Source of the DNA: Pseudomonas aeruginosa PAO1
GTDB taxonomy: Bacteria; Pseudomonadota; Gammaproteobacteria; Pseudomonadales; Pseudomonadaceae
Strand: one strand, 5' to 3'
DNA: 64,000 bases
Assembly: GCF_000006765.1 (NCBI RefSeq)
Contig: NC_002516.2
Below the pieces are notes generated by a model. It saw only the letters and a list, made by a program, of their open reading frames with translations. It had not been told where the DNA came from and did not search any database. Positions 1-64,000 of this stretch are shown piece after piece. A program made the position numbers and the translations under genes. The stretch's first letter is position 1; every line of letters begins with the position of its first letter.

Positions 1-2
1 TC

Positions 3-599
3 AAGAAGCTCGCCAATAGCCAGCGGCCGCGGGCGATGTTCATCACCTGCGCGGATTCGCGCATCGTTCCCGAGCTGATCACCCAGAGTTCCCCCGGCGA
101 CCTGTTCGTCACCCGCAACGTCGGCAACGTGGTGCCGCCCTACGGGCAGATGAACGGTGGCGTCTCCACCGCCATCGAATACGCTGTGCTGGCGCTGGGC
201 GTGCACCACATCATCGTCTGCGGCCACTCCGACTGCGGGGCGATGCGCGCCGTGCTCGACCCGCAGACCCTGGAACGCATGCCGACGGTCAAGGCCTGGC
301 TGCGGCACGCCGAGGTGGCACGCACGGTGGTGGCGGACAACTGCGACTGCGGCGCCAGCCACGACACCCTCGGGGTGCTCACCGAAGAGAACGTGGTGGC
401 CCAGCTCGATCACCTGCGCACCCACCCCTCGGTGGCCTCGCGCCTGGCCAGCGGGCAACTGTTCATCCACGGCTGGGTGTACGACATCGAGAGTGCGCAG
501 ATCCGCGCCTACGACGCCAAGCAGGGTCGCTTCCTGCCCCTCGACGGCGAGCATCCGGTGCCGATGGCCACGCCCGCGCCGCGCTACCTGAGCTCGTGA
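3..599 (+). CDS. Beta-class carbonic anhydrase (5' end lies before the window)
   Basis: The frame is open from position 3. It has the Zn-ligand motifs CADSR and HSDCGAM, plus RNVGN. Confidence 0.93.
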   Translation, partial: KKLANSQRPRAMFITCADSRIVPELITQSSPGDLFVTRNVGNVVPPYGQMNGGVSTAIEYAVLALGVHHIIVCGHSDCGAMRAVLDPQTLERMPTVKAWLRHAEVARTVVADNCDCGASHDTLGVLTEENVVAQLDHLRTHPSVASRLASGQLFIHGWVYDIESAQIRAYDAKQGRFLPLDGEHPVPMATPAPRYLSS

Positions 600-809
600 T
601 AGCGGCGGCCGTGCGGGCCGCCGGATAACAACAGCGTTTTCGCGTCACCTTTCGCCGTTCCTGCCATGGACGACCTCTGGGAAGCCCCGTTCCGGGGCTG
701 AACGGGTCGCTATTACAAGAAAAAACACACTGCGCACACACAACCGGCGCCGGGCCTGGTCCTGGCGTCGCTCCCTCGTCGTGGAAAAAATTCGCAGGAG
801 AACTGTGCC

Positions 810-2381
810 ATGCATGTTTCAAAGGTGTTTCCGTCCCTCCGGGACACGTTGCCGCGGGACCTGATGGCCTCCGTGGTGGTGTTCCTCGTCGCCCTGCCGC
901 TGTGCATGGGCATCGCCATCGCCTCCGGGATGCCGCCGGCCAAGGGCCTGCTCACCGGCATCGTCGGTGGCCTGGTGGTCGGCTTCCTGGCCGGCTCGCC
1001 GCTACAGGTCAGCGGCCCGGCGGCCGGCCTCGCGGTGCTGGTCTTCGAACTGGTGCGTACCTACGGGGTGGCCATGCTCGGGCCGATCCTGCTGCTCGCC
1101 GGCGCCATCCAGCTGCTCGCCGGGCGGCTGCGCCTGGGCTGCTGGTTCCGGGTCACCTCGCCGGCGGTGGTATACGGGATGCTCGCCGGCATCGGCATCC
1201 TCATCGTCCTTTCGCAATTGCACGTGATGCTCGACCTGGCGCCCAAGGCGTCCGGCCTCGACAACCTGCTGGCATTCCCCCAGGCGGCGTTCGCCGCGCT
1301 CGGTTCGCTGGGCATGGACAGCGGCCTCGACGCGGCGCTGCTCGGGCTGGGCACCATCGCGGTGATGTGGGGCTGGGACAAGCTGCGTCCGCAACGCCTG
1401 CGCTTCCTACCCGGTGCGCTGCTCGGCGTGAGCCTGGCGACCCTGGCCAGCCTCTGGCTGGCGCTGGACGTGCGGCGGGTCGAGGTACCGGCCAACCTCG
1501 GCGAGGCCATCGTCTGGCTACGCCCGGCCGACCTGCTGGCCCTGGCCGATCCCTCCCTGCTGCTGGCGGCGGTGGTGGTGGCCTTCATCGCCAGTGCGGA
1601 GACCCTGCTCTCGGCGGCGGCGGTGGATCGCCTGCACGACGGCCCGCGCTCGGACATGGATCGCGAGTTGTCCGCCCAGGGTGTCGGCAACATGCTCTGC
1701 GGCCTGCTCGGCGCGCTGCCGATGACCGGGGTGATCGTACGCAGCTCGGCCAACGTCAATGCCGGTGCGCGAACCCGCGCCTCGGCGATCTTCCACGGCC
1801 TCTGGTTGCTCGCCTTCGTCCTCCTGCTCGGCAGCCTGCTGCGGCAGATTCCGGTGGCGAGCCTGGCCGGGGTGCTGGTCTATACCGGGGTCAAGCTGGT
1901 CGATTTCAAGGCCCTCGGCAACCTCTCTCGCTACGGCCGGATGCCGATGCTGGTGTACGCGGCCACCGCCCTGGCCATCGTCTTCACCGACCTGCTGACC
2001 GGCGTGCTGGTGGGCTTCGCCCTGACCCTGCTGAAGCTGGTGCTGAAGGCGGCGCGGCTGAAGATCGCCCTGCGCTACACCGGCGAGCATGAAGCCGAGC
2101 TGCGCCTGAGCGGCGCCGCGACTTTCCTCAAGGTGCCGGCGCTGTCGCGGGTGCTCGACGAGGTCAAGCCGGGGACCACCCTGCACGTACCGATGGATAA
2201 CCTCAGCTATGTCGACCATGCCTGCATGGAGCTGCTCGAGGATTGGGGGCGGATGGCACCGGTGCAGGGCTCGCGCCTGGTGATCGAACCGCGCGCCTTG
2301 AAGCGTCGCCTGGAAGGGCGCCTGCGCGGCAGCGTCGGGTTGGGCGGCGCGCGCAATGGCGGGGCGGTCAGCCCAGGCTGA
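810..2381 (+). CDS. SulP/SLC26 family anion (sulfate/bicarbonate) permease with C-terminal STAS-like domain
   Basis: 523 aa, multi-TM. Contains the SulP signature (DLMASVVVFLVALPLCMGIAIASG; GSPLQVSGPAAG; TGVIVRSSAN) and sits next to a carbonic anhydrase. Confidence 0.92.
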   Translation: MHVSKVFPSLRDTLPRDLMASVVVFLVALPLCMGIAIASGMPPAKGLLTGIVGGLVVGFLAGSPLQVSGPAAGLAVLVFELVRTYGVAMLGPILLLAGAIQLLAGRLRLGCWFRVTSPAVVYGMLAGIGILIVLSQLHVMLDLAPKASGLDNLLAFPQAAFAALGSLGMDSGLDAALLGLGTIAVMWGWDKLRPQRLRFLPGALLGVSLATLASLWLALDVRRVEVPANLGEAIVWLRPADLLALADPSLLLAAVVVAFIASAETLLSAAAVDRLHDGPRSDMDRELSAQGVGNMLCGLLGALPMTGVIVRSSANVNAGARTRASAIFHGLWLLAFVLLLGSLLRQIPVASLAGVLVYTGVKLVDFKALGNLSRYGRMPMLVYAATALAIVFTDLLTGVLVGFALTLLKLVLKAARLKIALRYTGEHEAELRLSGAATFLKVPALSRVLDEVKPGTTLHVPMDNLSYVDHACMELLEDWGRMAPVQGSRLVIEPRALKRRLEGRLRGSVGLGGARNGGAVSPG

Positions 2382-3018
2382 GTTCCACCCCGAGCTGCTT
2401 CGACAGGCACGGCCACTGCTGCCAGGCGGCGACCACCCGCGGGTTCTTCAGGTTCTCGCGGTAGGCGCGGGCCGAGTCGGCGTCGAAGGTGGTGGCGTCG
2501 AGCATGTTCTCCACTGCATGGTGGACGGCTTCGTCCAGCCGGTTGGCGAAGGGCTCGCCGATCAACTGGTGGGCCACCAGGTTGGCTACGGTGGTGTCCA
2601 GTGGGATCAGTGCCTGGCCGAAGTGGGCGATGTAGCGGTCGTTCACTTCTTCCACCAGGCGGTGCGCCAGGTAGGCTTCGTCGAGCAGGGCGTCGAGGCC
2701 GTCGTGGCCGGCGAGCAACGCCGGCGGGGTGAGGAAGAACTGCTCGGCGACCTTCAGCACCGGCTTGATCCGTTCCTCGATGCCGGCTTCGCGGGCCACG
2801 CTGTTGGCGGCGTCGAGCAGGTCCGGTACCTGTTCGACGTAGGCGTGGACGAAGCGGGTGAGTATGTCTTCCGTGTTCTCGCCTTGCGGCTGGATGGTGC
2901 GATGCAGGTGGGGCAGGCGGCTGGCTATCAGATCAGCCAGGTGACCGTGGCGGGCTTCGCTGAGGTGCGCCTGCTGGATGAGTTCACGGAGGGCAGCGGT
3001 GTTCATGGGGTCTCCCAT
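2368..3018 (-). CDS. Conserved hypothetical protein
   Basis: 216-aa ORF (alternative ATG at 3006) with typical codon usage. Divergent from coxB; its 3' end overlaps the SulP gene by 14 bp. Confidence 0.75.
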   Translation of the reverse strand: MGDPMNTAALRELIQQAHLSEARHGHLADLIASRLPHLHRTIQPQGENTEDILTRFVHAYVEQVPDLLDAANSVAREAGIEERIKPVLKVAEQFFLTPPALLAGHDGLDALLDEAYLAHRLVEEVNDRYIAHFGQALIPLDTTVANLVAHQLIGEPFANRLDEAVHHAVENMLDATTFDADSARAYRENLKNPRVVAAWQQWPCLSKQLGVELSLG

Positions 3019-3200
3019 ACAACGGGGATGGTGAAGAAGAGGAGAAACATAGCCGGCGGCGCGCGCCGGCTAAGACGCGATTGTCATAATCGCTTCGTGG
3101 TTATGCGAGGATGATATATCAGGCGGCCACCATTCGCCTGCAAAGCCACGCCGCTCGCGGCTTTTAGAGAAGAATCGGCACTTTCCAGCGACGTTTTTAC

Positions 3201-3234
3201 GCTGCGTTGTTATGTCGCAGCCGCTGTCTATACT
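3201..3234 (+). promoter_or_regulatory. cox promoter: RpoS-type -10 (CTATACT, 3228-3234) with an upstream inverted repeat GCTGCG-N9-CGCAGC (3201-3221), RegA/RoxR-like
   Basis: Exact CTATACT RpoS consensus 144 bp upstream of coxB. The repeat contains TGCG...GTCGC, resembling RegA/PrrA-family sites. Confidence 0.6.
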
Positions 3235-3377
3235 CCCACTCGAATGCTGAACCTGATGAACCCGGCCTGCCTTGCTGTGTGCCGAGGTGCGACGGTCAAA
3301 GTTCGTTGTCTTGGCGGTCCACCCCTTGGCCGTTGGCGTCTGCCGGCGGGATAAAAACAACGATAAGGGGAACCCGA

Positions 3378-4502
3378 ATGCTGCGACATCCACGAGTCTG
3401 GATGGGCTTCCTTTTGCTCTCGGCGATCAGCCAGGCGAATGCCGCCTGGACGGTCAACATGGCCCCGGGCGCTACCGAGGTGAGCCGGTCCGTCTTCGAC
3501 CTGCACATGACCATCTTCTGGATCTGCGTGGTGATCGGCGTGCTGGTCTTCGGCGCGATGTTCTGGTCGATGATCGTCCACCGCCGCTCCACCGGCCAGC
3601 AGCCGGCGCACTTCCACGAGAGCACCACGGTGGAAATCCTCTGGACGGTGGTGCCGTTCGTGATCCTGGTGGTGATGGCGGTGCCCGCCACCCGCACCCT
3701 GATCCACATCTACGACACTTCCGAGCCGGAGCTGGACGTGCAGGTCACCGGCTACCAGTGGAAGTGGCAGTACAAGTACCTGGGCCAGGACGTCGAGTAC
3801 TTCAGCAACCTGGCCACCCCGCAGGATCAGATCCACAACCGGCAGGCGAAGGACGAGCATTACCTGCTGGAGGTGGACGAGCCGCTGGTGCTGCCGGTGG
3901 GCACCAAGGTGCGCTTCCTGATCACCTCCAGCGACGTGATCCATTCCTGGTGGGTGCCGGCCTTCGCGGTCAAGCGCGACGCCATCCCCGGCTTCGTCAA
4001 CGAGGCCTGGACCAAGGTCGACGAGCCCGGCATCTATCGCGGCCAGTGCGCCGAGCTGTGCGGCAAGGACCACGGCTTCATGCCGATCGTGGTCGACGTC
4101 AAGCCCAAGGCCGAGTTCGACCAGTGGCTGGCCAAGCGCAAGGAAGAGGCGGCGAAGGTCAAGGAACTGACCAGCAAGGAGTGGACCAAGGAAGAGTTGG
4201 TTGCGCGCGGCGACAAGGTCTACCACACCATCTGCGCCGCCTGCCACCAGGCCGAAGGCCAGGGCATGCCGCCGATGTTCCCGGCGCTGAAGGGTTCGAA
4301 GATCGTCACCGGGCCCAAGGAGCACCACCTGGAAGTGGTCTTCAACGGCGTGCCCGGCACCGCCATGGCGGCCTTCGGCAAGCAGCTCAACGAGGTCGAC
4401 CTGGCCGCGGTGATCACCTACGAGCGCAACGCCTGGGGCAACGACGATGGCGACATGGTCACCCCGAAAGACGTCGTCGCCTACAAGCAGAAACAACAAT
4501 AG
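3378..4502 (+). CDS. coxB: Cytochrome c oxidase subunit II with fused C-terminal cytochrome c
   Basis: CuA motifs (DVIHSWW; CAELCGKDHGFM) and heme c motif CAACH. The ATG at 3378 follows an AAGGGG RBS. Confidence 0.96.
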   Translation: MLRHPRVWMGFLLLSAISQANAAWTVNMAPGATEVSRSVFDLHMTIFWICVVIGVLVFGAMFWSMIVHRRSTGQQPAHFHESTTVEILWTVVPFVILVVMAVPATRTLIHIYDTSEPELDVQVTGYQWKWQYKYLGQDVEYFSNLATPQDQIHNRQAKDEHYLLEVDEPLVLPVGTKVRFLITSSDVIHSWWVPAFAVKRDAIPGFVNEAWTKVDEPGIYRGQCAELCGKDHGFMPIVVDVKPKAEFDQWLAKRKEEAAKVKELTSKEWTKEELVARGDKVYHTICAACHQAEGQGMPPMFPALKGSKIVTGPKEHHLEVVFNGVPGTAMAAFGKQLNEVDLAAVITYERNAWGNDDGDMVTPKDVVAYKQKQQ

Positions 4503-4511
4503 GAGACCGCC

Positions 4512-6104
<1,593 letters not shown>

Positions 6105-6114
6105 GGAGCGCGTC

Positions 6115-6669
6115 ATGAGCGATGCCAAGGTCGATACCCGCCGCCTGGTCGGCCGCCTGCTGCTGGTGACCGTGCTGATGTTCGCCTTCGGCTTCGCCCT
6201 GGTGCCGCTCTATGACGTGATGTGCCGCGCCCTGGGGATCAACGGCAAGACCGCCGGCAGCGCCTACAGCGGCGAACAGCAGGTGGATGTCGGGCGCGAG
6301 GTGAAGGTGCAGTTCATGACCTCGAACAATATCGACATGGTCTGGGAGTTCCGCTCCGCCGGCGACCAGTTGGTGGTGCATCCCGGCGCGGTGAACCAGA
6401 TGGTGTTCTACGCGCGCAACCCGAGCGACAAGCCGATGACCGCGCAGGCCATCCCGAGCATCGCCCCGGCCGAGGCCGCAGCCTACTTCCACAAGACCGA
6501 ATGCTTCTGTTTCACCCAGCAGGTGCTGCAACCCGGCGAGAGCATCGAGATGCCGGTGCGCTTCATCGTCGACCGTGATCTGCCCAAGGATGTGCGGCAC
6601 GTGACGCTGGCCTACACCCTCTTCGATATCACTGCGCGGAAGCCGCCCGTACCGGTTGCGGGACGATAA
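6115..6669 (+). CDS. ctaG: Cytochrome c oxidase assembly Cu chaperone Cox11/CtaG
   Basis: FHKTECFCFTQQ motif and an N-terminal TM anchor. Confidence 0.94.
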   Translation: MSDAKVDTRRLVGRLLLVTVLMFAFGFALVPLYDVMCRALGINGKTAGSAYSGEQQVDVGREVKVQFMTSNNIDMVWEFRSAGDQLVVHPGAVNQMVFYARNPSDKPMTAQAIPSIAPAEAAAYFHKTECFCFTQQVLQPGESIEMPVRFIVDRDLPKDVRHVTLAYTLFDITARKPPVPVAGR

Positions 6670-6679
6670 GGAGAACAAC

Positions 6680-7567
6680 ATGGCAAGCCACGAACACTAT
6701 TACGTCCCCGCCCAGAGCAAGTGGCCGATCATCGCCAGCATCGGCCTGCTGGTGACGGTGTTCGGCCTGGGTACCTGGTTCAACGACCTCACCGCCGGCC
6801 ACAAGGAATCCCATGGCCCGTGGATCTTCTTCGTCGGCGGGCTGATCATCGCCTACATGCTGTTCGGCTGGTTCGGCAACGTCATCCGCGAGAGTCGCGC
6901 CGGACTCTACAGCGCGCAGATGGACCGCTCGTTCCGCTGGGGCATGAGCTGGTTCATCTTCTCCGAGGTGATGTTCTTCGCCGCCTTCTTCGGCGCGCTG
7001 TTCTACGTCCGCCACTTCGCCGGTCCCTGGCTCGGCGGCGAGGGTGCCAAGGGCGTGGCGCACATGCTCTGGCCGAACTTCCAGTACAGCTGGCCGCTGC
7101 TGCAGACCCCGGACCCGAAGCTGTTCCCGCCGCCGAGCGCGGTGATCGAGCCGTGGAAGCTGCCGCTGATCAACACCATCCTGCTGGTCACCTCCAGCTT
7201 CACCGTGACCTTCGCCCACCACGCCCTGAAGAAGAACAAGCGCGGCCCGCTCAAGGCCTGGCTGGCGCTGACCGTGCTGCTGGGGATCGCCTTCCTGATC
7301 CTGCAGGCCGAGGAGTACGTGCACGCCTACAACGAGCTGGGCCTGACCCTCGGCGCCGGCATCTACGGCTCGACCTTCTTCATGCTCACCGGCTTCCACG
7401 GCGCCCACGTGACCCTCGGCGCGCTGATCCTCGGCATCATGCTGATCCGCATCCTGCGCGGTCACTTCGATGCCGAGCACCACTTCGGCTTCGAGGCCGC
7501 CAGTTGGTACTGGCACTTCGTCGACGTGGTCTGGATCGGCCTGTTCATCTTCGTCTACGTGATCTGA
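6680..7567 (+). CDS. coxC: Cytochrome c oxidase subunit III
   Basis: FIFSEVMFF, TGFHGAHV and WYWHFVDVVW motifs. AAGGAG RBS upstream of ATG 6680. Confidence 0.96.
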   Translation: MASHEHYYVPAQSKWPIIASIGLLVTVFGLGTWFNDLTAGHKESHGPWIFFVGGLIIAYMLFGWFGNVIRESRAGLYSAQMDRSFRWGMSWFIFSEVMFFAAFFGALFYVRHFAGPWLGGEGAKGVAHMLWPNFQYSWPLLQTPDPKLFPPPSAVIEPWKLPLINTILLVTSSFTVTFAHHALKKNKRGPLKAWLALTVLLGIAFLILQAEEYVHAYNELGLTLGAGIYGSTFFMLTGFHGAHVTLGALILGIMLIRILRGHFDAEHHFGFEAASWYWHFVDVVWIGLFIFVYVI

Positions 7568-7582
7568 CCGCCACCGGGGGAA

Positions 7583-7792
7583 TCAGAAATGCCAGGGCGC
7601 GTGGCTGTTCAGCTCGCCGCTGTAGAAGCCCCAGGCGACCAGCACCAGGGTCGCCGCGGCGAGCACCACGCGGACGGTCAGCGAATTGACCACGCGGGAA
7701 CCATGGCCCTGGTCCTTGACCAGGAAGAACAGGCCGCTGAACAGGCTCACCAGGGTAGCCAGCAGTAGCAGGACGATCGCCACTTTCAACAT
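7583..7792 (-). CDS. Twin-transmembrane-helix small protein (DUF2909-like)
   Basis: 69 aa with two hydrophobic helices and SLTVRV; usual antisense position within cox clusters. Confidence 0.8.
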   Translation of the reverse strand: MLKVAIVLLLLATLVSLFSGLFFLVKDQGHGSRVVNSLTVRVVLAAATLVLVAWGFYSGELNSHAPWHF

Positions 7793-7870
7793 GGTGGGAC
7801 TCCGGCGATGGGGGGATTCATGCAGTATAGCCAGCGCCTCGGGGAGGCCGGACGCAATGACAGACGCAGC

Positions 7871-8602
7871 ATGCGTGGCGCGTTCCGCCCCGGCCTGCTG
7901 CCGACCCTGGTGGTCCTCGGCCTGCTGCCGGTACTGCTCTGGCTGGGCACCTGGCAGTTGCAGCGGGCCGACGAGAAGCGCGCCCTGCTGGCCAGCTACG
8001 AGGCCCGGCGCGGCGCCGAGCCGGTGTCGCCCGGGCAGCTAGAGGGACTGCGCGACCCGGCGTACGTCCGCGTGCGCCTGCACGGCCGCTTCGACGAGCG
8101 GCATACGCTGCTGCTGGATAACCGGCTGCGCAACGGACAGGCCGGGGTCGAGGTGCTGCAACCCTTCTACGACCAGGCCAGCGGCCTTTGGCTGCTGGTC
8201 AACCGCGGCTGGGTCGCATGGACTGACCGACGCTCGCCGCCGACGCTGGAAACCCCCGACCGCGTCCTCCTGCTCGACGCCTGGACCTACCTGCCGCCAC
8301 CCGGCGGCCTGCACCTGGCCGACGCGCCGGCCGGCGGCTGGCCGCGCCTGGTGACCCAGCTCGACATCCCGGCGCTGTGGCAGGCCTTCGGTCGCGCCGG
8401 GCTGCCCTGGGAAATCCGCCTGGAGCCGGGCGACGCCAGCTTCGACACCGATTGGCCCCTGGTCTCGATGCCGCCGGAGCGGCACACCGGCTACGCCGTG
8501 CAGTGGTTCGCCCTGGCGACGGCCCTGCTCGCCCTCTACCTCTACCTCGGTGTGCGCCGCGCACGGGAGAAAAACCATGAGTCTCGCGATTCCGATGCCT
8601 GA
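7871..8602 (+). CDS. SURF1/Shy1 family cytochrome oxidase assembly protein
   Basis: LGTWQLQRA, LLVNRGWV and HTGYAVQWF motifs. Start is uncertain (ORF open from 7808). Confidence 0.9.
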   Translation: MRGAFRPGLLPTLVVLGLLPVLLWLGTWQLQRADEKRALLASYEARRGAEPVSPGQLEGLRDPAYVRVRLHGRFDERHTLLLDNRLRNGQAGVEVLQPFYDQASGLWLLVNRGWVAWTDRRSPPTLETPDRVLLLDAWTYLPPPGGLHLADAPAGGWPRLVTQLDIPALWQAFGRAGLPWEIRLEPGDASFDTDWPLVSMPPERHTGYAVQWFALATALLALYLYLGVRRAREKNHESRDSDA

Positions 8603-9155
8603 ACGTCCGCGCCGCGCCCGTGGCCGCCTGCAACTGCTGGCGATCATCGGCCTGGTGGTGGGGCCGATGCTGCTCGCCAGCGCCATGTACAAATGGAATT
8701 TCTGGGTTCCGCAGGGGCGCAGCTACAGCGGCGCGCTGATCGGCAACGGCCAGACCCCCGCCGACCTCGGCGTGCAGGGACGCAGCCAGGGCGAGCAGTG
8801 GCAACTGCTGGTGACCGCGCCGGGTACTTGCGGCGAGGACTGCCAGCAACTGGTCTACCTGGCCCGCCAGATCAACATCGCCCTCGGCCGCGAAGCCTCG
8901 CGCGCCGGCCACGCCCTGGCCGCCAGCGGCGAGCTGCCGGCGGACTTCGCCAACCTGGTGAGGCAGGACTACCCGCGCCTGCAGCGCTACGGCCTGGACC
9001 CGGCCCTGTACGACAAGGCCGGCGGCGGCGAGCGGCCGCTGCTGTGGGTGGTCGACCCGCACGGCAACCTGGTGCTGCGCTACGACGCCAAGGCCAACGG
9101 CAAGAAGCTGCTGAAGGACGTGCAACTGCTGCTCAAGCTCTCGCATATCGGTTGA
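8577..9155 (+). CDS. Membrane-anchored hypothetical protein of cox clusters (degenerate thioredoxin/SCO-like)
   Basis: N-terminal TM, CxxxC (CGEDC) and VDPHGNLVLRY; overlaps the SURF1 3' end. Confidence 0.8.
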   Translation: MSLAIPMPERPRRARGRLQLLAIIGLVVGPMLLASAMYKWNFWVPQGRSYSGALIGNGQTPADLGVQGRSQGEQWQLLVTAPGTCGEDCQQLVYLARQINIALGREASRAGHALAASGELPADFANLVRQDYPRLQRYGLDPALYDKAGGGERPLLWVVDPHGNLVLRYDAKANGKKLLKDVQLLLKLSHIG

Positions 9156-9219
9156 TCGGCGTGGCCGGCGCGGTTCCCGGCCCGATGAGGACAGAACGAC
9201 AAGAAAAAGGGGCCCGCGA

Positions 9220-10293
9220 ATGTCAGGCGCAACCCGCAAACCCGGTTTCACCGTCGCCGTGCTGGCGACCCTGCTGGCCGCCGTGGTGGTCCTGCTCGGC
9301 GCCTATACCCGGCTGACCCACGCCGGCCTCGGCTGTCCGGACTGGCCAGGCTGCTACGGCTTCGTCCACGTGCCGCTGAGCGAGGCGCAACTGGCCCACG
9401 CCGAACTGCACTTCCCCGACGCCCCGGTGGAGGCGCAGAAGGGCTGGAACGAGATGATCCACCGCTATTTCGCCGGCGCCCTCGGCCTGCTCATCCTTGG
9501 CCTGGCGTTGCATGCGCTGGTCCGCCGCGGGCGCGACGGCCAACCGCTGAAGCTGCCGCTGCTGCTGCTCGCGGTGGTGATCGCGCAGGCCGCTTTCGGC
9601 ATGTGGACGGTGACCCTCAAGCTCTGGCCGCAGGTGGTCACCGCCCATCTGCTCGGCGGCTTCACCACCCTGGCGCTGCTCTTTCTCCTCGCCCTGCGTC
9701 TCTCCGGACGCTTCGCGGCGCGGCGCTACCCGGCGGCGACCCGCGGACTGGCGGGGCTGGCCCTGCTCCTGGTGATCGGCCAGATCGCCCTCGGCGGCTG
9801 GGTCAGCAGCAACTACGCGGCGGTGGCCTGCATCGACCTGCCCACCTGCCATGGCGAGTGGTGGCCGCGGATGGACTTCGCCAACGGCTTCCACCTGACC
9901 CAGCACATCGGCCCCAACTACCTCGGCGGCCAGCTCGACAGCGACGCGCGCACGGCGATCCACATGACCCACCGGATCGGCGCGCTGTGCGTGACCCTGG
10001 TCCTCCTGCTGCTCGCCTGGCGCCTGCAGCGCAGCGGCCTGGTCTGGCCGACCGCGCTGATGCTGCTCGGCCTGTCGCTGCAGATCGGCCTGGGCATCAG
10101 CAACGTGCTGCTGCACCTGCCGCTGCCGGTGGCGGTGGCGCACAACGGCGGTGGCGCCCTGCTGCTGCTCAGCCTGGTGCTGGTCAACTATCGCCTGCGC
10201 GCGCCGGCCAGCGTCCGCGCGCCGGCACCGTCGCCGCAGCGCGTGCGCCGCACGCTGCCGCCGGCGCAAGGTTCGCGGCTGAAGGCCGCCTGA
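9220..10293 (+). CDS. ctaA: Heme A synthase Cox15/CtaA
   Basis: AGLGCPDWPGC, EMIHRY, VVTAHLLGG and HMTHR motifs. Confidence 0.93.
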   Translation: MSGATRKPGFTVAVLATLLAAVVVLLGAYTRLTHAGLGCPDWPGCYGFVHVPLSEAQLAHAELHFPDAPVEAQKGWNEMIHRYFAGALGLLILGLALHALVRRGRDGQPLKLPLLLLAVVIAQAAFGMWTVTLKLWPQVVTAHLLGGFTTLALLFLLALRLSGRFAARRYPAATRGLAGLALLLVIGQIALGGWVSSNYAAVACIDLPTCHGEWWPRMDFANGFHLTQHIGPNYLGGQLDSDARTAIHMTHRIGALCVTLVLLLLAWRLQRSGLVWPTALMLLGLSLQIGLGISNVLLHLPLPVAVAHNGGGALLLLSLVLVNYRLRAPASVRAPAPSPQRVRRTLPPAQGSRLKAA

Positions 10294-10318
10294 CAGACAG
10301 AAGGATGGAGGTAAGGAT

Positions 10319-11233
10319 ATGGCCACCGTCATCGATCGCCACAGCCAGCCGACCTGGCGCGACTTCCTCGAACTGACCAAGCCCAAGGTCGTGGTGCTGA
10401 TGCTGATCACCTCGCTGATCGGCATGCTGCTCGCCACCAAGGCGCCGCTGGATGGCTTCGTGCCCTGGCAGGTGCTGATCTTCGGCAACCTCGGCATCGG
10501 CCTTTGTGCCGGCGCGGCAGCGGCGGTCAACCATGTGGTGGACCGGCGCATCGACTCGATCATGGCGCGGACCCACAAGCGGCCGCTGGCCGAGGGCCGG
10601 GTGTCGCCGAGCATGGCGCTGGGCTTCGCGCTGCTCCTGGCGCTGGCCGGGATGGCCGTGCTGCTGGCCTTCACCAACCCGCTGACGGCCTGGCTGACCC
10701 TCGCCTCGCTGCTCGGCTATGCGGCGCTCTACACCGGCTTCCTGAAGCGCGCCACGCCGCAGAACATCGTCATCGGCGGGCTCGCCGGGGCGGCGCCGCC
10801 GCTGCTCGGCTGGGTCGCCATCACCGGCCACCTGAGCGCCGAGCCGCTGTTGCTGGTACTGATCATCTTCGCCTGGACCCCACCGCACTTCTGGGCGCTC
10901 TGCATCCACCGCAAGGACGAATACGCCAAGGCCGACATCCCGATGCTGCCGGTGACCCACGGCGAGCGCTACACCAAGCTGCACATCCTGCTCTATACCC
11001 TGGTGCTGTTCGCGGTGAGCCTGATGCCGTTCGTCATCCACATGAGCGGGCTGGTCTATCTGCTCTGCGCCCTGGCCCTGGGCGCGCGCTTCCTCGACTG
11101 GGCCTGGGCGCTCTACTGTGACAGCCGGCCACATGCGGCGATAAAGACCTTCAAGTACTCTATCGTCTACCTGTTCCTGCTGTTCATGGCGCTGCTGGTG
11201 GACCACTATCTGCCGCTGAAGCTGCTTCTCTGA
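10319..11233 (+). CDS. ctaB: Protoheme IX farnesyltransferase (heme O synthase)
   Basis: LTKPKVV, DRRIDSIMART..RPL and WTPPHFWAL motifs. Confidence 0.95.
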   Translation: MATVIDRHSQPTWRDFLELTKPKVVVLMLITSLIGMLLATKAPLDGFVPWQVLIFGNLGIGLCAGAAAAVNHVVDRRIDSIMARTHKRPLAEGRVSPSMALGFALLLALAGMAVLLAFTNPLTAWLTLASLLGYAALYTGFLKRATPQNIVIGGLAGAAPPLLGWVAITGHLSAEPLLLVLIIFAWTPPHFWALCIHRKDEYAKADIPMLPVTHGERYTKLHILLYTLVLFAVSLMPFVIHMSGLVYLLCALALGARFLDWAWALYCDSRPHAAIKTFKYSIVYLFLLFMALLVDHYLPLKLLL

Positions 11234-11258
11234 TCCCACTCTAGAGCCTTGCCCACCC

Positions 11259-11894
11259 ATGACTCGAGTCAACAAGACCGTCCTCGTCCTCGTCGCCCTG
11301 GTCGCCCTGGTCCTCGGCCTCACCGTGCACAAGGTGCTCACCGCCCAGCGCCAGGCCGATCCCACCGTGCTGCTCGACGCCGGCATCGTGATCCTGCCGC
11401 AGACGCGCAAGGTGCCGGCGCTGGAGTTCACCAACCAGGACGGCCAGGCGGTCAGCACCGCCAGTCTCAAGGGTCGCTGGCACCTGCTGTTCTTCGGCTA
11501 CACCTTCTGCCCCGATGTCTGCCCGACCACCCTCGCCCAGCTCCGCGAATTGCAGGGCAAGCTGCCGCAGGAGGTGCGCGACGACCTGCAGGTGGTATTC
11601 GTCAGCGTCGATCCGAACCGCGACACGCCGCAGCAGATCAAGCAATACCTGGGCTACTTCAACGCCGGCTTCCAGGGGCTCACCGGTACTCCGGAGAACA
11701 TCCAGAAGCTGGCCAACGCCATGAGCATCCCCTACATCCCCGCCGACACCAGCAAGCCCAACTACACCGTCGACCACAGCGGCAACCTGGTGATCATCGG
11801 TCCGGACGGCGAGCAGCACGGCTTCATCCGCGCGCCGCTGAACAACGCCAAGCTGGAAGCCCAACTGCCCGGCGTGCTCAAGCCGCAGGCCTGA
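11259..11894 (+). CDS. senC: SCO1/SenC copper chaperone
   Basis: FFGYTFCPDVCPT (CxxxC), VSVDPNRD and VDHS motifs. Confidence 0.94.
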   Translation: MTRVNKTVLVLVALVALVLGLTVHKVLTAQRQADPTVLLDAGIVILPQTRKVPALEFTNQDGQAVSTASLKGRWHLLFFGYTFCPDVCPTTLAQLRELQGKLPQEVRDDLQVVFVSVDPNRDTPQQIKQYLGYFNAGFQGLTGTPENIQKLANAMSIPYIPADTSKPNYTVDHSGNLVIIGPDGEQHGFIRAPLNNAKLEAQLPGVLKPQA

Positions 11895-11933
11895 TTCCCT
11901 TTCCTTCCCCCACCGTCCGCGGCGTTCCGGGCC

Positions 11934-12386
11934 TCAGGCCCGGCGCATGCCGATGTGCGGGATGTCGTCTTCCAGGTAGACCTCGGTGACCGCGACGAAG
12001 CCATAGCGGCCGTAGTAGGCCTGCAGGTGGGCCTGGGCCGAGAGGTACACCGGGGTGTCCAGCCAGAGGCGCTCCGCCGCCTGCAGCGCGCGTTCCATCA
12101 ACTGGTGACCGAGCCCCTGGCCGCGCGCGGCCGAGGAACTGACCACCCGGCCGATCACCACCTGGCCCTCGTGGCGAACCGGGTCCAGCAGGCGCAGGTA
12201 GGCGAGCAACTGGCCGTCGCGCCAGGCCATCAGGTGATGGGTATCGCCGACCAGGTCGAGGCCGTCGACTTCCTGGTAGGGGCATTTCTGTTCCACCACG
12301 AAGACCTCGGTGCGCAATTGCAGCAGTGCGTAGAGTTCCTTCAGGGTGAGGTCGGCGTGGTGCTTGCAGGTCCAGTCGAGCGACAT
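11934..12386 (-). CDS. elaA: ElaA-like GNAT acetyltransferase
   Basis: LRTEVFVVEQKCPYQEVDG, IGRVV, RGQGLG and YLEDDIPHIGM motifs. Confidence 0.9.
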   Translation of the reverse strand: MSLDWTCKHHADLTLKELYALLQLRTEVFVVEQKCPYQEVDGLDLVGDTHHLMAWRDGQLLAYLRLLDPVRHEGQVVIGRVVSSSAARGQGLGHQLMERALQAAERLWLDTPVYLSAQAHLQAYYGRYGFVAVTEVYLEDDIPHIGMRRA

Positions 12387-12517
12387 GGTCGGGATTCCGG
12401 GACAGGGGACAGGAACGCGGTTATGCCATGGGCGGCGGGCCGCTGGAAAGGCGTGGCCGGTCGGTTTCGTTTCAGAACCCACGCGGCTATCCTTTGCCGA
12501 ACGGCTGGAGGTGTCTC

Positions 12518-12991
12518 ATGCGTTGGGAAGAACTGAGCGAGCAACCCTGTTCGCTGGCGCGGGTGCTGGCGATCCTCGGCGATCGCTGGACCCTGCTGGT
12601 ATTGCGCGACTGCTTTCTCGGCGTGCGCCGTTTCGACGACTTCGAGCGCAGCCTCGGCGTGACCCGCCACGTCCTCGCCGACCGCCTCAAGCGCCTTGTC
12701 GAAGCGGAGATACTGGCCAAGGTGCCCTACCAGGAAAGGCCGCTGCGCGAGGAATACCGGCTTACCGAGAAAGGGATGGAACTGTACCCGGCCATCCTTT
12801 CCCTGGTGAACTGGGGCGACCGCCACCTCGCCGGCGTCGAGGGGCCGCCACTCGAGCATGTGCACAAGCATTGCGGCCAGCACATGCATGGCGTGCTGGT
12901 CTGTTCCGAATGCGGTGAGCCGCTGCACGCGCGGGACGTGACGGTACGCGAGGGGCTGTTCTGGAAGGGGCGCCTGCTGCGGCGCGGCTGA
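12518..12991 (+). CDS. HxlR family winged-helix transcriptional regulator
   Basis: CSLARVLAILGDRWTLLVLRD...RFDDF...L..RLKRL...EYRLTEKG. GGAGG RBS. Confidence 0.92.
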   Translation: MRWEELSEQPCSLARVLAILGDRWTLLVLRDCFLGVRRFDDFERSLGVTRHVLADRLKRLVEAEILAKVPYQERPLREEYRLTEKGMELYPAILSLVNWGDRHLAGVEGPPLEHVHKHCGQHMHGVLVCSECGEPLHARDVTVREGLFWKGRLLRRG

Positions 12992-13016
12992 GCGTTCCAG
13001 GCCTGGCCGCCGACGT

Positions 13017-13108
13017 GAATCGGCGGATAAACGCCGATGGCGTTACGGCAGGAAGGACGCTGTCGTACCAGGCTCCGCCGACCGGTCCCCTCTCTTCAGG
13101 GAGAGGAC
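13017..13108. repeat. Degenerate REP-like palindromes (GGCGGATAA-type and CCTCTC..GAGAGG-type)
   Basis: GGCGGATAAACGCC-GAT-GGCGTT at ~13022-13044 and CCTCTC-TTCAGG-GAGAGG at 13089-13106. Confidence 0.5.
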
Positions 13109-13177
13109 GTGCCGGGCAGGCCGGGACAGGCAGAGTAATTGGTGCGCGGATATCACTCGAGCCCTTGCCAGTTGACA

Positions 13178-13228
13178 AGTTCCTTTTAAGAACTAACTAT
13201 CGTCTCTATTGGGTTCTAAAAAAGAACT
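13178..13228. promoter_or_regulatory. Two tandem inverted repeats RGTTC-N7-GAACT (candidate HxlR operators) in the SDR promoter
   Basis: AGTTC-CTTTTAA-GAACT at 13178-13194 and GGTTC-TAAAAAA-GAACT at 13212-13228, directly after TTGACA (13172-13177). Confidence 0.6.
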
Positions 13229-13247
13229 AACAAGAGAGGCCTCTGCA

Positions 13248-13976
13248 ATGACCCAGCGCAAAGCGGTTCTGGTAATGGGCGCCGGCGACGCCACCGGTGG
13301 CGCCATCGCCCGGCGGTTCGCCCGCGAGGGCTACGTGGCGTGCGTCGCCCGGCGCAACGCGGAGAAGCTGGAGCCGCTGGTGCAGGCCATCCGCGACCAA
13401 GGCGGCGAGGCTCTGGCCTGCGGCTGCGACGCACGCCAGGAGCAGCAGGTGATCGACCTCTTCGCCCGCATCGAGGGTGAGGTCGGTGCGCTGGAGGCGG
13501 TGATCTTCAACGTCGGCGCCAACGTCTGGTTCCCGATCACCGAAACCACCGAACGGGTCTATCGCAAGGTCTGGGAGATGGCCGCCTTCGGCGGCTTCCT
13601 CACCGGCCGCGAGGCGGCGCGGGTGATGCTGCCGCGGCAGCGCGGAACGATCATCTTCACTGGCGCCACCGCCTCGTTGCGCGGCCGCGCGCATTTCGCC
13701 GCGTTCTCCGGCGCCAAGTTCGCCCTGCGTGCCCTGGCCCAGAGCATGGCGCGCGAGCTGGGGCCGAAGGACATCCACGTCGCCCACCCGATCATCGACG
13801 GCGCCATCGACACCGACTTCATCCGCGAAACCCTGCCCGAGCTGTACAAGCGCAAAGAGCAGGACGGCATCCTCGATCCCGAGCACATCGCCGAGACCTA
13901 CTGGCAGATCCACTGCCAGCCGCGCGACTGCTGGGTGCACGAACTGGACCTGCGCCCCTGGATGGAAACCTTCTGA
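13248..13976 (+). CDS. Short-chain dehydrogenase/reductase
   Basis: VMGAGDATGGAIARRFA, NVGAN and FSGAKFALRALAQSMARELGP motifs. Confidence 0.92.
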   Translation: MTQRKAVLVMGAGDATGGAIARRFAREGYVACVARRNAEKLEPLVQAIRDQGGEALACGCDARQEQQVIDLFARIEGEVGALEAVIFNVGANVWFPITETTERVYRKVWEMAAFGGFLTGREAARVMLPRQRGTIIFTGATASLRGRAHFAAFSGAKFALRALAQSMARELGPKDIHVAHPIIDGAIDTDFIRETLPELYKRKEQDGILDPEHIAETYWQIHCQPRDCWVHELDLRPWMETF

Positions 13977-14000
13977 TCCCCGCCACGGAAAGAGCCACGC

Positions 14001-14588
14001 ATGAGCAAGCAAATCGAGTTCTTCTTCGACTTCGGCAGTCCCACCACCTACCTCGCCTGGACCCAACTGCCGCGCATCGCCGCCGCCCATGGCGCGAGCA
14101 TCGCCTGGCGGCCGATGCTGCTGGGCGGCGTGTTCAAGGCCACCGGCAACCATTCGCCGATCGAGGTGCCGGCCAAGGGGCGCTACACCCTCCACGACCT
14201 GGCGCGCTATGCGAAACGCTACGGCGTGCCGCTGGCCTTCAACCCGGCCTTCCCGATCAACACCCTGACGCTGATGCGCGGCGCCCAGGGCTATCTCGGC
14301 GGCGAAGGGTTCCAGCCCTACCTGAAAGCGGTGTTCGAAGCGTTGTGGGTACGACAGCAGAACCTCGGCAAGCCCGAGGTGGTCGCCCAGGTGCTGGCGG
14401 AGGCTGGATTCGATCCGGATGAGTTCCTCCGCCTGGTTGGCGACGAGCAGGTCAAGGAGGGGCTCAAGGCGACCACCGAAGAGGCGGTGCGGCGCGGCGT
14501 TTTCGGCGCGCCCAGCTTCTTCGTCGGCGACCAGTTGTTCTTCGGCCAGGATCGCCTCGATTTCGTCGCCGAGGTCCTCGCCGGCTGA
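14001..14588 (+). CDS. 2-hydroxychromene-2-carboxylate isomerase / GST-kappa (DsbA-like) family protein
   Basis: FFFDFGSPTTYL and RGVFGAPSFFV...FFGQDRL motifs. Confidence 0.92.
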   Translation: MSKQIEFFFDFGSPTTYLAWTQLPRIAAAHGASIAWRPMLLGGVFKATGNHSPIEVPAKGRYTLHDLARYAKRYGVPLAFNPAFPINTLTLMRGAQGYLGGEGFQPYLKAVFEALWVRQQNLGKPEVVAQVLAEAGFDPDEFLRLVGDEQVKEGLKATTEEAVRRGVFGAPSFFVGDQLFFGQDRLDFVAEVLAG

Positions 14589-14743
14589 CCTCCCCTTCCC
14601 CGCGGCGAGCCGCTCTGGCCCGCCGCCTTGCGCCATCCGAGCGCCCTCCTCCCGGCTGCGGCCCGCGCGTGCCGTGGTTCCTGGCCATTCGTCGCGCCCG
14701 CCGATAGCGGCTTGTCAGGCTGACTTCTTTGCGTATAGGCTGA

Positions 14744-14765
14744 ACTGGTCAGACCGGTAATACCA
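14744..14765. promoter_or_regulatory. Overlapping FadR/GntR-type operators upstream of the dicarboxylate transporter
   Basis: ACTGGTC-A-GACCGGT (one mismatch from a perfect palindrome) overlaps GGT-AAT-ACC, just downstream of TTGTCA/TATAGG promoter-like hexamers. Confidence 0.5.
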
Positions 14766-14817
14766 CAATAAAAATGCGTTCATCGCCCGCCTCCGCGAGG
14801 CCCGATGGAAGCGCCGA

Positions 14818-16167
14818 ATGGAGACTCCTGCGATGTTCATCAAGCGCTGTTCCCGCTCGATATTCCTGCAAGTCGTGATTGGCCTGGTGATAGGCGTGAT
14901 CTGCGGGGTCGGCATTCCCGACCTGGCCGTGCAGATGAAGCCGCTGGGCGATGGCTTCATCAAGCTGATCAAGATGCTCATCGCACTGATCGTCTTCTGC
15001 GTGGTGGTCAACGGCATCTCCGGCGCCGGCGACCTGAAGAAGGTCGGCCGCATCGGCCTGAAGTCGGTGATCTACTTCGAAATCCTCACCACCATCGCCC
15101 TGGTCCTCGGCCTGGTGGTCGCCTACAGCCTGGGCCTGGGCAGCGGCGCCAACATCCATCTCAACGAACTGCCCGCCGGCGACGTCGCCCTGTATACCGG
15201 GCGCACCCAGGAGATCCACGGCCCCGTGGCATTCCTCATGGGCCTGATCCCGACCTCTGTGTTCAGCGCCTTCGCCGAGAACGACATCCTCCAGGTCCTG
15301 CTGTTCTCCGTGCTGTTCGGCAGCGCCCTGAACCTGGTCGGCGAGCAGGCCAGCGGCGTGGCCCGCCTGATCAACGAATTCAGCCACATCGTGTTCCGCA
15401 TCATGGGCATGATCGTGCGCCTGGCACCGCTCGGCGTGTTCGGCGCGGTGGCCTTCACCACCGCCCGCTACGGCGTCGACTCGCTCAGCCACCTGGGCGC
15501 GCTGGTGCTGGTGTTCTACGCCACCTGCCTGGTCTTCGTCATGGCGGTGCTCGGTAGCGTCCTGCGTCTCTCCGGGGTGCGCATGCTGCCGTTCCTGCGC
15601 TACTTCCGCGAAGAGCTGCTGATCGTGATGGGCACCGCCTCCTCCGACGCGGTGCTGCCGCAGGTGATGCGCAAGCTCGAGCACATGGGCATCCGTAGCT
15701 CCACGGTAGGCCTGGTGATTCCCACCGGCTACTCGTTCAACCTCGACGGATTCTCGATCTACCTGACCCTGGCGGTGGTGTTCATCGCCCACGTCACCGG
15801 CACGCCGCTGGCGATGACCGACCTGATCACCATCCTGCTGGTTTCGCTGGTCACCTCCAAGGGCGCCCACGGCATTCCCGGCTCGGCCCTGGTGATCCTC
15901 GCCGCCACCCTCACCGCGGTGCCGGCGATCCCGGTGGCCGGCCTGGTGCTGGTGCTTTCGGTGGACTGGTTCATGGGCATCGGCCGCGCGCTGACCAACC
16001 TGATCGGCAACTGCGTGGCCACCGTGACCATCGCCCGCTGGGAAAACGACATCGATATGCCGCGCGCGCAGGCCATACTCGACGGGCGCCTGGAGGCGCC
16101 GGCCAAGGCCGACGGCGAGCCGCTCAAGCGCAGTGCGGTGGCCGGGGAAGGCAAGCTGCATGGCTGA
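14818..16167 (+). CDS. DctA-like dicarboxylate/amino acid:cation symporter (DAACS)
   Basis: MKPLGDGFIKLIKM, GTASSDAVLP and GYSFNLDG motifs. An alternative ATG at 14833 has the better RBS. Confidence 0.93.
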   Translation: METPAMFIKRCSRSIFLQVVIGLVIGVICGVGIPDLAVQMKPLGDGFIKLIKMLIALIVFCVVVNGISGAGDLKKVGRIGLKSVIYFEILTTIALVLGLVVAYSLGLGSGANIHLNELPAGDVALYTGRTQEIHGPVAFLMGLIPTSVFSAFAENDILQVLLFSVLFGSALNLVGEQASGVARLINEFSHIVFRIMGMIVRLAPLGVFGAVAFTTARYGVDSLSHLGALVLVFYATCLVFVMAVLGSVLRLSGVRMLPFLRYFREELLIVMGTASSDAVLPQVMRKLEHMGIRSSTVGLVIPTGYSFNLDGFSIYLTLAVVFIAHVTGTPLAMTDLITILLVSLVTSKGAHGIPGSALVILAATLTAVPAIPVAGLVLVLSVDWFMGIGRALTNLIGNCVATVTIARWENDIDMPRAQAILDGRLEAPAKADGEPLKRSAVAGEGKLHG

Positions 16168-16215
16168 CGCGCCGAGGCGCGTTGCACGTCCGATTGGCAA
16201 GTAAAGGGAGGCGAC

Positions 16216-16902
16216 ATGTTTTCTTCGTCCAAGCTGGTCAACGCGGTTGCCCAGCGCCTGCTCGACACCATCGAGCAGGGTCGCTGGGTCGCCGGCCAGA
16301 TGTTGCCCGGCCAGCGCGAGCTGGCTGAACAGATGGAAATCAGCCGGCCGAGCCTGCGCGAGGCGATCATGGTCCTGGAGACCCTGGGCGTGGTCCGTTC
16401 GCTGCCGGGCAAGGGCGTGATGGTCCTCGAACGCAGCGAACCGCTGCGCGAGGTCGCGGCGCCCGGCGAGGCGACCATGGAAGACGTCCTGCAACTGCGC
16501 TATGCGCTGGAGCCGTTCATCGTCGGCATCGTCGCGCAGAGCGCCGGGGCGGCGGAGATCAGCGAACTGCGGCTGTTGCTGCTGGACCTGCGCGAAGCGG
16601 TCGAGGATGGCGACCCGCAGGCTCTGGTTGAGGCCTACACGGCCTTCCACCGGCGCCTGGTGAAGCTCACCTCGAACCCGATCTTCCTCAGCGTTTCCGA
16701 ACAGATCGGCAGCGCCCTGGAACGCAGCGACAACCTGGTGCGCCGCCAGCCGGAATACGCCGAGGAGATCCTCCAGGAACACGACGCCATCCTCCGTGCG
16801 ATCCGCCAGCACGACAGCGAGCGGGCGAGCCAGGCGATGCGCCAGCACATCCTCAACGAAGGCGCGCGCCTGAACATCGACCTGCGCTTGCCGCAGGTCT
16901 GA
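16216..16902 (+). CDS. GntR/FadR family regulator
   Basis: LPGQRELAEQMEISRPSLREA HTH plus an FCD domain. Confidence 0.92.
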   Translation: MFSSSKLVNAVAQRLLDTIEQGRWVAGQMLPGQRELAEQMEISRPSLREAIMVLETLGVVRSLPGKGVMVLERSEPLREVAAPGEATMEDVLQLRYALEPFIVGIVAQSAGAAEISELRLLLLDLREAVEDGDPQALVEAYTAFHRRLVKLTSNPIFLSVSEQIGSALERSDNLVRRQPEYAEEILQEHDAILRAIRQHDSERASQAMRQHILNEGARLNIDLRLPQV

Positions 16903-17002
16903 TCGCCCGCGCCAGGGTTCCAACCCGGGACCGTCGCGGCGCCCGGACGGCTTTCGTCCGCCGCCTGCGAAGGCCCACAAGCACGACTCGACAGGTGTGA
17001 AC

Positions 17003-17737
17003 ATGGTCGGATTCGAAGCACGTACCCAGCAGGGCGCCGCGCTGCGCCCCACCAGCCATTTCGTCTACGAAAGCATCTACACGGCAATCCTGGAAAAGCG
17101 CCTGGCGCCGGCCGCCAAGCTGAGCAAGGAAACCCTCGGGCAGATCTTCCGGGTCAGCAACGGCACCATCCAGCGTGCCCTCACCCGTCTCGCCGAGGAC
17201 GGCGCGGTGGTGATGCCGCCGAAGGAGGTCGCCAGCGTCGCCCGCCCGGACGAGCGCCAGGCGCGGCAGGTGCTGGACGCGCGCCTGCTGGTGGAAAGCG
17301 AAGTGGTGCGGCAACTGCCCGCGGGGCTGGATCCCGCCGCCCTTGCCGAGCTACGGGCGCTGGTCGACGAGGAGCAGGCTTGCCTCGCGGCCCGCGACAG
17401 CGCCGGGCTGATCCGTCTCGCCGGGCGCTTCCACCTGCGCCTGGCCGAACTGACCGAGAATCCCTTGCTGCAGGGTTTCGTCCGTGGCCTGGTGGCACGC
17501 GCCTCGCTGGACATCGCGCTGAACAAGGGGGCGGTCTATACCGCCGAGGCCTGCGCCGCGCAGCGCGCCCTGCTCGATGCCCTGGAGGACGGCGACAGCG
17601 CGGCGGCGGCTGCGCTGATGGACGCTTACCTGCGAGGCCTGTTCGCCCGCATGCGCTTCCTGCCGCCACCCACCACGGACCTGCGCGAGGCATTCGGCAT
17701 GAAGGCCCCTAGCGGGGAAAAACGCCGGAGGGCCTGA
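17003..17737 (+). CDS. GntR family regulator (FCD domain)
   Basis: N-terminal wHTH (LSKETLGQIFRVSNGTIQRALTRL) and FCD-like FHLRLAEL. Confidence 0.85.
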   Translation: MVGFEARTQQGAALRPTSHFVYESIYTAILEKRLAPAAKLSKETLGQIFRVSNGTIQRALTRLAEDGAVVMPPKEVASVARPDERQARQVLDARLLVESEVVRQLPAGLDPAALAELRALVDEEQACLAARDSAGLIRLAGRFHLRLAELTENPLLQGFVRGLVARASLDIALNKGAVYTAEACAAQRALLDALEDGDSAAAAALMDAYLRGLFARMRFLPPPTTDLREAFGMKAPSGEKRRRA

Positions 17738-17751
17738 CCTCCCCGGCCGCC

Positions 17752-17771
17752 GCCTACCAGATCTGGCAGGC
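17752..17771. promoter_or_regulatory. las/rhl (lux) box upstream of rahU
   Basis: GCCTACCAGATCTGGCAGGC fits CT-N12-AG and is a near-perfect 20-bp palindrome. Confidence 0.85.
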
Positions 17772-17916
17772 GGTGGTGGCTGGTGGCCAGCCTATAGTGA
17801 AGCGGGTCAGGGATGGCGCCGTGCTGGTCGAAGTAGCCAAGGGTCCGTTGTGAGCGCCCGGTCCTGTCCGTGACGTCCTACAGGAAACTGTGAACGCATG
17901 GTTAACGGAGATCGAC

Positions 17917-18327
17917 ATGGCATACGCAGAATGGATCGCAGTGAAGGTCGTGGTATCCAAATCCATCGGCACGGTGGGCATCCGCAACGCCACCTTGCAA
18001 TGGGGCAAGTTCTACCGCTACACCAACAAGGACGACGAGATTTCCACCGAGGAAGTCAGCAGCATGAACGTGCAGGCCGGCAGCCCGCAATGGATCGCCT
18101 CCTGCGGACGGGAGAACGCTTCGTCCGGCACCCAGGGCAGCTTCGACTGCTACGACGGCAACACCAAGATGGGCACCTTCAGCTGGGATGACCCGTGGAA
18201 ATCCGGCGCCACCAACACCTGGAGCTTCACGCCGGCATCGGCGGACTATGCTGGCATCACCAGTGGCGGCAACGCTACGGGCACGGACATCGGCGAGGTC
18301 ACCCTGACCCTCGGCCGCTTCTCCTGA
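17917..18327 (+). CDS. rahU: Aegerolysin family protein RahU
   Basis: 136 aa, MAYAEWIAVKV...LQWGKFY...GRENASSGTQGSFD...WDDPW: aegerolysin pattern. Confidence 0.93.
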   Translation: MAYAEWIAVKVVVSKSIGTVGIRNATLQWGKFYRYTNKDDEISTEEVSSMNVQAGSPQWIASCGRENASSGTQGSFDCYDGNTKMGTFSWDDPWKSGATNTWSFTPASADYAGITSGGNATGTDIGEVTLTLGRFS

Positions 18328-18358
18328 CGGTACCTGGAGCTGGCCGGCAGTCCGTCGG

Positions 18359-19267
18359 TCAGCTCCAGCGCTCATCCCCGTCCGTGGCGAACGCTCGCCG
18401 CAGCGCCTCGATGGCGACCTTCACCTTGGCCGGCTGGGCCTCGCGCCGTGGCGTCACCGCATAGATGCCGAGCCCGGGAATCCTCCACTCCGGCAATAGC
18501 TGTTGCAGGCGCCCGTCGTTCAGCGCGTCGCGCACCTCCGGCAGCGGCTGGTAGGACACGCCGAGTCCGTCGAGGGTGAACTGACGCACCGCGAGCATCC
18601 CGTTGGCGGCCACCCGTGGCTCCAGGCGCAGTTTGCAGACTTCCCCGCCCGGCCCGCTGAGCGTCAGGTGGTTGAGGTGGTTCGAGGTGTTCAGGGAAAT
18701 CCAGTCGACCTCGGTCAACTGCTCCGGACGGTTGATGGGCGCCCGTTGGCGCAAATAGGCCGGCGCCGCGCAGAGCACGCTGCTCCAATCGCCGAGGTGG
18801 CGCGCCACCAGGCTGGAGTCGGCGAGATTGCCGACGCGTATCGCCAGGTCGATGCGCTCGGCGACCAGATCGATGCGCTCGTCCTGGAAGAACAGCTGCA
18901 GGCGCAACTGGCGGTGGTTCTCCAGCAACGGTTTCAGCGCCTGGGTGATCAGCGTGCCGGAGAACCCCACCGGCGCCGCCAGGCGCAACTCACCCACCGG
19001 CGCATCGCGCCATTCGCCAAGCCGCCGCTCGGCTTCCTCGGCGATCGCCAGCATCTGCGCGCAACTGCGATAGAACGCCTCGCCGGCCTCGGTCAGGGTC
19101 AGCCGGCGGGTGGTGCGATGCAGCAAAGTGACCTGGGCGCGGCTTTCCAGCTTGCGGATCTGCTGGCTGACTGCCGAAGGGGTCATGCCCAGGCTCTGGG
19201 CCGCGGCTGCCATCGAGCCCTTGTCCACCACAGTGGCGAAGATCGCCATGCCTTTCAGCGAATCCAT
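18359..19267 (-). CDS. LysR family transcriptional regulator
   Basis: GSMAAAAQSLGMTPSAVSQQIRKLE...LLHRTTRRLTLTEAG. Confidence 0.94.
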   Translation of the reverse strand: MDSLKGMAIFATVVDKGSMAAAAQSLGMTPSAVSQQIRKLESRAQVTLLHRTTRRLTLTEAGEAFYRSCAQMLAIAEEAERRLGEWRDAPVGELRLAAPVGFSGTLITQALKPLLENHRQLRLQLFFQDERIDLVAERIDLAIRVGNLADSSLVARHLGDWSSVLCAAPAYLRQRAPINRPEQLTEVDWISLNTSNHLNHLTLSGPGGEVCKLRLEPRVAANGMLAVRQFTLDGLGVSYQPLPEVRDALNDGRLQQLLPEWRIPGLGIYAVTPRREAQPAKVKVAIEALRRAFATDGDERWS

Positions 19268-19566
19268 GCCGGTTCCTCCTTGCGGGAGACTGCGTCTGGG
19301 AAAAAATCACCGGAAAAAGCGCGAGAAAGCGTGCCCAGCGGGCGAGGTCGTCGGGTTTCGGAAAAATACGGACGCATATGGGAGCGAAGCATGAGTCAGC
19401 CAAAGAACTAATCAGGTCGCAGTGGTCGCAAGTTGGTCGCTCTCATTGGTCTGGTCGAAAAATGTCCATTTTTTGTGATTTATGGATGTTTTGTCCGAAA
19501 TAAGCTACTCAGTACAAGTCAAGGGAAATATTCATTTTGAAACATCTTGTAACCGTGTGACCACTT

Positions 19567-19848
19567 TCAGGGGGTAATTTCGACTCTGTCGATGCGCAAA
19601 ATCTGGATTTCCTTGCCTTTAACCCGAAACGGGGCGCTGAACGGCCAGCGCTCCAGGGTCAGGGTGCGTACGCCTGGCACCTCGCTGGGCCGCCCTGCCC
19701 CCTGGTTGGCTACCTGCTGCAGCGGTTTCACCTGCTCGACGATGTCCTGAACGGCTTTCAGAGCTTTTTCCGGGCCGATCAGCACGACGTAATGGTCGTA
19801 GATGGCGTCCAGGTCGGCGGCCGCCTTGCGGGTCCACTTCAGGCTCAT
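19567..19848 (-). CDS. parE: ParE/RelE superfamily toxin
   Basis: 93 aa, WTRKAAADLDAIYDHY...GRPSEVPGVRTL; 4-bp overlap with the antitoxin gene. Confidence 0.88.
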   Translation of the reverse strand: MSLKWTRKAAADLDAIYDHYVVLIGPEKALKAVQDIVEQVKPLQQVANQGAGRPSEVPGVRTLTLERWPFSAPFRVKGKEIQILRIDRVEITP

Positions 19849-20072
19849 TGCAGCCCCCAGCGCTTCTCGATCTCGATGTGTTCCAGCAGGCGACCGGCAT
19901 TGGCATCGGCCAAGCCTTCATCGATGGCAGCGACCTGCCACTGCTGCCTTTCCAGGTACTGCGCGAGCGCCTGCCGCAGGTGGTAGGGTCGGTCGCGGTG
20001 GGTGGCGCGGGCCAGTTCGTCGAGGGCCGCGACCAGGGCGTCATCGGCGCGGAACGAGACTACGGTGCTCAT
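19845..20072 (-). CDS. parD: Ribbon-helix-helix antitoxin (ParD-like)
   Basis: 75 aa, VVSFRADDALVAALDELARATHRDRPYHLRQAL (RHH) with an acidic C-terminus; lies upstream of the toxin. Confidence 0.88.
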   Translation of the reverse strand: MSTVVSFRADDALVAALDELARATHRDRPYHLRQALAQYLERQQWQVAAIDEGLADANAGRLLEHIEIEKRWGLQ

Positions 20073-20094
20073 TTTCTGATCAACTTCGTTTTCG

Positions 20095-20131
20095 ATGTAT
20101 ACGGTGTTTACAGTGAAAACGAATGTATACG
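20095..20131. promoter_or_regulatory. Candidate TA autoregulatory operator
   Basis: ATGTATACG occurs twice (20095-20103, 20123-20131), flanking TGTTTACA (20105-20112), just upstream of the antitoxin start. Confidence 0.55.
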
Positions 20132-20247
20132 AAAGCTTTCGGGCGAGCAATCGCCCGGCTGTTTCGTCCGTCGAGAAAACCTTTATCGATCAGTGGGTTG
20201 AATGAGGAGCCCGCCCCGAGCGGGGCGGGCGGAAGGACGGCGTTGGA

Positions 20248-20868
20248 TTACCAGGCCTGGTTGAAGTGGAAGCCCTGCCTGGGCGAGAAGCGGGTGTTGA
20301 CGAGCTTGTAGCCTTCCTCGCCGCGTGGCTTGACCAGCGAGACCTGGCCGACCTGCGGTTGGGTGATCTGTTGCAGGGTGGTCAGGCTGGCCTGCTTGAG
20401 CACCTCGGGGTTCTTCGCCCAGTCCTTCACTTCGCGTGGCTTGACCTCGACGGTGACCAACCAGCCCTTTTCCACGGCCGGGCCGTAGTCGTCGGGCTTG
20501 GCGGGGTCCACCGAACGGACGCTGACGTCGAAGCCGCTGCTGTAGCAGAAGGCCTTCGACTCGGGCTTGTAGTCCTCGCGGCCGGCGGGCGTGAGGTCGT
20601 AGGAATCGCCGTCGCGGCGCAGCAGGCCGACGCCGACCAGCGCGTCGTAGACCGCGGCGTTGCCTTTCGCCGGGCCGGGGCCGGAGAAGCTGTCGGAGAG
20701 CGTCACCGGGAACGTCTTGAACAGGGTGGAGCTGGCGCAGGCGGGTTTGTCGAAGCCGCGCTCGGCGAGCAGGCGGGCGATCTCCTCGCTGGACGGAGCG
20801 GAGTCCGAGCAGGCGGCGAGGAACAGTGGGAGGGCGGCGACGAGGCCGCGCAGAACGCGTGTAGGCAT
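20248..20868 (-). CDS. Hypothetical lipoprotein
   Basis: 206 aa, lipobox LAAC after a hydrophobic signal; AAGGA RBS. Confidence 0.82.
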   Translation of the reverse strand: MPTRVLRGLVAALPLFLAACSDSAPSSEEIARLLAERGFDKPACASSTLFKTFPVTLSDSFSGPGPAKGNAAVYDALVGVGLLRRDGDSYDLTPAGREDYKPESKAFCYSSGFDVSVRSVDPAKPDDYGPAVEKGWLVTVEVKPREVKDWAKNPEVLKQASLTTLQQITQPQVGQVSLVKPRGEEGYKLVNTRFSPRQGFHFNQAW

Positions 20869-20968
20869 GGGCATGTCCTTTGTCCATTGGCGCAGCCGGA
20901 TCGGCTGCGCGGCGAATTCTAGCGGCTGTGGCACCATGGGCGCACATTCGACCCAAGGAGGAGAACCC

Positions 20969-21469
20969 ATGCGCCTGCCTGCGAACCTCGGCCGCCTGCT
21001 GCCGGCCCTGTGCCTGGGCGTCCTGTTGAGCGCCTGCAGCACCTTCGGCCAGCGCGATCCGTTGCGTATCGACCTGGTCGGCCTGGAACCCCTGCCGGGG
21101 CAAGGCATGGAGATGCGCTTCATGGTCAAGCTGCGGGTACAGAACCCCAACGACGAGCCGATCGAATACAACGGCATCGCCCTCGACCTCGACGTCAACG
21201 GCCAGCCCCTGGCCAGCGGCGTCAGCGACCAGACCGGCGAGGTGCCGCGCTTCGGCGAGCGGGTGGTGAGCGTGCCGCTGACCGTCTCCGCCTTTTCCGC
21301 CTTCCGCCAGGCCTGGGGCCTGAGCAACAACGCTCCGACCCAGGGCATGCCCTACGTGGTGAAGGGCAAGCTCGCCGGAGGCCTGTTCGGCACCGTGCGC
21401 TTCAGCGAAAAGGGCACCCTCGACTTCTCCGGGCCGGCCGTCGGCGCGCCGAAGACCAAGGGGCTCTGA
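20969..21469 (+). CDS. LEA type 2 (WHy) domain lipoprotein
   Basis: Lipobox LSAC and LRVQNPNDEPIEYNGIALDLDVNGQPLASG pattern. Confidence 0.88.
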   Translation: MRLPANLGRLLPALCLGVLLSACSTFGQRDPLRIDLVGLEPLPGQGMEMRFMVKLRVQNPNDEPIEYNGIALDLDVNGQPLASGVSDQTGEVPRFGERVVSVPLTVSAFSAFRQAWGLSNNAPTQGMPYVVKGKLAGGLFGTVRFSEKGTLDFSGPAVGAPKTKGL

Positions 21470-21541
21470 GGCGGTTCGGCAGGGGAGCGAGAAACCCTAT
21501 ATAATCTGCGGTTTTCGTCCCCCTGCTGAAGAGAGAATGCC

Positions 21542-21883
21542 GTGAGCACGCTGCCGCCCTGTCCCCAATGCAACTCCGAATACACCTACGAGGATGGTGC
21601 GCTGCTGGTCTGCCCGGAGTGCGCCCATGAATGGTCGCCGAACGAGGCCGCTACGGCGTCCGATGATGGCAAGGTGATCAAGGATTCGGTGGGCAACGTT
21701 CTCCAGGACGGCGATACCATCACCGTGATCAAGGACCTGAAAGTGAAAGGCTCCTCGCTGGTGGTGAAGGTCGGCACCAAGGTGAAGAACATCCGCTTGG
21801 TGGACGGCGACCACGACATCGATTGCAAGATCGACGGCATTGGCGCGATGAAGCTGAAATCGGAATTCGTCAGGAAGGTCTGA
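21542..21883 (+). CDS. phnA: PhnA/YjdM family zinc-ribbon protein
   Basis: CPQC..EYTYEDG..LVCPEC.HEW and [12 protein letters not shown]...[10 protein letters not shown] motifs; GTG start. Confidence 0.92.
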
Positions 21884-21900
21884 GACGACCTTGCCTGAAG

Positions 21901-21929
21901 AAGCCCGGCCATTGGCCGGGCTTTTCTTT
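21901..21929 (+). terminator. Intrinsic terminator between convergent phnA and bauD
   Basis: AAGCCCGGCC-ATT-GGCCGGGCTT followed by TTCTTT. Confidence 0.8.
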
Positions 21930-21964
21930 GGAGGGCTGTCTGGGTTCTTCCCCCGGTGGTGGAC

Positions 21965-23392
21965 TCAGACCCGCGCCGTCTTCCCGGCGTAGTCCTCGCC
22001 GAGGCGCGGCTTGCGTCGCGCGTTGAGCAGCCCGAGGCAGACGGTGAAGATCGTCAGCAGAGCGGTGGCGAACACCTCGTGTCGGTGCTCCGGCATGATC
22101 AGCATGATGCTCAGCGCGGCGACGATGAACAGGATCACCGCCCAGGTCAGCCAGGGATATAGCCACATACGGAACTCGATGGGCTGGCCGCTGGCCTGCA
22201 ATTGCTTGCGCATGCGCAACTGGGCCACGGCGATCACCAGGTACACCAGTAGCGCCACGGCGCCGGAGCTGGCGAGGAGGAAGGTGAAGACCTTCTCCGG
22301 TGCGAAGTAGTTGACGATGGTGGTGAGGAAGCCCACCGCGGTGCTGGCCAGCACCGCCGGGCGTGGTACGTGGGCGGTGTTGGTCAGCTTGAGCACGCTC
22401 GGGGCGTCGCCGCGCTTGGCCAGGGAGAAGACCATCCGCGACGAGGTGTAGATCGCCGAGTTCAGGCAACTGGCCACGGCGACCAGTACCACCAGGTCGA
22501 CGATCAGCTTGGCGTGCGGGATGTCCAGCAGCTCCAGGGCGCGCTGGTAGGAGCCGACCTGGATCAGCAGCGGGTCGTTCCACGGCACGATGGAGATCAC
22601 AATGAAGATCGACACCAGGTAGAACAGGCCGATCCGCCAGATCACCGAGTTGGTGGCGCGGGTGATCTGCTTCGCCGGGTCCTTGGACTCGGCGGCGGCG
22701 ATGGTGACGATCTCGGTGCCCATGAAGCTGAACATGGTCGTCAGCAGGGCGCCGAGCACCGCGCCGTAGCCGTTCGGCACGAAGCCGCCGTGGCTCGCCA
22801 TCAGGCTGGACAGGCCGCTGACCTCACGCTCCGGCAGGCCGCCGACGATGGCCACCGCGCCGAGCACGATGAAGGCGATGATGGCGATCACCTTGAGCAG
22901 CGCGAACCAGAACTCGAACTCGCCGTAGCGGGCCACGCTGAAGAGGTTGGTGACGGTGAGCAGGAAGGTCACCGCGAGGGCGAAGATCCAGGTGTCGATG
23001 GCCGGGAACCAGGCGTTGAGGATGGCCGCGGCGGCGATCGCTTCGAGTGGGATCACCAGCACCCAGAACCACCAGTAGAGCCAGCCGATGGTGAAACCGG
23101 CCCAGCGGCCGATGGAGCGGTCGGCGTAGGTGGAGAAGGAACCGGTATCGGGGGAGGCGACCGCCATTTCGCCGAGCATGCGCATGACCAGCACCACCAG
23201 GGTGCCGGCGATCAGGTAGGCGAGCAGGGCGGCCGGGCCGGCGGCGGCGATGGCATGGCCGGAGCCGACGAACAGGCCGGCGCCGATCACCCCGGCGATC
23301 GACAGCATGGTGACGTGGCGTTGTTTCAGGCCGGGCGCGAGCGAGGCGTTGCGCTTGTTCGGCAGTTGTGAAGCCAGTACGACTTTGGACAT
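21965..23392 (-). CDS. bauD: APC family amino acid (beta-alanine/GABA) permease
   Basis: LKQRHVTMLSIAGVIGAGLFVGSG and YGEFEFWFALLKV motifs; clustered with the bau genes. Confidence 0.9.
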   Translation of the reverse strand: MSKVVLASQLPNKRNASLAPGLKQRHVTMLSIAGVIGAGLFVGSGHAIAAAGPAALLAYLIAGTLVVLVMRMLGEMAVASPDTGSFSTYADRSIGRWAGFTIGWLYWWFWVLVIPLEAIAAAAILNAWFPAIDTWIFALAVTFLLTVTNLFSVARYGEFEFWFALLKVIAIIAFIVLGAVAIVGGLPEREVSGLSSLMASHGGFVPNGYGAVLGALLTTMFSFMGTEIVTIAAAESKDPAKQITRATNSVIWRIGLFYLVSIFIVISIVPWNDPLLIQVGSYQRALELLDIPHAKLIVDLVVLVAVASCLNSAIYTSSRMVFSLAKRGDAPSVLKLTNTAHVPRPAVLASTAVGFLTTIVNYFAPEKVFTFLLASSGAVALLVYLVIAVAQLRMRKQLQASGQPIEFRMWLYPWLTWAVILFIVAALSIMLIMPEHRHEVFATALLTIFTVCLGLLNARRKPRLGEDYAGKTARV

Positions 23393-23509
23393 CGTTGAGA
23401 CCCTTTAATTGTTCTTGGGCAAGGTCTGGGCCGCCTTGTGGGCGACGCCATGGGTGCGGCCGTGGGTGAGGTTTCACGGCGGTGGAACGTTGCGGACTCC
23501 TGATTGCGG

Positions 23510-23546
23510 AAAAAGAAAAAAGGCATGGTCGTTACCGACCATGCCT
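23510..23546 (-). terminator. Intrinsic terminator after bauC
   Basis: 11-bp stem AGGCATGGTCG-TTAC-CGACCATGCCT with a T-rich tail on the minus strand. Confidence 0.8.
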
Positions 23547-23560
23547 GTCGTCGTCAGCCT

Positions 23561-25054
23561 TCAGAGGCTGGGGAAGGCGAATTGCGAGGCCTCGTGGCTG
23601 GCCCGCTGCGGCCAGCGCTGGGTGATGGCCTTGCGCCGGGTGTAGAAGCGCACGCCGTCCGGGCCGTAGGCGTGGAGGTCGCCGAACAGCGAGCGCTTCC
23701 AGCCGCCGAAGCTGTGGTAGGCCACCGGCACCGGCAGCGGGACGTTGACGCCGACCATGCCGACCTCGATCTCGTCGCAGAACAGGCGTGCGGCCTCGCC
23801 GTCGCGGGTGAAGATGCAGGTGCCGTTGCCGTATTCGTGGTCGTTGATCAACTGCATGGCCTCTTCCAGGCTGTTGACGCGAACCACGCACAGCACCGGG
23901 CCGAAGATCTCTTCCTTGTAGATGGTCATTTCCGGGGTCACCCGGTCGAACAGGCTGCCGCCGAGGAAGAAGCCGTTCTCGTGGCCGGCGACCTGGTAGC
24001 CGCGGCCGTCCACCACCAGCTCCGCGCCCTGGGCCACGCCGCTGTCGATGTAGCCGGTGACCTTGGCCTGCGCGGCGGCAGTGACCAGCGGGCCCATGTC
24101 GAGGCCGCAGGAAGTGCCGGCGCCGATCTTCAGCGCCTTGATCTGCGGAACCAGCTTGGCGATCAGCGCGTCGGCCACCTGGTCGCCGACGCATACCGCC
24201 ACCGAGATCGCCATGCAGCGCTCGCCGCAGGAGCCGTAGGCGGCACCCATCAACGCGCTGACGGCGTTGTCGAGGTCGGCGTCGGGCATCAGCACCGCAT
24301 GGTTCTTCGCGCCGCCCAGGGCCTGCACGCGCTTGCCGCGCTTGGTGCCCTCGGCATAGATGTATTCGGCGATGGGGGTCGAGCCGACGAAGCTGATGGC
24401 TTTCACTTCCGGCGCCTGGAGCAAGCCGTCCACGGCTTCCTTGTCGCCGTGCACCACGTTCAGCACGCCCTTCGGCAGGCCGGCTTCGTGGAACAGCTCG
24501 GCGATCAGCAGGGTGGAGCTGGGGTCGCGCTCGGAGGGCTTGAGGATGAAGGTGTTGCCGCAGGCGATGGCCAGCGGGTACATCCACAGCGGCACCATCG
24601 CCGGGAAGTTGAACGGGGTGATCCCGGCGACCACGCCGATCGGCTGGAAGTCGCTCCAGGCGTCGATGTTCGGGCCGACGTTGCGGCTGTACTCGCCCTT
24701 GAGGATTTCCGGGGCGGCGCAGGCGTACTCGACGTTCTCGATGCCGCGCTTGAGTTCGCCGGCGGCGTCTTCCAGGGTCTTGCCGTGCTCTTCGCTGATC
24801 AGCTTGGAAATCCGCGCCTCGTTCTGCTCCAGCAGTTGCTTGAAGCGGTACAGCACCTGTGCACGCTTGGCCGGCGGGGTGTTGCGCCAGGCCGGGAAAG
24901 CGGCCCTGGCGGCATCGATGGCTTTCTGCAGGGTCTTGCCGTCGGCCAGCGGGACCTTGTGGATGGCTTCGCCGGTGGAGGGGTTGAAGACGTCGGCGCT
25001 GCGGCCGTTGTCGGCGACCATTTCGCCGTTGATCAGGTGGTGGAGGGTGCCCAT
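23561..25054 (-). CDS. bauC: CoA-acylating malonate/methylmalonate semialdehyde dehydrogenase
   Basis: ITPFNFPAMVPLW, LKPSERDP, GGAKNH, GERCMA and EEIFGPV motifs. Confidence 0.93.
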   Translation of the reverse strand: MGTLHHLINGEMVADNGRSADVFNPSTGEAIHKVPLADGKTLQKAIDAARAAFPAWRNTPPAKRAQVLYRFKQLLEQNEARISKLISEEHGKTLEDAAGELKRGIENVEYACAAPEILKGEYSRNVGPNIDAWSDFQPIGVVAGITPFNFPAMVPLWMYPLAIACGNTFILKPSERDPSSTLLIAELFHEAGLPKGVLNVVHGDKEAVDGLLQAPEVKAISFVGSTPIAEYIYAEGTKRGKRVQALGGAKNHAVLMPDADLDNAVSALMGAAYGSCGERCMAISVAVCVGDQVADALIAKLVPQIKALKIGAGTSCGLDMGPLVTAAAQAKVTGYIDSGVAQGAELVVDGRGYQVAGHENGFFLGGSLFDRVTPEMTIYKEEIFGPVLCVVRVNSLEEAMQLINDHEYGNGTCIFTRDGEAARLFCDEIEVGMVGVNVPLPVPVAYHSFGGWKRSLFGDLHAYGPDGVRFYTRRKAITQRWPQRASHEASQFAFPSL

Positions 25055-25085
25055 CTTGTCTTGTTCTCTCTTCGCTAGGGGTGAC

Positions 25086-25132
25086 GAAAGGGCCGTGGCC
25101 CTTTCCCTTTACCCGCTCCCTGGGGAGCGGGT
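25086..25132. repeat. Two adjacent GC-rich hairpins between bauB and bauC
   Basis: GAAAGGGCC-GT-GGCCCTTTC and ACCCGCTCC-CTGG-GGAGCGGGT. Confidence 0.5.
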
Positions 25133-25137
25133 GCGGA

Positions 25138-25425
25138 TTACTTGATCTCGGTCTCGACGAAGACCACTTCGTGTGCGCTGGCGTTGATCACGTTGTGCTC
25201 GACGCCGGCCTTGCGGAAGTAGGCCTGTCCGGCGACCAGCGGCGCGTGGCGGTCGCCCTCGGGGGTTTCCAGCAGCAGCGTGCCGTCGGTCAGCGGTACC
25301 ACCACATAGTCGTGGCCGTGGCGGTGGCGCCCGGTTTCCGCGCCGGGGGCGAAGCGCCATTCGGTCACGATCACCTCGGCGTTGTCCACCTGCACGGTGG
25401 GTACGGCTTGCGGGCGGCCGCTCAT
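25138..25425 (-). CDS. bauB: Small cupin protein
   Basis: 95 aa, TGRHRHGHDYVVVP...GVEHNV cupin motif; translationally coupled to bauA. Confidence 0.88.
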   Translation of the reverse strand: MSGRPQAVPTVQVDNAEVIVTEWRFAPGAETGRHRHGHDYVVVPLTDGTLLLETPEGDRHAPLVAGQAYFRKAGVEHNVINASAHEVVFVETEIK

Positions 25426-26771
25426 CAGGCGATGCCGTTGAGCGCTTCGCCGACCGCGTCGAACAGGCGGTCCAGCTCTTCCGGCCTGGCGTTGAAGGTC
25501 GGGCCGAATTGCAGGGTATCGCCGCCGAAGCGCACGTAGAAACCCTGTTGCCAGAGCTTCATGCCGGCCTCGAACGGACGCACGGTCGGATCGCCGTCGC
25601 GCGGGGCGATCTGGATCGCGCCGGCCAGGCCGCAGTTGCGGATGTCGATGACGTTCTTCGCGCCTTGCAGGCCGTGCAGGCCCTTCTCGAAGTGCGGCGC
25701 CAGCTCGGCGGACTGCTGCACCAGGTTGTCCCTGGCCAGGATGTCCAGCGCGGCGAGGCCGGCGGCGCAGGCGACCGGGTGCGCGGAGTAGGTGTAGCCG
25801 TGGCTGAACTCCACCGCGTGCTCGGGCAGCGCCTGGTTCATGAAGGTGTCGTAGATCTCGCTGCTGGCGATCACCGCGCCCATCGGCACGGCGCCGTTGG
25901 TGACCTGCTTGGCGACGTTCATCAGGTCCGGGGTGACGCCGAAGTACTCGGCGCCGCTGTAGGTGCCCAGGCGGCCGAAGGCGGTGATCACCTCGTCGAA
26001 GATCAGCAGGATGTTGTGCTGGTCGCAGATCTCGCGCAGGCGCTGCAGGTAGCCGACCGGCGGTACCAGTACGCCGGCGGAGCCGGACATCGGCTCGACG
26101 ATCACCGCGGCGATGTTCGAGGCGTCGTGCAGTTCGATCAGCTTGAGCAGCTCGTTGGCCAGCTCGACGCCGCCGGTCTGGGCCATCCCGCGGGTGAACG
26201 CCATGCCCGGTTGAAGGGTGTGCGGCAGATGGTCGACGTCCATCAGCTGGCCGAACATCTTGCGGTTGCCACCGATCCCGCCGAGGCTGGTGCCGGCGAC
26301 GTTGACCCCGTGGTAGCCGCGGGCGCGGCCGATCAGCTTGGTCTTCTGCGGCTGGCCTTTCAGGCGCCAGTAGGCGCGGGCCATCTTGATCGAGGTGTCG
26401 GCGCACTCGGAGCCGGAACCGGTGAAGAACACGTGGTTCAGTTCGCCTGGCAGCAACCCGGCGATCTTCTCGGCCAACTGGAAGGACAGCGGATGGCCGT
26501 ACTGGAAGCCCGGCGAGTAGTCGAGGGTGCCGAGCTGGCGAGCCACCGCCTCCTGGATTTCCTTGCGCGAGTGGCCGGCGCCGCAGGTCCACAGGCCGGA
26601 CAGGCTGTCGTAGACCTTGCGGCCCTTGTCGTCGGTCAGCCAGCTGCCTTCGGCGGCGACGATGATCCGCGGGTCCTTCTGGAAGTTGCGGTTGGCGGAG
26701 AAGGGCATCCAGTGGGCGCGCAGGTTGAGTTCGCTGGAAACCGGCGGGGCCACGTTGAGCGGCTGGTTCAT
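25425..26771 (-). CDS. bauA: Beta-alanine:pyruvate (omega-amino acid) transaminase, class III
   Basis: DSLSGLWTCGAGH, IFDEVITAFGR and AKQVTNG (PLP lysine) motifs. Confidence 0.94.
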   Translation of the reverse strand: MNQPLNVAPPVSSELNLRAHWMPFSANRNFQKDPRIIVAAEGSWLTDDKGRKVYDSLSGLWTCGAGHSRKEIQEAVARQLGTLDYSPGFQYGHPLSFQLAEKIAGLLPGELNHVFFTGSGSECADTSIKMARAYWRLKGQPQKTKLIGRARGYHGVNVAGTSLGGIGGNRKMFGQLMDVDHLPHTLQPGMAFTRGMAQTGGVELANELLKLIELHDASNIAAVIVEPMSGSAGVLVPPVGYLQRLREICDQHNILLIFDEVITAFGRLGTYSGAEYFGVTPDLMNVAKQVTNGAVPMGAVIASSEIYDTFMNQALPEHAVEFSHGYTYSAHPVACAAGLAALDILARDNLVQQSAELAPHFEKGLHGLQGAKNVIDIRNCGLAGAIQIAPRDGDPTVRPFEAGMKLWQQGFYVRFGGDTLQFGPTFNARPEELDRLFDAVGEALNGIA

Positions 26772-26905
26772 CGTTCGATCCTCGGGCTTTCTTGTTGGAA
26801 GGTTCCGCGCACGCGGCGGCGGAGCGTTGGATCAAGCTTGGCCCTGACGAAAGGTTAGATAAAGCTTATTCTTCTCACGTTTAGTTTCGACTGGGTAAAA
26901 CAATA

Positions 26906-27823
26906 ATGGCCAAATCCCGCAACCCGTCGCTCGGCCAGGTCAGCGATTTCGATATCCGCCTGCTGCGCATCTTCAAGACCATCGTCGAGTGCGGCAGTTT
27001 CTCCGCCGCGGAGAGCACTCTCGGCCTCAGCCGCTCGGCGATCAGCCTGCACATGGGCGACCTGGAGAAGCGCCTGGGCATGCGCCTGTGCCAGCGCGGC
27101 CGCGCCGGCTTCGCCCTGACCGACGAGGGCCGCGAGGTCTATCGCGCGACCCAGACCCTGCTGGCGGCGCTGGAGGGGTTCCGCGCCGAGGTCAACGACC
27201 TGCACCAGCACCTGCGCGGCGAACTCAACATCGGCATCATCAACAACCTGGTGACCCTGCCGCAGATGCGCATCACCCACGCTCTCAGCGCGCTCAAGGG
27301 GCAGGGACCGCAGGTGCGGATCAACATCGGCATGACCACCCCCAACGAGATCGAACTGGGCGTGCTCGACGGCCACCTGCATGTCGGCGTGGTGCCGTTG
27401 ATCAGTCCGCTGTCGGGGCTCGAGTACCTGCCGCTGTATGACGAGCACGCGCAGCTCTATTGCAGCCGCGGCCACGCACTGTTCGAGCGCGCCGACGGCG
27501 ATATCGCGGTGGACGAGGTGCTCGCCGCGGACGCCGTGGCGCCCAGCTACCGCCTGCCCGCCGAAGCCCAGGCGCGCCACCAGGAGCTGAACAACAGCGC
27601 CAGCGCCTCGGACCGTGAGGGCATGGCATTCCTGATCCTGACCGGCAACTTCATCGGCTACCTGCCGTCGCACTACGCTGCCGACTGGGTCGCCGCCGGG
27701 ATGCTGCGGCCCCTGCTGCCGGAGCGTTTCCACTATGCCATCGCGCTGACCATCGTGACCCGCAAGGGACGCCGGCCGAACCTGGTGCTGGAGCGCTTCC
27801 TGGAGGCGGTGGCGGTGTCGTGA
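26906..27823 (+). CDS. bauR: LysR regulator of bau genes
   Basis: LysR HTH; divergent from bauA. Confidence 0.9.
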   Translation: MAKSRNPSLGQVSDFDIRLLRIFKTIVECGSFSAAESTLGLSRSAISLHMGDLEKRLGMRLCQRGRAGFALTDEGREVYRATQTLLAALEGFRAEVNDLHQHLRGELNIGIINNLVTLPQMRITHALSALKGQGPQVRINIGMTTPNEIELGVLDGHLHVGVVPLISPLSGLEYLPLYDEHAQLYCSRGHALFERADGDIAVDEVLAADAVAPSYRLPAEAQARHQELNNSASASDREGMAFLILTGNFIGYLPSHYAADWVAAGMLRPLLPERFHYAIALTIVTRKGRRPNLVLERFLEAVAVS

Positions 27824-27935
27824 GGGCGCGGATGGAGTAACGCGAGCTTCGGCCGCCCGCCGAACGGCGTCTTTTCTCTACGGCGCGAGGAGGTGGCATG
27901 CAGCGACGGGCCGAGCCAACGCGGGAAAGAGACTC

Positions 27936-29234
27936 TCACCCCTTCACATGGCGCCGCTCCCCCATCACCCAGGTCTCCGCCACCGCGCGGTCGTCGCCCA
28001 GGGTGTTCAGCACGAACAGGGTATCGGCCAGGCCGCGCGCATGCTCCATGCGCTGGGCGATCATCGGCGTGGCGGCCAGGTCGAGGGCGACGAAGTCGGC
28101 TTCGCGGCCGGGCAGGAAGTTACCGACCAGGCCGTCCAGGTCGAGCGCCCTGGCGCCGCCGAGGGTGGCCAGGTAGAGCGCCTGGAACGGATCGAGGCTG
28201 GTGCCGCGCAATTGCTGGATCTTGTAGGCGTCGGCGAGGTTGGCCAGCAGCGACAGGCTGGTGCCGCCGCCGACGTCGCTGCCGATGCCGACGCGGATGC
28301 CGTATTGCTGGGCGCGGCCAAGGTCGAACAGGCCGGAGCCGATGAACAGGTTGGAACTGGGACAGTGCGCCAGCGCCGCGTTCTTGTGCGCCAGGCAGCG
28401 GCATTCGCGTTCGGAGAGATGGATGCCATGGGCGAACACGCTGCGTTCGCCGACCAGGCCGGCGCGATGATAGACGTCCAGGTAGTCCTGCGCCTGGGGA
28501 AACAGCTCGCCGACCCAGGCGACTTCCTTGAGGTTCTCCGAAAGATGGGTGTGCAGGTAGACGCCGGGATACTCGTCCAGCAGGCGCGCCGCCGCGGCCA
28601 GTTGCTCGGGCGAGGAGGTCGGCGCGAAGCGCGGGGTGACCGCGTATTGCAGGCGCCCGTTGCCGTGCCAGCGCTCGATCAGCGCGCGGCTCTCGGCGTA
28701 GCCACTGGCCGCGGTATCGCACAGCGCCGGCGGCGCGTTGCGGTCCATCAGCACCTTGCCGGCGATCATCCGTAGGCGGCGCTTCTGCGCGGCCTGGAAG
28801 AATGCCTCGGCGGATACCGCATGGACCGTGCCGAACACCAGCGCGGTAGTGGTGCCGTGGCGCAGCAGTTCGTCGAGGAACAGCTCGGCCTGGGCGGCGG
28901 CGTAGCCGGCATCGGCAAAGCGCTGCTCGGCGGGAAAGGTGTGGGTTTCCAGCCAGTCCAGCAGTTGGGTGCCGTAGGAGGCGATCACTCCGAGTTGCGG
29001 GTAATGCACATGGCAATCGACGAAGCCGGGCAGCAGCAGGCGCTGCGGATGCTCCTCCAGCGGCAGGTCGGCGGGCAGTTGCGGCAGCAGGTAGGTTGCG
29101 TGATCGAGCGCGCGCACGTGGCCGTGTTCGATCCACAGCAGGCCGTCCTCGAAATACTCCCAGGCCTTGTCGCCGAGTTTCGCCGGGTCGCCGAGGAAAT
29201 GCAGGATCCGCCCGCGATGAGCCGAACTGCTCAT
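27936..29234 (-). CDS. guaD: Guanine deaminase
   Basis: PGFVDCHVHYPQ, VTPRFAPT, HTHLSEN, HCPSSNLFIGSG and GSDVGGG motifs. GGGAG RBS before ATG 29234. Confidence 0.92.
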   Translation of the reverse strand: MSSSAHRGRILHFLGDPAKLGDKAWEYFEDGLLWIEHGHVRALDHATYLLPQLPADLPLEEHPQRLLLPGFVDCHVHYPQLGVIASYGTQLLDWLETHTFPAEQRFADAGYAAAQAELFLDELLRHGTTTALVFGTVHAVSAEAFFQAAQKRRLRMIAGKVLMDRNAPPALCDTAASGYAESRALIERWHGNGRLQYAVTPRFAPTSSPEQLAAAARLLDEYPGVYLHTHLSENLKEVAWVGELFPQAQDYLDVYHRAGLVGERSVFAHGIHLSERECRCLAHKNAALAHCPSSNLFIGSGLFDLGRAQQYGIRVGIGSDVGGGTSLSLLANLADAYKIQQLRGTSLDPFQALYLATLGGARALDLDGLVGNFLPGREADFVALDLAATPMIAQRMEHARGLADTLFVLNTLGDDRAVAETWVMGERRHVKG

Positions 29235-29397
29235 CGCGCTCCCGCCGTGGTCGGAGTGCAGGATAAGTGGGGGGACGAAGTTGCCAGCAGGTACTGCATC
29301 GTTCATCTCCTCTGCTGCCGGAATGGCGCTTTCGCCTCTTTAGTCCGGGAAATCGACGGAAATATCCCGTCTTTGGCGCGTGATCTCGCTTCCGCCA

Positions 29398-30208
29398 TTA
29401 TGCACTGTGCGCATGCTGTGGATAAGTCTGTGTGTAGCGCGTGTGCGGAAAGATTGCACGAGCCATTGCGGGATGTGCCCATCTGGCTTCCGGCAGGCGA
29501 TCCGCGGAAAGCGTTCCGGCACCTTGAATCCGCCTTGCGAAATGCCCGGTCGGCAACTGGCGCTTCTGTGGGTTTGTCTGTGGAAAAGCTGTTCGCATTC
29601 CCCGTTGAAAAAATGCCTTCGGCGGTCGGGGGAAAGGCATTGGACGGAGCCGCAGGATTTCTCCCGGTTGGCGAAAGAGCCAGGGAAAAGGTGCTGTGGA
29701 ATGCGCCACGACGGTGCATCGCGAAACTGTGGACAGCGGATCCACCCATGGCGCCGCCGAGCATGCTTCCGTCGATCGCCGCGGACTTTCCTGGAAAGCC
29801 GGAAAACCCAGTATTCATGGGCATCATGGCGTCTAAAGGGGAAGTCCTGGAGACATTTTCACGGGCATTCCCGTTCCGCGGGTTTCCTGTGGAAAAGCTG
29901 TTGGCAAACTGTGCCGGAAGCGGGCCGCCGGGGCTGCCCCAGGGATTCGGCCGACCCGTGGCTTGGCCGGGAGAGATCGTCCTGCCGTGCTCCTCCGAAC
30001 GGCTGTCGATATCTTGTGGATAAAGCTGTTGGCAAAGTGTTGGAGAAAATGCCTTGCCAGGTCGCGCCCATGGCCTGCCGGGTTGGCTGTTTTCTGTCCA
30101 GCGCCGATGTTGCGAAAATTGCCGGGACGGTCGGCGCGGGAGGCTTCCCAAGGTCCCGGATGGGCTCCCGACACGCTGTGGATAACTCTGTGAGCAAGGT
30201 GGTGATGA
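29398..30208. other. Cluster of DnaA boxes (five consensus matches plus phased degenerate boxes)
   Basis: TGTGGATAA at 29417, 30015 and 30177; TGTGGAAAA at 29579 and 29888 (both fit TTWTNCACA on the minus strand). One oppositely oriented TTATGCACT at 29398. Confidence 0.75.
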
Positions 30209-30279
30209 CTGTTTTGCGACAAATGCTCACGCGGGTGCGCCGCAGGGTTGCCCGCAAATGTGCCGCGGCGTCCCAGGTG

Positions 30280-30378
30280 TGCCCCGGCTTGGTGCCGCTC
30301 GGCGCGGGAGCCTGGTCCGTGGCTCCCGGTGCAAGCCGCGTTCCAGGGCTTTCCTGACCTCCTGGCCAGGTATTTGCA
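30280..30378 (+). promoter_or_regulatory. Sigma-54 promoter (TGGCCAGGTATTTGCA, 30363-30378) with an NtrC-like upstream site (TGCCCC-N5-GGTGCC, 30280-30296)
   Basis: Exact GG-N10-GC spacing with TTGCA. The upstream site matches TGCACC-N5-GGTGCA at 10/12, about 100 bp upstream of the predicted start. Confidence 0.65.
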
Positions 30379-30416
30379 CCGGCCGCCGCATCGTCGAGCA
30401 ACCGATCGGGTCCGCC

Positions 30417-31988
30417 ATGTCCGCACCTTCCTCCTTCGCGCCGCCGCGCCTCGAACTGCGCGGGATCAGCAAGCGTTATCCGGGTTGCCTGGCCAACGAC
30501 CGCATCGACCTGTGCATCGACGCCGGCGAGATCCACGCCCTGCTCGGTGAGAACGGCGCCGGCAAGAGCACGCTGATGAAGATCATCTACGGCGTGACCC
30601 GTCCCGATGCCGGCGAGATCCGCTGGCAGGGCGAGCCAGTGCAGGTACGCGACCCGGCTCGCGCCCGGGCGCTGGGGATCGGCATGGTGTTCCAGCATTT
30701 CTCCCTGTTCGAGACGCTCAGCGTGGCGGAGAACATCGCGCTCGCCCTCGGCGCCGAGGCGGGCAGCCCGCGCCGGTTGGAGGCGCGTATTCGCGAGGTG
30801 TCGCAGCGCTACGGCATGCCGCTGGAGCCTCGCCGGCTGGTCCATGGGCTGTCCATCGGCGAGCGCCAGCGGGTGGAGATCGTGCGCTGCCTGATGCAGG
30901 ACATCCGCCTGCTGATCCTCGACGAGCCGACCTCGGTGCTGACCCCGCGCGAGGCCGAGGATCTCTTCGTCACCCTGCGCCGTCTTGCGGAGGAGGGTTG
31001 CAGTGTCCTCTTCATCAGCCACAAGCTGGCCGAGGTCCGTGCGCTCTGCCAGCGCGCCACGGTGCTGCGCGGCGGACGGGTGGCCGGACAGTGCGTGCCG
31101 GCGCAATGTTCCGATCTCGAGCTGGCGCGGCTGATGGTGGGCGACGCCGAGGGCCTGGCGGCGGAGTATCCGAAGGTCACCGGCGGCGCGCCTTTCCTCC
31201 AGGTGCGCGACCTGCACTGGCGCAACCCGGACCCCTTCGGCGTGTCCTTCGCTGGCCTCGACCTGGAGGTGCGCAGCGGCGAGATCCTCGGTATCGCCGG
31301 GGTCGCCGGCAACGGCCAGGACGAGTTGCTTGCCCTGCTCAGCGGCGAAGTGCGCCTGCCGCGCGCCCAGGCCGAGCGCATCCGCCTCGGCGGCTGCGCC
31401 GGCGCGCACCTGGCGCCGGATGCGCGGCGCCGCGCCGGCCAGGCCTTCGTGCCCGCCGAGCGGCTGGGGCACGGCGCGGTGCCGGAGATGAGCCTGGCGG
31501 ACAATGCGCTGCTCACCGCCTTCCAGCAGGGACTGGTGAAGCGCGGGTTGGTCCGGCGGCGCAAGGTGCTGGCGCTGGCCGAGGAGATCATCCGCCGTTT
31601 CGCCGTGAAGGCCCCGGGTGCCGGGGCGCCGGCACGCAGCCTTTCCGGCGGCAACCTGCAGAAGTTCATTCTCGGCCGCGAGATCCTCCAGGCCCCGCGC
31701 CTGCTGGTGGCGGCGCATCCCACCTGGGGCGTGGACGTCGGCGCGGCGGCGCTGATCCACCGCGCGCTGATCGCCTTGCGCGATGCCGGTACGGCGATCC
31801 TGGTGGTCTCCGAGGACCTCGACGAGCTGTTCCTGCTCAGCGACCGCATCGCCGCGCTGTGTTCGGGTCGGCTGTGCCCGGCGGTCGCCACCGCGAGCGC
31901 TTCGCCGCAGAAGGTCGGCGGCTGGATGGCCGGTCAATTCGAGGCGCCGGCGGCGGTCGCCGGCGCCGTTGCCCAAGGGAGCCTGTGA
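30417..31988 (+). CDS. ABC transporter ATP-binding protein (CUT2/nucleoside-purine type, two ABC domains)
   Basis: GENGAGKST, LSIGERQRVEI, LILDEPT and LSGGNLQK motifs. Confidence 0.93.
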   Translation: MSAPSSFAPPRLELRGISKRYPGCLANDRIDLCIDAGEIHALLGENGAGKSTLMKIIYGVTRPDAGEIRWQGEPVQVRDPARARALGIGMVFQHFSLFETLSVAENIALALGAEAGSPRRLEARIREVSQRYGMPLEPRRLVHGLSIGERQRVEIVRCLMQDIRLLILDEPTSVLTPREAEDLFVTLRRLAEEGCSVLFISHKLAEVRALCQRATVLRGGRVAGQCVPAQCSDLELARLMVGDAEGLAAEYPKVTGGAPFLQVRDLHWRNPDPFGVSFAGLDLEVRSGEILGIAGVAGNGQDELLALLSGEVRLPRAQAERIRLGGCAGAHLAPDARRRAGQAFVPAERLGHGAVPEMSLADNALLTAFQQGLVKRGLVRRRKVLALAEEIIRRFAVKAPGAGAPARSLSGGNLQKFILGREILQAPRLLVAAHPTWGVDVGAAALIHRALIALRDAGTAILVVSEDLDELFLLSDRIAALCSGRLCPAVATASASPQKVGGWMAGQFEAPAAVAGAVAQGSL

Positions 31989-33085
31989 TGCTGTTGTCCC
32001 TGGAACCGCGCGGCCGGCAGTCGCGCTGGATGCTGCTGGCCTCTCCGCTGCTGGCGGGGTTGCTGACCCTGGTCTGCGGCGCGCTGCTGTTCGCCTGTCT
32101 CGGCCACGATCCCTGGCAGACCCTGCATACCGTGCTGGTACAGCCGCTCAGCGACCTCTATGGGCTCGGCGAGCTGCTGGTCAAGGCCATGCCGATCCTG
32201 CTCTGTGCCCTCGGCCTGGCACTGGCCTACCAGGCGCGCGTGTGGAACATCGGCGCGGAGGGCCAGTTGCTGGTCGGCGCCCTGGCCGGCAGCGCGGTGG
32301 CGATCCAGTTGCTCGACTGGCAGAGCCGCTGGGCGCTGGCCTGGGTGCTGCTCGCCGGCACCGCTGCCGGGGCGCTCTGGGCCGGGTTCGCCGCCTGGCT
32401 GCGAACGCGCTTCAACGCCAACGAGATCCTGACCACCATCATGCTCAACTACATCGCGCTGAACCTGCTGCTGTACGGCGTGCACGGGCCGTTGAAGGAC
32501 CCGGACGGCTTCAACTTCCCGCAGTCGGCGCTGTTCGGCGAGGCCAGCCGCCTGCCGGCGCTGTTCGAGGACAGCCGGGTGCACCTTGGCGCATTGTTCG
32601 GCCTGCTGGCGCTGGCGGCGGTCTGGGTGCTGGCGCAGCGCAGCTTCCTCGGTTTCCAGGTCCGCGTGCTCGGCCTCGACCGCCGCGCCGCCGGTTTCGT
32701 CGGTTTCCGCGAGAAGCGCCTGGTCTGGTTCGTGCTGCTGTTCTCCGGCGCGCTGGCAGGCCTGGCCGGCGTCTGCGAGGTCGCCGGGCCGATCGGCCAA
32801 CTGGTGCCGCAGGTCTCGCCGGGCTACGGCTATGCGGCGATCACCGTGGCCTTCCTTGGCCGTCTCAATCCGTTCGGCATCCTCTGCGCCAGCCTGCTGA
32901 TGGCGTTGCTCTACCTCGGCGGCGAGGCCGCGCAGATGAGCCTCAACCTGCCATTGGCGCTGTCCGGGCTGTTCCAGGGGATGATGCTGTTCTTCCTCCT
33001 CGCCTGCGACGTGCTGATCCTCTACCGCCCACGTTTGCACGGACGCTGGCGCAAGCGCCCGGCGCTGCGCGACGCCCTGGCCTGA
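31988..33085 (+). CDS. ABC transporter permease (BPD_transp_2)
   Basis: Multi-TM with WNIGAEGQL, NEILTTIMLNY and GYGYAAITVAFLG; coupled to the ATPase gene. Confidence 0.92.
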   Translation: MLLSLEPRGRQSRWMLLASPLLAGLLTLVCGALLFACLGHDPWQTLHTVLVQPLSDLYGLGELLVKAMPILLCALGLALAYQARVWNIGAEGQLLVGALAGSAVAIQLLDWQSRWALAWVLLAGTAAGALWAGFAAWLRTRFNANEILTTIMLNYIALNLLLYGVHGPLKDPDGFNFPQSALFGEASRLPALFEDSRVHLGALFGLLALAAVWVLAQRSFLGFQVRVLGLDRRAAGFVGFREKRLVWFVLLFSGALAGLAGVCEVAGPIGQLVPQVSPGYGYAAITVAFLGRLNPFGILCASLLMALLYLGGEAAQMSLNLPLALSGLFQGMMLFFLLACDVLILYRPRLHGRWRKRPALRDALA

Positions 33086-33107
33086 GCCGAACCGCCGAGG
33101 AACCACG

Positions 33108-34034
33108 ATGGATATCGATCTGCTCGACAACCTGCTGTTCGCCATGGTCCGCACCGGTACTCCGCTGCTGCTGGTGGCCCTGGGCGAACTGGTCTGCGAG
33201 AGAAGCGGGGTGCTCAACCTGGGCCAGGAGGGGATGATGCTGTTCGGCGCGGTGATCGGCTTCATGGTCGCCTTCTCCAGCGGCAGCCTGTGGCTCGGCG
33301 TGCTCCTCGCGGTGCTCGCCGGCATGCTGCTGGCGGCGCTGTTCGCCGGGGTCGCCCTGTACCTGAACGCCAACCAGGTGGCCTGCGGCCTGGCGCTGAC
33401 CATCTTCGGCGTCGGCCTGGCGTCGTTCGTCGGCGCCGCCTGGGTCGGCAAGCCGCTGCAAGGGTTCGCCCCGCTGGCGCTGCCGGTGCTGGGCGAGTTG
33501 CCGCTGCTCGGGCGCATGCTGTTCGCCCAGGACGCGCTGGTCTACCTGAGCCTGGCGCTGTTCGCCGCGGTCGCCTGGATGCTCCTGCGCAGCCGCGCCG
33601 GGCTGGTTCTCCAGGCGGTCGGCGAGAACCCTGACGCGGCCAGCGCGATGGGCCTGCCGGTGCTGCGCGTGCGCACCCTGGCGGTGCTCTTCGGCGGCGC
33701 CATGGCCGGCCTGGCCGGTGCCTACCTGTCGCTGGCCTACACGCCGATGTGGGCGGAGAACATGACCGCCGGACGCGGCTGGATCGCCCTGGCGCTGGTG
33801 GTCTTCGCCAGTTGGCGGGTGCTCCGCGTGCTGCTCGGTGCCTGGTTGTTCGGCCTGGCCAGCATCCTGCACCTGGTGGCCCAGGGGGTCGGGCTGTCGA
33901 TTCCGGCCAACCTGCTGGCGATGCTGCCCTATGCGGCGACCATCCTGGTGCTGGTCCTGCTCTCCCGCGATGCCCTGCGCACCCGGCTGTATGCCCCGGT
34001 TTCCCTGGGCCAGCCGTGGAAGGCCGGGCACTGA
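33108..34034 (+). CDS. ABC transporter permease (BPD_transp_2)
   Basis: ERSGVLNLGQEGMML, AVGENP and GRGWIALALV motifs. Confidence 0.92.
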   Translation: MDIDLLDNLLFAMVRTGTPLLLVALGELVCERSGVLNLGQEGMMLFGAVIGFMVAFSSGSLWLGVLLAVLAGMLLAALFAGVALYLNANQVACGLALTIFGVGLASFVGAAWVGKPLQGFAPLALPVLGELPLLGRMLFAQDALVYLSLALFAAVAWMLLRSRAGLVLQAVGENPDAASAMGLPVLRVRTLAVLFGGAMAGLAGAYLSLAYTPMWAENMTAGRGWIALALVVFASWRVLRVLLGAWLFGLASILHLVAQGVGLSIPANLLAMLPYAATILVLVLLSRDALRTRLYAPVSLGQPWKAGH

Positions 34035-34083
34035 CGAGGGCAGGTTCTTCGATTAGTTGTTTTAACTATTTATATATTCTTCG

Positions 34084-34120
34084 ATAGATTTAGATAATTT
34101 CACTGATGGCCTAAATCAAT
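34084..34120 (+). promoter_or_regulatory. OxyR binding site upstream of ahpC
   Basis: ATAG-N7-TAAT-N7-ATGG-N7-CAAT matches the OxyR ATAG-N7-CTAT-N7-ATAG-N7-CTAT spacing. Confidence 0.85.
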
Positions 34121-34198
34121 GGGGCATTTTTGCCGAACCCCGTTAAGATTCTCCCAGTCGATTTGAAACACCCCATTCAACTGAGAGAGGAACGACTG

Positions 34199-34762
34199 AT
34201 GTCCCTGATCAACACTCAAGTCCAACCGTTCAAGGTCAACGCTTTCCACAACGGCAAGTTCATCGAGGTGACCGAGGAATCCCTGAAGGGCAAGTGGTCG
34301 GTCCTGATCTTCATGCCGGCTGCCTTCACCTTCAACTGCCCGACCGAGATCGAAGACGCCGCCAACAACTACGGCGAGTTCCAGAAAGCCGGTGCCGAGG
34401 TCTACATCGTGACCACCGACACCCACTTCTCGCACAAGGTCTGGCACGAAACCTCCCCGGCAGTCGGCAAGGCCCAGTTCCCGCTGATCGGCGACCCGAC
34501 CCACCAGCTGACCAACGCCTTCGGCGTGCACATCCCGGAAGAAGGCCTGGCCCTGCGCGGTACCTTCGTGATCAACCCGGAAGGCGTGATCAAGACCGTC
34601 GAGATCCACTCCAACGAGATCGCCCGTGACGTCGGCGAGACCGTGCGCAAGCTGAAGGCCGCCCAGTACACCGCCGCCCACCCGGGCGAAGTCTGCCCGG
34701 CCAAGTGGAAGGAAGGCGAGAAGACCCTCGCTCCGTCCCTGGACCTGGTCGGCAAGATCTAA
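34199..34762 (+). CDS. ahpC: Alkyl hydroperoxide reductase C (peroxiredoxin)
   Basis: FTFNCPTE and GEVCPAKW motifs; 187 aa; GAGAGG RBS. Confidence 0.97.
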   Translation: MSLINTQVQPFKVNAFHNGKFIEVTEESLKGKWSVLIFMPAAFTFNCPTEIEDAANNYGEFQKAGAEVYIVTTDTHFSHKVWHETSPAVGKAQFPLIGDPTHQLTNAFGVHIPEEGLALRGTFVINPEGVIKTVEIHSNEIARDVGETVRKLKAAQYTAAHPGEVCPAKWKEGEKTLAPSLDLVGKI

Positions 34763-34796
34763 GACCGCGCCGGCGGCATTCGCCGCCAGCCTCTCC

Positions 34797-34870
34797 GGCG
34801 GACGATCCCTCGCGGATCGTCCGCCCTTCACCCAGCCAACGCGCCGTGCAGGGCGGATGTCCCATCCGCC
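34797..34870. repeat. REP-like hairpins in the ahpC-ahpF spacer
   Basis: GGCGGACGATCC-CTCGC-GGATCGTCCGCC (34797-34825) and GGCGGATG-TCC-CATCCGCC (34852-34870). Confidence 0.65.
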
Positions 34871-34906
34871 GGGGATACGTTTGCCCGAATTTCGAGGAGC
34901 TGAACC

Positions 34907-36472
34907 ATGTTGGACGCCAATCTTAAAACCCAGTTGAAGGCCTACCTGGAAAAGGTCAGCCAGCCGTTCGAGATCGTCGCGTCCCTCGATGACAGCGACA
35001 AATCCCGCGAGCTGCTGGGCCTGCTGCAAGACATCGTCGGCCTGACCGACAAGATCACCCTGAAGACCGACGGCAGCGATGCGCGCAAACCGTCGTTCTC
35101 GCTGAACCGCCCCGGTGCGGACATCGGCCTGCGCTTCGCCGGTATCCCCATGGGCCACGAATTCACCTCGCTGGTGCTGGCCCTGCTGCAGGTAGGCGGC
35201 CACCCCTCCAAGCTCGACGCGGACGTGATCGAGCAGGTCAAGGGCATCGAGGGCACCTTCGAGTTCGAAACCTACTTCTCGCTGTCCTGCCAGAACTGCC
35301 CGGACGTGGTCCAGGCGCTGAACCTGATGGCCGTGCTCAACCCGAACATCCGTCACGTCGCCATCGACGGCGCGCTGTTCCAGGATGAGGTCGAGGCGCG
35401 CCAGATCATGTCGGTGCCGAGCATCTACCTCAACGGCGAAGTCTTCGGCCAGGGCCGCATGGGCGTGGAAGAGATCCTCGCCAAGATCGACACCGGCGCC
35501 GCCGCCCGCGACGCCGAGAAGCTGACCGCCCGCGACGCCTTCGACGTGCTGGTGGTCGGCGGTGGCCCGGCCGGCGCCGCGGCGGCGATCTACGCCGCGC
35601 GCAAGGGCATTCGCACCGGCGTCGCCGCCGAGCGCTTCGGCGGCCAGGTGCTGGACACCATGGCCATCGAGAACTTCATCTCGGTGCAGGAGACCGAAGG
35701 GCCGAAGCTGGCACGGGCGCTGGAAGAGCACGTGCGTCACTACGAGGTCGACATCATGAACCTGCAGCGCGCCAGCAAGCTGGTTCCGGCGAAGAACGCC
35801 GGCGAGTTGCACGAGGTGCGGTTCGAGAGCGGCGGCAGCCTCAAGGCCAAGACCCTGATCCTCGCCACCGGCGCTCGCTGGCGCGAAATGGGCGTGCCCG
35901 GCGAGCAGGAGTACAAGGCCAAGGGCGTGTGCTTCTGCCCGCACTGCGACGGCCCGCTGTTCAAGGGCAAGCGCGTGGCGGTGATCGGCGGCGGCAACTC
36001 TGGCGTCGAGGCGGCCATCGACCTGGCCGGCATCGTCGCCCATGTGACCCTGCTGGAATTCGACAGCAAGTTGCGCGCCGATGCCGTGCTGCAACGCAAG
36101 CTCTACAGCCTGCCGAACGTCGAGGTGATCACCAGTGCCCTGACCAGCGAAGTGAAGGGCGACGGCCAGAAGGTCACCGGCCTGGTGTACAAGGACCGCA
36201 ACTCCGAGGAGTTCAAGTCGATCGAGCTGGAAGGCATCTTCGTGCAGATCGGCCTGCTGCCCAACACCGAGTGGCTCAAGGGCAGCGTCGAGCTGTCGCC
36301 GCGTGGCGAGATCATCGTCGACGCCCGTGGCGAGACCTCGCTGCCCGGCATCTTCGCCGCCGGCGACGTGACCACGGTGCCGTACAAGCAGATCGTGATC
36401 GCCGTGGGCGAGGGCGCCAAGGCTTCGCTGAGCGCCTTCGACCACCTGATCCGGACCTCCGCGCCGGAGTGA
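34907..36472 (+). CDS. ahpF: Alkyl hydroperoxide reductase F
   Basis: CQNCPD, GGGPAG, CPHCDG and GGGNSG motifs. Confidence 0.97.
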
Positions 36473-36498
36473 CCCGGCCAGCGACCGTCGAACCAGGG

Positions 36499-36531
36499 AC
36501 GCCCGGAGCGCGAAAGCGCCCCGGGCGTTTT
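36499..36531 (+). terminator. Intrinsic terminator after ahpF
   Basis: ACGCCCGG-AGCGC-GAAA-GCGC-CCCGGGCGT followed by TTT. Confidence 0.65.
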
Positions 36532-36551
36532 CGTTGGCGCGACCGCCCGCC

Positions 36552-37625
36552 TCAGGCCGGGATATCCAGGTTCGCGTGGCCCGGCGCGGCGGCCGCCTCG
36601 GCGTAGACCTTCTCGTCCTCCTCGATCACCCGCGAGGCCGGCCCCACCAGCAACGGGTCGGGCTCATGGGCGATGCGCCGGTCCTTGTCCGGGTAGTCCA
36701 GCGAGTGCAGGAAGTGGCGGATGCAGTTGAGTCGCGCGCGCTTCTTGTCGTCGGACTTGATGACCGTCCACGGCGCGTCGGCGGTGTCGGTATGGAAGAA
36801 CATCGCCTGCTTGGCGGCGGTGTAGTCGTCCCACTTGTCCAGAGACTTGATGTCGATGGGCGACAGCTTCCAGTGCTTGAGCGGATCGTCGCGGCGCGAG
36901 ATGAAGCGCCGCAGTTGTTCCTCGCGGCTCACCGAGAACCAGTACTTGAACAGCAGGATGCCGCTGTTGGTGAGCATGCGCTCCAGCTCCGGCGCCTGGC
37001 GCATGAACTCCAGGTATTGCAGCGGCGAACAGAAGCCCATGACCCGCTCGACGCCGGCGCGGTTGTACCAGGAGCGGTCGAAGAAGACCATCTCGCCGGC
37101 GGTGGGCAGATGTTGGATGTAGCGCTGGAAATACCACTGGCCCTGCTCCTGGGAGGACGGTTTCTCCAAGGCTACGATCCGCGCGCCGCGCGGGTTCAGG
37201 TGTTCCATGAAGCGCTTGATGGTGCCGCCCTTGCCGGCGGCGTCGCGGCCTTCGAACAGGACCACCACGCGCTGGCCGGTCTCCTTCACCCAGCTCTGCA
37301 CCTTGAGCAGTTCGATCTGCAGGTCGTGCTTGGCCTTCTCGTACTCGTTGCGGCGCATCCGCGTGTGATAGGGATAGTTCGCCGGCAGGCTCGCCGAGGT
37401 GCTGTCCTCGCTGCTGCCGTGGGGCGCACTGGCGACCTGCAGGGCCACCGGCTTCTGGCTGATTGCCTGGATCTCCTCGCGGGCCTTCTGCGCCGGGCTG
37501 GCCACTCGCGGGCGGCGGGTCGCCGGCTTGCGCGGGGCGCGGCGGGCGGCTGGCCGGGCCGGCTTGGCCGGCTGCGCGGCGGGTTGCTCGGGGGAGGGGG
37601 GACTGACAGTGGGTTCTTCGCTCAT
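36552..37625 (-). CDS. ppk2: Polyphosphate kinase 2
   Basis: FEGRDAAGKGG (Walker A), FDRSWYNRAGVERVMGF and WKLSPID motifs; 357 aa from ATG 37625. Confidence 0.95.
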   Translation of the reverse strand: MSEEPTVSPPSPEQPAAQPAKPARPAARRAPRKPATRRPRVASPAQKAREEIQAISQKPVALQVASAPHGSSEDSTSASLPANYPYHTRMRRNEYEKAKHDLQIELLKVQSWVKETGQRVVVLFEGRDAAGKGGTIKRFMEHLNPRGARIVALEKPSSQEQGQWYFQRYIQHLPTAGEMVFFDRSWYNRAGVERVMGFCSPLQYLEFMRQAPELERMLTNSGILLFKYWFSVSREEQLRRFISRRDDPLKHWKLSPIDIKSLDKWDDYTAAKQAMFFHTDTADAPWTVIKSDDKKRARLNCIRHFLHSLDYPDKDRRIAHEPDPLLVGPASRVIEEDEKVYAEAAAAPGHANLDIPA

Positions 37626-37905
37626 GCGGGACTCCTTCCGTTCTACGTTTTCAGCTATGCAGTCCCCCACTCTATGCCCCTGCCGGGAGGCGTCCGTTGA
37701 CCCCCATCAAACCGCGCCCGGCCGCCACCGGGAGGAAAGCCTTACACCTCTCCATAAATCCCTTGTAGGATATCGCCACGCGCGTGGCGTCCCGTCGTCG
37801 CCCCGCGGACCTGGATCAGCAGACAGGGTGAACACTGAGCTGGCTCTCATCAACCGAGGGCCGGCAGCGTTCGCGCCGGCCCGCCGATCCGACGAAGGTC
37901 CGCAC

Positions 37906-39255
37906 ATGTCCCGCACCTGGATTCGCAATCCCCTCGCCATCTTCACCGCCAACGGTCTCGACGCCGCCGGCGGCCTGGTCGTCGAAGACGGCCGCATCGT
38001 CGAGCTGCTCGGCGCCGGCCAACAGCCCGCGCAGCCCTGCGCCAGCCAGTTCGACGCCAGCCGGCACGTGGTGTTGCCGGGGCTGGTCAACACCCATCAC
38101 CACTTCTACCAGACCCTCACCCGCGCCTGGGCGCCGGTGGTCAACCAGCCGCTGTTCCCCTGGCTGAAGACCCTCTACCCGGTCTGGGCGCGGCTGACCC
38201 CGGAGAAACTCGAACTGGCCACCAAGGTGGCGCTGGCCGAGCTGCTGTTGTCCGGGTGTACCACTGCCGCCGACCACCACTACCTGTTTCCCGGCGGCCT
38301 CGAACAGGCCATCGACGTGCAGGCCGGGGTGGTCGAGGAACTGGGCATGCGCGCCATGCTCACCCGCGGCTCGATGAGCCTCGGCGAGAAGGACGGCGGC
38401 TTGCCGCCGCAGCAGACGGTGCAGGAGGCCGAGACCATCCTCGCCGACAGCGAGCGACTGATCGCCCGCTACCACCAGCGCGGAGACGGTGCCCGGGTGC
38501 AGATCGCCCTGGCGCCCTGCTCGCCGTTCTCGGTGACTCCGGAGATCATGCGCGCCAGCGCCGAAGTGGCGGCGCGCCATGACGTACGCCTGCACACCCA
38601 CCTGGCGGAGACCCTCGACGAGGAAGACTTCTGCCTGCAGCGCTTCGGCCTGCGTACCGTGGACTACCTGGATAGCGTCGGCTGGCTCGGCCCGCGCACC
38701 TGGCTGGCCCACGGCATCCACTTCAACGCCGAGGAGATCCGCCGGCTCGGCGAGGCGGGCACCGGTATCTGCCATTGCCCGAGTTCGAACATGCGCCTGG
38801 CCTCGGGCATCTGCCCGACCGTGGAGCTGGAGGCGGCCGGCGCGCCGATCGGCCTGGGAGTCGATGGCTCGGCCTCCAACGACGCCTCGAACATGATCCT
38901 CGAGGCGCGCCAGGCCCTGTACCTGCAACGCCTGCGCTACGGCGCCGAGCGGATCACCCCGGAACTCGCCCTGGGCTGGGCCACCCGTGGCTCGGCACGC
39001 CTGCTCGGGCGCAGCGACATCGGCGAGCTGGCCCCCGGCAAGCAGGCCGACCTGGCCTTGTTCAAGCTCGACGAGCTGCGCTTCTCGGGTAGCCACGACC
39101 CGCTCTCGGCGCTGCTGCTGTGCGCTGCCGACCGCGCCGACCGGGTAATGGTCGGCGGCGCCTGGCGAGTGGTCGACGGTGCCGTGGAGGGCCTCGACCT
39201 GGCCGCCCTGATCGCCCGCCACCGCGCTGCGGCGAGTGCCCTGATCGCCGGTTGA
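37906..39255 (+). CDS. Amidohydrolase family deaminase, 8-oxoguanine deaminase type
   Basis: PGLVNTHHHFYQTLTR, APCSPFSV, HTHLAET, CPSSNMRLASG and GVDGSASND motifs. Confidence 0.88.
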   Translation: MSRTWIRNPLAIFTANGLDAAGGLVVEDGRIVELLGAGQQPAQPCASQFDASRHVVLPGLVNTHHHFYQTLTRAWAPVVNQPLFPWLKTLYPVWARLTPEKLELATKVALAELLLSGCTTAADHHYLFPGGLEQAIDVQAGVVEELGMRAMLTRGSMSLGEKDGGLPPQQTVQEAETILADSERLIARYHQRGDGARVQIALAPCSPFSVTPEIMRASAEVAARHDVRLHTHLAETLDEEDFCLQRFGLRTVDYLDSVGWLGPRTWLAHGIHFNAEEIRRLGEAGTGICHCPSSNMRLASGICPTVELEAAGAPIGLGVDGSASNDASNMILEARQALYLQRLRYGAERITPELALGWATRGSARLLGRSDIGELAPGKQADLALFKLDELRFSGSHDPLSALLLCAADRADRVMVGGAWRVVDGAVEGLDLAALIARHRAAASALIAG

Positions 39256-39362
39256 TGCGGGTTCCGGTAGGGGAAGCGCCGTGCTTCCTCTGTCGGTTCG
39301 CATAGGTCGGCGCGTGGCCCGCAACTGGCTAGACTGTGGCATTCCCCACCAGGAGCCGCCCC

Positions 39363-40415
39363 ATGTCACGCGCCGCCCGCCCATGCAATCGCTTTTGCAG
39401 CCTTCTGCTAGGACTCGCCCTGCTGATGCCCGCCAGCCTTCCTCTGTCCGCTGCCGAAACGGTGGCGCCGCCATCGCCGCGGACGCTGATCATCGACACC
39501 GATCCGGGCGCCGACGATGTGATCGCCCTGCTGTTCGCCATGGCCTCGCCGAAGGAGCTGAAGATCCAGGCGCTGACCACCGTCGCCGGCAACGTGCCGC
39601 TGGAAAAGACCGCGCGTAACGCCCGGCTGGCCCGCGAGTGGGGCAAGCGCCCGGATATCCCGGTCTACGCCGGCGCCCCGCGACCGCTGCTGCGCACGCC
39701 GATCTACGCCGCCGACGTGCACGGCAGCGAAGGCATCAGCGGCGTCGAGGTGCATGAGCCGAAGCAGCCGCTGGCCGAAGGTAACGCCGTGGACTACCTG
39801 ATCCGCACCTTGCGTGCGGCGCCGGAGAAGAGCGTGACCCTGGCCATGCTCGGCCCGGAGACCAACCTCGCGCTGGCCCTGACCCAGGCCCCGGACATCG
39901 TCAAGGGCGTCCGCGAGATCGTGATCATGGGCGGCGCCCACTTCAACGGCGGCAACATCACCCCGGCCGCCGAATTCAATATCTTCGCCGACCCCCACGC
40001 GGCGGAAATCGTGCTCAAGAGCGGGGCGCCGATCACCATGCTGCCGCTCGACGTGACCCACAAGATCCTCACCAGCCCCGAGCGCATCGCCAAGCTGCGC
40101 AACCTCGGCAACCAGGCCGGCAAGACCGTCGCCGACATCCTCGACGCCTACGTCCAGTACGACATCAAGTACTACGGCCTGAAGGGCGGCCCGGTGCACG
40201 ACGCCACGGTGGTCGCCTACCTGCTCAAGCCCTCGCTGTTCAAGGGCAAGCGGATCAACGTGCAGGTCGACAGCCGCGAGGGCATCACCTTCGGCCAGAC
40301 CGTGGCCGACTGGTACGGCGGCCTCAAGCAGCCGGCCAACGTCGAGTGGATCAACGAGGGCGATGCCCAGGGGTTCTTCGACCTGCTCACCGAGCGTATC
40401 GCCCGCCTGCCCTGA
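39363..40415 (+). CDS. nuh: Nucleoside hydrolase (IU-NH family) with predicted Sec signal peptide
   Basis: IIDTDPGADD, AEFNIFADP and VHDA motifs. AGGAG RBS at 39351 precedes ATG 39363. Confidence 0.9.
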   Translation: MSRAARPCNRFCSLLLGLALLMPASLPLSAAETVAPPSPRTLIIDTDPGADDVIALLFAMASPKELKIQALTTVAGNVPLEKTARNARLAREWGKRPDIPVYAGAPRPLLRTPIYAADVHGSEGISGVEVHEPKQPLAEGNAVDYLIRTLRAAPEKSVTLAMLGPETNLALALTQAPDIVKGVREIVIMGGAHFNGGNITPAAEFNIFADPHAAEIVLKSGAPITMLPLDVTHKILTSPERIAKLRNLGNQAGKTVADILDAYVQYDIKYYGLKGGPVHDATVVAYLLKPSLFKGKRINVQVDSREGITFGQTVADWYGGLKQPANVEWINEGDAQGFFDLLTERIARLP

Positions 40416-40442
40416 GTCTCTCGTCGTACGGCCGGCGCCGGG

Positions 40443-41069
40443 TCAGCCGTGGCGCCGGCTGGCGAGTTGGCGCAGGGCCTGCTCGGCGTCGCCGACGACT
40501 AGCGTTGCCGGCACCGCCAGCATCAGGTTGAGCGGCAGGCCGAACTCTTCCAGGGTCATGCCGTCGCGGTCGCGGGTCGGATCCTCGCCGATCAGCTCCG
40601 GGGCGTGCCGGCGGATTCGCTCGGCGTAGCTGCCGGCGTCGTCGACGTAGCCATAGACCGGCTTGCCGAGGGCGGTGGCATAGCCGACCTCGAAGGCGGT
40701 GCCGCTGTCCGGCTCGGCGCCGCGGAAGAAGTTCAGGTTGGCCAGCACCGCGTCGGCGCGTTCGATCAGGCCGATGTTGGCGCGGTAGATCCAGGCCGCC
40801 TGTTCGCGCGGCTCGGCGAGCTGTTTCGGCAGCGCGTTGTCCAGCGGGTAGAGGCCTTCGAAGCCGTAGCGTGCGCACAGTGCCTTGAGCGCTTCGCCGT
40901 GGGCGACGGCGTCGGCGCGGAACACGTCGGGACCGGCCAGATAGAGTTTCCGCGGTCTGGCCGCGGCGCGTACGCCCGGCAGGCTGCCGAGCAGGGCGCC
41001 GGCGGGCAGCAGCAGGGCCGCCAGGCGCAAGAAGGTACGACGGCTGCTGGAACCGTTGGATCGGCTCAT
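40443..41069 (-). CDS. Nucleoside 2'-deoxyribosyltransferase family protein with twin-arginine signal
   Basis: LYLAGPDVF, EPDSGTAFEVGYA.ALGKP and FGLPLNLML motifs; N-terminal SRRTFLR plus h-region. Confidence 0.87.
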   Translation of the reverse strand: MSRSNGSSSRRTFLRLAALLLPAGALLGSLPGVRAAARPRKLYLAGPDVFRADAVAHGEALKALCARYGFEGLYPLDNALPKQLAEPREQAAWIYRANIGLIERADAVLANLNFFRGAEPDSGTAFEVGYATALGKPVYGYVDDAGSYAERIRRHAPELIGEDPTRDRDGMTLEEFGLPLNLMLAVPATLVVGDAEQALRQLASRRHG

Positions 41070-41218
41070 CGGATGCTCCCCCCAGGATGCCGGACGCCCC
41101 GCGCGGGGGCCGTTGTTGTCCGGGGATTATGGGCAGCAAGCGACATGCCAGGCGGCGCCTACCTGTCAGCAGATAGGCGGCGGCTCGCGTGCTTCTTCCG
41201 GCGCTCGGCGCGGGCGCT

Positions 41219-41737
41219 TCAGGCGTTCCCGCCGAGTTCCTCGGCGAGGCGTCGCAGGGCCTCGCGCGGGCCGCCGGCGACCAGCCGCGAAGGCACCGCC
41301 AGCATCAGGTTCAATGGCAGGCCGAAACCCTCCAGTTGCCAACCGTCGCGGTCCTCGCCGGGGTGCTCGCCGAGCCATTCCGGGGCCAGCCGGGCGAGGC
41401 GCTCGGCGTAGGCGCCGGCATCGCTGAGGTAGGCATATACCGGCTTGCCCAGGGCCAGGGCGTAACCCACTTCGAAGGCGGTGCCGCTGTCCGGCTCGCT
41501 GCCGCGGAACGGTTCGAGGTTGGCCAGCACGCAGTCGGCGCGCTCGATCAGGCCGACATTGGCGCGGTAGATCCAGGCGGCCTGTGCGGCTGGCTCGCGG
41601 ATGTCGGCGGGCAGGGCGTGGTCGAGCGGGTAGAGGCCGACGAAGCCGAACTCGGCGCAGAGCGCCTTGAGGGTTTCGCCATGGGCTTCGGCGTCGGGGC
41701 GGAAGACGTCCGGCCCGGCCAGGTAGATCGCGGTCAT
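41219..41737 (-). CDS. Nucleoside 2'-deoxyribosyltransferase family protein (cytoplasmic paralogue)
   Basis: Same motifs as the neighbouring gene; no signal peptide. Confidence 0.87.
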   Translation of the reverse strand: MTAIYLAGPDVFRPDAEAHGETLKALCAEFGFVGLYPLDHALPADIREPAAQAAWIYRANVGLIERADCVLANLEPFRGSEPDSGTAFEVGYALALGKPVYAYLSDAGAYAERLARLAPEWLGEHPGEDRDGWQLEGFGLPLNLMLAVPSRLVAGGPREALRRLAEELGGNA

Positions 41738-41890
41738 CGCGTGCGTGCCTTGTTACGGAAAGCCAGCGCCCATGGTAGCGCCATCGTGGCGGCGCCGGCA
41801 TGCACCAAGCGATGGCGCGCTGCACCGTCCTGCAGCCGCGCCGGCATGACGCGGCGCGCAGAAGCGCGAGCTTGAGCGGAGTTGTCCGGG

Positions 41891-41906
41891 TGGTCAGGTA
41901 ATTGCA
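41891..41906 (+). promoter_or_regulatory. Sigma-54 -24/-12 promoter upstream of the BMP gene
   Basis: TGGTCAGGTAATTGCA with GG-N10-GC spacing; 14/16 identical to 30363-30378. Confidence 0.6.
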
Positions 41907-41975
41907 TCGGCGGGCGGGCTGAACGCGAAGCCACGCCCGATGGCCAACCCTGCACTCACCGGAGCACGCCCATCC

Positions 41976-43073
41976 ATGAAACACCGTCGCACGCAATCCC
42001 GCATGTCCGTCCTGCGCCGCCTTGCCGCCGTCCTCGGCCTCGGCGCCTGCGCTCTCGCCGCCGAGGCCGCCGAACCACTGAAGATCGGCTTCGTCTATGT
42101 CGGCCCGGTCGGCGACCACGGCTGGACCTACCAGCACGAACTGGGCCGCCGCGAACTGGTGGAGCACTTCGGCGACAAGGTGAAGACCAGCTTCGTCGAG
42201 AACGTCGCCGAGGGCGCCGACGCCGAGCGGGTCATCCGCAACCTGGCGAAAGACGGCTACGGCCTGGTCTTCACCACCTCCTTCGGCTACATGAACCCTA
42301 CCGCCAAGGTGGCCCGGCAGTTTCCCAAGGTGACCTTCGAGCACGCCACCGGCTACAAGCGCGACAGGAACCTCGGCACCTACCTGTCGCGCTCCTACGA
42401 GGGACGCTACGTCGGCGGCTTCCTCGCGGCGAAGATGACCCGCAGCCACAAGATCGGCTACATCGCCTCGTTTCCGATTCCCGAGGTGATCCGCGACATC
42501 AACGCGATCCAGCTGGCGCTGGACAAATACGACCCGCAGGCCGAACTCAAGGTGATGTGGGTGAGCACCTGGTTCGATCCGGGCAAGGAGGCCGACGCGG
42601 CCAACGCGCTGATCGACCAGGGCGTCGACGTGGTGTTCCAGCACACCGATAGCCCGGCGCCGATCCAGGCCGCCGAGCGTCGCGGGGTGTACGCCGTGGG
42701 CTACGCCTCGGACATGCAGCACTTCGGTCCGAAGACCGTGCTCACCTCGATCGTCAACGACTGGGGCCCGCACTATATCCGCTCGGCCCAGGCGGTGATG
42801 GACGGCACCTGGAAATCCGAGGACTTCTGGGGTGGCCTGGCCGAGAGTACGGTGGTCCTGCCGCTGAACCAGGAGGTGCTGCCGGCGCCGGTGCGGGAAG
42901 AGGCGGGCAGGCTGATCGAGTCGATCCGCAGCGGAGCCTTCCACCCCTTCACCGGGCCGATCCGCGACCAGTCCGGCAAGGAGCGTTTCGCCGCCGGCGT
43001 CAGCGCGACCAAGGCCGACCTGGCGTCGATGAACTATTACGTGGAAGGCATCAAGGCCGACCTGCCGAAGTGA
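41976..43073 (+). CDS. BMP family ABC substrate-binding protein (purine/nucleoside)
   Basis: IGFVYVGPVGDHGWTYQHE, FTTSFGYM and LIDQGVDVVFQHTDS motifs; signal peptide. Confidence 0.92.
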   Translation: MKHRRTQSRMSVLRRLAAVLGLGACALAAEAAEPLKIGFVYVGPVGDHGWTYQHELGRRELVEHFGDKVKTSFVENVAEGADAERVIRNLAKDGYGLVFTTSFGYMNPTAKVARQFPKVTFEHATGYKRDRNLGTYLSRSYEGRYVGGFLAAKMTRSHKIGYIASFPIPEVIRDINAIQLALDKYDPQAELKVMWVSTWFDPGKEADAANALIDQGVDVVFQHTDSPAPIQAAERRGVYAVGYASDMQHFGPKTVLTSIVNDWGPHYIRSAQAVMDGTWKSEDFWGGLAESTVVLPLNQEVLPAPVREEAGRLIESIRSGAFHPFTGPIRDQSGKERFAAGVSATKADLASMNYYVEGIKADLPK

Positions 43074-43145
43074 GCCCTGGCCTTGTATGGAAAAAGTCGC
43101 CGAGCGCAGGCATTTTCCGTACAGGACCCATCGAGGAGAGCGCGA

Positions 43146-44108
43146 TTGGACCGTCTACCCATCATCGACATCGCCCCGCTCTACGGCGCCGACCGTGGCG
43201 CCTGGAACGACGTGGCGCGGCGGATCGACCAGGCCTGCCGCGAGTGGGGCTTCTTCTACATCGCCGGACACCCGTTGCCGGCCGCGCGCTTCGAAGCCCT
43301 GCTGGCGGCGGCGCGGGAGTTCTTCGCGCTGCCCGTCGAAGAGAAGCTGAAGATCGATATCACCCGTAGCCGCAATCATCGCGGCTATGGCGCGATCGCC
43401 ACCGAGCAGCTCGACCCGGCGTTGCCCAGCGACTTCAAGGAGACCTTCGACATGGCCCTGCACCTGCCGGCGGAGCATCCCGACGTGCGCGCCGGCAAAT
43501 CCTTCTACGGGCCCAACCGACACCCCGACCTGCCCGGCTGGGAGGCCCTGCTGGAAGGACACTATGCCGACATGCTGGCGCTGGCCCGTACCGTGCTGCG
43601 CGCCCTGGCCATCGCCCTGGGGATCGAGGAGGACTTCTTCGATCGCCGCTTCGAGCAGCCGGTCAGCGTGTTCCGCCTGATCCACTATCCGCCGGCCTCG
43701 GCCCGGCAGAGCGCCGACCAGCCCGGCGCCGGCGCGCACACCGACTACGGCTGCGTGACCCTGCTCTACCAGGACGCCGCCGGTGGCCTGCAAGTGCAGA
43801 ACCGCCAGGGCGAATGGATCGACGCGCCGCCCATCGACGGCACCTTCGTGGTCAACATCGGCGACATGATGGCGCGCTGGAGCAACGACCGTTACCGCTC
43901 GACCCCGCACCGGGTGATCAGCCCGCGCGGGGTGCACCGCTACTCCATGCCGTTCTTCGCCGAACCGCACATGGACACCGAGATCCGCTGCCTGCCGGGC
44001 TGCTTCGACGCGGACAACCCGCCGAAGTATCCGCCGACCACCTGTGGCGATTGGCTGACCTCGCGCTTCGCGCAGACCTATGCCTATCGGCGCGGCGAAA
44101 CGGCCTGA
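43146..44108 (+). CDS. 2-oxoglutarate/Fe(II) dioxygenase (DIOX_N + 2OG-FeII_Oxy)
   Basis: LPIIDI, WGFFYI, HTDYG (HxD), STPHRV (H) and RYS motifs. TTG start after GAGGAG. Confidence 0.88.
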   Translation: MDRLPIIDIAPLYGADRGAWNDVARRIDQACREWGFFYIAGHPLPAARFEALLAAAREFFALPVEEKLKIDITRSRNHRGYGAIATEQLDPALPSDFKETFDMALHLPAEHPDVRAGKSFYGPNRHPDLPGWEALLEGHYADMLALARTVLRALAIALGIEEDFFDRRFEQPVSVFRLIHYPPASARQSADQPGAGAHTDYGCVTLLYQDAAGGLQVQNRQGEWIDAPPIDGTFVVNIGDMMARWSNDRYRSTPHRVISPRGVHRYSMPFFAEPHMDTEIRCLPGCFDADNPPKYPPTTCGDWLTSRFAQTYAYRRGETA

Positions 44109-44197
44109 GCCGCCCGTCGCGCGCGGGAGCGGCTCGTGGGTTTGCCGCGGGCCTGACTCCCGGGACAGGTTAAACTTGCCGGCCAAGACCAGCCTGA

Positions 44198-45163
<966 letters not shown>

Positions 45164-45232
45164 GGGGCGGCGTGCCGGGTAGCCCGGCGCGCGACCCGCA
45201 AGGCGTTTCGTCGTCGCCGGCTTCTCGGTATT

Positions 45233-45251
45233 GATGATAAGCATTATCATT
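45233..45251. promoter_or_regulatory. Fur box upstream of the ECF sigma gene
   Basis: TGATAAG-C-ATTATCA (45235-45249), one mismatch from the 7-1-7 Fur consensus. Confidence 0.85.
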
Positions 45252-45318
45252 TGCGGGCCTGCTCAGCATTCCCATGGCGCCGCGCCCGGCGCCGGCTTTC
45301 GTGCAGCCGTCCTCACCG

Positions 45319-45906
45319 ATGCCCGACCGCGACTTACCTCCCGGCCCGCGCCCGGATGCCTTGCCGGCAGACGGCGAGGCGGCGCGCCGCGCGGATCTCC
45401 TCAAGGCCTTCCTGGCCCAGCGCCAGCGCATGGAAAGCCTGGTCAGCCGCTGGGTCGGCTGCCGGGCGACCGCCGCCGACCTGGTCCAGGAACTGTTCCT
45501 GCGCTTCTGGCGGCGCCCGGCCGCCCCGGTGGAGGAGCTTGGCAGCTACCTCCTGCGCAGCGCGCGCAACCTGGCCATCGACCACTTGCGTGGCGAAGGA
45601 TCGCGGCAACGGCAACTGGACGATTGGCTGCCGGAGCAGCGCCAGGGCGAGCCGGTCGGTCCCGAGCAGGCGCTCGAGGCCGGCGACCAGTGGCGCCGGG
45701 TCGAGGCCGCCTTGCGCGGCCTGCCCGAGCGGACCCGGCGGATTTTCCTGCTCAATCGCATCCACGGCCGCACCTACGCGGAGATCGCCCAGGCCATGCA
45801 GCTTTCCCAAAGCGCCGTGGAAAAACATATGATGCGCGCCCTCGACGCCTGCAAGGCGAGCCTGGCCGGCCCGGCCGGCGAGCAGGCAAGGAGCGCCCAG
45901 CCATGA
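45319..45906 (+). CDS. ECF sigma factor, FecI-like
   Basis: AADLVQELFLRFW, YLLRSARNLAIDHLR and RRIFLLNRIHGRTYAEIA motifs. Start is uncertain (ATG 45319 or TTG 45361). Confidence 0.9.
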   Translation: MPDRDLPPGPRPDALPADGEAARRADLLKAFLAQRQRMESLVSRWVGCRATAADLVQELFLRFWRRPAAPVEELGSYLLRSARNLAIDHLRGEGSRQRQLDDWLPEQRQGEPVGPEQALEAGDQWRRVEAALRGLPERTRRIFLLNRIHGRTYAEIAQAMQLSQSAVEKHMMRALDACKASLAGPAGEQARSAQP

Positions 45907-46898
45907 CTCGACCCGATAGCGACGCCGCGCCCTACGAGCCCGTCCTCGAGCAGACCGCCCAGGCCTGGCTGGTGCGCCTGCGCGGTACGCCGGATGCGGC
46001 GACCCGGCGGGCCTTCGAGGACTGGCTGGCGCAGCGGCCGGCGCATGCCGAGGCCTATGCCCGCGCCGAGGCGCTCTGGCGCCTGACGGAAATACCGGCG
46101 AGCCGCCTGGCCATCGAAGAGGCCGATGCCCTGGAAGCCTACCTGCGGCCGCGCCGAGCGTCGCGCAACCCGCGGCGCTGGGCCTACCCGCTGGCCAGCG
46201 TCGCCTGCCTGCTGGCGATGCTTTGGCTGGGCGGCTGGTGGCAGCCCGGCGACTGGCTGCAGGACTGGCGTGCCGACTATGTCGCCGCGCCGGGACAGGT
46301 CGCCGAATGGAAGCTGGCCGATGGCTCCTACCTGAGCCTGGACGCCGGCAGCGCGGTGCGCGTGCGTATCGACGGCGGCCAGCGGCGGGTCGAACTGCTG
46401 CGCGGCGCCGCCGCGTTGCGGGTGAAGCGCGACGCGCTGCCATTCGTGGTCGAGGCCGGCGAAGGTCGGGCGCGGGTACTGGGCACCGAGTTCGAGGTCC
46501 GTCGCGGCGCCGGGGCGACCCGCGTCACCGTGTTGCAAGGGCGGGTCGCGGTGAGCGCCGGCACCGGTGCGGGCGCCGCCGAGGAAGTGCTGGGCGCCGG
46601 CCAGCAGGTCGGCTTCGCCGACGGCAAGCTGGGCCGGCCCGTGGCCATCGACGCCGCCGCCGCGCTGGCCTGGCGCCAGGGTTGGCTGAGCTTCTACCGG
46701 CGGCCGCTGGCGGAAGTGCTCGACGAACTCGCTCGCTACTACCCCGGACGCATTCTCCTGCTCGACGACGCGCTCGGTCGCCAGCCGGTCAGCGGCAGCT
46801 TCCGCAGCGATGATCCCGAAGCCGCGCTGAAGTCGCTGCAGGCGGTGCTCGGCTATCGCCAGCAGATCCTGTTCGGACGCCTGGTGGTGATTCGCTGA
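45903..46898 (+). CDS. FecR-like anti-sigma/transmembrane sensor
   Basis: AQAWLVRL...FEDWL, one TM segment, LADGSYLSLDAGS, VLGTEFEV and AWRQGWL motifs. Confidence 0.92.
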   Translation: MTRPDSDAAPYEPVLEQTAQAWLVRLRGTPDAATRRAFEDWLAQRPAHAEAYARAEALWRLTEIPASRLAIEEADALEAYLRPRRASRNPRRWAYPLASVACLLAMLWLGGWWQPGDWLQDWRADYVAAPGQVAEWKLADGSYLSLDAGSAVRVRIDGGQRRVELLRGAAALRVKRDALPFVVEAGEGRARVLGTEFEVRRGAGATRVTVLQGRVAVSAGTGAGAAEEVLGAGQQVGFADGKLGRPVAIDAAAALAWRQGWLSFYRRPLAEVLDELARYYPGRILLLDDALGRQPVSGSFRSDDPEAALKSLQAVLGYRQQILFGRLVVIR

Positions 46899-47046
46899 CG
46901 GTGGCCCCGGTCCGTTTGGCCGCAGGAATCTTTCCCGGCGAAGAATTTTTTTGCCCTGCGGGGGTGAGGTAAATCCGGCGCCGCTTCGTGTAGTGCTCAT
47001 GACCGCGATTGATTCGCATTAGAAAAGCGACCGACACGAGCAACCC

Positions 47047-49434
47047 ATGACCCCGTTCCCGCGCTTCGCCCTGCGTACTCTCCCCGCCCTGTTCCTCAGC
47101 CTCGGCTGTCTCGCCGCCACCGTGCAGGCCGCCGAGGCGGTTCGCTACCGCTTCAGCCAGGCTGCCGCGCCGCTGGCCCAGGCGCTCAACGCGTTCAGCC
47201 GGGCCAGCGGGCAGACGCTGCTCTACACCGCCGAGCTGCCGCCGCAGGCGACCGCTCCGGCATTGCACGGTTCGCTGGTCGCGGAGGAGGCGCTGCAACG
47301 CCTGCTGCAGGGCAGCGGCCTGCGCGCGCGGCGGATCGACGAGCGCACCCTGACCCTGGAACCGATCCCCGCCAGCGGCGCGCTCGACCTCGATGCCACG
47401 ACGGTCTCCGCCGCCGCCCCGGCGCAGGGCTACCGGCCGGCGGCCAACGCCTCGATCAGCCGCGGCGATGCGCCGGTACTGGAAATCCCCCAGGCGATCA
47501 GCGTGGTCCCGGCACAGGCGCTGCAGGACCAGCGCCCGCGCAACCTTGACGACGCGCTGGGCAACATCAGCGGCATCACCCAGGCCAACACCCTCGGCGG
47601 TACCCAGGACGCGGTGATGAAGCGCGGCTTCGGCGACAACCGCGACGGCTCGATCATGCGCGACGGCATGCCCTCGGTGCAGGGCCGCAATTTCACCGCC
47701 ACCGCCGACCACGTCGAGGTGCTGAAGGGGCCAGCATCCCTGCTCTATGGCATCCAGGATCCGGGCGGGGTGGTCAACGTGGTGAGCAAGAAGCCACAAC
47801 TGCAACAAGCCAACGCCCTGACCCTGCGTGGCTCGGCCTACGCCCACGGGCGCAACGGCAGCGGCGGCCAGCTCGACTCCACCGGCCCGCTGGGCGACAG
47901 CGGACTGGCCTACCGGATGATCCTCGATCATGAGGACGAGGATTACTGGCGCGACTTCGGCAAGAGTCGCGAGACGCTGGTGGCGCCCTCGCTGGCCTGG
48001 TACGGCGAGGACACGACGGTCAACCTGAGCTACGAGCACCGCGAGTTCACCACGCCGTTCGACCGTGGTACGGCCATCGACCCGCGTACCAACCGCCCGC
48101 TGGACATCCCGCGCAGCCGGCGCCTGGACGAGCCCTTCAACATCACCGAGGGCCGTTCCGAGCTGACCCGCCTGGATCTCGAACGGCAGCTCGACGACAC
48201 CTGGAAGGCCCACTTCGGCTACGGCTACAGTCGCGAGACCTACGACGACAACCAGGCCCGGGTGATGGCCGTGAATGCCGACGGCACCCTGACCCGGCGC
48301 ATGGACGGCACCCACGGCGCGGTCAGCAGCGACAGCTTCACCACCCTCGGCCTGAGCGGAACGCTGCAACTGGCCGGGATGCAACATGACCTGCAATTCG
48401 GCATGGACCACGAGAAGCGCAAGATCTTCCGCGCCGACCTGCTGCGCGACAGCAAGACCAGCCGCTTCGACTACCTCGACCCGGTCTATGGCCAGGTGGT
48501 GCCGTCGACCCGGGTGGTCGCCGGCGACAGCGACCAGACCGACAAGCTGCGCAGCGACTCGCTGTACTTCCAGGACTCGATCCACCTGGACGAACGCTGG
48601 ATCCTGGTCGGCGGCGCGCGCTACCAGATCTACGACCAGCTCGCCGGGCGCGGCCGGCCGTTCAACGCCAACACCGATATCAACGGGCAGAAATGGGTGC
48701 CGCGCGGCGGCCTGGTCTACCGCCTGAGCGACGAGGTTTCGCTGTACGGCAGCTACATGCGCTCGTTCAAGCCGAACTCGACCATCGCCCCGCTGAGCAC
48801 CGGCGAGACCATCGATTCGGCGATCCTGCCGGAGGAGGCGACCTCCTGGGAGCTGGGCGCCAAGCTGGATGTGCCGGGGCGTCTCAGCGGCACCCTGGCG
48901 CTGTTCGACATTCGCAAGAAGAACGTGCTGGTCAACGAACTCGACGGTGCCGGCAACAGCAGCGTGCGCGCCGCCGGCCGGGTCCGCTCGCGCGGCCTGG
49001 AGCTGGACCTCACCGGCCAGCTCAGCGAACGCTGGAGCCTGATCGGCAGCTACGCCTGGCTCGCCGCGGAAGTCACCGAGGACCCGACCCTGGAGGGCAA
49101 GCGCCTGCAGAACGTGGCGCGCAACACCGCGTCGCTGTCGGCGGTCTACGAACTCGGCCAGCTCTTCGGCGGCGACCGCCTGCGCCTGGGCGGCGGCGCG
49201 CGCTACGTCGGCAAGCGCCCGGGCGACCCGGCCAATTCCTTCGACCTGCCGTCCTACACCGTGGCCGATGCCTTCGCCAGCTACGACACCCGCTTCGGCG
49301 GGCACGGCGTGAAGTTCCAGCTCAACGTGAAGAACCTGTTCGACCGCACCTACTACCCGTCCAGTGCCAATCGACTGTACGTGGCGATGGGCGAGCCCCG
49401 GCAGTTCCAGGTGTCGACGACGGTGGAGTTCTGA
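47047..49434 (+). CDS. TonB-dependent siderophore-type receptor/transducer with N-terminal signalling (STN) domain
   Basis: Signal peptide, STN domain (PLAQALNAFSRASG), plug (EIPQAISVV; VEVLKGPASLLYG), NVKNLFDRTYY and C-terminal F. Confidence 0.93.
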   Translation: MTPFPRFALRTLPALFLSLGCLAATVQAAEAVRYRFSQAAAPLAQALNAFSRASGQTLLYTAELPPQATAPALHGSLVAEEALQRLLQGSGLRARRIDERTLTLEPIPASGALDLDATTVSAAAPAQGYRPAANASISRGDAPVLEIPQAISVVPAQALQDQRPRNLDDALGNISGITQANTLGGTQDAVMKRGFGDNRDGSIMRDGMPSVQGRNFTATADHVEVLKGPASLLYGIQDPGGVVNVVSKKPQLQQANALTLRGSAYAHGRNGSGGQLDSTGPLGDSGLAYRMILDHEDEDYWRDFGKSRETLVAPSLAWYGEDTTVNLSYEHREFTTPFDRGTAIDPRTNRPLDIPRSRRLDEPFNITEGRSELTRLDLERQLDDTWKAHFGYGYSRETYDDNQARVMAVNADGTLTRRMDGTHGAVSSDSFTTLGLSGTLQLAGMQHDLQFGMDHEKRKIFRADLLRDSKTSRFDYLDPVYGQVVPSTRVVAGDSDQTDKLRSDSLYFQDSIHLDERWILVGGARYQIYDQLAGRGRPFNANTDINGQKWVPRGGLVYRLSDEVSLYGSYMRSFKPNSTIAPLSTGETIDSAILPEEATSWELGAKLDVPGRLSGTLALFDIRKKNVLVNELDGAGNSSVRAAGRVRSRGLELDLTGQLSERWSLIGSYAWLAAEVTEDPTLEGKRLQNVARNTASLSAVYELGQLFGGDRLRLGGGARYVGKRPGDPANSFDLPSYTVADAFASYDTRFGGHGVKFQLNVKNLFDRTYYPSSANRLYVAMGEPRQFQVSTTVEF

Positions 49435-49485
49435 GTCGGCGCTCGCTCCAGGTGGGGTTCCCCGGCGTCCTCCTGGACGTGGAGG

Positions 49486-49618
49486 CCCCCCTGAAGGGCG
49501 AAGGGTCGGCGCGATGCTGCCCGACCATGCTCCATCCGGTTCCTTCTTCCCCCAGGGAAGGGATTGCCCGGCGCGTGAGTCGTTCCGCCATCCAGTGCCT
49601 TCTCCCTTTGGGGAAAGG
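49486..49618. repeat. Cluster of three decayed CCCTCTCCC..GGGAGAGGG-type REP hairpins
   Basis: CCCCCCTGAAGGGCGAAGGG (49486), CCTTCTTCCCCCAGGGAAGGG (49542) and CCTTCTCCCTTTGGGGAAAGG (49598). Confidence 0.5.
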
Positions 49619-49720
49619 AAGGCGGAGAACCGCCTGGCACGACCTCGCCGCACGCCACACCTCGTTCCCAACCCGCCCGTTGGGTACCATGCCCGCACCA
49701 CTCGCCGCCCCGGCCGCCCC

Positions 49721-50638
49721 ATGAACCTCGACAACCGCATCAAGTTCCGCCACCTCGCCTGCTTCCTCGAAGTCGCCCGCCAGCGCAGCTTCGCCAAGGC
49801 GGCGGATGCCGTGGCGGTGTCGCAGCCGGCGATCTCCAAGACCCTCAAGGAACTGGAGGAAATCCTCGGCGCGCGCCTGTTCGAACGGAGCAAGGCCGGC
49901 GCCGAGCTGACCGAGGCGGGCGTGACCTTCCTGCGCTATGCCGGCCCCTGCGTGCAGGCCCTGCGCGACGGGGTGAACACCCTGCGCGGCCACGAGGCGC
50001 AGGTCGAGACGGTGCGGGTCGGCGTGCTGTCGACGGTGGAGAGCCTGGTGGTGCCCGAGGTGATCCGGCGCCTGCACCGGCGCCACGGTGCGCTGGTGGT
50101 CAGCGTCGCCACCGGACCCAGCGCCTACCTGCTGGCGCAACTGAAGGTCGGCGAGCTGGACCTGGTGGTCGGGCGGATGACCGATAGCCCGGACATCCAG
50201 GGCCTGACCTTCGAGCACCTGTACAGCGAGTCGATGATGCTGGTGGTGCGTCCCGGCCACCCCTTGCTCGCCGCGCCCCTCGGCGACCTGCAGCGGCTGG
50301 CCGAATTCCCACTGGTGCTGCCGCTGGCCGGCACCACCATCCGCCGCCACGCCGACAGCCTGTTCGTGCAGTGGGGCATCGCGCTCGCCGGACAGCGCCT
50401 GGAAACCCTCTCGCCGACCCTCAGCCGCAGCTATGTGTTGCGCAGCGAGGCGATCTGGGTGGCGCCGCGCGATGCCGTGCGCCTGGACGTCGGCAACGGC
50501 GAGCTGGCCGAGCTGGACCTGGGTATCCGCGAACCGGGCGGTTCGGTCGGGCTGTGCCACAACGCGGCCTTGCCGTTGCCGCTGGGGGCGCAATGGTTCA
50601 GCGCGGTGTTGCGCGAGGTGGCCGCCGAGTTGCACTGA
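49721..50638 (+). CDS. pcaQ: LysR regulator PcaQ
   Basis: MNLDNRIKFRHLACFLEVARQRSFAKAA; directly upstream of pcaHG. Confidence 0.9.
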   Translation: MNLDNRIKFRHLACFLEVARQRSFAKAADAVAVSQPAISKTLKELEEILGARLFERSKAGAELTEAGVTFLRYAGPCVQALRDGVNTLRGHEAQVETVRVGVLSTVESLVVPEVIRRLHRRHGALVVSVATGPSAYLLAQLKVGELDLVVGRMTDSPDIQGLTFEHLYSESMMLVVRPGHPLLAAPLGDLQRLAEFPLVLPLAGTTIRRHADSLFVQWGIALAGQRLETLSPTLSRSYVLRSEAIWVAPRDAVRLDVGNGELAELDLGIREPGGSVGLCHNAALPLPLGAQWFSAVLREVAAELH

Positions 50639-50644
50639 TAAAGC

Positions 50645-50660
50645 ATAACCAAATGGTTAT
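50645..50660. promoter_or_regulatory. PcaQ binding site
   Basis: Perfect ATAACC-N4-GGTTAT palindrome, matching the alphaproteobacterial PcaQ motif ATAACC-N4-GGTTAA. Confidence 0.8.
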
Positions 50661-50772
50661 GTATGGGGCCGGATAATTCACTGTCCCCGTCCCGCCTCCT
50701 GCGTAAGACTTCGTTTTCCATGCCTGAATCCACAAGCCTGGCGACCGATAACGCGAATAACAGGAGCCCGAC

Positions 50773-51492
50773 ATGCACGACGCCGAAAGCCGTCGTTTCG
50801 TCATCCGTGACCGAAACTGGCACCCCAAAGCCTTGACCCCCGACTACAAGACCTCCGTGCCGCGCTCGCCGAGCCAGGCGCTGGTGAGCATCCCGCAATC
50901 GCTCTCGGAAACCAGCGGGCCGGACTTCTCCCACCTCAGGCTCGGCCGCCACGACAACGACCTGCTGCTCAACTTCGACCACGGCGGCCTGCCCCAGGGC
51001 GAGCGCATCATCATGTTCGGCCGGGTCTTCGACCAGTACGGCAAGCCGGTCCCGCACACCCTGGTGGAGATGTGGCAGGCCAACGCCGGCGGGCGCTACC
51101 GGCACAAGAACGACCGCTACCTGGCGCCGCTCGACCCGAACTTCGGCGGCGTCGGCCGGACCCTCACCGACAGCGAGGGCCACTATTACTTCCGCACCAT
51201 CAAGCCCGGGCCCTATCCCTGGCGCAACGGCCCCAACGACTGGCGCCCGGCGCACATCCACGTGTCTGTCAGCGGCCCGGCGATCGCCGCGCGGCTGGTC
51301 ACCCAGATGTACTTCGAGGGCGACCCGCTGATCCCCAAGTGCCCGATCATCCGCACCCTTGCCGACCCGGAGGCGGCGCAGAGCCTGATCGGCCGGCTCG
51401 ACATGAGCATGGCCAACCCGATGGATTGCCTGGCCTACCGCTTCGACATCGTCCTGCGCGGGCAGCGTAAGACCTTCTTCGAGAACGCCTGA
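50773..51492 (+). CDS. pcaH: Protocatechuate 3,4-dioxygenase beta subunit
   Basis: [29 protein letters not shown] and WRPAHIH motifs. Confidence 0.96.
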
Positions 51493-51502
51493 GGAGCCGA
51501 CC

Positions 51503-52108
51503 ATGAGCCACGAACTGCTGCGGGAAACCCCTTCCCAGACCGCCGGTCCCTATGTCCACATCGGCCTGGCGCTGGCCGCCGCCGGCAACCCGACCCGTGA
51601 CCTGGAGATCTGGAACCGCATGGCCCGCGAAGGCGCGCGGGGCCAGCACATCCTCCTGCTCGGCCACGTCTACGACGGCAACGGCCACCTGGTGCGCGAC
51701 TCGTTCCTGGAGTTCTGGCAGGCCGACAGCGAAGGCCGCTACCAGGAGCGCTACGATCCGGAGCGTCCGTTCAACAGCTTCGGCCGCACCGCCACCACCT
51801 TCGATGCCGGCGAGTGGACCCTGCACACGGTCAAGCCGGGGGTGGTGCGTAACGCCCAGGGCGTGCCGATGGCGCCGCACATCAACGTCTCGCTGTTCGC
51901 CCGCGGCATCAACATCCACTTGCAGACCCGGCTGTACTTCGATGACGAGACCGAGGCCAACGCCGCCTGTCCGGTGCTCAACCTGATCGAGCAGGCGCCG
52001 CGTCGCGACACCCTGCTCGCGCAGCGCTGCGAAGTGGACGGACAGCTCGCCTACCGTTTCGACATCCGCATCCAGGGCGACAACGAGACGGTGTTCTTCG
52101 ACTTCTAG
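51503..52108 (+). CDS. pcaG: Protocatechuate 3,4-dioxygenase alpha subunit
   Basis: ETPSQTAGPYVHIG, FARGIN and TVFFDF motifs. Confidence 0.96.
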   Translation: MSHELLRETPSQTAGPYVHIGLALAAAGNPTRDLEIWNRMAREGARGQHILLLGHVYDGNGHLVRDSFLEFWQADSEGRYQERYDPERPFNSFGRTATTFDAGEWTLHTVKPGVVRNAQGVPMAPHINVSLFARGINIHLQTRLYFDDETEANAACPVLNLIEQAPRRDTLLAQRCEVDGQLAYRFDIRIQGDNETVFFDF

Positions 52109-52250
52109 GCGCATCGATCGCGCGGGAAGGAAGGGCGCCCTTGCCGGAGCGGCAAGGGCGTACCCAGAACCCGCCGATGGGTACCTGACATTACTCCCGG
52201 AGGGCGATGGGTAGCCCCGACAGTACTACAGTCGGAGGCGCTCCGGTCAA

Positions 52251-52284
52251 TTGCGATGATCGAACGAGTGTCCGATAATCGGCG
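52251..52284. promoter_or_regulatory. Tandem PcaR/PobR-type (IclR) operators
   Basis: TTGCGATGATCGAAC (52251-52265) and GTCCGATAATCGGCG (52270-52284) resemble GTTCGATAATCGCAC. Confidence 0.65.
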
Positions 52285-52314
52285 AGCCTTTCCGTGACCC
52301 GAGCCCGAACGTCC

Positions 52315-53154
52315 ATGAGCGAACTCCCGGAACACCCCGCCACCCTGGCGCCGCCGACCGTCCTTTCGCCGGCCAAGCGCATCGAGGCCTTCACCGGCGA
52401 TCCCAACTTCATGACCTCGCTGGCCCGTGGCCTGGCGGTGATCCATGCGTTCCAGGAGCGCAAGCGGCACCTGACCATCGCCCAGATCAGCCACCGCACC
52501 GAGATACCCCGCGCCGCCGTGCGTCGCTGCCTGCACACGCTGATGCAGCTTGGCTACGCCACCACCGACGGGCGCACCTACTCGCTGTTGCCGAAGGTGC
52601 TCACCCTCGGCCACGCCTACCTGTCGTCGACGCCGCTGGCGATCACTGCGCAGCCGATCCTCGACCGCCTCAGCGAACAGCTCCACGAAGCCTGCTCGAT
52701 GGCCACCCTGGAGGGCGACGACGTGCTCTACATCGCCCGTTCGGCCACTCCCCAGCGGCTGATTTCGGTGGACCTCAACGTCGGCAGCCGGCTGCCCGCC
52801 TATTGCACCTCGATGGGCCGCATCCTCCTCGCCGCGCTGGACGACGACGCGCTGCACGCCTACTTCGGCGGAGTGGAGATGCAGGCCAAGACCAGCCGTA
52901 CCCTGTATACCCCCGAGACCCTGCTGCCGTGCCTGGTGGAGATTCGTCGCCAGGGCTGGTGCATCGTCGACCAGGAACTGGAAGTCGGCCTGCGCTCGCT
53001 GGCGGTGCCGGTACGCGACTCCGCCGGCCATGTGCTCGCCGCGCTGAACGTCGGCACCCATGCCGGGCGGGTCTCCCGCGCCGAACTGGAAAGCCGTTTC
53101 CTGCCGTTGCTGCTGGAGGCCAGCCGCGAGCTGAGCGCGCGCCTGTTCACCTGA
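52315..53154 (+). CDS. pcaR: IclR family regulator PcaR
   Basis: FMTSLARGLAVI, IPRAAVRRCLHTL, LPAYCTSMGR and DQELEVGLRS motifs. Confidence 0.94.
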   Translation: MSELPEHPATLAPPTVLSPAKRIEAFTGDPNFMTSLARGLAVIHAFQERKRHLTIAQISHRTEIPRAAVRRCLHTLMQLGYATTDGRTYSLLPKVLTLGHAYLSSTPLAITAQPILDRLSEQLHEACSMATLEGDDVLYIARSATPQRLISVDLNVGSRLPAYCTSMGRILLAALDDDALHAYFGGVEMQAKTSRTLYTPETLLPCLVEIRRQGWCIVDQELEVGLRSLAVPVRDSAGHVLAALNVGTHAGRVSRAELESRFLPLLLEASRELSARLFT

Positions 53155-53306
53155 CGCCGGAGGCGATCCCCTCCACAAGTTTGGAAAAGGAACCCCCGCT
53201 TCCATCTGATAGTCGCAATCCTTGGGGACGCGGCTAGAATCCCTGCCAATTCTGGGAGTTTCCGGCCGGATCGGCCGGTATCTGTATGGATCGCGAAGGG
53301 GAAGGC

Positions 53307-54458
53307 ATGTCAGACGCCAGAGGCGCTTTTCATTCCAAAGGTCGCTGGTCGCGGATGGCGCTGCCCGCCATCCTGTGCGCCGGCCTGCTTGTCGGTTGCG
53401 GCGCCGAGCCGCCCGCCGAGGAACACGTCCGTGTGCTGGCGCAGACGGTGAAGATGGCCGAGTTCGCCTCGGCCACCTCGATCACCGGCGACATCCAGGC
53501 ACGGGTACAGGCCGACCAGTCGTTCCGTGTCGGCGGCAAGATCGTCGAGCGCCTGGTCGATGTCGGCGACCACGTCGCGGCTGGCCAGGTGCTGGCGCGG
53601 CTCGACCCGCAGGACCAGCGCAGCAACGTGGAGAACGCCCAGGCGGCGGTCGCCGCGCAGCAGGCGCAGTCGAAGCTCGCCGACCTCAACTACCAGCGGC
53701 AGAAGGCGCTGCTGCCCAAGGGCTACACCAGCCAGAGCGAGTACGACCAGGCGCTGGCCTCGGTGCGCAGCGCGCAGAGTTCGCTGAAGGCCGCCCAGGC
53801 GCAGTTGGCCAACGCCCGCGACCTGCTTTCCTATACCGAGCTGCGTGCCTCCGACGCCGGGGTCATCACCGCCCGCCAGGCCGAGGTCGGCCAGGTGGTG
53901 CAGGCCACCGTGCCGATCTTCACCCTGGCCCGCGACGGCGAGCGCGACGCGGTGTTCAACGTCTACGAGTCGTTGTTCAGCCACGATGTCGACGGCCAGC
54001 GGATCACCGTCAGCCTGCTCGGCAAGCCGGAAGTCACCGCCAGCGGCAAGGTCCGCGAGATCACCCCCACGGTGGACGAGCGCAGCGGTACGCTGAAGGT
54101 CAAGGTCGGCCTCGACTCGGTGCCGGCGGAAATGAGCCTCGGCAGCGTGGTCAACGCCAGCGTCGCCGCGCCGGCCGAGCACAGCGTGGTGCTGCCCTGG
54201 TCGGCGCTGTCCAAGGTCGGCGAGCAGCCGGCGGTCTGGTTGCTCGACCAGCAAGGCAAGGCGCGTCTGCAACCGGTGCGGGTGGCACGCTACGCCAGCG
54301 AGAAGGTGGTCATCGACGGTGGCCTGGAGGCGGGCCAGACGGTGGTCACGGTGGGCGGCCAACTGCTCCATCCGGGCCAGGTGGTCGAGGTGGCCCAGCC
54401 GCCGCAGCCGACCCAGAGCACCGCCAGCCGCGACGCCGTGGGCGGAGGCCAGCCATGA
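53307..54458 (+). CDS. triA: RND membrane fusion protein TriA
   Basis: Lipobox LVGC, lipoyl-like FRVGGKI and coiled coil; first of two tandem MFPs. Confidence 0.92.
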   Translation: MSDARGAFHSKGRWSRMALPAILCAGLLVGCGAEPPAEEHVRVLAQTVKMAEFASATSITGDIQARVQADQSFRVGGKIVERLVDVGDHVAAGQVLARLDPQDQRSNVENAQAAVAAQQAQSKLADLNYQRQKALLPKGYTSQSEYDQALASVRSAQSSLKAAQAQLANARDLLSYTELRASDAGVITARQAEVGQVVQATVPIFTLARDGERDAVFNVYESLFSHDVDGQRITVSLLGKPEVTASGKVREITPTVDERSGTLKVKVGLDSVPAEMSLGSVVNASVAAPAEHSVVLPWSALSKVGEQPAVWLLDQQGKARLQPVRVARYASEKVVIDGGLEAGQTVVTVGGQLLHPGQVVEVAQPPQPTQSTASRDAVGGGQP

Positions 54459-55525
54459 AGCCGTTTTCCCTCGCCGGCCTGTTCGGCTTCGCCCTGCTCC
54501 TCTCCGGCTGCGGCGACGAGCCGCCGCCGGCACCGCCGCGGCCGGTGCTGACGGTGACCGTGAAGACCCTGAAGAACGACGACCTCGGTCGCTTCGCCGG
54601 GAGCATCCAGGCGCGCTACGAGAGCGTGCTCGGCTTCCGCACCAACGGACGGATCGCCTCGCGCCTGTTCGACGTCGGTGACTTCGTCGGCAAGGGCGCG
54701 CTGCTGGCGACCCTCGACCCCACCGACCAGCAGAACCAGTTGCGCGCCAGCCAGGGCGACCTGGCCAGCGCCGAGGCACAGTTGATCGACGCCCAGGCCA
54801 ATGCCCGGCGCCAGGAAGAACTGTTCGCCCGCAGCGTCACCGCCCAGGCGCGCCTGGACGATGCGCGGACCCGCCTGAAGACCAGCCAGGCCAGCTTCGA
54901 CCAGGCCAAAGCGGCGGTGCAGCAGGCCAGGGACCAGCTTTCCTACACGCGCCTGGTGACCGATTTCGACGGCGTCATCACCACCTGGCACGCCGAGGCC
55001 GGGCAAGTGGTCAGCGCCGGCCAGGCGGTGGTCACCCTGGCCCGGCCCGAAGTGCGCGAGGCAGTCTTCGACCTGCCCACCGAGGTCGCCGAGAGCCTGC
55101 CGGCCGACGCGCGCTTCCTGGTCAGCGCCCAGCTCGACCCGCAGGCCAGGACCACCGGCAGCATCCGCGAGCTGGGTCCGCAGGCCGACGCCTCGACCCG
55201 CACCCGTCGCGTGCGCCTGAGCCTGGCGCAGACGCCGGAGGCGTTTCGCCTCGGTTCGACCATCCAGGTCCAGCTGAGCAGCGCCGGTAGCGTGCGCAGC
55301 GTGCTGCCGGCCAGCGTGCTGCTGGAGCGCGACGGCAAGACCCAGGTCTGGGTCGTCGATGGGAAACAGTCCAGCGTGGCCCTGCGCGAGGTACAGGTGC
55401 TCAGCCGCGACGAACGCCAGGTGGTGATCGGACAGGGCCTGGCCGACGGCGACCGGGTGGTCCGCGCCGGAGTCAACAGCCTCAAGCCCGGCCAGAAGAT
55501 CAAACTCGACGAGGATGCGCGATGA
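54455..55525 (+). CDS. triB: RND membrane fusion protein TriB
   Basis: Lipobox LSGC and MFP architecture; ATGA overlaps with both neighbours. Confidence 0.92.
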   Translation: MKPFSLAGLFGFALLLSGCGDEPPPAPPRPVLTVTVKTLKNDDLGRFAGSIQARYESVLGFRTNGRIASRLFDVGDFVGKGALLATLDPTDQQNQLRASQGDLASAEAQLIDAQANARRQEELFARSVTAQARLDDARTRLKTSQASFDQAKAAVQQARDQLSYTRLVTDFDGVITTWHAEAGQVVSAGQAVVTLARPEVREAVFDLPTEVAESLPADARFLVSAQLDPQARTTGSIRELGPQADASTRTRRVRLSLAQTPEAFRLGSTIQVQLSSAGSVRSVLPASVLLERDGKTQVWVVDGKQSSVALREVQVLSRDERQVVIGQGLADGDRVVRAGVNSLKPGQKIKLDEDAR

Positions 55526-58500
55526 AGGGCGGTTTCAACCTGTCGGACTGGGCCCTGCGCCACCAGTCCCTGGTCTGGTACCTGATGGCGGTATCGCTGG
55601 TGATGGGCGTGTTCTCCTACCTCAACCTGGGGCGCGAGGAGGATCCCTCGTTCGCCATCAAGACCATGGTCATCCAGACCCGCTGGCCGGGCGCCACGGT
55701 GGACGACACCCTGGAGCAGGTCACCGACCGCATCGAGAAGAAGCTCGAGGAGCTGGACTCGCTGGATTACGTGAAGAGCTACACGCGACCCGGCGAATCG
55801 ACGGTCTTCGTCTACCTCAAGGACACCACCAAGGCCGGCGACATCCCGGATATCTGGTACCAGGTGCGCAAGAAGATATCCGACATCCAGGGCGAATTCC
55901 CCCAGGGCATCCAGGGACCGGGTTTCAACGACGAGTTCGGCGACGTGTTCGGCAGCGTCTACGCCTTCACCGCCGATGGCCTGGACTTCCGCCAGCTGCG
56001 CGACTACGTGGAGAAGGTGCGCCTGGACATCCGCTCGGTGAAAGACCTGGGCAAGGTGCAGATGATCGGTGCGCAGAACGAGGTCATCTACCTCAACTTC
56101 TCTACCCGCAAGCTGGCCGCCCTCGGTCTCGACCAGCGCCAGGTCGTGCAGAGCCTGCAGGCGCAGAACGCGGTGACCCCGTCCGGCGTGGTCGAGGCCG
56201 GCCCCGAGCGCATCTCGGTGCGCACCTCCGGCAACTTCCGTTCGGAAAAGGACCTGCAGGCGGTCAACCTGCGGGTCAACGATCGTTTCTACCGGCTGTC
56301 CGACCTGGCCAGCATCAGCCGCGATTTCGTCGACCCGCCGACCTCGCTGTTCCGCTACAAGGGCGAGCCGGCCATCGGCCTGGCGGTGGCGATGAAGGAG
56401 GGCGGCAATATCCTCGAGTTCGGCGAGGCGCTCAATGCGCGCATGCAGGAGATCACCGGCGAACTGCCGGTTGGCGTCGGCGTGCACCAGGTGTCGAACC
56501 AGGCCCAGGTGGTGAAGAAGGCGGTCGGCGGTTTCACCCGGGCGCTGTTCGAGGCGGTGGTGATCGTCCTCATCGTCAGCTTCGTCAGCCTCGGCCTGCG
56601 CGCCGGGCTGGTGGTGGCCTGCTCGATCCCGCTGGTGCTGGCGATGGTCTTCGTGTTCATGGAATACACCGACATCACCATGCAGCGGGTTTCCCTCGGC
56701 GCGCTGATCATCGCCCTCGGCCTGCTGGTGGACGATGCCATGATCACCGTGGAGATGATGATCACGCGCCTCGAACTGGGCGACTCGCTACACGACTCGG
56801 CGACCTACGCCTACACCTCGACGGCCTTCCCGATGCTCACCGGGACCCTGGTGACGGTGGCCGGCTTCGTACCCATCGGGCTCAACGCCAGCTCCGCCGG
56901 CGAGTACACCTTCACCCTGTTCGCAGTGATCGCCGTGGCGCTGCTGCTGTCGTGGATCGTCGCGGTGCTGTTCGCCCCGGTGATCGCCGTGCACATCCTG
57001 CCGAAGACTCTCAAGCACAAGTCGGAGCAGAAGAAGGGCCGCATTGCCGAGCGTTTCGACAGCCTGCTGCACCTGGCGATGCGCCGGCGCTGGACGACCA
57101 TCTTCCTCACCGCGCTGCTGTTCGGCGTGTCGCTGTTCCTGATGAAGTTCGTCCAGCACCAGTTCTTCCCGTCTTCCGACCGTCCGGAACTGCTGGTCGA
57201 CCTCAACCTGCCGCAGAACAGCAGCATCCACGAGACCAGGGCGGTGATGGACCGCCTGGAAGCGACGCTGAAGGACGACGAGGACATCGACCACTGGAGC
57301 GCCTACGTCGGCGAAGGCGCGATCCGCTTCTACCTGCCGCTGGACCAGCAGTTGCAGAACAACTTCTATGGCCAGCTGGTGATCGTCACCAAGGACCTGG
57401 AGGCCCGCGAGCGCGTCGCCGCACGCCTGCGCGATCGCTTGCGCAAGGACTACGTCGGCATCAGCACCTACGTGCAGCCGCTGGAGATGGGGCCGCCGGT
57501 GGGACGGCCGATCCAGTACCGGGTCAGCGGACCGCAGATCGACAAGGTCCGCGAGTACGCCATGGGCCTGGCCGGCGTGCTCGACGGCAACCCGAACATC
57601 GGCGATATCGTCTACGACTGGAACGAGCCCGGGAAGATGCTCAAGATCGACATCGCCCAGGACAAGGCGCGCCAGCTCGGGCTTTCCTCCGAGGACGTGG
57701 CGCAGATCATGAACAGCGTGGTGACCGGCAGCGCGGTGACCCAGGTGCGCGACGACATCTACCTGGTGAACGTCATCGGCCGCGCCGAGGATAGCGAGCG
57801 CGGCTCGCTGGAGACCCTGGAGAGCCTGCAGATCGTCACGCCCAGCGGCACCTCGATCCCGCTCAAGGCGTTCGCCAAGGTCAGCTACGAGCTGGAGCAG
57901 CCGCTGGTGTGGCGCCGCGACCGCAAGCCGACGATCACGGTGAAGGCGTCGCTGCGCGGCGAGATCCAGCCCACCGACCTGGTCGCCCGGCTGGCGCCGG
58001 AGGTCAAGCGCTTCGCCGACGGCCTGCCGGCGAACTACCGGATCGAAGTGGGCGGCACGGTGGAGGAGAGCGGCAAGGCCGAGGGCCCGATCGCCAAGGT
58101 GGTGCCGCTGATGCTGTTCCTCATGGCGACCTTCCTGATGATCCAGTTGCAGAGCGTGCAGAAGCTATTCCTGGTGGCCAGCGTCGCGCCGCTGGGGCTG
58201 ATCGGGGTGGTCGCGGCGTTGCTGCCGACCGGCACGCCGATGGGCTTCGTGGCGATCCTCGGGATTCTCGCGCTGATCGGCATCATCATCCGCAACTCGG
58301 TGATCCTGGTGACCCAGATCGATGCCTTCGAGAAAGACGGCAAGACGCCCTGGGAAGCCGTGCTGGAAGCCACCCACCACCGCACCCGGCCGATCCTGCT
58401 GACGGCGGCGGCGGCCAGCCTGGGGATGATCCCCATCGCCCGCGAAGTGTTCTGGGGGCCGATGGCCTATGCGATGATCGGCGGCATCGTCGCCGCCACG

Positions 58501-58569
58501 CTGCTCACGCTGATCTTCCTGCCGGCGCTGTACGTCGCCTGGTACCGGATTCCGGAACCGGGACGCTGA
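55522..58569 (+). CDS. triC: RND efflux transporter TriC
   Basis: 1015 aa, GLLVDDAMI and RTRPILLT; two MFP genes upstream. Confidence 0.94.
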
Positions 58570-58767
58570 GCGCGGCGTAAGGGGAAGGGGGCGCCGCCGT
58601 AGCAGAGTCTGTGCGGGGGGAAGGAGAGCGGACGGCGGGTGGGCCATCCGCCCCGACGCCGGGCAGGGTATGCCCGGCGTTGCTACGGCGACGGCGGCCA
58701 GTATAGGCAGCCCGGCGTCAGGGAAAATCCGACCAATTTACGAATCTGTTTTGCAACCGAGGTAATA

Positions 58768-59706
58768 GTGGACACATTGCAAGGCATGCGCGTGTTCGCC
58801 AGGGTGGTGGACAGCGGCAGCTTCACTTCCGCCGCCCAGGCCCTGGACCTGTCCACCGCGCAGGTATCGCGGCTGATCTCCGACCTGGAGGCGCACCTGC
58901 AGACGCGCCTGCTGCACCGCACCACCCGGCGCCTGGCCCTGACCGAAGCCGGCGAGCGTTACCTGGAACGGTGCCGCGGGATCCTCGAGGACATCGAGGT
59001 CGCCGAGGCCGAAGCCGCCGGCGCGCACATCCGCCCCTGCGGCCGCTTGCGCGTGCAGTCGCTGATGGGCATGGGCCAGCATCACCTGGTGCCGATGATC
59101 GCCCGCTACGGCGCACTGTTCCCCGACGTGGTGATCGAGCTGACCCTGTCCCAGCGCAACCCGGACATGCTCGAGGAAGGCCAGGATGTGCTGATCACCG
59201 GCGAGCGCCAGTTGCCCGACTCGGAGTTCGTCGCCCAGCGCCTGGGCAGCATCCACAGCGTGCTCTGCGCCAGTCCCGGCTACCTGCAGCAGCACGGCGT
59301 GCCACGCTCGGTGGACGACCTGGAGCGCCACGTCTGCCTGCGCCTGCAGGACCCGGCCTACCCGGAGGGCTGGATCTTCGCCGACGAGCAGGGCGAGCGC
59401 ACCGTCAGCCCGCAGAACACCTTCATGGTCAATGTCGCCGAGGTCATGGCCCAGGCGGCCAAGGCCGACCTCGGCATCGCCCTGCTGCCCAGCTACGTGG
59501 CGGCCGCGGCGCTGCGCAACGGCGAGCTGCTACGGGTGTTGCCCGGCCATGCCATGCACCAGCGGACCATCTATGCGCTGTATCCCTCGCGGCGTTACCT
59601 GGACGCGAAGATCCGCACCTGGGTCGATCTGTTGCAACAGGAACTTCCCCAGGCATTCGCCCGCGACGAAACTACCATGCAAAGTTCAAGTTACTGTGCA
59701 CAGTGA
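58768..59706 (+). CDS. LysR family transcriptional regulator
   Basis: GTG start after GAGG; FARVVDSGSFTSAAQAL...LLHRTTRRLALTEAG. Confidence 0.92.
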   Translation: MDTLQGMRVFARVVDSGSFTSAAQALDLSTAQVSRLISDLEAHLQTRLLHRTTRRLALTEAGERYLERCRGILEDIEVAEAEAAGAHIRPCGRLRVQSLMGMGQHHLVPMIARYGALFPDVVIELTLSQRNPDMLEEGQDVLITGERQLPDSEFVAQRLGSIHSVLCASPGYLQQHGVPRSVDDLERHVCLRLQDPAYPEGWIFADEQGERTVSPQNTFMVNVAEVMAQAAKADLGIALLPSYVAAAALRNGELLRVLPGHAMHQRTIYALYPSRRYLDAKIRTWVDLLQQELPQAFARDETTMQSSSYCAQ

Positions 59707-59821
59707 AGGATTGTTGTTATTGAGGTAATACTCTCTCGTCTGTTTGGCTATTTTTCCGAGCATGGCGGTTAACTAATATGGCGCCTGTCCCAAGTGAACA
59801 GGGTGTCATCGGAGACCCGCC

Positions 59822-60007
59822 ATGAATCGCCAGATCCTTGCTGCCGCCATACTCAGTTTGTTTTCCCTCGCATTTTCCCAGGCCGGTTTCGCCGAAGAGT
59901 CCTCGCTGATGACCAACCGCATGGTCGACGCCAACCAGCAGGCCATCGAGCACCAGCAGGAACTTTCCGCCTCCGCCGCGCAGGCCGGGGCCCGCAGCGA
60001 CTCCTGA
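59822..60007 (+). CDS. Small secreted/periplasmic protein (61 aa)
   Basis: GGAG RBS, Sec signal ending AGFA, and a downstream terminator. Confidence 0.72.
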   Translation: MNRQILAAAILSLFSLAFSQAGFAEESSLMTNRMVDANQQAIEHQQELSASAAQAGARSDS

Positions 60008-60083
60008 TCTAGCGCATGGCGCCAGCCGCGCCATGGCTTCCCCCGGGTACTCGGGAAGCGTGAGCCTGGGTACCCTGTCCTTG

Positions 60084-60112
60084 CGCCGCATATGATATGC
60101 GGCGTTTTTTTT
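60084..60112 (+). terminator. Intrinsic terminator
   Basis: CGCCGCATA-TGA-TATGCGGCG followed by T8. Confidence 0.85.
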
Positions 60113-60271
60113 GCCTTCCTGACCGCTCGGACAATTCTTGCAGAATATGTAAAAGACTTTCGTTGGATATCGGGTTTTTCCGATAGTGGCAAAAAAATAT
60201 AATCGCGCCAGCTCAATGGATAATTGTCGCTGGCTGTCGACGATATTCGTTCTGTCTTCATCGATCTCGCC

Positions 60272-60439
60272 ATGCAAGAGCGGGACGTGGAAAGCCTAAA
60301 GCCCGATGAGTCGAAGAGACTTTCAATAGAAGAGTCCGACTGCGTTTCAGCCGGTTTCCAGTGTCCGGAAATACACTGGCAAGACTTCCCGACGCCGAAC
60401 TTTGATTGCTCCTATTCGACGTCTTCTCAAGGCCGCTGA
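60272..60439 (+). CDS. Possible small ORF (or sRNA) of unknown function
   Basis: Short ORF with lower GC and atypical composition, between an AT-rich promoter-like tract and a terminator. No clear RBS. Confidence 0.35.
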   Translation: MQERDVESLKPDESKRLSIEESDCVSAGFQCPEIHWQDFPTPNFDCSYSTSSQGR

Positions 60440-60458
60440 TACCAGCGGCCTTTTTTTT
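60431..60458 (+). terminator. Intrinsic terminator upstream of opdC
   Basis: GGCCGCTG-ATAC-CAGCGGCC followed by T8. Confidence 0.85.
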
Positions 60459-60593
60459 CGGGTTGCGCCCGGCTGGGCGCCCCATGGGAGCGATCGCCCG
60501 CGCGACGCCAGCAGAAGCGTCGCCGGGAACGACACCACAACACGCTTTCCGGCCTTGCCGGATTTCACCACGCTGTAAGAAGGAGCAACCGCA

Positions 60594-61928
60594 ATGAGGA
60601 ATCTGTTCGCCTTGACGCCGATGGCGCTGGCGCTGTGCACCGCGTCCGCCGCCTGGGCCGATGAGGGGGAAGCCAAAGAAGGCTTCATCGAAGGCTCCAG
60701 CCTCCAATTGCTGACCCGCAACTACTACTTCAACCATGACCGCCGGCACGCTTCCGGGCACGACAGCAAGGAATGGGCGCAAGGCTTCATCGCCACCTTT
60801 CAGTCCGGCTACACGCCCGGCGTGGTCGGCTTCGGCGTCGACGCCTACGGCATGCTCGGGCTGAAGCTCGACGGCGGCGGCGGTACCGGCGGCACCAGCA
60901 TCCTGCCGATCACCTCGCCGAGCAAGGAAGGCTACGAATCCGGCAAGGCGCCCGATGAGTTCTCCAGTGGCGGGGCGGCGCTGAAGATCCGCGCCTTCGA
61001 CACCGAGCTGAAGCTGGGCGACCAGTTCCTCAGCAACCCGGTGGTCGCCGGCGGCGAGTCGCGCATGCTGCCGCAGACCTTCCGCGGTGTGAGCCTGACC
61101 AACAACAGTTTCGAGGACCTGACCCTCACGGCTGGCCAGGTCAGTTTCACCAAGTACTACAACCAGAGTGGCCACCGTCGCCTCGGCTCGTACTACGGCG
61201 AACTGCCGGGCGACCGCGACAGCCATCATCTCAGCTGGCTGGGCGGCACCTGGGGCGGCATCGAGGGCTTCACCAGCAGCCTGTACGCCGCCGAACTGCA
61301 GAACGTCTGGAAGCAGTACTACGCCGACGTCGACTACACCTACGAGATCGACGACAACTGGTCGCTGAACCCCGGCGCGCACTACTACAAGACCGTCGAC
61401 AGCGGCGACTCGTTGCTCGGCCGGATCGACAACAACACCTACAGCCTGCATTTCGCGGTCGGCTACAGGCAGCACACCGTCACCGCGGTGCTGCAGAAGG
61501 TCAACGGCAACACGCCGTTCGACTACATCAACCAGGGCGACAGCATCTTCCTCGACAACTCGCAGCAGTATTCCGACTTCAACGGTCCCAACGAGAAGTC
61601 CTGGAAGCTGCAATACGACTACGACTTCGTCGCCCTCGGCCTACCCGGCCTGAGCGCCTCGGCCTCGTACTCGCGCGGCAAGCTGGACCTGACCCGGGTC
61701 GATCCGGACAGCCCCGGCTACGGCGGCTGGTACAGCGCCGACGGCAAGAACGCCAAGCACTGGGAACGCGACCTCGACCTGCAGTACGTGGTCCAGGGCG
61801 GTCCGGCCAAGGACCTCTCGCTGCGCCTGCGCTGGGCCACCCACCGCGGCACCGGCGGCTACAGCGCGGTGGACAATGACATCGACGAATACCGGGTGAT
61901 CGTCGACTATCCCATCGACGTGTTCTGA
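60594..61928 (+). CDS. opdC: OprD family porin (OpdC, histidine)
   Basis: [38 protein letters not shown] and EYRVIVDYP motifs. Confidence 0.88.
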
Positions 61929-61956
61929 GCCCCGCGCGCTGGGCCCTTCGCCGGGC

Positions 61957-62754
61957 TCAGCGCTGGCGGAACAGTTCGCCGGGAGTGAAGCCGAAGAGTC
62001 CCTTGAAGGCGGCGATATAGGCCGAGGTCGAGTCGTAGCCGCTGTCCAGGGCGGCGCCGGTGACGCTGTCGCCGGCCTCCAGCGCGTTGAGCGAGGCGAG
62101 CAGGCGCTGGCGTTGGCGCCAGAGCCGGTAGTTCATCCCGGTCTCGCGCTGGAACAGGCGCGACAGGGTCTTTTCCGAGGTGCCCAGGCGCTGCGCCCAG
62201 TCGCCCATGGTCAGGCTCTGGGTCGGTTCGTCGATCAGTGCCTGGCACAGCCGCAGCAGGCGCGGCTCGCGCGGCATCGGCAGGGAGAAGGCGACCTCCG
62301 GCAGCAGCCGCAACTGGTCCAGCAGCACCTGCACCAGCCGCGATTCGGCGCTGTCGCCCTCCGGGTAGTCCACCGGCAACTCGCAGAAACTCTTGATCAG
62401 CTCGCGCGCCAGCGGCGTCACCTCCAGCACCCGGCAACGCGTCGGCGCCCAGGCGCAGGCGTCGCCACGGATGTACAGGCTGCGCATCTCGGCGCGGGTG
62501 GAGGTGACCACCTCGTGTTCCAGTTGCGCCGGAATCCAGATCGCCCGCTGCGGCGGGGCGAAGAAGCTGCCCTCGGCGGTATGTACGCCGAGCACGCCGC
62601 TGATGGCGTAGGAAAGCTGTACCCAGGCGTGCCGGTGGCGCGAGGTCCAAGAGCCGGCGCGCAGGCTTTCGGCGCGCGCGTAGACCGGCCGTGGCAGGCG
62701 GGCGAGGGTGGGAATCGGGCGGTGCAGTTCCGCAGGCTGTCCGTTCATCGTCAT
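61957..62754 (-). CDS. AraC family regulator with cupin sensor domain
   Basis: HRHAWVQLSYA and C-terminal HTH (SEKTLSRLFQRETG; GYDSTSAYIAAFK). Confidence 0.92.
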   Translation of the reverse strand: MTMNGQPAELHRPIPTLARLPRPVYARAESLRAGSWTSRHRHAWVQLSYAISGVLGVHTAEGSFFAPPQRAIWIPAQLEHEVVTSTRAEMRSLYIRGDACAWAPTRCRVLEVTPLARELIKSFCELPVDYPEGDSAESRLVQVLLDQLRLLPEVAFSLPMPREPRLLRLCQALIDEPTQSLTMGDWAQRLGTSEKTLSRLFQRETGMNYRLWRQRQRLLASLNALEAGDSVTGAALDSGYDSTSAYIAAFKGLFGFTPGELFRQR

Positions 62755-62831
62755 GACTTGGCGTCGTGTCGCTAGTCGGCAGAGTCTGGCAGGGCTAACC
62801 TGCCGCCTCAAGTTTCCCGGAGCCCACGCCG

Positions 62832-64000
62832 ATGCTCGACTTCTCCGCCCACGCGCTTCCCTACGCCTCGCAACGTTCGCCGGTCCATGCCCGCCGCGGC
62901 ATGGTCGCCACCTCGCAGCCGCAGGCGGCGCAGGTCGGGCTGGAGATATTGCGCCGTGGCGGCAATGCCATCGACGCGGCGATCGCCACCGCCGCCGCGC
63001 TGACGGTGGTCGAGCCGACCGGCTGCGGGATTGGCGGCGATGCCTTCGCCCTGGTCTGGACCCGCGGACGCCTGCACGGCCTGGACGCCAGCGGGCGCGC
63101 GCCGGGCCTGCTCGATCGCGAGCGGGTGCGCGCCGCCGGCCACGAGCGGATGCCGCTGTACGGCTGGACGCCGGTCACCGTGCCGGGCTGTCCGGCGGCC
63201 TGGGGCGAACTGTCGCGGCGCTTCGGCAAATTGCCGTTCGAACAACTGCTGCGGCCGGCGATCGAGCTGGCTCGCGATGGCTTTCCGGTCTCGCCGGTGA
63301 TCGCCCGCCTGTGGCAGAGCGGCCTGGACAAGTTCCGCGCGGCGTTGCCGCAGCGGCCCGAGCTACGGGCCTGGTTCGACGAGTTCCTCATCGACGGCCG
63401 GGCGCCGCGCGCCGGCGAGGTGTTCCGCCAGCCGGGCCAGGCCGACACCCTGGACGAGCTGGCGCGCAGCCAGTGCGAAAGCTTCTATCGCGGCGAGCTG
63501 GCCAGGGCCATCGTCGGCCACGCCGAGTGCAGCGGCGGCTACCTGCGCGCGGAGGACCTGGCCGGCTACCAGGCGAAGTGGGTCGAACCGATCTCGCTGA
63601 ACTACCGTGGCTATGACGTCTGGGAGATTCCGCCGAGCGGCCAGGGCCTGATCGCCCTGATGACCCTGAACATCCTCAAGGGCTTCGAATTCGGCGAGCG
63701 CGACTGCGCGCGGACCTGGCATCGCCAACTGGAGGCGATGAAGCTGGCGTACGTCGACGGGCTGCACTACATCAGCCAGCCGCAGTCGATGCGGGTCTCG
63801 GTCGAGGAACTGCTGCACGAGGACTACGCCGCCAGCCGCCGTGCGCTGATCGGCGAGCGCGCGCTCGATCCCAGCCCCGGCCAGCCGAGGCCGGGCGGCA
63901 CGGTGTACCTGGCCTGTGGCGACGAGGAGGGCAACCTGGTCTCGTTCATCCAGAGCAACTACCACGGCTTCGGCTCCGGCGTGGTGGTGCCCGGCACCGG
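62832..64000 (+). CDS. Gamma-glutamyltransferase family protein (3' end beyond window)
   Basis: The frame from ATG 62832 is open to the window end, so it is absent from the ORF track. Motifs: GMVATSQPQAAQVG, GGNAIDAAIA, GIGGDAF, VPGCPAAW, EIPPSGQG, GTVYL...SFIQSNYHGFGSG. Confidence 0.92.
   Translation, partial: MLDFSAHALPYASQRSPVHARRGMVATSQPQAAQVGLEILRRGGNAIDAAIATAAALTVVEPTGCGIGGDAFALVWTRGRLHGLDASGRAPGLLDRERVRAAGHERMPLYGWTPVTVPGCPAAWGELSRRFGKLPFEQLLRPAIELARDGFPVSPVIARLWQSGLDKFRAALPQRPELRAWFDEFLIDGRAPRAGEVFRQPGQADTLDELARSQCESFYRGELARAIVGHAECSGGYLRAEDLAGYQAKWVEPISLNYRGYDVWEIPPSGQGLIALMTLNILKGFEFGERDCARTWHRQLEAMKLAYVDGLHYISQPQSMRVSVEELLHEDYAASRRALIGERALDPSPGQPRPGGTVYLACGDEEGNLVSFIQSNYHGFGSGVVVPGT

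What the first reader, a model, noticed from the sequence alone, without database searches (positions are those of the whole stretch)
29398..30208. Array of DnaA boxes in a gene-free 1.2-kb spacer: candidate datA/DBC-like replication-control locus
Seen in the sequence: five 9-mers match the DnaA consensus TTWTNCACA, all on the minus strand. They read on + as TGTGGATAA (29417, 30015, 30177) and TGTGGAAAA (29579, 29888), with weaker TGTGGAATG (29695) and TGTGGACAG (29728). A rough hand estimate at 66% GC is about 1e-5 matches per bp, or about 0.01 per kb, so five in 770 bp is far from chance. I noticed no other perfect box in the window, but the scan was by eye. The spacer is much longer than the two flanking promoters need, and I see no AT-rich unwinding element. 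Established: non-origin DnaA-box clusters (E. coli datA/DARS, B. subtilis DBCs) regulate initiation timing. The surrounding genes suggest this locus lies outside the dnaA/gidA origin region, so it is not oriCI/oriCII. Inference: it is a DnaA titration or nucleotide-state control site. I know of no description of it.
Basis: partly seen in the sequence, partly recalled or inferred. Interest (0 to 1): 0.88.

Follow-up and report, generated by a model that had tools for sequence, protein, structure and literature searches.

The report
Conserved DnaA-box cluster beside purine genes
A 1.1-kb non-coding gap between two purine-handling genes of Pseudomonas aeruginosa holds five conserved binding sites for the replication initiator DnaA, so it probably links purine supply to DNA replication or soaks up DnaA, but nobody has yet shown DnaA binding there.

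Summary
The only five TTWTNCACA matches in the 64-kb window (0.5 expected) lie in the non-coding spacer between guanine deaminase (PA0134) and a nucleoside-type ABC importer (PA0136-38). All five are on the minus strand. This is not an origin: it sits about 153 kb into the PAO1 map and has no AT-rich unwinding element.

Each strong box anchors weaker 9-mers phased 11-12 bp apart, and box 5 plus its flank equals E. coli oriC R4. Between PAO1-type and PA7-type strains the box bases are 44/45 identical, against 70% for the rest of the spacer. In M. furukawaii, P. chlororaphis, a fluorescens-like contig and a syringae-group strain, CTGTGGATAA boxes sit about 260 and 460 bp upstream of the same operon. 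That operon has a conserved sigma-54-type promoter, and three of these relatives carry a further box at its start site. In the citronellolis clade the boxes lie inside neighbouring genes and are built from rare codons.

The boxes are therefore under selection and very probably bind DnaA. My preferred reading is DnaA control of purine uptake and catabolism genes; a DnaA sink is the main rival. I found no published description. It is a new member of a known kind.

The parts
27936..29306 (-). Guanine deaminase gene (PA0134). The homology-supported start is at 29234; the annotated longer start is at 29306.
   Evidence: NCBIfam guanine deaminase, E=2.6e-200. A 99%-identical P. aeruginosa protein of 456 aa exists. 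PAO1 coordinates are 151936-153306.
29307..30416 (.). Non-coding divergent spacer holding the whole box cluster.
   Evidence: No GC3 periodicity. Substitutions are evenly spread over the three phases and indels break the frame. No Pfam hits and no Rfam hits.
29398..29450 (-). Box 1 array. Strong TTATCCACA at 29417-29425. Weak same-strand 9-mers at 29429 and 29442. A weak oppositely oriented TTATGCACT at 29398-29406.
   Evidence: The island 29405-29432 is identical in the PA7-type strain.
29563..29599 (-). Box 2 array. Weak TGTGGGTTT at 29567, then 3 bp, then strong TTTTCCACA at 29579-29587.
   Evidence: This is the longest perfectly conserved island, at 37 nt.
29696..29836 (+). PA0135, an annotated 46-aa hypothetical ORF, probably not a gene. 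It overlaps the weak site TGTGGACAG (29728-29736).
   Evidence: ORF listed. PAO1 coordinates 153696-153836. No coding signal. The stretch ACTGTGGACAGCG is conserved.
29884..29914 (-). Box 3 array. Strong TTTTCCACA at 29888-29896, then 2 bp, then weak TGTTGGCAA at 29899.
   Evidence: A 31-nt island is identical in the PA7-type strain.
30004..30049 (-). Box 4 array. Weak site at 30004, strong TTATCCACA at 30015-30023, weak sites at 30027 and 30039.
   Evidence: In the PA7-type strain the strong box has one change (TGTTGATAA), while the flanking CTGTTGGCAAAGTGTTGGA is conserved.
30069..30100 (.). A 32-nt conserved island of unknown role (…TTGGCTGTTTTCTGTCCA). A related TTTTnGTCCA element lies 60-80 bp from the distal box in M. 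furukawaii and P. chlororaphis.
   Evidence: The cross-species comparison is my reading of the sequences.
30175..30214 (-). Box 5 array. Strong TTATCCACA at 30177-30185, then 3 bp, weak TGTGAGCAA, then 2 bp, weak TGGTGATGA.
   Evidence: CTGTGGATAA is the only block upstream of the promoter that is identical in all four aligned species. CTGTGGATAACTCTGT equals the reverse complement of the E. coli oriC R4 box and its flank.
30290..30334 (.). TGGTGCC and GGTGCAA motifs resembling NtrC-type activator half-sites (inferred).
   Evidence: A TGGTGCC/TGCACCA block is conserved in the alignment. TGCACCAAAACGCA sites occur in L093 and L096. Assignment to NtrC rests on my memory of the consensus.
30346..30378 (+). 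Sigma-54-type promoter: TTCCTGAC, then TGGCCAGGTATTTGCA (30363-30378), 39 nt before the ATG.
   Evidence: TGGCCAG-N4-TTGC is conserved in every Pseudomonas-type locus where I looked at the upstream region.
30417..34034 (+). ABC importer operon (PA0136-PA0138): a double ATPase and two permeases.
   Evidence: NCBIfam and Pfam. Orthologues sit among purine catabolic genes and Bmp-family binding-protein genes.

Best explanation
The spacer is a cis-regulatory DNA region bound by the initiator protein DnaA. Five high-affinity boxes (CTGTGGAWAA on the plus strand) each anchor one to three weaker 9-mers set 11-12 bp apart on the same helical face. This is the arrangement that lets ATP-DnaA spread from a strong box at E. 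coli oriC. The ancestral Pseudomonas form has two upstream boxes, at about -260 and -460 from the ATG, and in three of the four relatives sampled a further box on the start site of a sigma-54-type promoter for a nucleoside-type ABC importer. In the P. aeruginosa lineage the upstream part grew to five boxes by old tandem duplication of a unit of about 160 bp. I propose that DnaA occupancy modulates transcription of the importer operon and of the divergent guanine deaminase gene, tying purine uptake and breakdown to replication-initiation potential. Holding perhaps 5-15 DnaA molecules about 153 kb from oriC would be a side effect or a second function. Shown: the sites exist, are far from chance, are non-coding, are conserved within and between species, and match sequences that P. 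aeruginosa DnaA binds in vitro. Inferred: that DnaA binds here in vivo, that it oligomerises on the weak sites, and that it affects transcription.
For: All five consensus boxes of the window lie in the spacer. Box bases are 44/45 identical between PAO1-type and PA7-type strains, against 70% for the rest of the spacer (binomial P of about 3e-6, my arithmetic), and the longest conserved islands centre on the boxes. A weak 9-mer with up to 3 mismatches sits 11-12 bp downstream of four of the five strong boxes and 11-12 bp upstream of the fifth (box 2), with further ones at -11 or +23 to +27; such 9-mers are about 3-fold enriched on that strand. In a four-species alignment only CTGTGGATAA and the TTCCTGAC…TGGCCAG-N4-TTGC promoter stay identical. 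The same layout of two minus-strand boxes about 200 bp apart recurs in M. furukawaii, P. chlororaphis and a fluorescens-like contig; the syringae-group strain has one perfect and one one-mismatch upstream box. A plus-strand box follows the -12 element in M. furukawaii, the fluorescens-like contig and the syringae-group strain. Background density in 47 high-GC loci is 0.012 boxes per kb. Purified P. aeruginosa DnaA shifts probes carrying a single TTATCCACA but not a mutated box (PMC13729189), and DnaA acts as a transcription factor at gidAB-parAB in this species (PMC13438810). The 11-mer CTGTGGATAAC equals both E. coli oriC R1 and R4, and the box 5 flank matches the R4 flank for 16 nt. The neighbourhood is a purine salvage and catabolism island.
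Against: No binding or expression data exist for this locus. P. aeruginosa lacks the start-site box found in three relatives. Boxes 1-3 lie 500-1000 bp from the importer promoter, far for ordinary promoter control. A 50-bp insertion in the PA7-type strain changes the distance between box 1 and guaD, so no fixed geometry with the guaD promoter is kept. Perfect high-affinity boxes are likely to be occupied all the time, which suits a sink or anchor better than a graded sensor. Related species with the same promoter have no boxes (L091, L093, L096), so the boxes are dispensable for basic operon expression. In the citronellolis clade the boxes lie inside coding sequences up to several kb from the promoter, which is unlike a classical operator.
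Confidence: 0.42

Rival explanations
1. Replication-control locus. The cluster acts on DnaA itself: as a passive high-affinity sink duplicated soon after initiation, or as a datA-like site that promotes ATP-DnaA hydrolysis. The flanking genes are incidental.
For: Five boxes are about 4% of the 129 genome-wide boxes, packed in 0.02% of the genome and about 153 kb from the start of the PAO1 map. The P. aeruginosa lineage expanded from two to five boxes by duplication and kept them. Each strong box has phased weak sites that could favour ATP-DnaA oligomers. In the citronellolis clade, CTGTGGATAA boxes are kept inside xdh and ATPase coding sequence using rare codons (GCT 5%, GAT 20%, AAA 11%, GTT 3%, AGG 2%), which argues for a role independent of promoter geometry.
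Against: No IHF consensus with up to one mismatch in the spacer. All strong boxes share one orientation and are 127-309 bp apart. The boxes keep position and orientation relative to the operon promoter in lineages where the locus sits at other record coordinates (0.8 Mb in P. chlororaphis CP025309.1, 2.7 Mb in strain QL9). Those record starts are unverified. Some Pseudomonas lack the boxes entirely. Hda is essential in P. aeruginosa (PMC13729189), so any such back-up system is minor.
Confidence: 0.27
2. The sites belong to another DNA-binding protein, for example a response regulator that reads direct CTGTGGA repeats spaced 11-12 bp apart. The match to the DnaA consensus is coincidental.
For: The conserved footprint is longer than 9 bp (28-37 nt islands). 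It contains direct CTGTnnn repeats with A-rich spacers, similar to Pho-box-type sites as I recall them. Tandem TGTGGAG-N5-CTGTGGATAA pairs recur across species. An EMSA probe named PA0136 that spans box 5 was used in a transcription-factor atlas, but the factor cannot be identified from the held text.
Against: Across species the invariant part is exactly the high-affinity DnaA 9-11-mer, identical to E. coli R1/R4, and not the neighbouring repeats. The site is asymmetric and often solitary. Motif-selected copies scattered inside genes are unusual for an operon-specific regulator. No alternative factor with this motif turned up in the literature I searched.
Confidence: 0.15
3. A decayed protein-coding gene or a real small gene (PA0135, or the 314-aa ORF called in some assemblies), in which the repeats encode V-D/E-K peptide motifs.
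For: Three ORFs of 282, 325 and 400 aa cross the spacer. In the frames I read by eye from the sequence, the boxes would encode VDK or VEK. Gene callers place ORFs here.
Against: GC by codon position is flat. Substitutions fall 88/86/88 over the three phases, and the 50-nt and 1-nt indels break any frame. The boxes fall in two different frames of the 325-aa ORF (my arithmetic from the coordinates). No Pfam hit. The 11-12-bp repeat spacing is not a multiple of three.
Confidence: 0.03
4. A cryptic or relic replication origin, chromosomal or from an integrated plasmid.
For: A cluster of same-orientation DnaA boxes with repeated units.
Against: No AT-rich unwinding element: the minimum 30-nt GC is 37%, at the boxes themselves. 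No rep, par or mobile-element genes nearby. The locus is conserved as the regulatory region of a housekeeping operon across the genus.
Confidence: 0.02

Closest known systems
DnaA-regulated promoters (E. coli dnaA, nrdAB, guaBA; P. aeruginosa gidAB-parAB via oriCII)
   Same: Consensus DnaA boxes lie upstream of, or on, a promoter for genes tied to nucleotide supply or replication. In P. aeruginosa, DnaA has been shown to act as a transcription factor through a box cluster about 130 bp upstream of a promoter (PMC13438810). Three relatives here carry a box right at the start site.
   Different: The target promoter is sigma-54-type. The boxes reach as far as 1 kb upstream. There are five of them, each with phased weak neighbours. 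No regulation has been measured. The E. coli examples are from my memory.
E. coli datA (DnaA-ATP hydrolysis and titration locus)
   Same: An intergenic region of about 1 kb with about five DnaA boxes, outside oriC but on the origin-proximal part of the chromosome. It has strong boxes with close neighbours that could support oligomers.
   Different: No IHF consensus site. The strong boxes are 127-309 bp apart. The cluster co-evolves with a specific operon promoter. There is no sequence homology. Hydrolysis activity is untested.
E. coli DARS1/DARS2 (DnaA-reactivating sequences)
   Same: A non-origin cluster of DnaA boxes in intergenic DNA.
   Different: As I recall, the DARS core needs three tightly spaced boxes with two in opposite orientation. 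Here all strong boxes point the same way, and only a 2-mismatch inverted site lies next to box 1.
B. subtilis DnaA-box clusters (DBCs)
   Same: Several consensus boxes spread over some hundred bp in an intergenic region away from oriC, often next to genes that DnaA also regulates. The question of sink versus regulator is equally open there.
   Different: A different phylum. No YabA/DnaN system is implied here. The sigma-54 context and the phased weak-site arrays are specific to this locus.
E. coli oriC right half (R4-C1-I3 array)
   Same: A strong CTGTGGATAAC box followed after 3 bp and then 2 bp by weak 9-mers in the same orientation. Box 5 shares 16 consecutive bases with R4 and its flank.
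   Different: No unwinding element and no opposed second array. The units are isolated and 127-309 bp apart. The names and spacing of the E. coli weak sites are from my memory.

Membership tests
Non-origin DnaA-box cluster (generic; DBC-like) | Three or more consensus boxes (TTWTNCACA) within about 1 kb, beyond chance | tested here: met
   Five boxes in 770 bp against 0.5 expected in 64 kb. Background is 0.012 per kb in 594 kb of comparable loci.
Non-origin DnaA-box cluster (generic; DBC-like) | Located away from oriC and lacking an unwinding element | tested here: met
   PAO1 coordinates are about 153-154 kb. The neighbours are metabolic genes. No AT-rich stretch.
Non-origin DnaA-box cluster (generic; DBC-like) | DnaA occupies the site in vivo or in vitro | not testable with these tools
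   Only indirect evidence: P. aeruginosa DnaA binds single TTATCCACA probes from oriC (PMC13729189).
datA (DDAH locus) | An essential IHF-binding site between the DnaA boxes | tested here: not met
   No WATCAANNNNTTR match with up to one mismatch in the spacer. IHF sites are degenerate, so this is a weak negative.
datA (DDAH locus) | Closely spaced boxes that support a DnaA oligomer | tested here: inconclusive
   Each strong box has a weak 9-mer 11-12 bp away on one side, most also at about +23. The strong boxes themselves are 127-309 bp apart.
datA (DDAH locus) | Stimulates ATP-DnaA hydrolysis, and its deletion causes over-initiation | not testable with these tools
   This needs biochemistry and genetics.
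DARS | A core of three adjacent boxes, two of them in opposite orientation | tested here: not met
   All five strong boxes are on the minus strand. The only inverted neighbour is TTATGCACT with two mismatches.
Chromosomal replication origin | An AT-rich unwinding element next to the box array | tested here: not met
   The minimum GC of any 30-mer in the spacer is 37%, and that 30-mer is a box.
DnaA-regulated promoter | Boxes in conserved position and orientation relative to a promoter | tested here: met
   Minus-strand boxes lie about 260 and 460 bp upstream of the conserved TGGCCAG-N4-TTGC promoter in four further lineages; in the syringae-group strain the distal one has one mismatch. Box 5 is at -240 in the window.
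DnaA-regulated promoter | A box overlapping the core promoter or start site | tested here: not met
   Present in L086, L092 and L173. Absent in the window, where the sequence is TTGCACCGGCCGCC.
DnaA-regulated promoter | Transcription responds to DnaA level or to box mutation | not testable with these tools
   This needs reporter assays.

The most novel reading that the evidence does not exclude
Pseudomonas keeps a dedicated DnaA-ATP sensing platform at its purine nucleoside import and catabolism locus. Short DnaA oligomers nucleated on five R4-like arrays gate a sigma-54 promoter and the guanine deaminase gene. In P. aeruginosa the same expanded array, duplicated within minutes of initiation, also serves as the species' datA-equivalent. 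This would be the first such locus outside the enterobacteria, and it would show direct two-way coupling between purine economy and initiation control.
Probability: 0.2. Interest if true: 0.8.

Novelty: new member of a known kind. Interest (0 to 1): 0.55.

Why it matters
No datA-, DARS- or DBC-type locus has been described in Pseudomonas in the literature I could search, and Hda-dependent inactivation is the only characterised brake on DnaA there. This cluster is probably among the densest non-origin DnaA-box arrays in the P. aeruginosa genome; I could not scan the whole genome to rank it. It is conserved across the genus, so it gives a defined, deletable 0.8-kb target for asking how DnaA is buffered and what DnaA regulates outside the origin. 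Its fixed association with a purine nucleoside importer and purine-degrading genes suggests a link between nucleotide supply and initiation that can be tested with simple reporters. The motif-selected boxes inside coding sequences of the citronellolis clade are a rare case of a DNA-binding motif overriding codon bias.

Tried and rejected
1. Coding gene or pseudogene. I first suspected a decayed Bmp-type binding-protein gene, because the spacer is the right size and in the right place. I rejected this: no GC3 signal, no Pfam hit, evenly phased substitutions and frame-breaking indels. The Bmp gene lies elsewhere in relatives.

2. Structured RNA or riboswitch. The Rfam permissive scan gave only chance hits. 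The terminator and sigma-70 scans were no better than shuffles.

3. Origin. No unwinding element.

4. datA-type IHF site. None found.

5. Orthologous guaD loci. The single genome-contig scan returned only copies of 64% identity or less, without synteny and without box clusters. They served as background. One apparent 14-box cluster (L053) is a Nextera adapter artefact.

6. Logan contigs with guaD at 72-87% protein identity turned out to be noisy P. aeruginosa assemblies, with spacer DNA nearly identical to the window, and gave no divergence information.

8. Other binding proteins considered from memory and set aside: LexA (no palindrome), ParB half-parS (5-6 of 7 matches only), RutR-like TetR (palindromic sites expected), PhoB (the CTGTCAT core is not matched).

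9. Literature. There is no DnaA ChIP-seq for Pseudomonas, and no paper links PA0134-PA0136 to DnaA. The factor tested on the 'PA0136' EMSA probe could not be identified.

Full report
**What is there**

The window is Pseudomonas aeruginosa. A protein 99% identical to the guanine deaminase is named as P. aeruginosa. Gene coordinates in a published PAO1 table (PA0134 151936-153306, PA0135 153696-153836, PA0136 154417-155988; eLife 2021 supplement) match the window with a constant offset of 124,000.

The finding lies in the divergent spacer between guanine deaminase and the first gene of an ABC importer operon. Guanine deaminase is on the minus strand at 27936-29234/29306. The importer operon is on the plus strand from 30417: a double ATPase and two permeases. 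Further neighbours are bauABCD/R, ahpCF, PPK2, 8-oxoguanine deaminase, a nucleoside hydrolase and adenosine deaminase. The locus therefore sits in a purine salvage and catabolism island, not at dnaA or gidA.

All are on the minus strand and all are in the spacer. Shuffles give a mean of 0.5 and never reach 5. Three are perfect TTATCCACA and two are TTTTCCACA; the only other one-mismatch sites in the window are two on the plus strand, outside the spacer. A recent paper counts 129 such boxes in a whole P. aeruginosa genome (PMC13438810). That gives about 0.02 expected in this spacer.

The spacer is non-coding:
- GC content is flat across codon positions, whereas the flanking genes show about 0.45/0.72/0.89.
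- Substitutions between PAO1-type and PA7-type strains fall 88/86/88 over the three phases, and the indels of 50, 1, 1 and 1 nt break any frame.
- There are no Pfam hits and no Rfam hits.

The annotated 46-aa PA0135, and the larger ORFs that gene callers place here, are probably spurious. There is no AT-rich unwinding element and no IHF consensus.

**Anatomy beyond the 9-mers**

Each strong box sits in a longer unit. On the plus strand the units read as follows:
- Box 1: TGTGGATAA-gtc-TGTGTGTAG
- Box 2: TGTGGGTTT-gtc-TGTGGAAAA
- Box 3: TGTGGAAAA-gc-TGTTGGCAA
- Box 4: TGTGGATAA-agc-TGTTGGCAA-ag-TGTTGGAGA
- Box 5: TGTGGATAA-ctc-TGTGAGCAA-gg-TGGTGATGA

Weak 9-mers with three mismatches lie 11-12 bp from each strong box, in the same orientation: downstream of boxes 1, 3, 4 and 5 and upstream of box 2, with further ones at about +23 to +27 for most.

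The 11-mer CTGTGGATAAC equals both high-affinity boxes R1 and R4 of E. coli oriC. Box 5 with its flank (CTGTGGATAACTCTGT) is identical over 16 nt to the reverse complement of R4 and its flank. I verified this by matching the remembered oriC segment at 100% to the mnmG-mioC gap of E. coli genomes. From my own knowledge, R4 is followed at this spacing by the weak sites C1 and I3, onto which ATP-DnaA spreads.

Self-comparison shows an old tandem duplication of about 162 bp (30001-30159 against 30163-30329, 61% identity). Shorter box-centred similarities link units 2, 3 and 4 and link units 1 and 5.

**Selection within the species complex**

Two PA7-type loci (importer ATPase 95% identical at the protein level, 94.5% at the DNA level) keep the same gene order. 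Their spacer is only 73% identical to the window, yet 44 of the 45 box bases are identical. The stretch from -3 to +30 around each box is 89% identical, against 70% for the rest. The longest perfectly conserved islands (37, 32, 31 and 28 nt) are the arrays of boxes 2, 3 and 1, plus one island of unknown role. Only box 4 has one change.

**Selection across the genus**

Orthologues of the importer ATPase were traced in other Pseudomonas.
- In M. furukawaii, P. chlororaphis, a fluorescens-like metagenome contig and a syringae-group strain, a 500-700-bp spacer precedes the operon. It carries a perfect or one-mismatch CTGTGGATAA box at about -460 and another at about -260 to -280. Both are on the strand opposite to the operon. 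The proximal one is preceded by a weak TGTGGAG box 12 bp upstream (in M. furukawaii it is the distal box that has this weak neighbour).
- In three of these four, a plus-strand box lies immediately after the -12 element of a sigma-54-type promoter.
- In a four-species alignment the only invariant blocks are CTGTGGATAA and TTCCTGAC…TGGCCAG-N4-TTGC. The promoter motif is present in every locus where I looked at the upstream region. A TGGTGCC/TGCACCA block about 100 bp upstream resembles NtrC-type activator sites; this rests on my memory of that consensus.
- Some lineages with the same promoter have no boxes (L091, L093, L096).
- In the citronellolis clade the operon is divergent from xdhABC across a 213-bp spacer without boxes. 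Instead, 3-6 perfect boxes lie inside xdhC, xdhB, xdhA and the ATPase gene. Background is 0.012 per kb. These boxes are spelled with rare codons, such as GCT GTG GAT AAA or GTT ATC CAC AGG. The codon shares are 5%, 20%, 11%, 3% and 2% for GCT, GAT, AAA, GTT and AGG. This points to selection on the DNA motif itself.

**Interpretation**

That DnaA binds here is very likely, at about 0.8 summed over the first two readings below. The invariant core is exactly the high-affinity box. P. aeruginosa DnaA shifts single-box TTATCCACA probes but not a mutated one (PMC13729189). DnaA is also a documented transcription factor in this species (PMC13438810).

What the binding does is not settled.
- I favour DnaA-dependent control of the importer operon and of guanine deaminase (0.42). 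The boxes keep their position and orientation relative to the promoter in distant lineages. Three lineages add a start-site box. The association is with purine genes, whatever the neighbours are.
- A sink or datA-like role (0.27) is supported by the number and perfection of the boxes, by their expansion in P. aeruginosa, by origin-proximal placement at about 153 kb, and by the promoter-independent intragenic boxes. It lacks the IHF site, and it lacks the tight or inverted box geometry that I recall as defining datA and DARS.
- Another protein reading CTGTGGA direct repeats remains possible (0.15).
- The coding and origin readings are effectively excluded.

**Novelty**

Seven literature searches found no description of this cluster and no DnaA ChIP data for Pseudomonas. 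The boxes can only be implicit in a supplementary list of 129 predicted boxes. The kind of element is known (non-origin DnaA-box clusters and DnaA-regulated promoters), so I rate this a new member of a known kind. It has two unusual features: a sigma-54 context, and motif-selected intragenic boxes in one clade.

Noticed in passing
L087 1356-7336; L088 133-6336; L089 1025-2872: In the citronellolis clade (strain QL9, P. citronellolis, P. panipatensis), perfect CTGTGGATAA boxes lie inside xdhC, xdhB, xdhA and the ABC ATPase gene at 20-40 times background. They are spelled with rare codons (GCT GTG GAT AAA; GTT ATC CAC AGG). Their positions differ between L089 and L087/L088, which suggests turnover while the number is maintained.
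   Followed up: partly
L053 7440-8560: The public assembly of Pseudomonas sp. HS-2 contains a 122-bp tandem array and inverted copies of the Nextera/Tn5 mosaic end (CTGTCTCTTATACACATCT). This is an assembly artefact that mimics a cluster of 14 DnaA boxes.
   Followed up: yes
window 30346-30378, and the orthologous sites in L084, L086, L090, L092, L093, L095, L096, L173: A sigma-54-type promoter (TTCCTGAC…TGGCCAG-N4-TTGC) is conserved upstream of the importer operon in the Pseudomonas loci where I read the upstream region, with NtrC-like TGCACCA/TGGTGCC motifs about 100 bp upstream. The operon is probably under nitrogen control.
   Followed up: partly
window 29696-29836: The PAO1 gene PA0135 (46 aa, hypothetical) lies in the spacer but shows no coding signature. 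Other assemblies get ORFs of 108, 146 or 314 aa called here instead.
   Followed up: yes
window 29307-30416 against L084 4844-6000: Outside the conserved islands, the spacer differs by about 30% between PAO1-type and PA7-type strains. That is about three times the third-codon-position divergence of the adjacent ATPase gene (51 of 524 positions). A 50-bp insertion lies at window 29385 in the PA7-type strain.
   Followed up: no
window 30069-30100: A 32-nt island (CATGGCCTGCCGGGTTGGCTGTTTTCTGTCCA) is perfectly conserved in the PA7-type strain. A similar TTTTnGTCCA element lies 60-80 bp from the distal box in M. furukawaii and P. chlororaphis. Its role is unknown.
   Followed up: no
window 30104-30322: An EMSA probe named 'PA0136' in the P. 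aeruginosa transcription-factor atlas (eLife 2021;10:e61885, supplementary file 1) spans box 5. Which factor it was tested with, or whether it was a negative control, could not be found in the held text.
   Followed up: partly
window 41135-41150 (minus strand): A near-consensus sigma-54 element (TGGCATGTCGCTTGCT) lies just upstream of the minus-strand gene at 40443-41126.
   Followed up: no
L090 4610-4690; L173 about 4590-4700: A strongly AT-rich stretch of 70-100 bp lies between the two upstream boxes in P. chlororaphis and the syringae-group strain. It has no counterpart in P. aeruginosa. It could be a bending-protein site or a second promoter.
   Followed up: no
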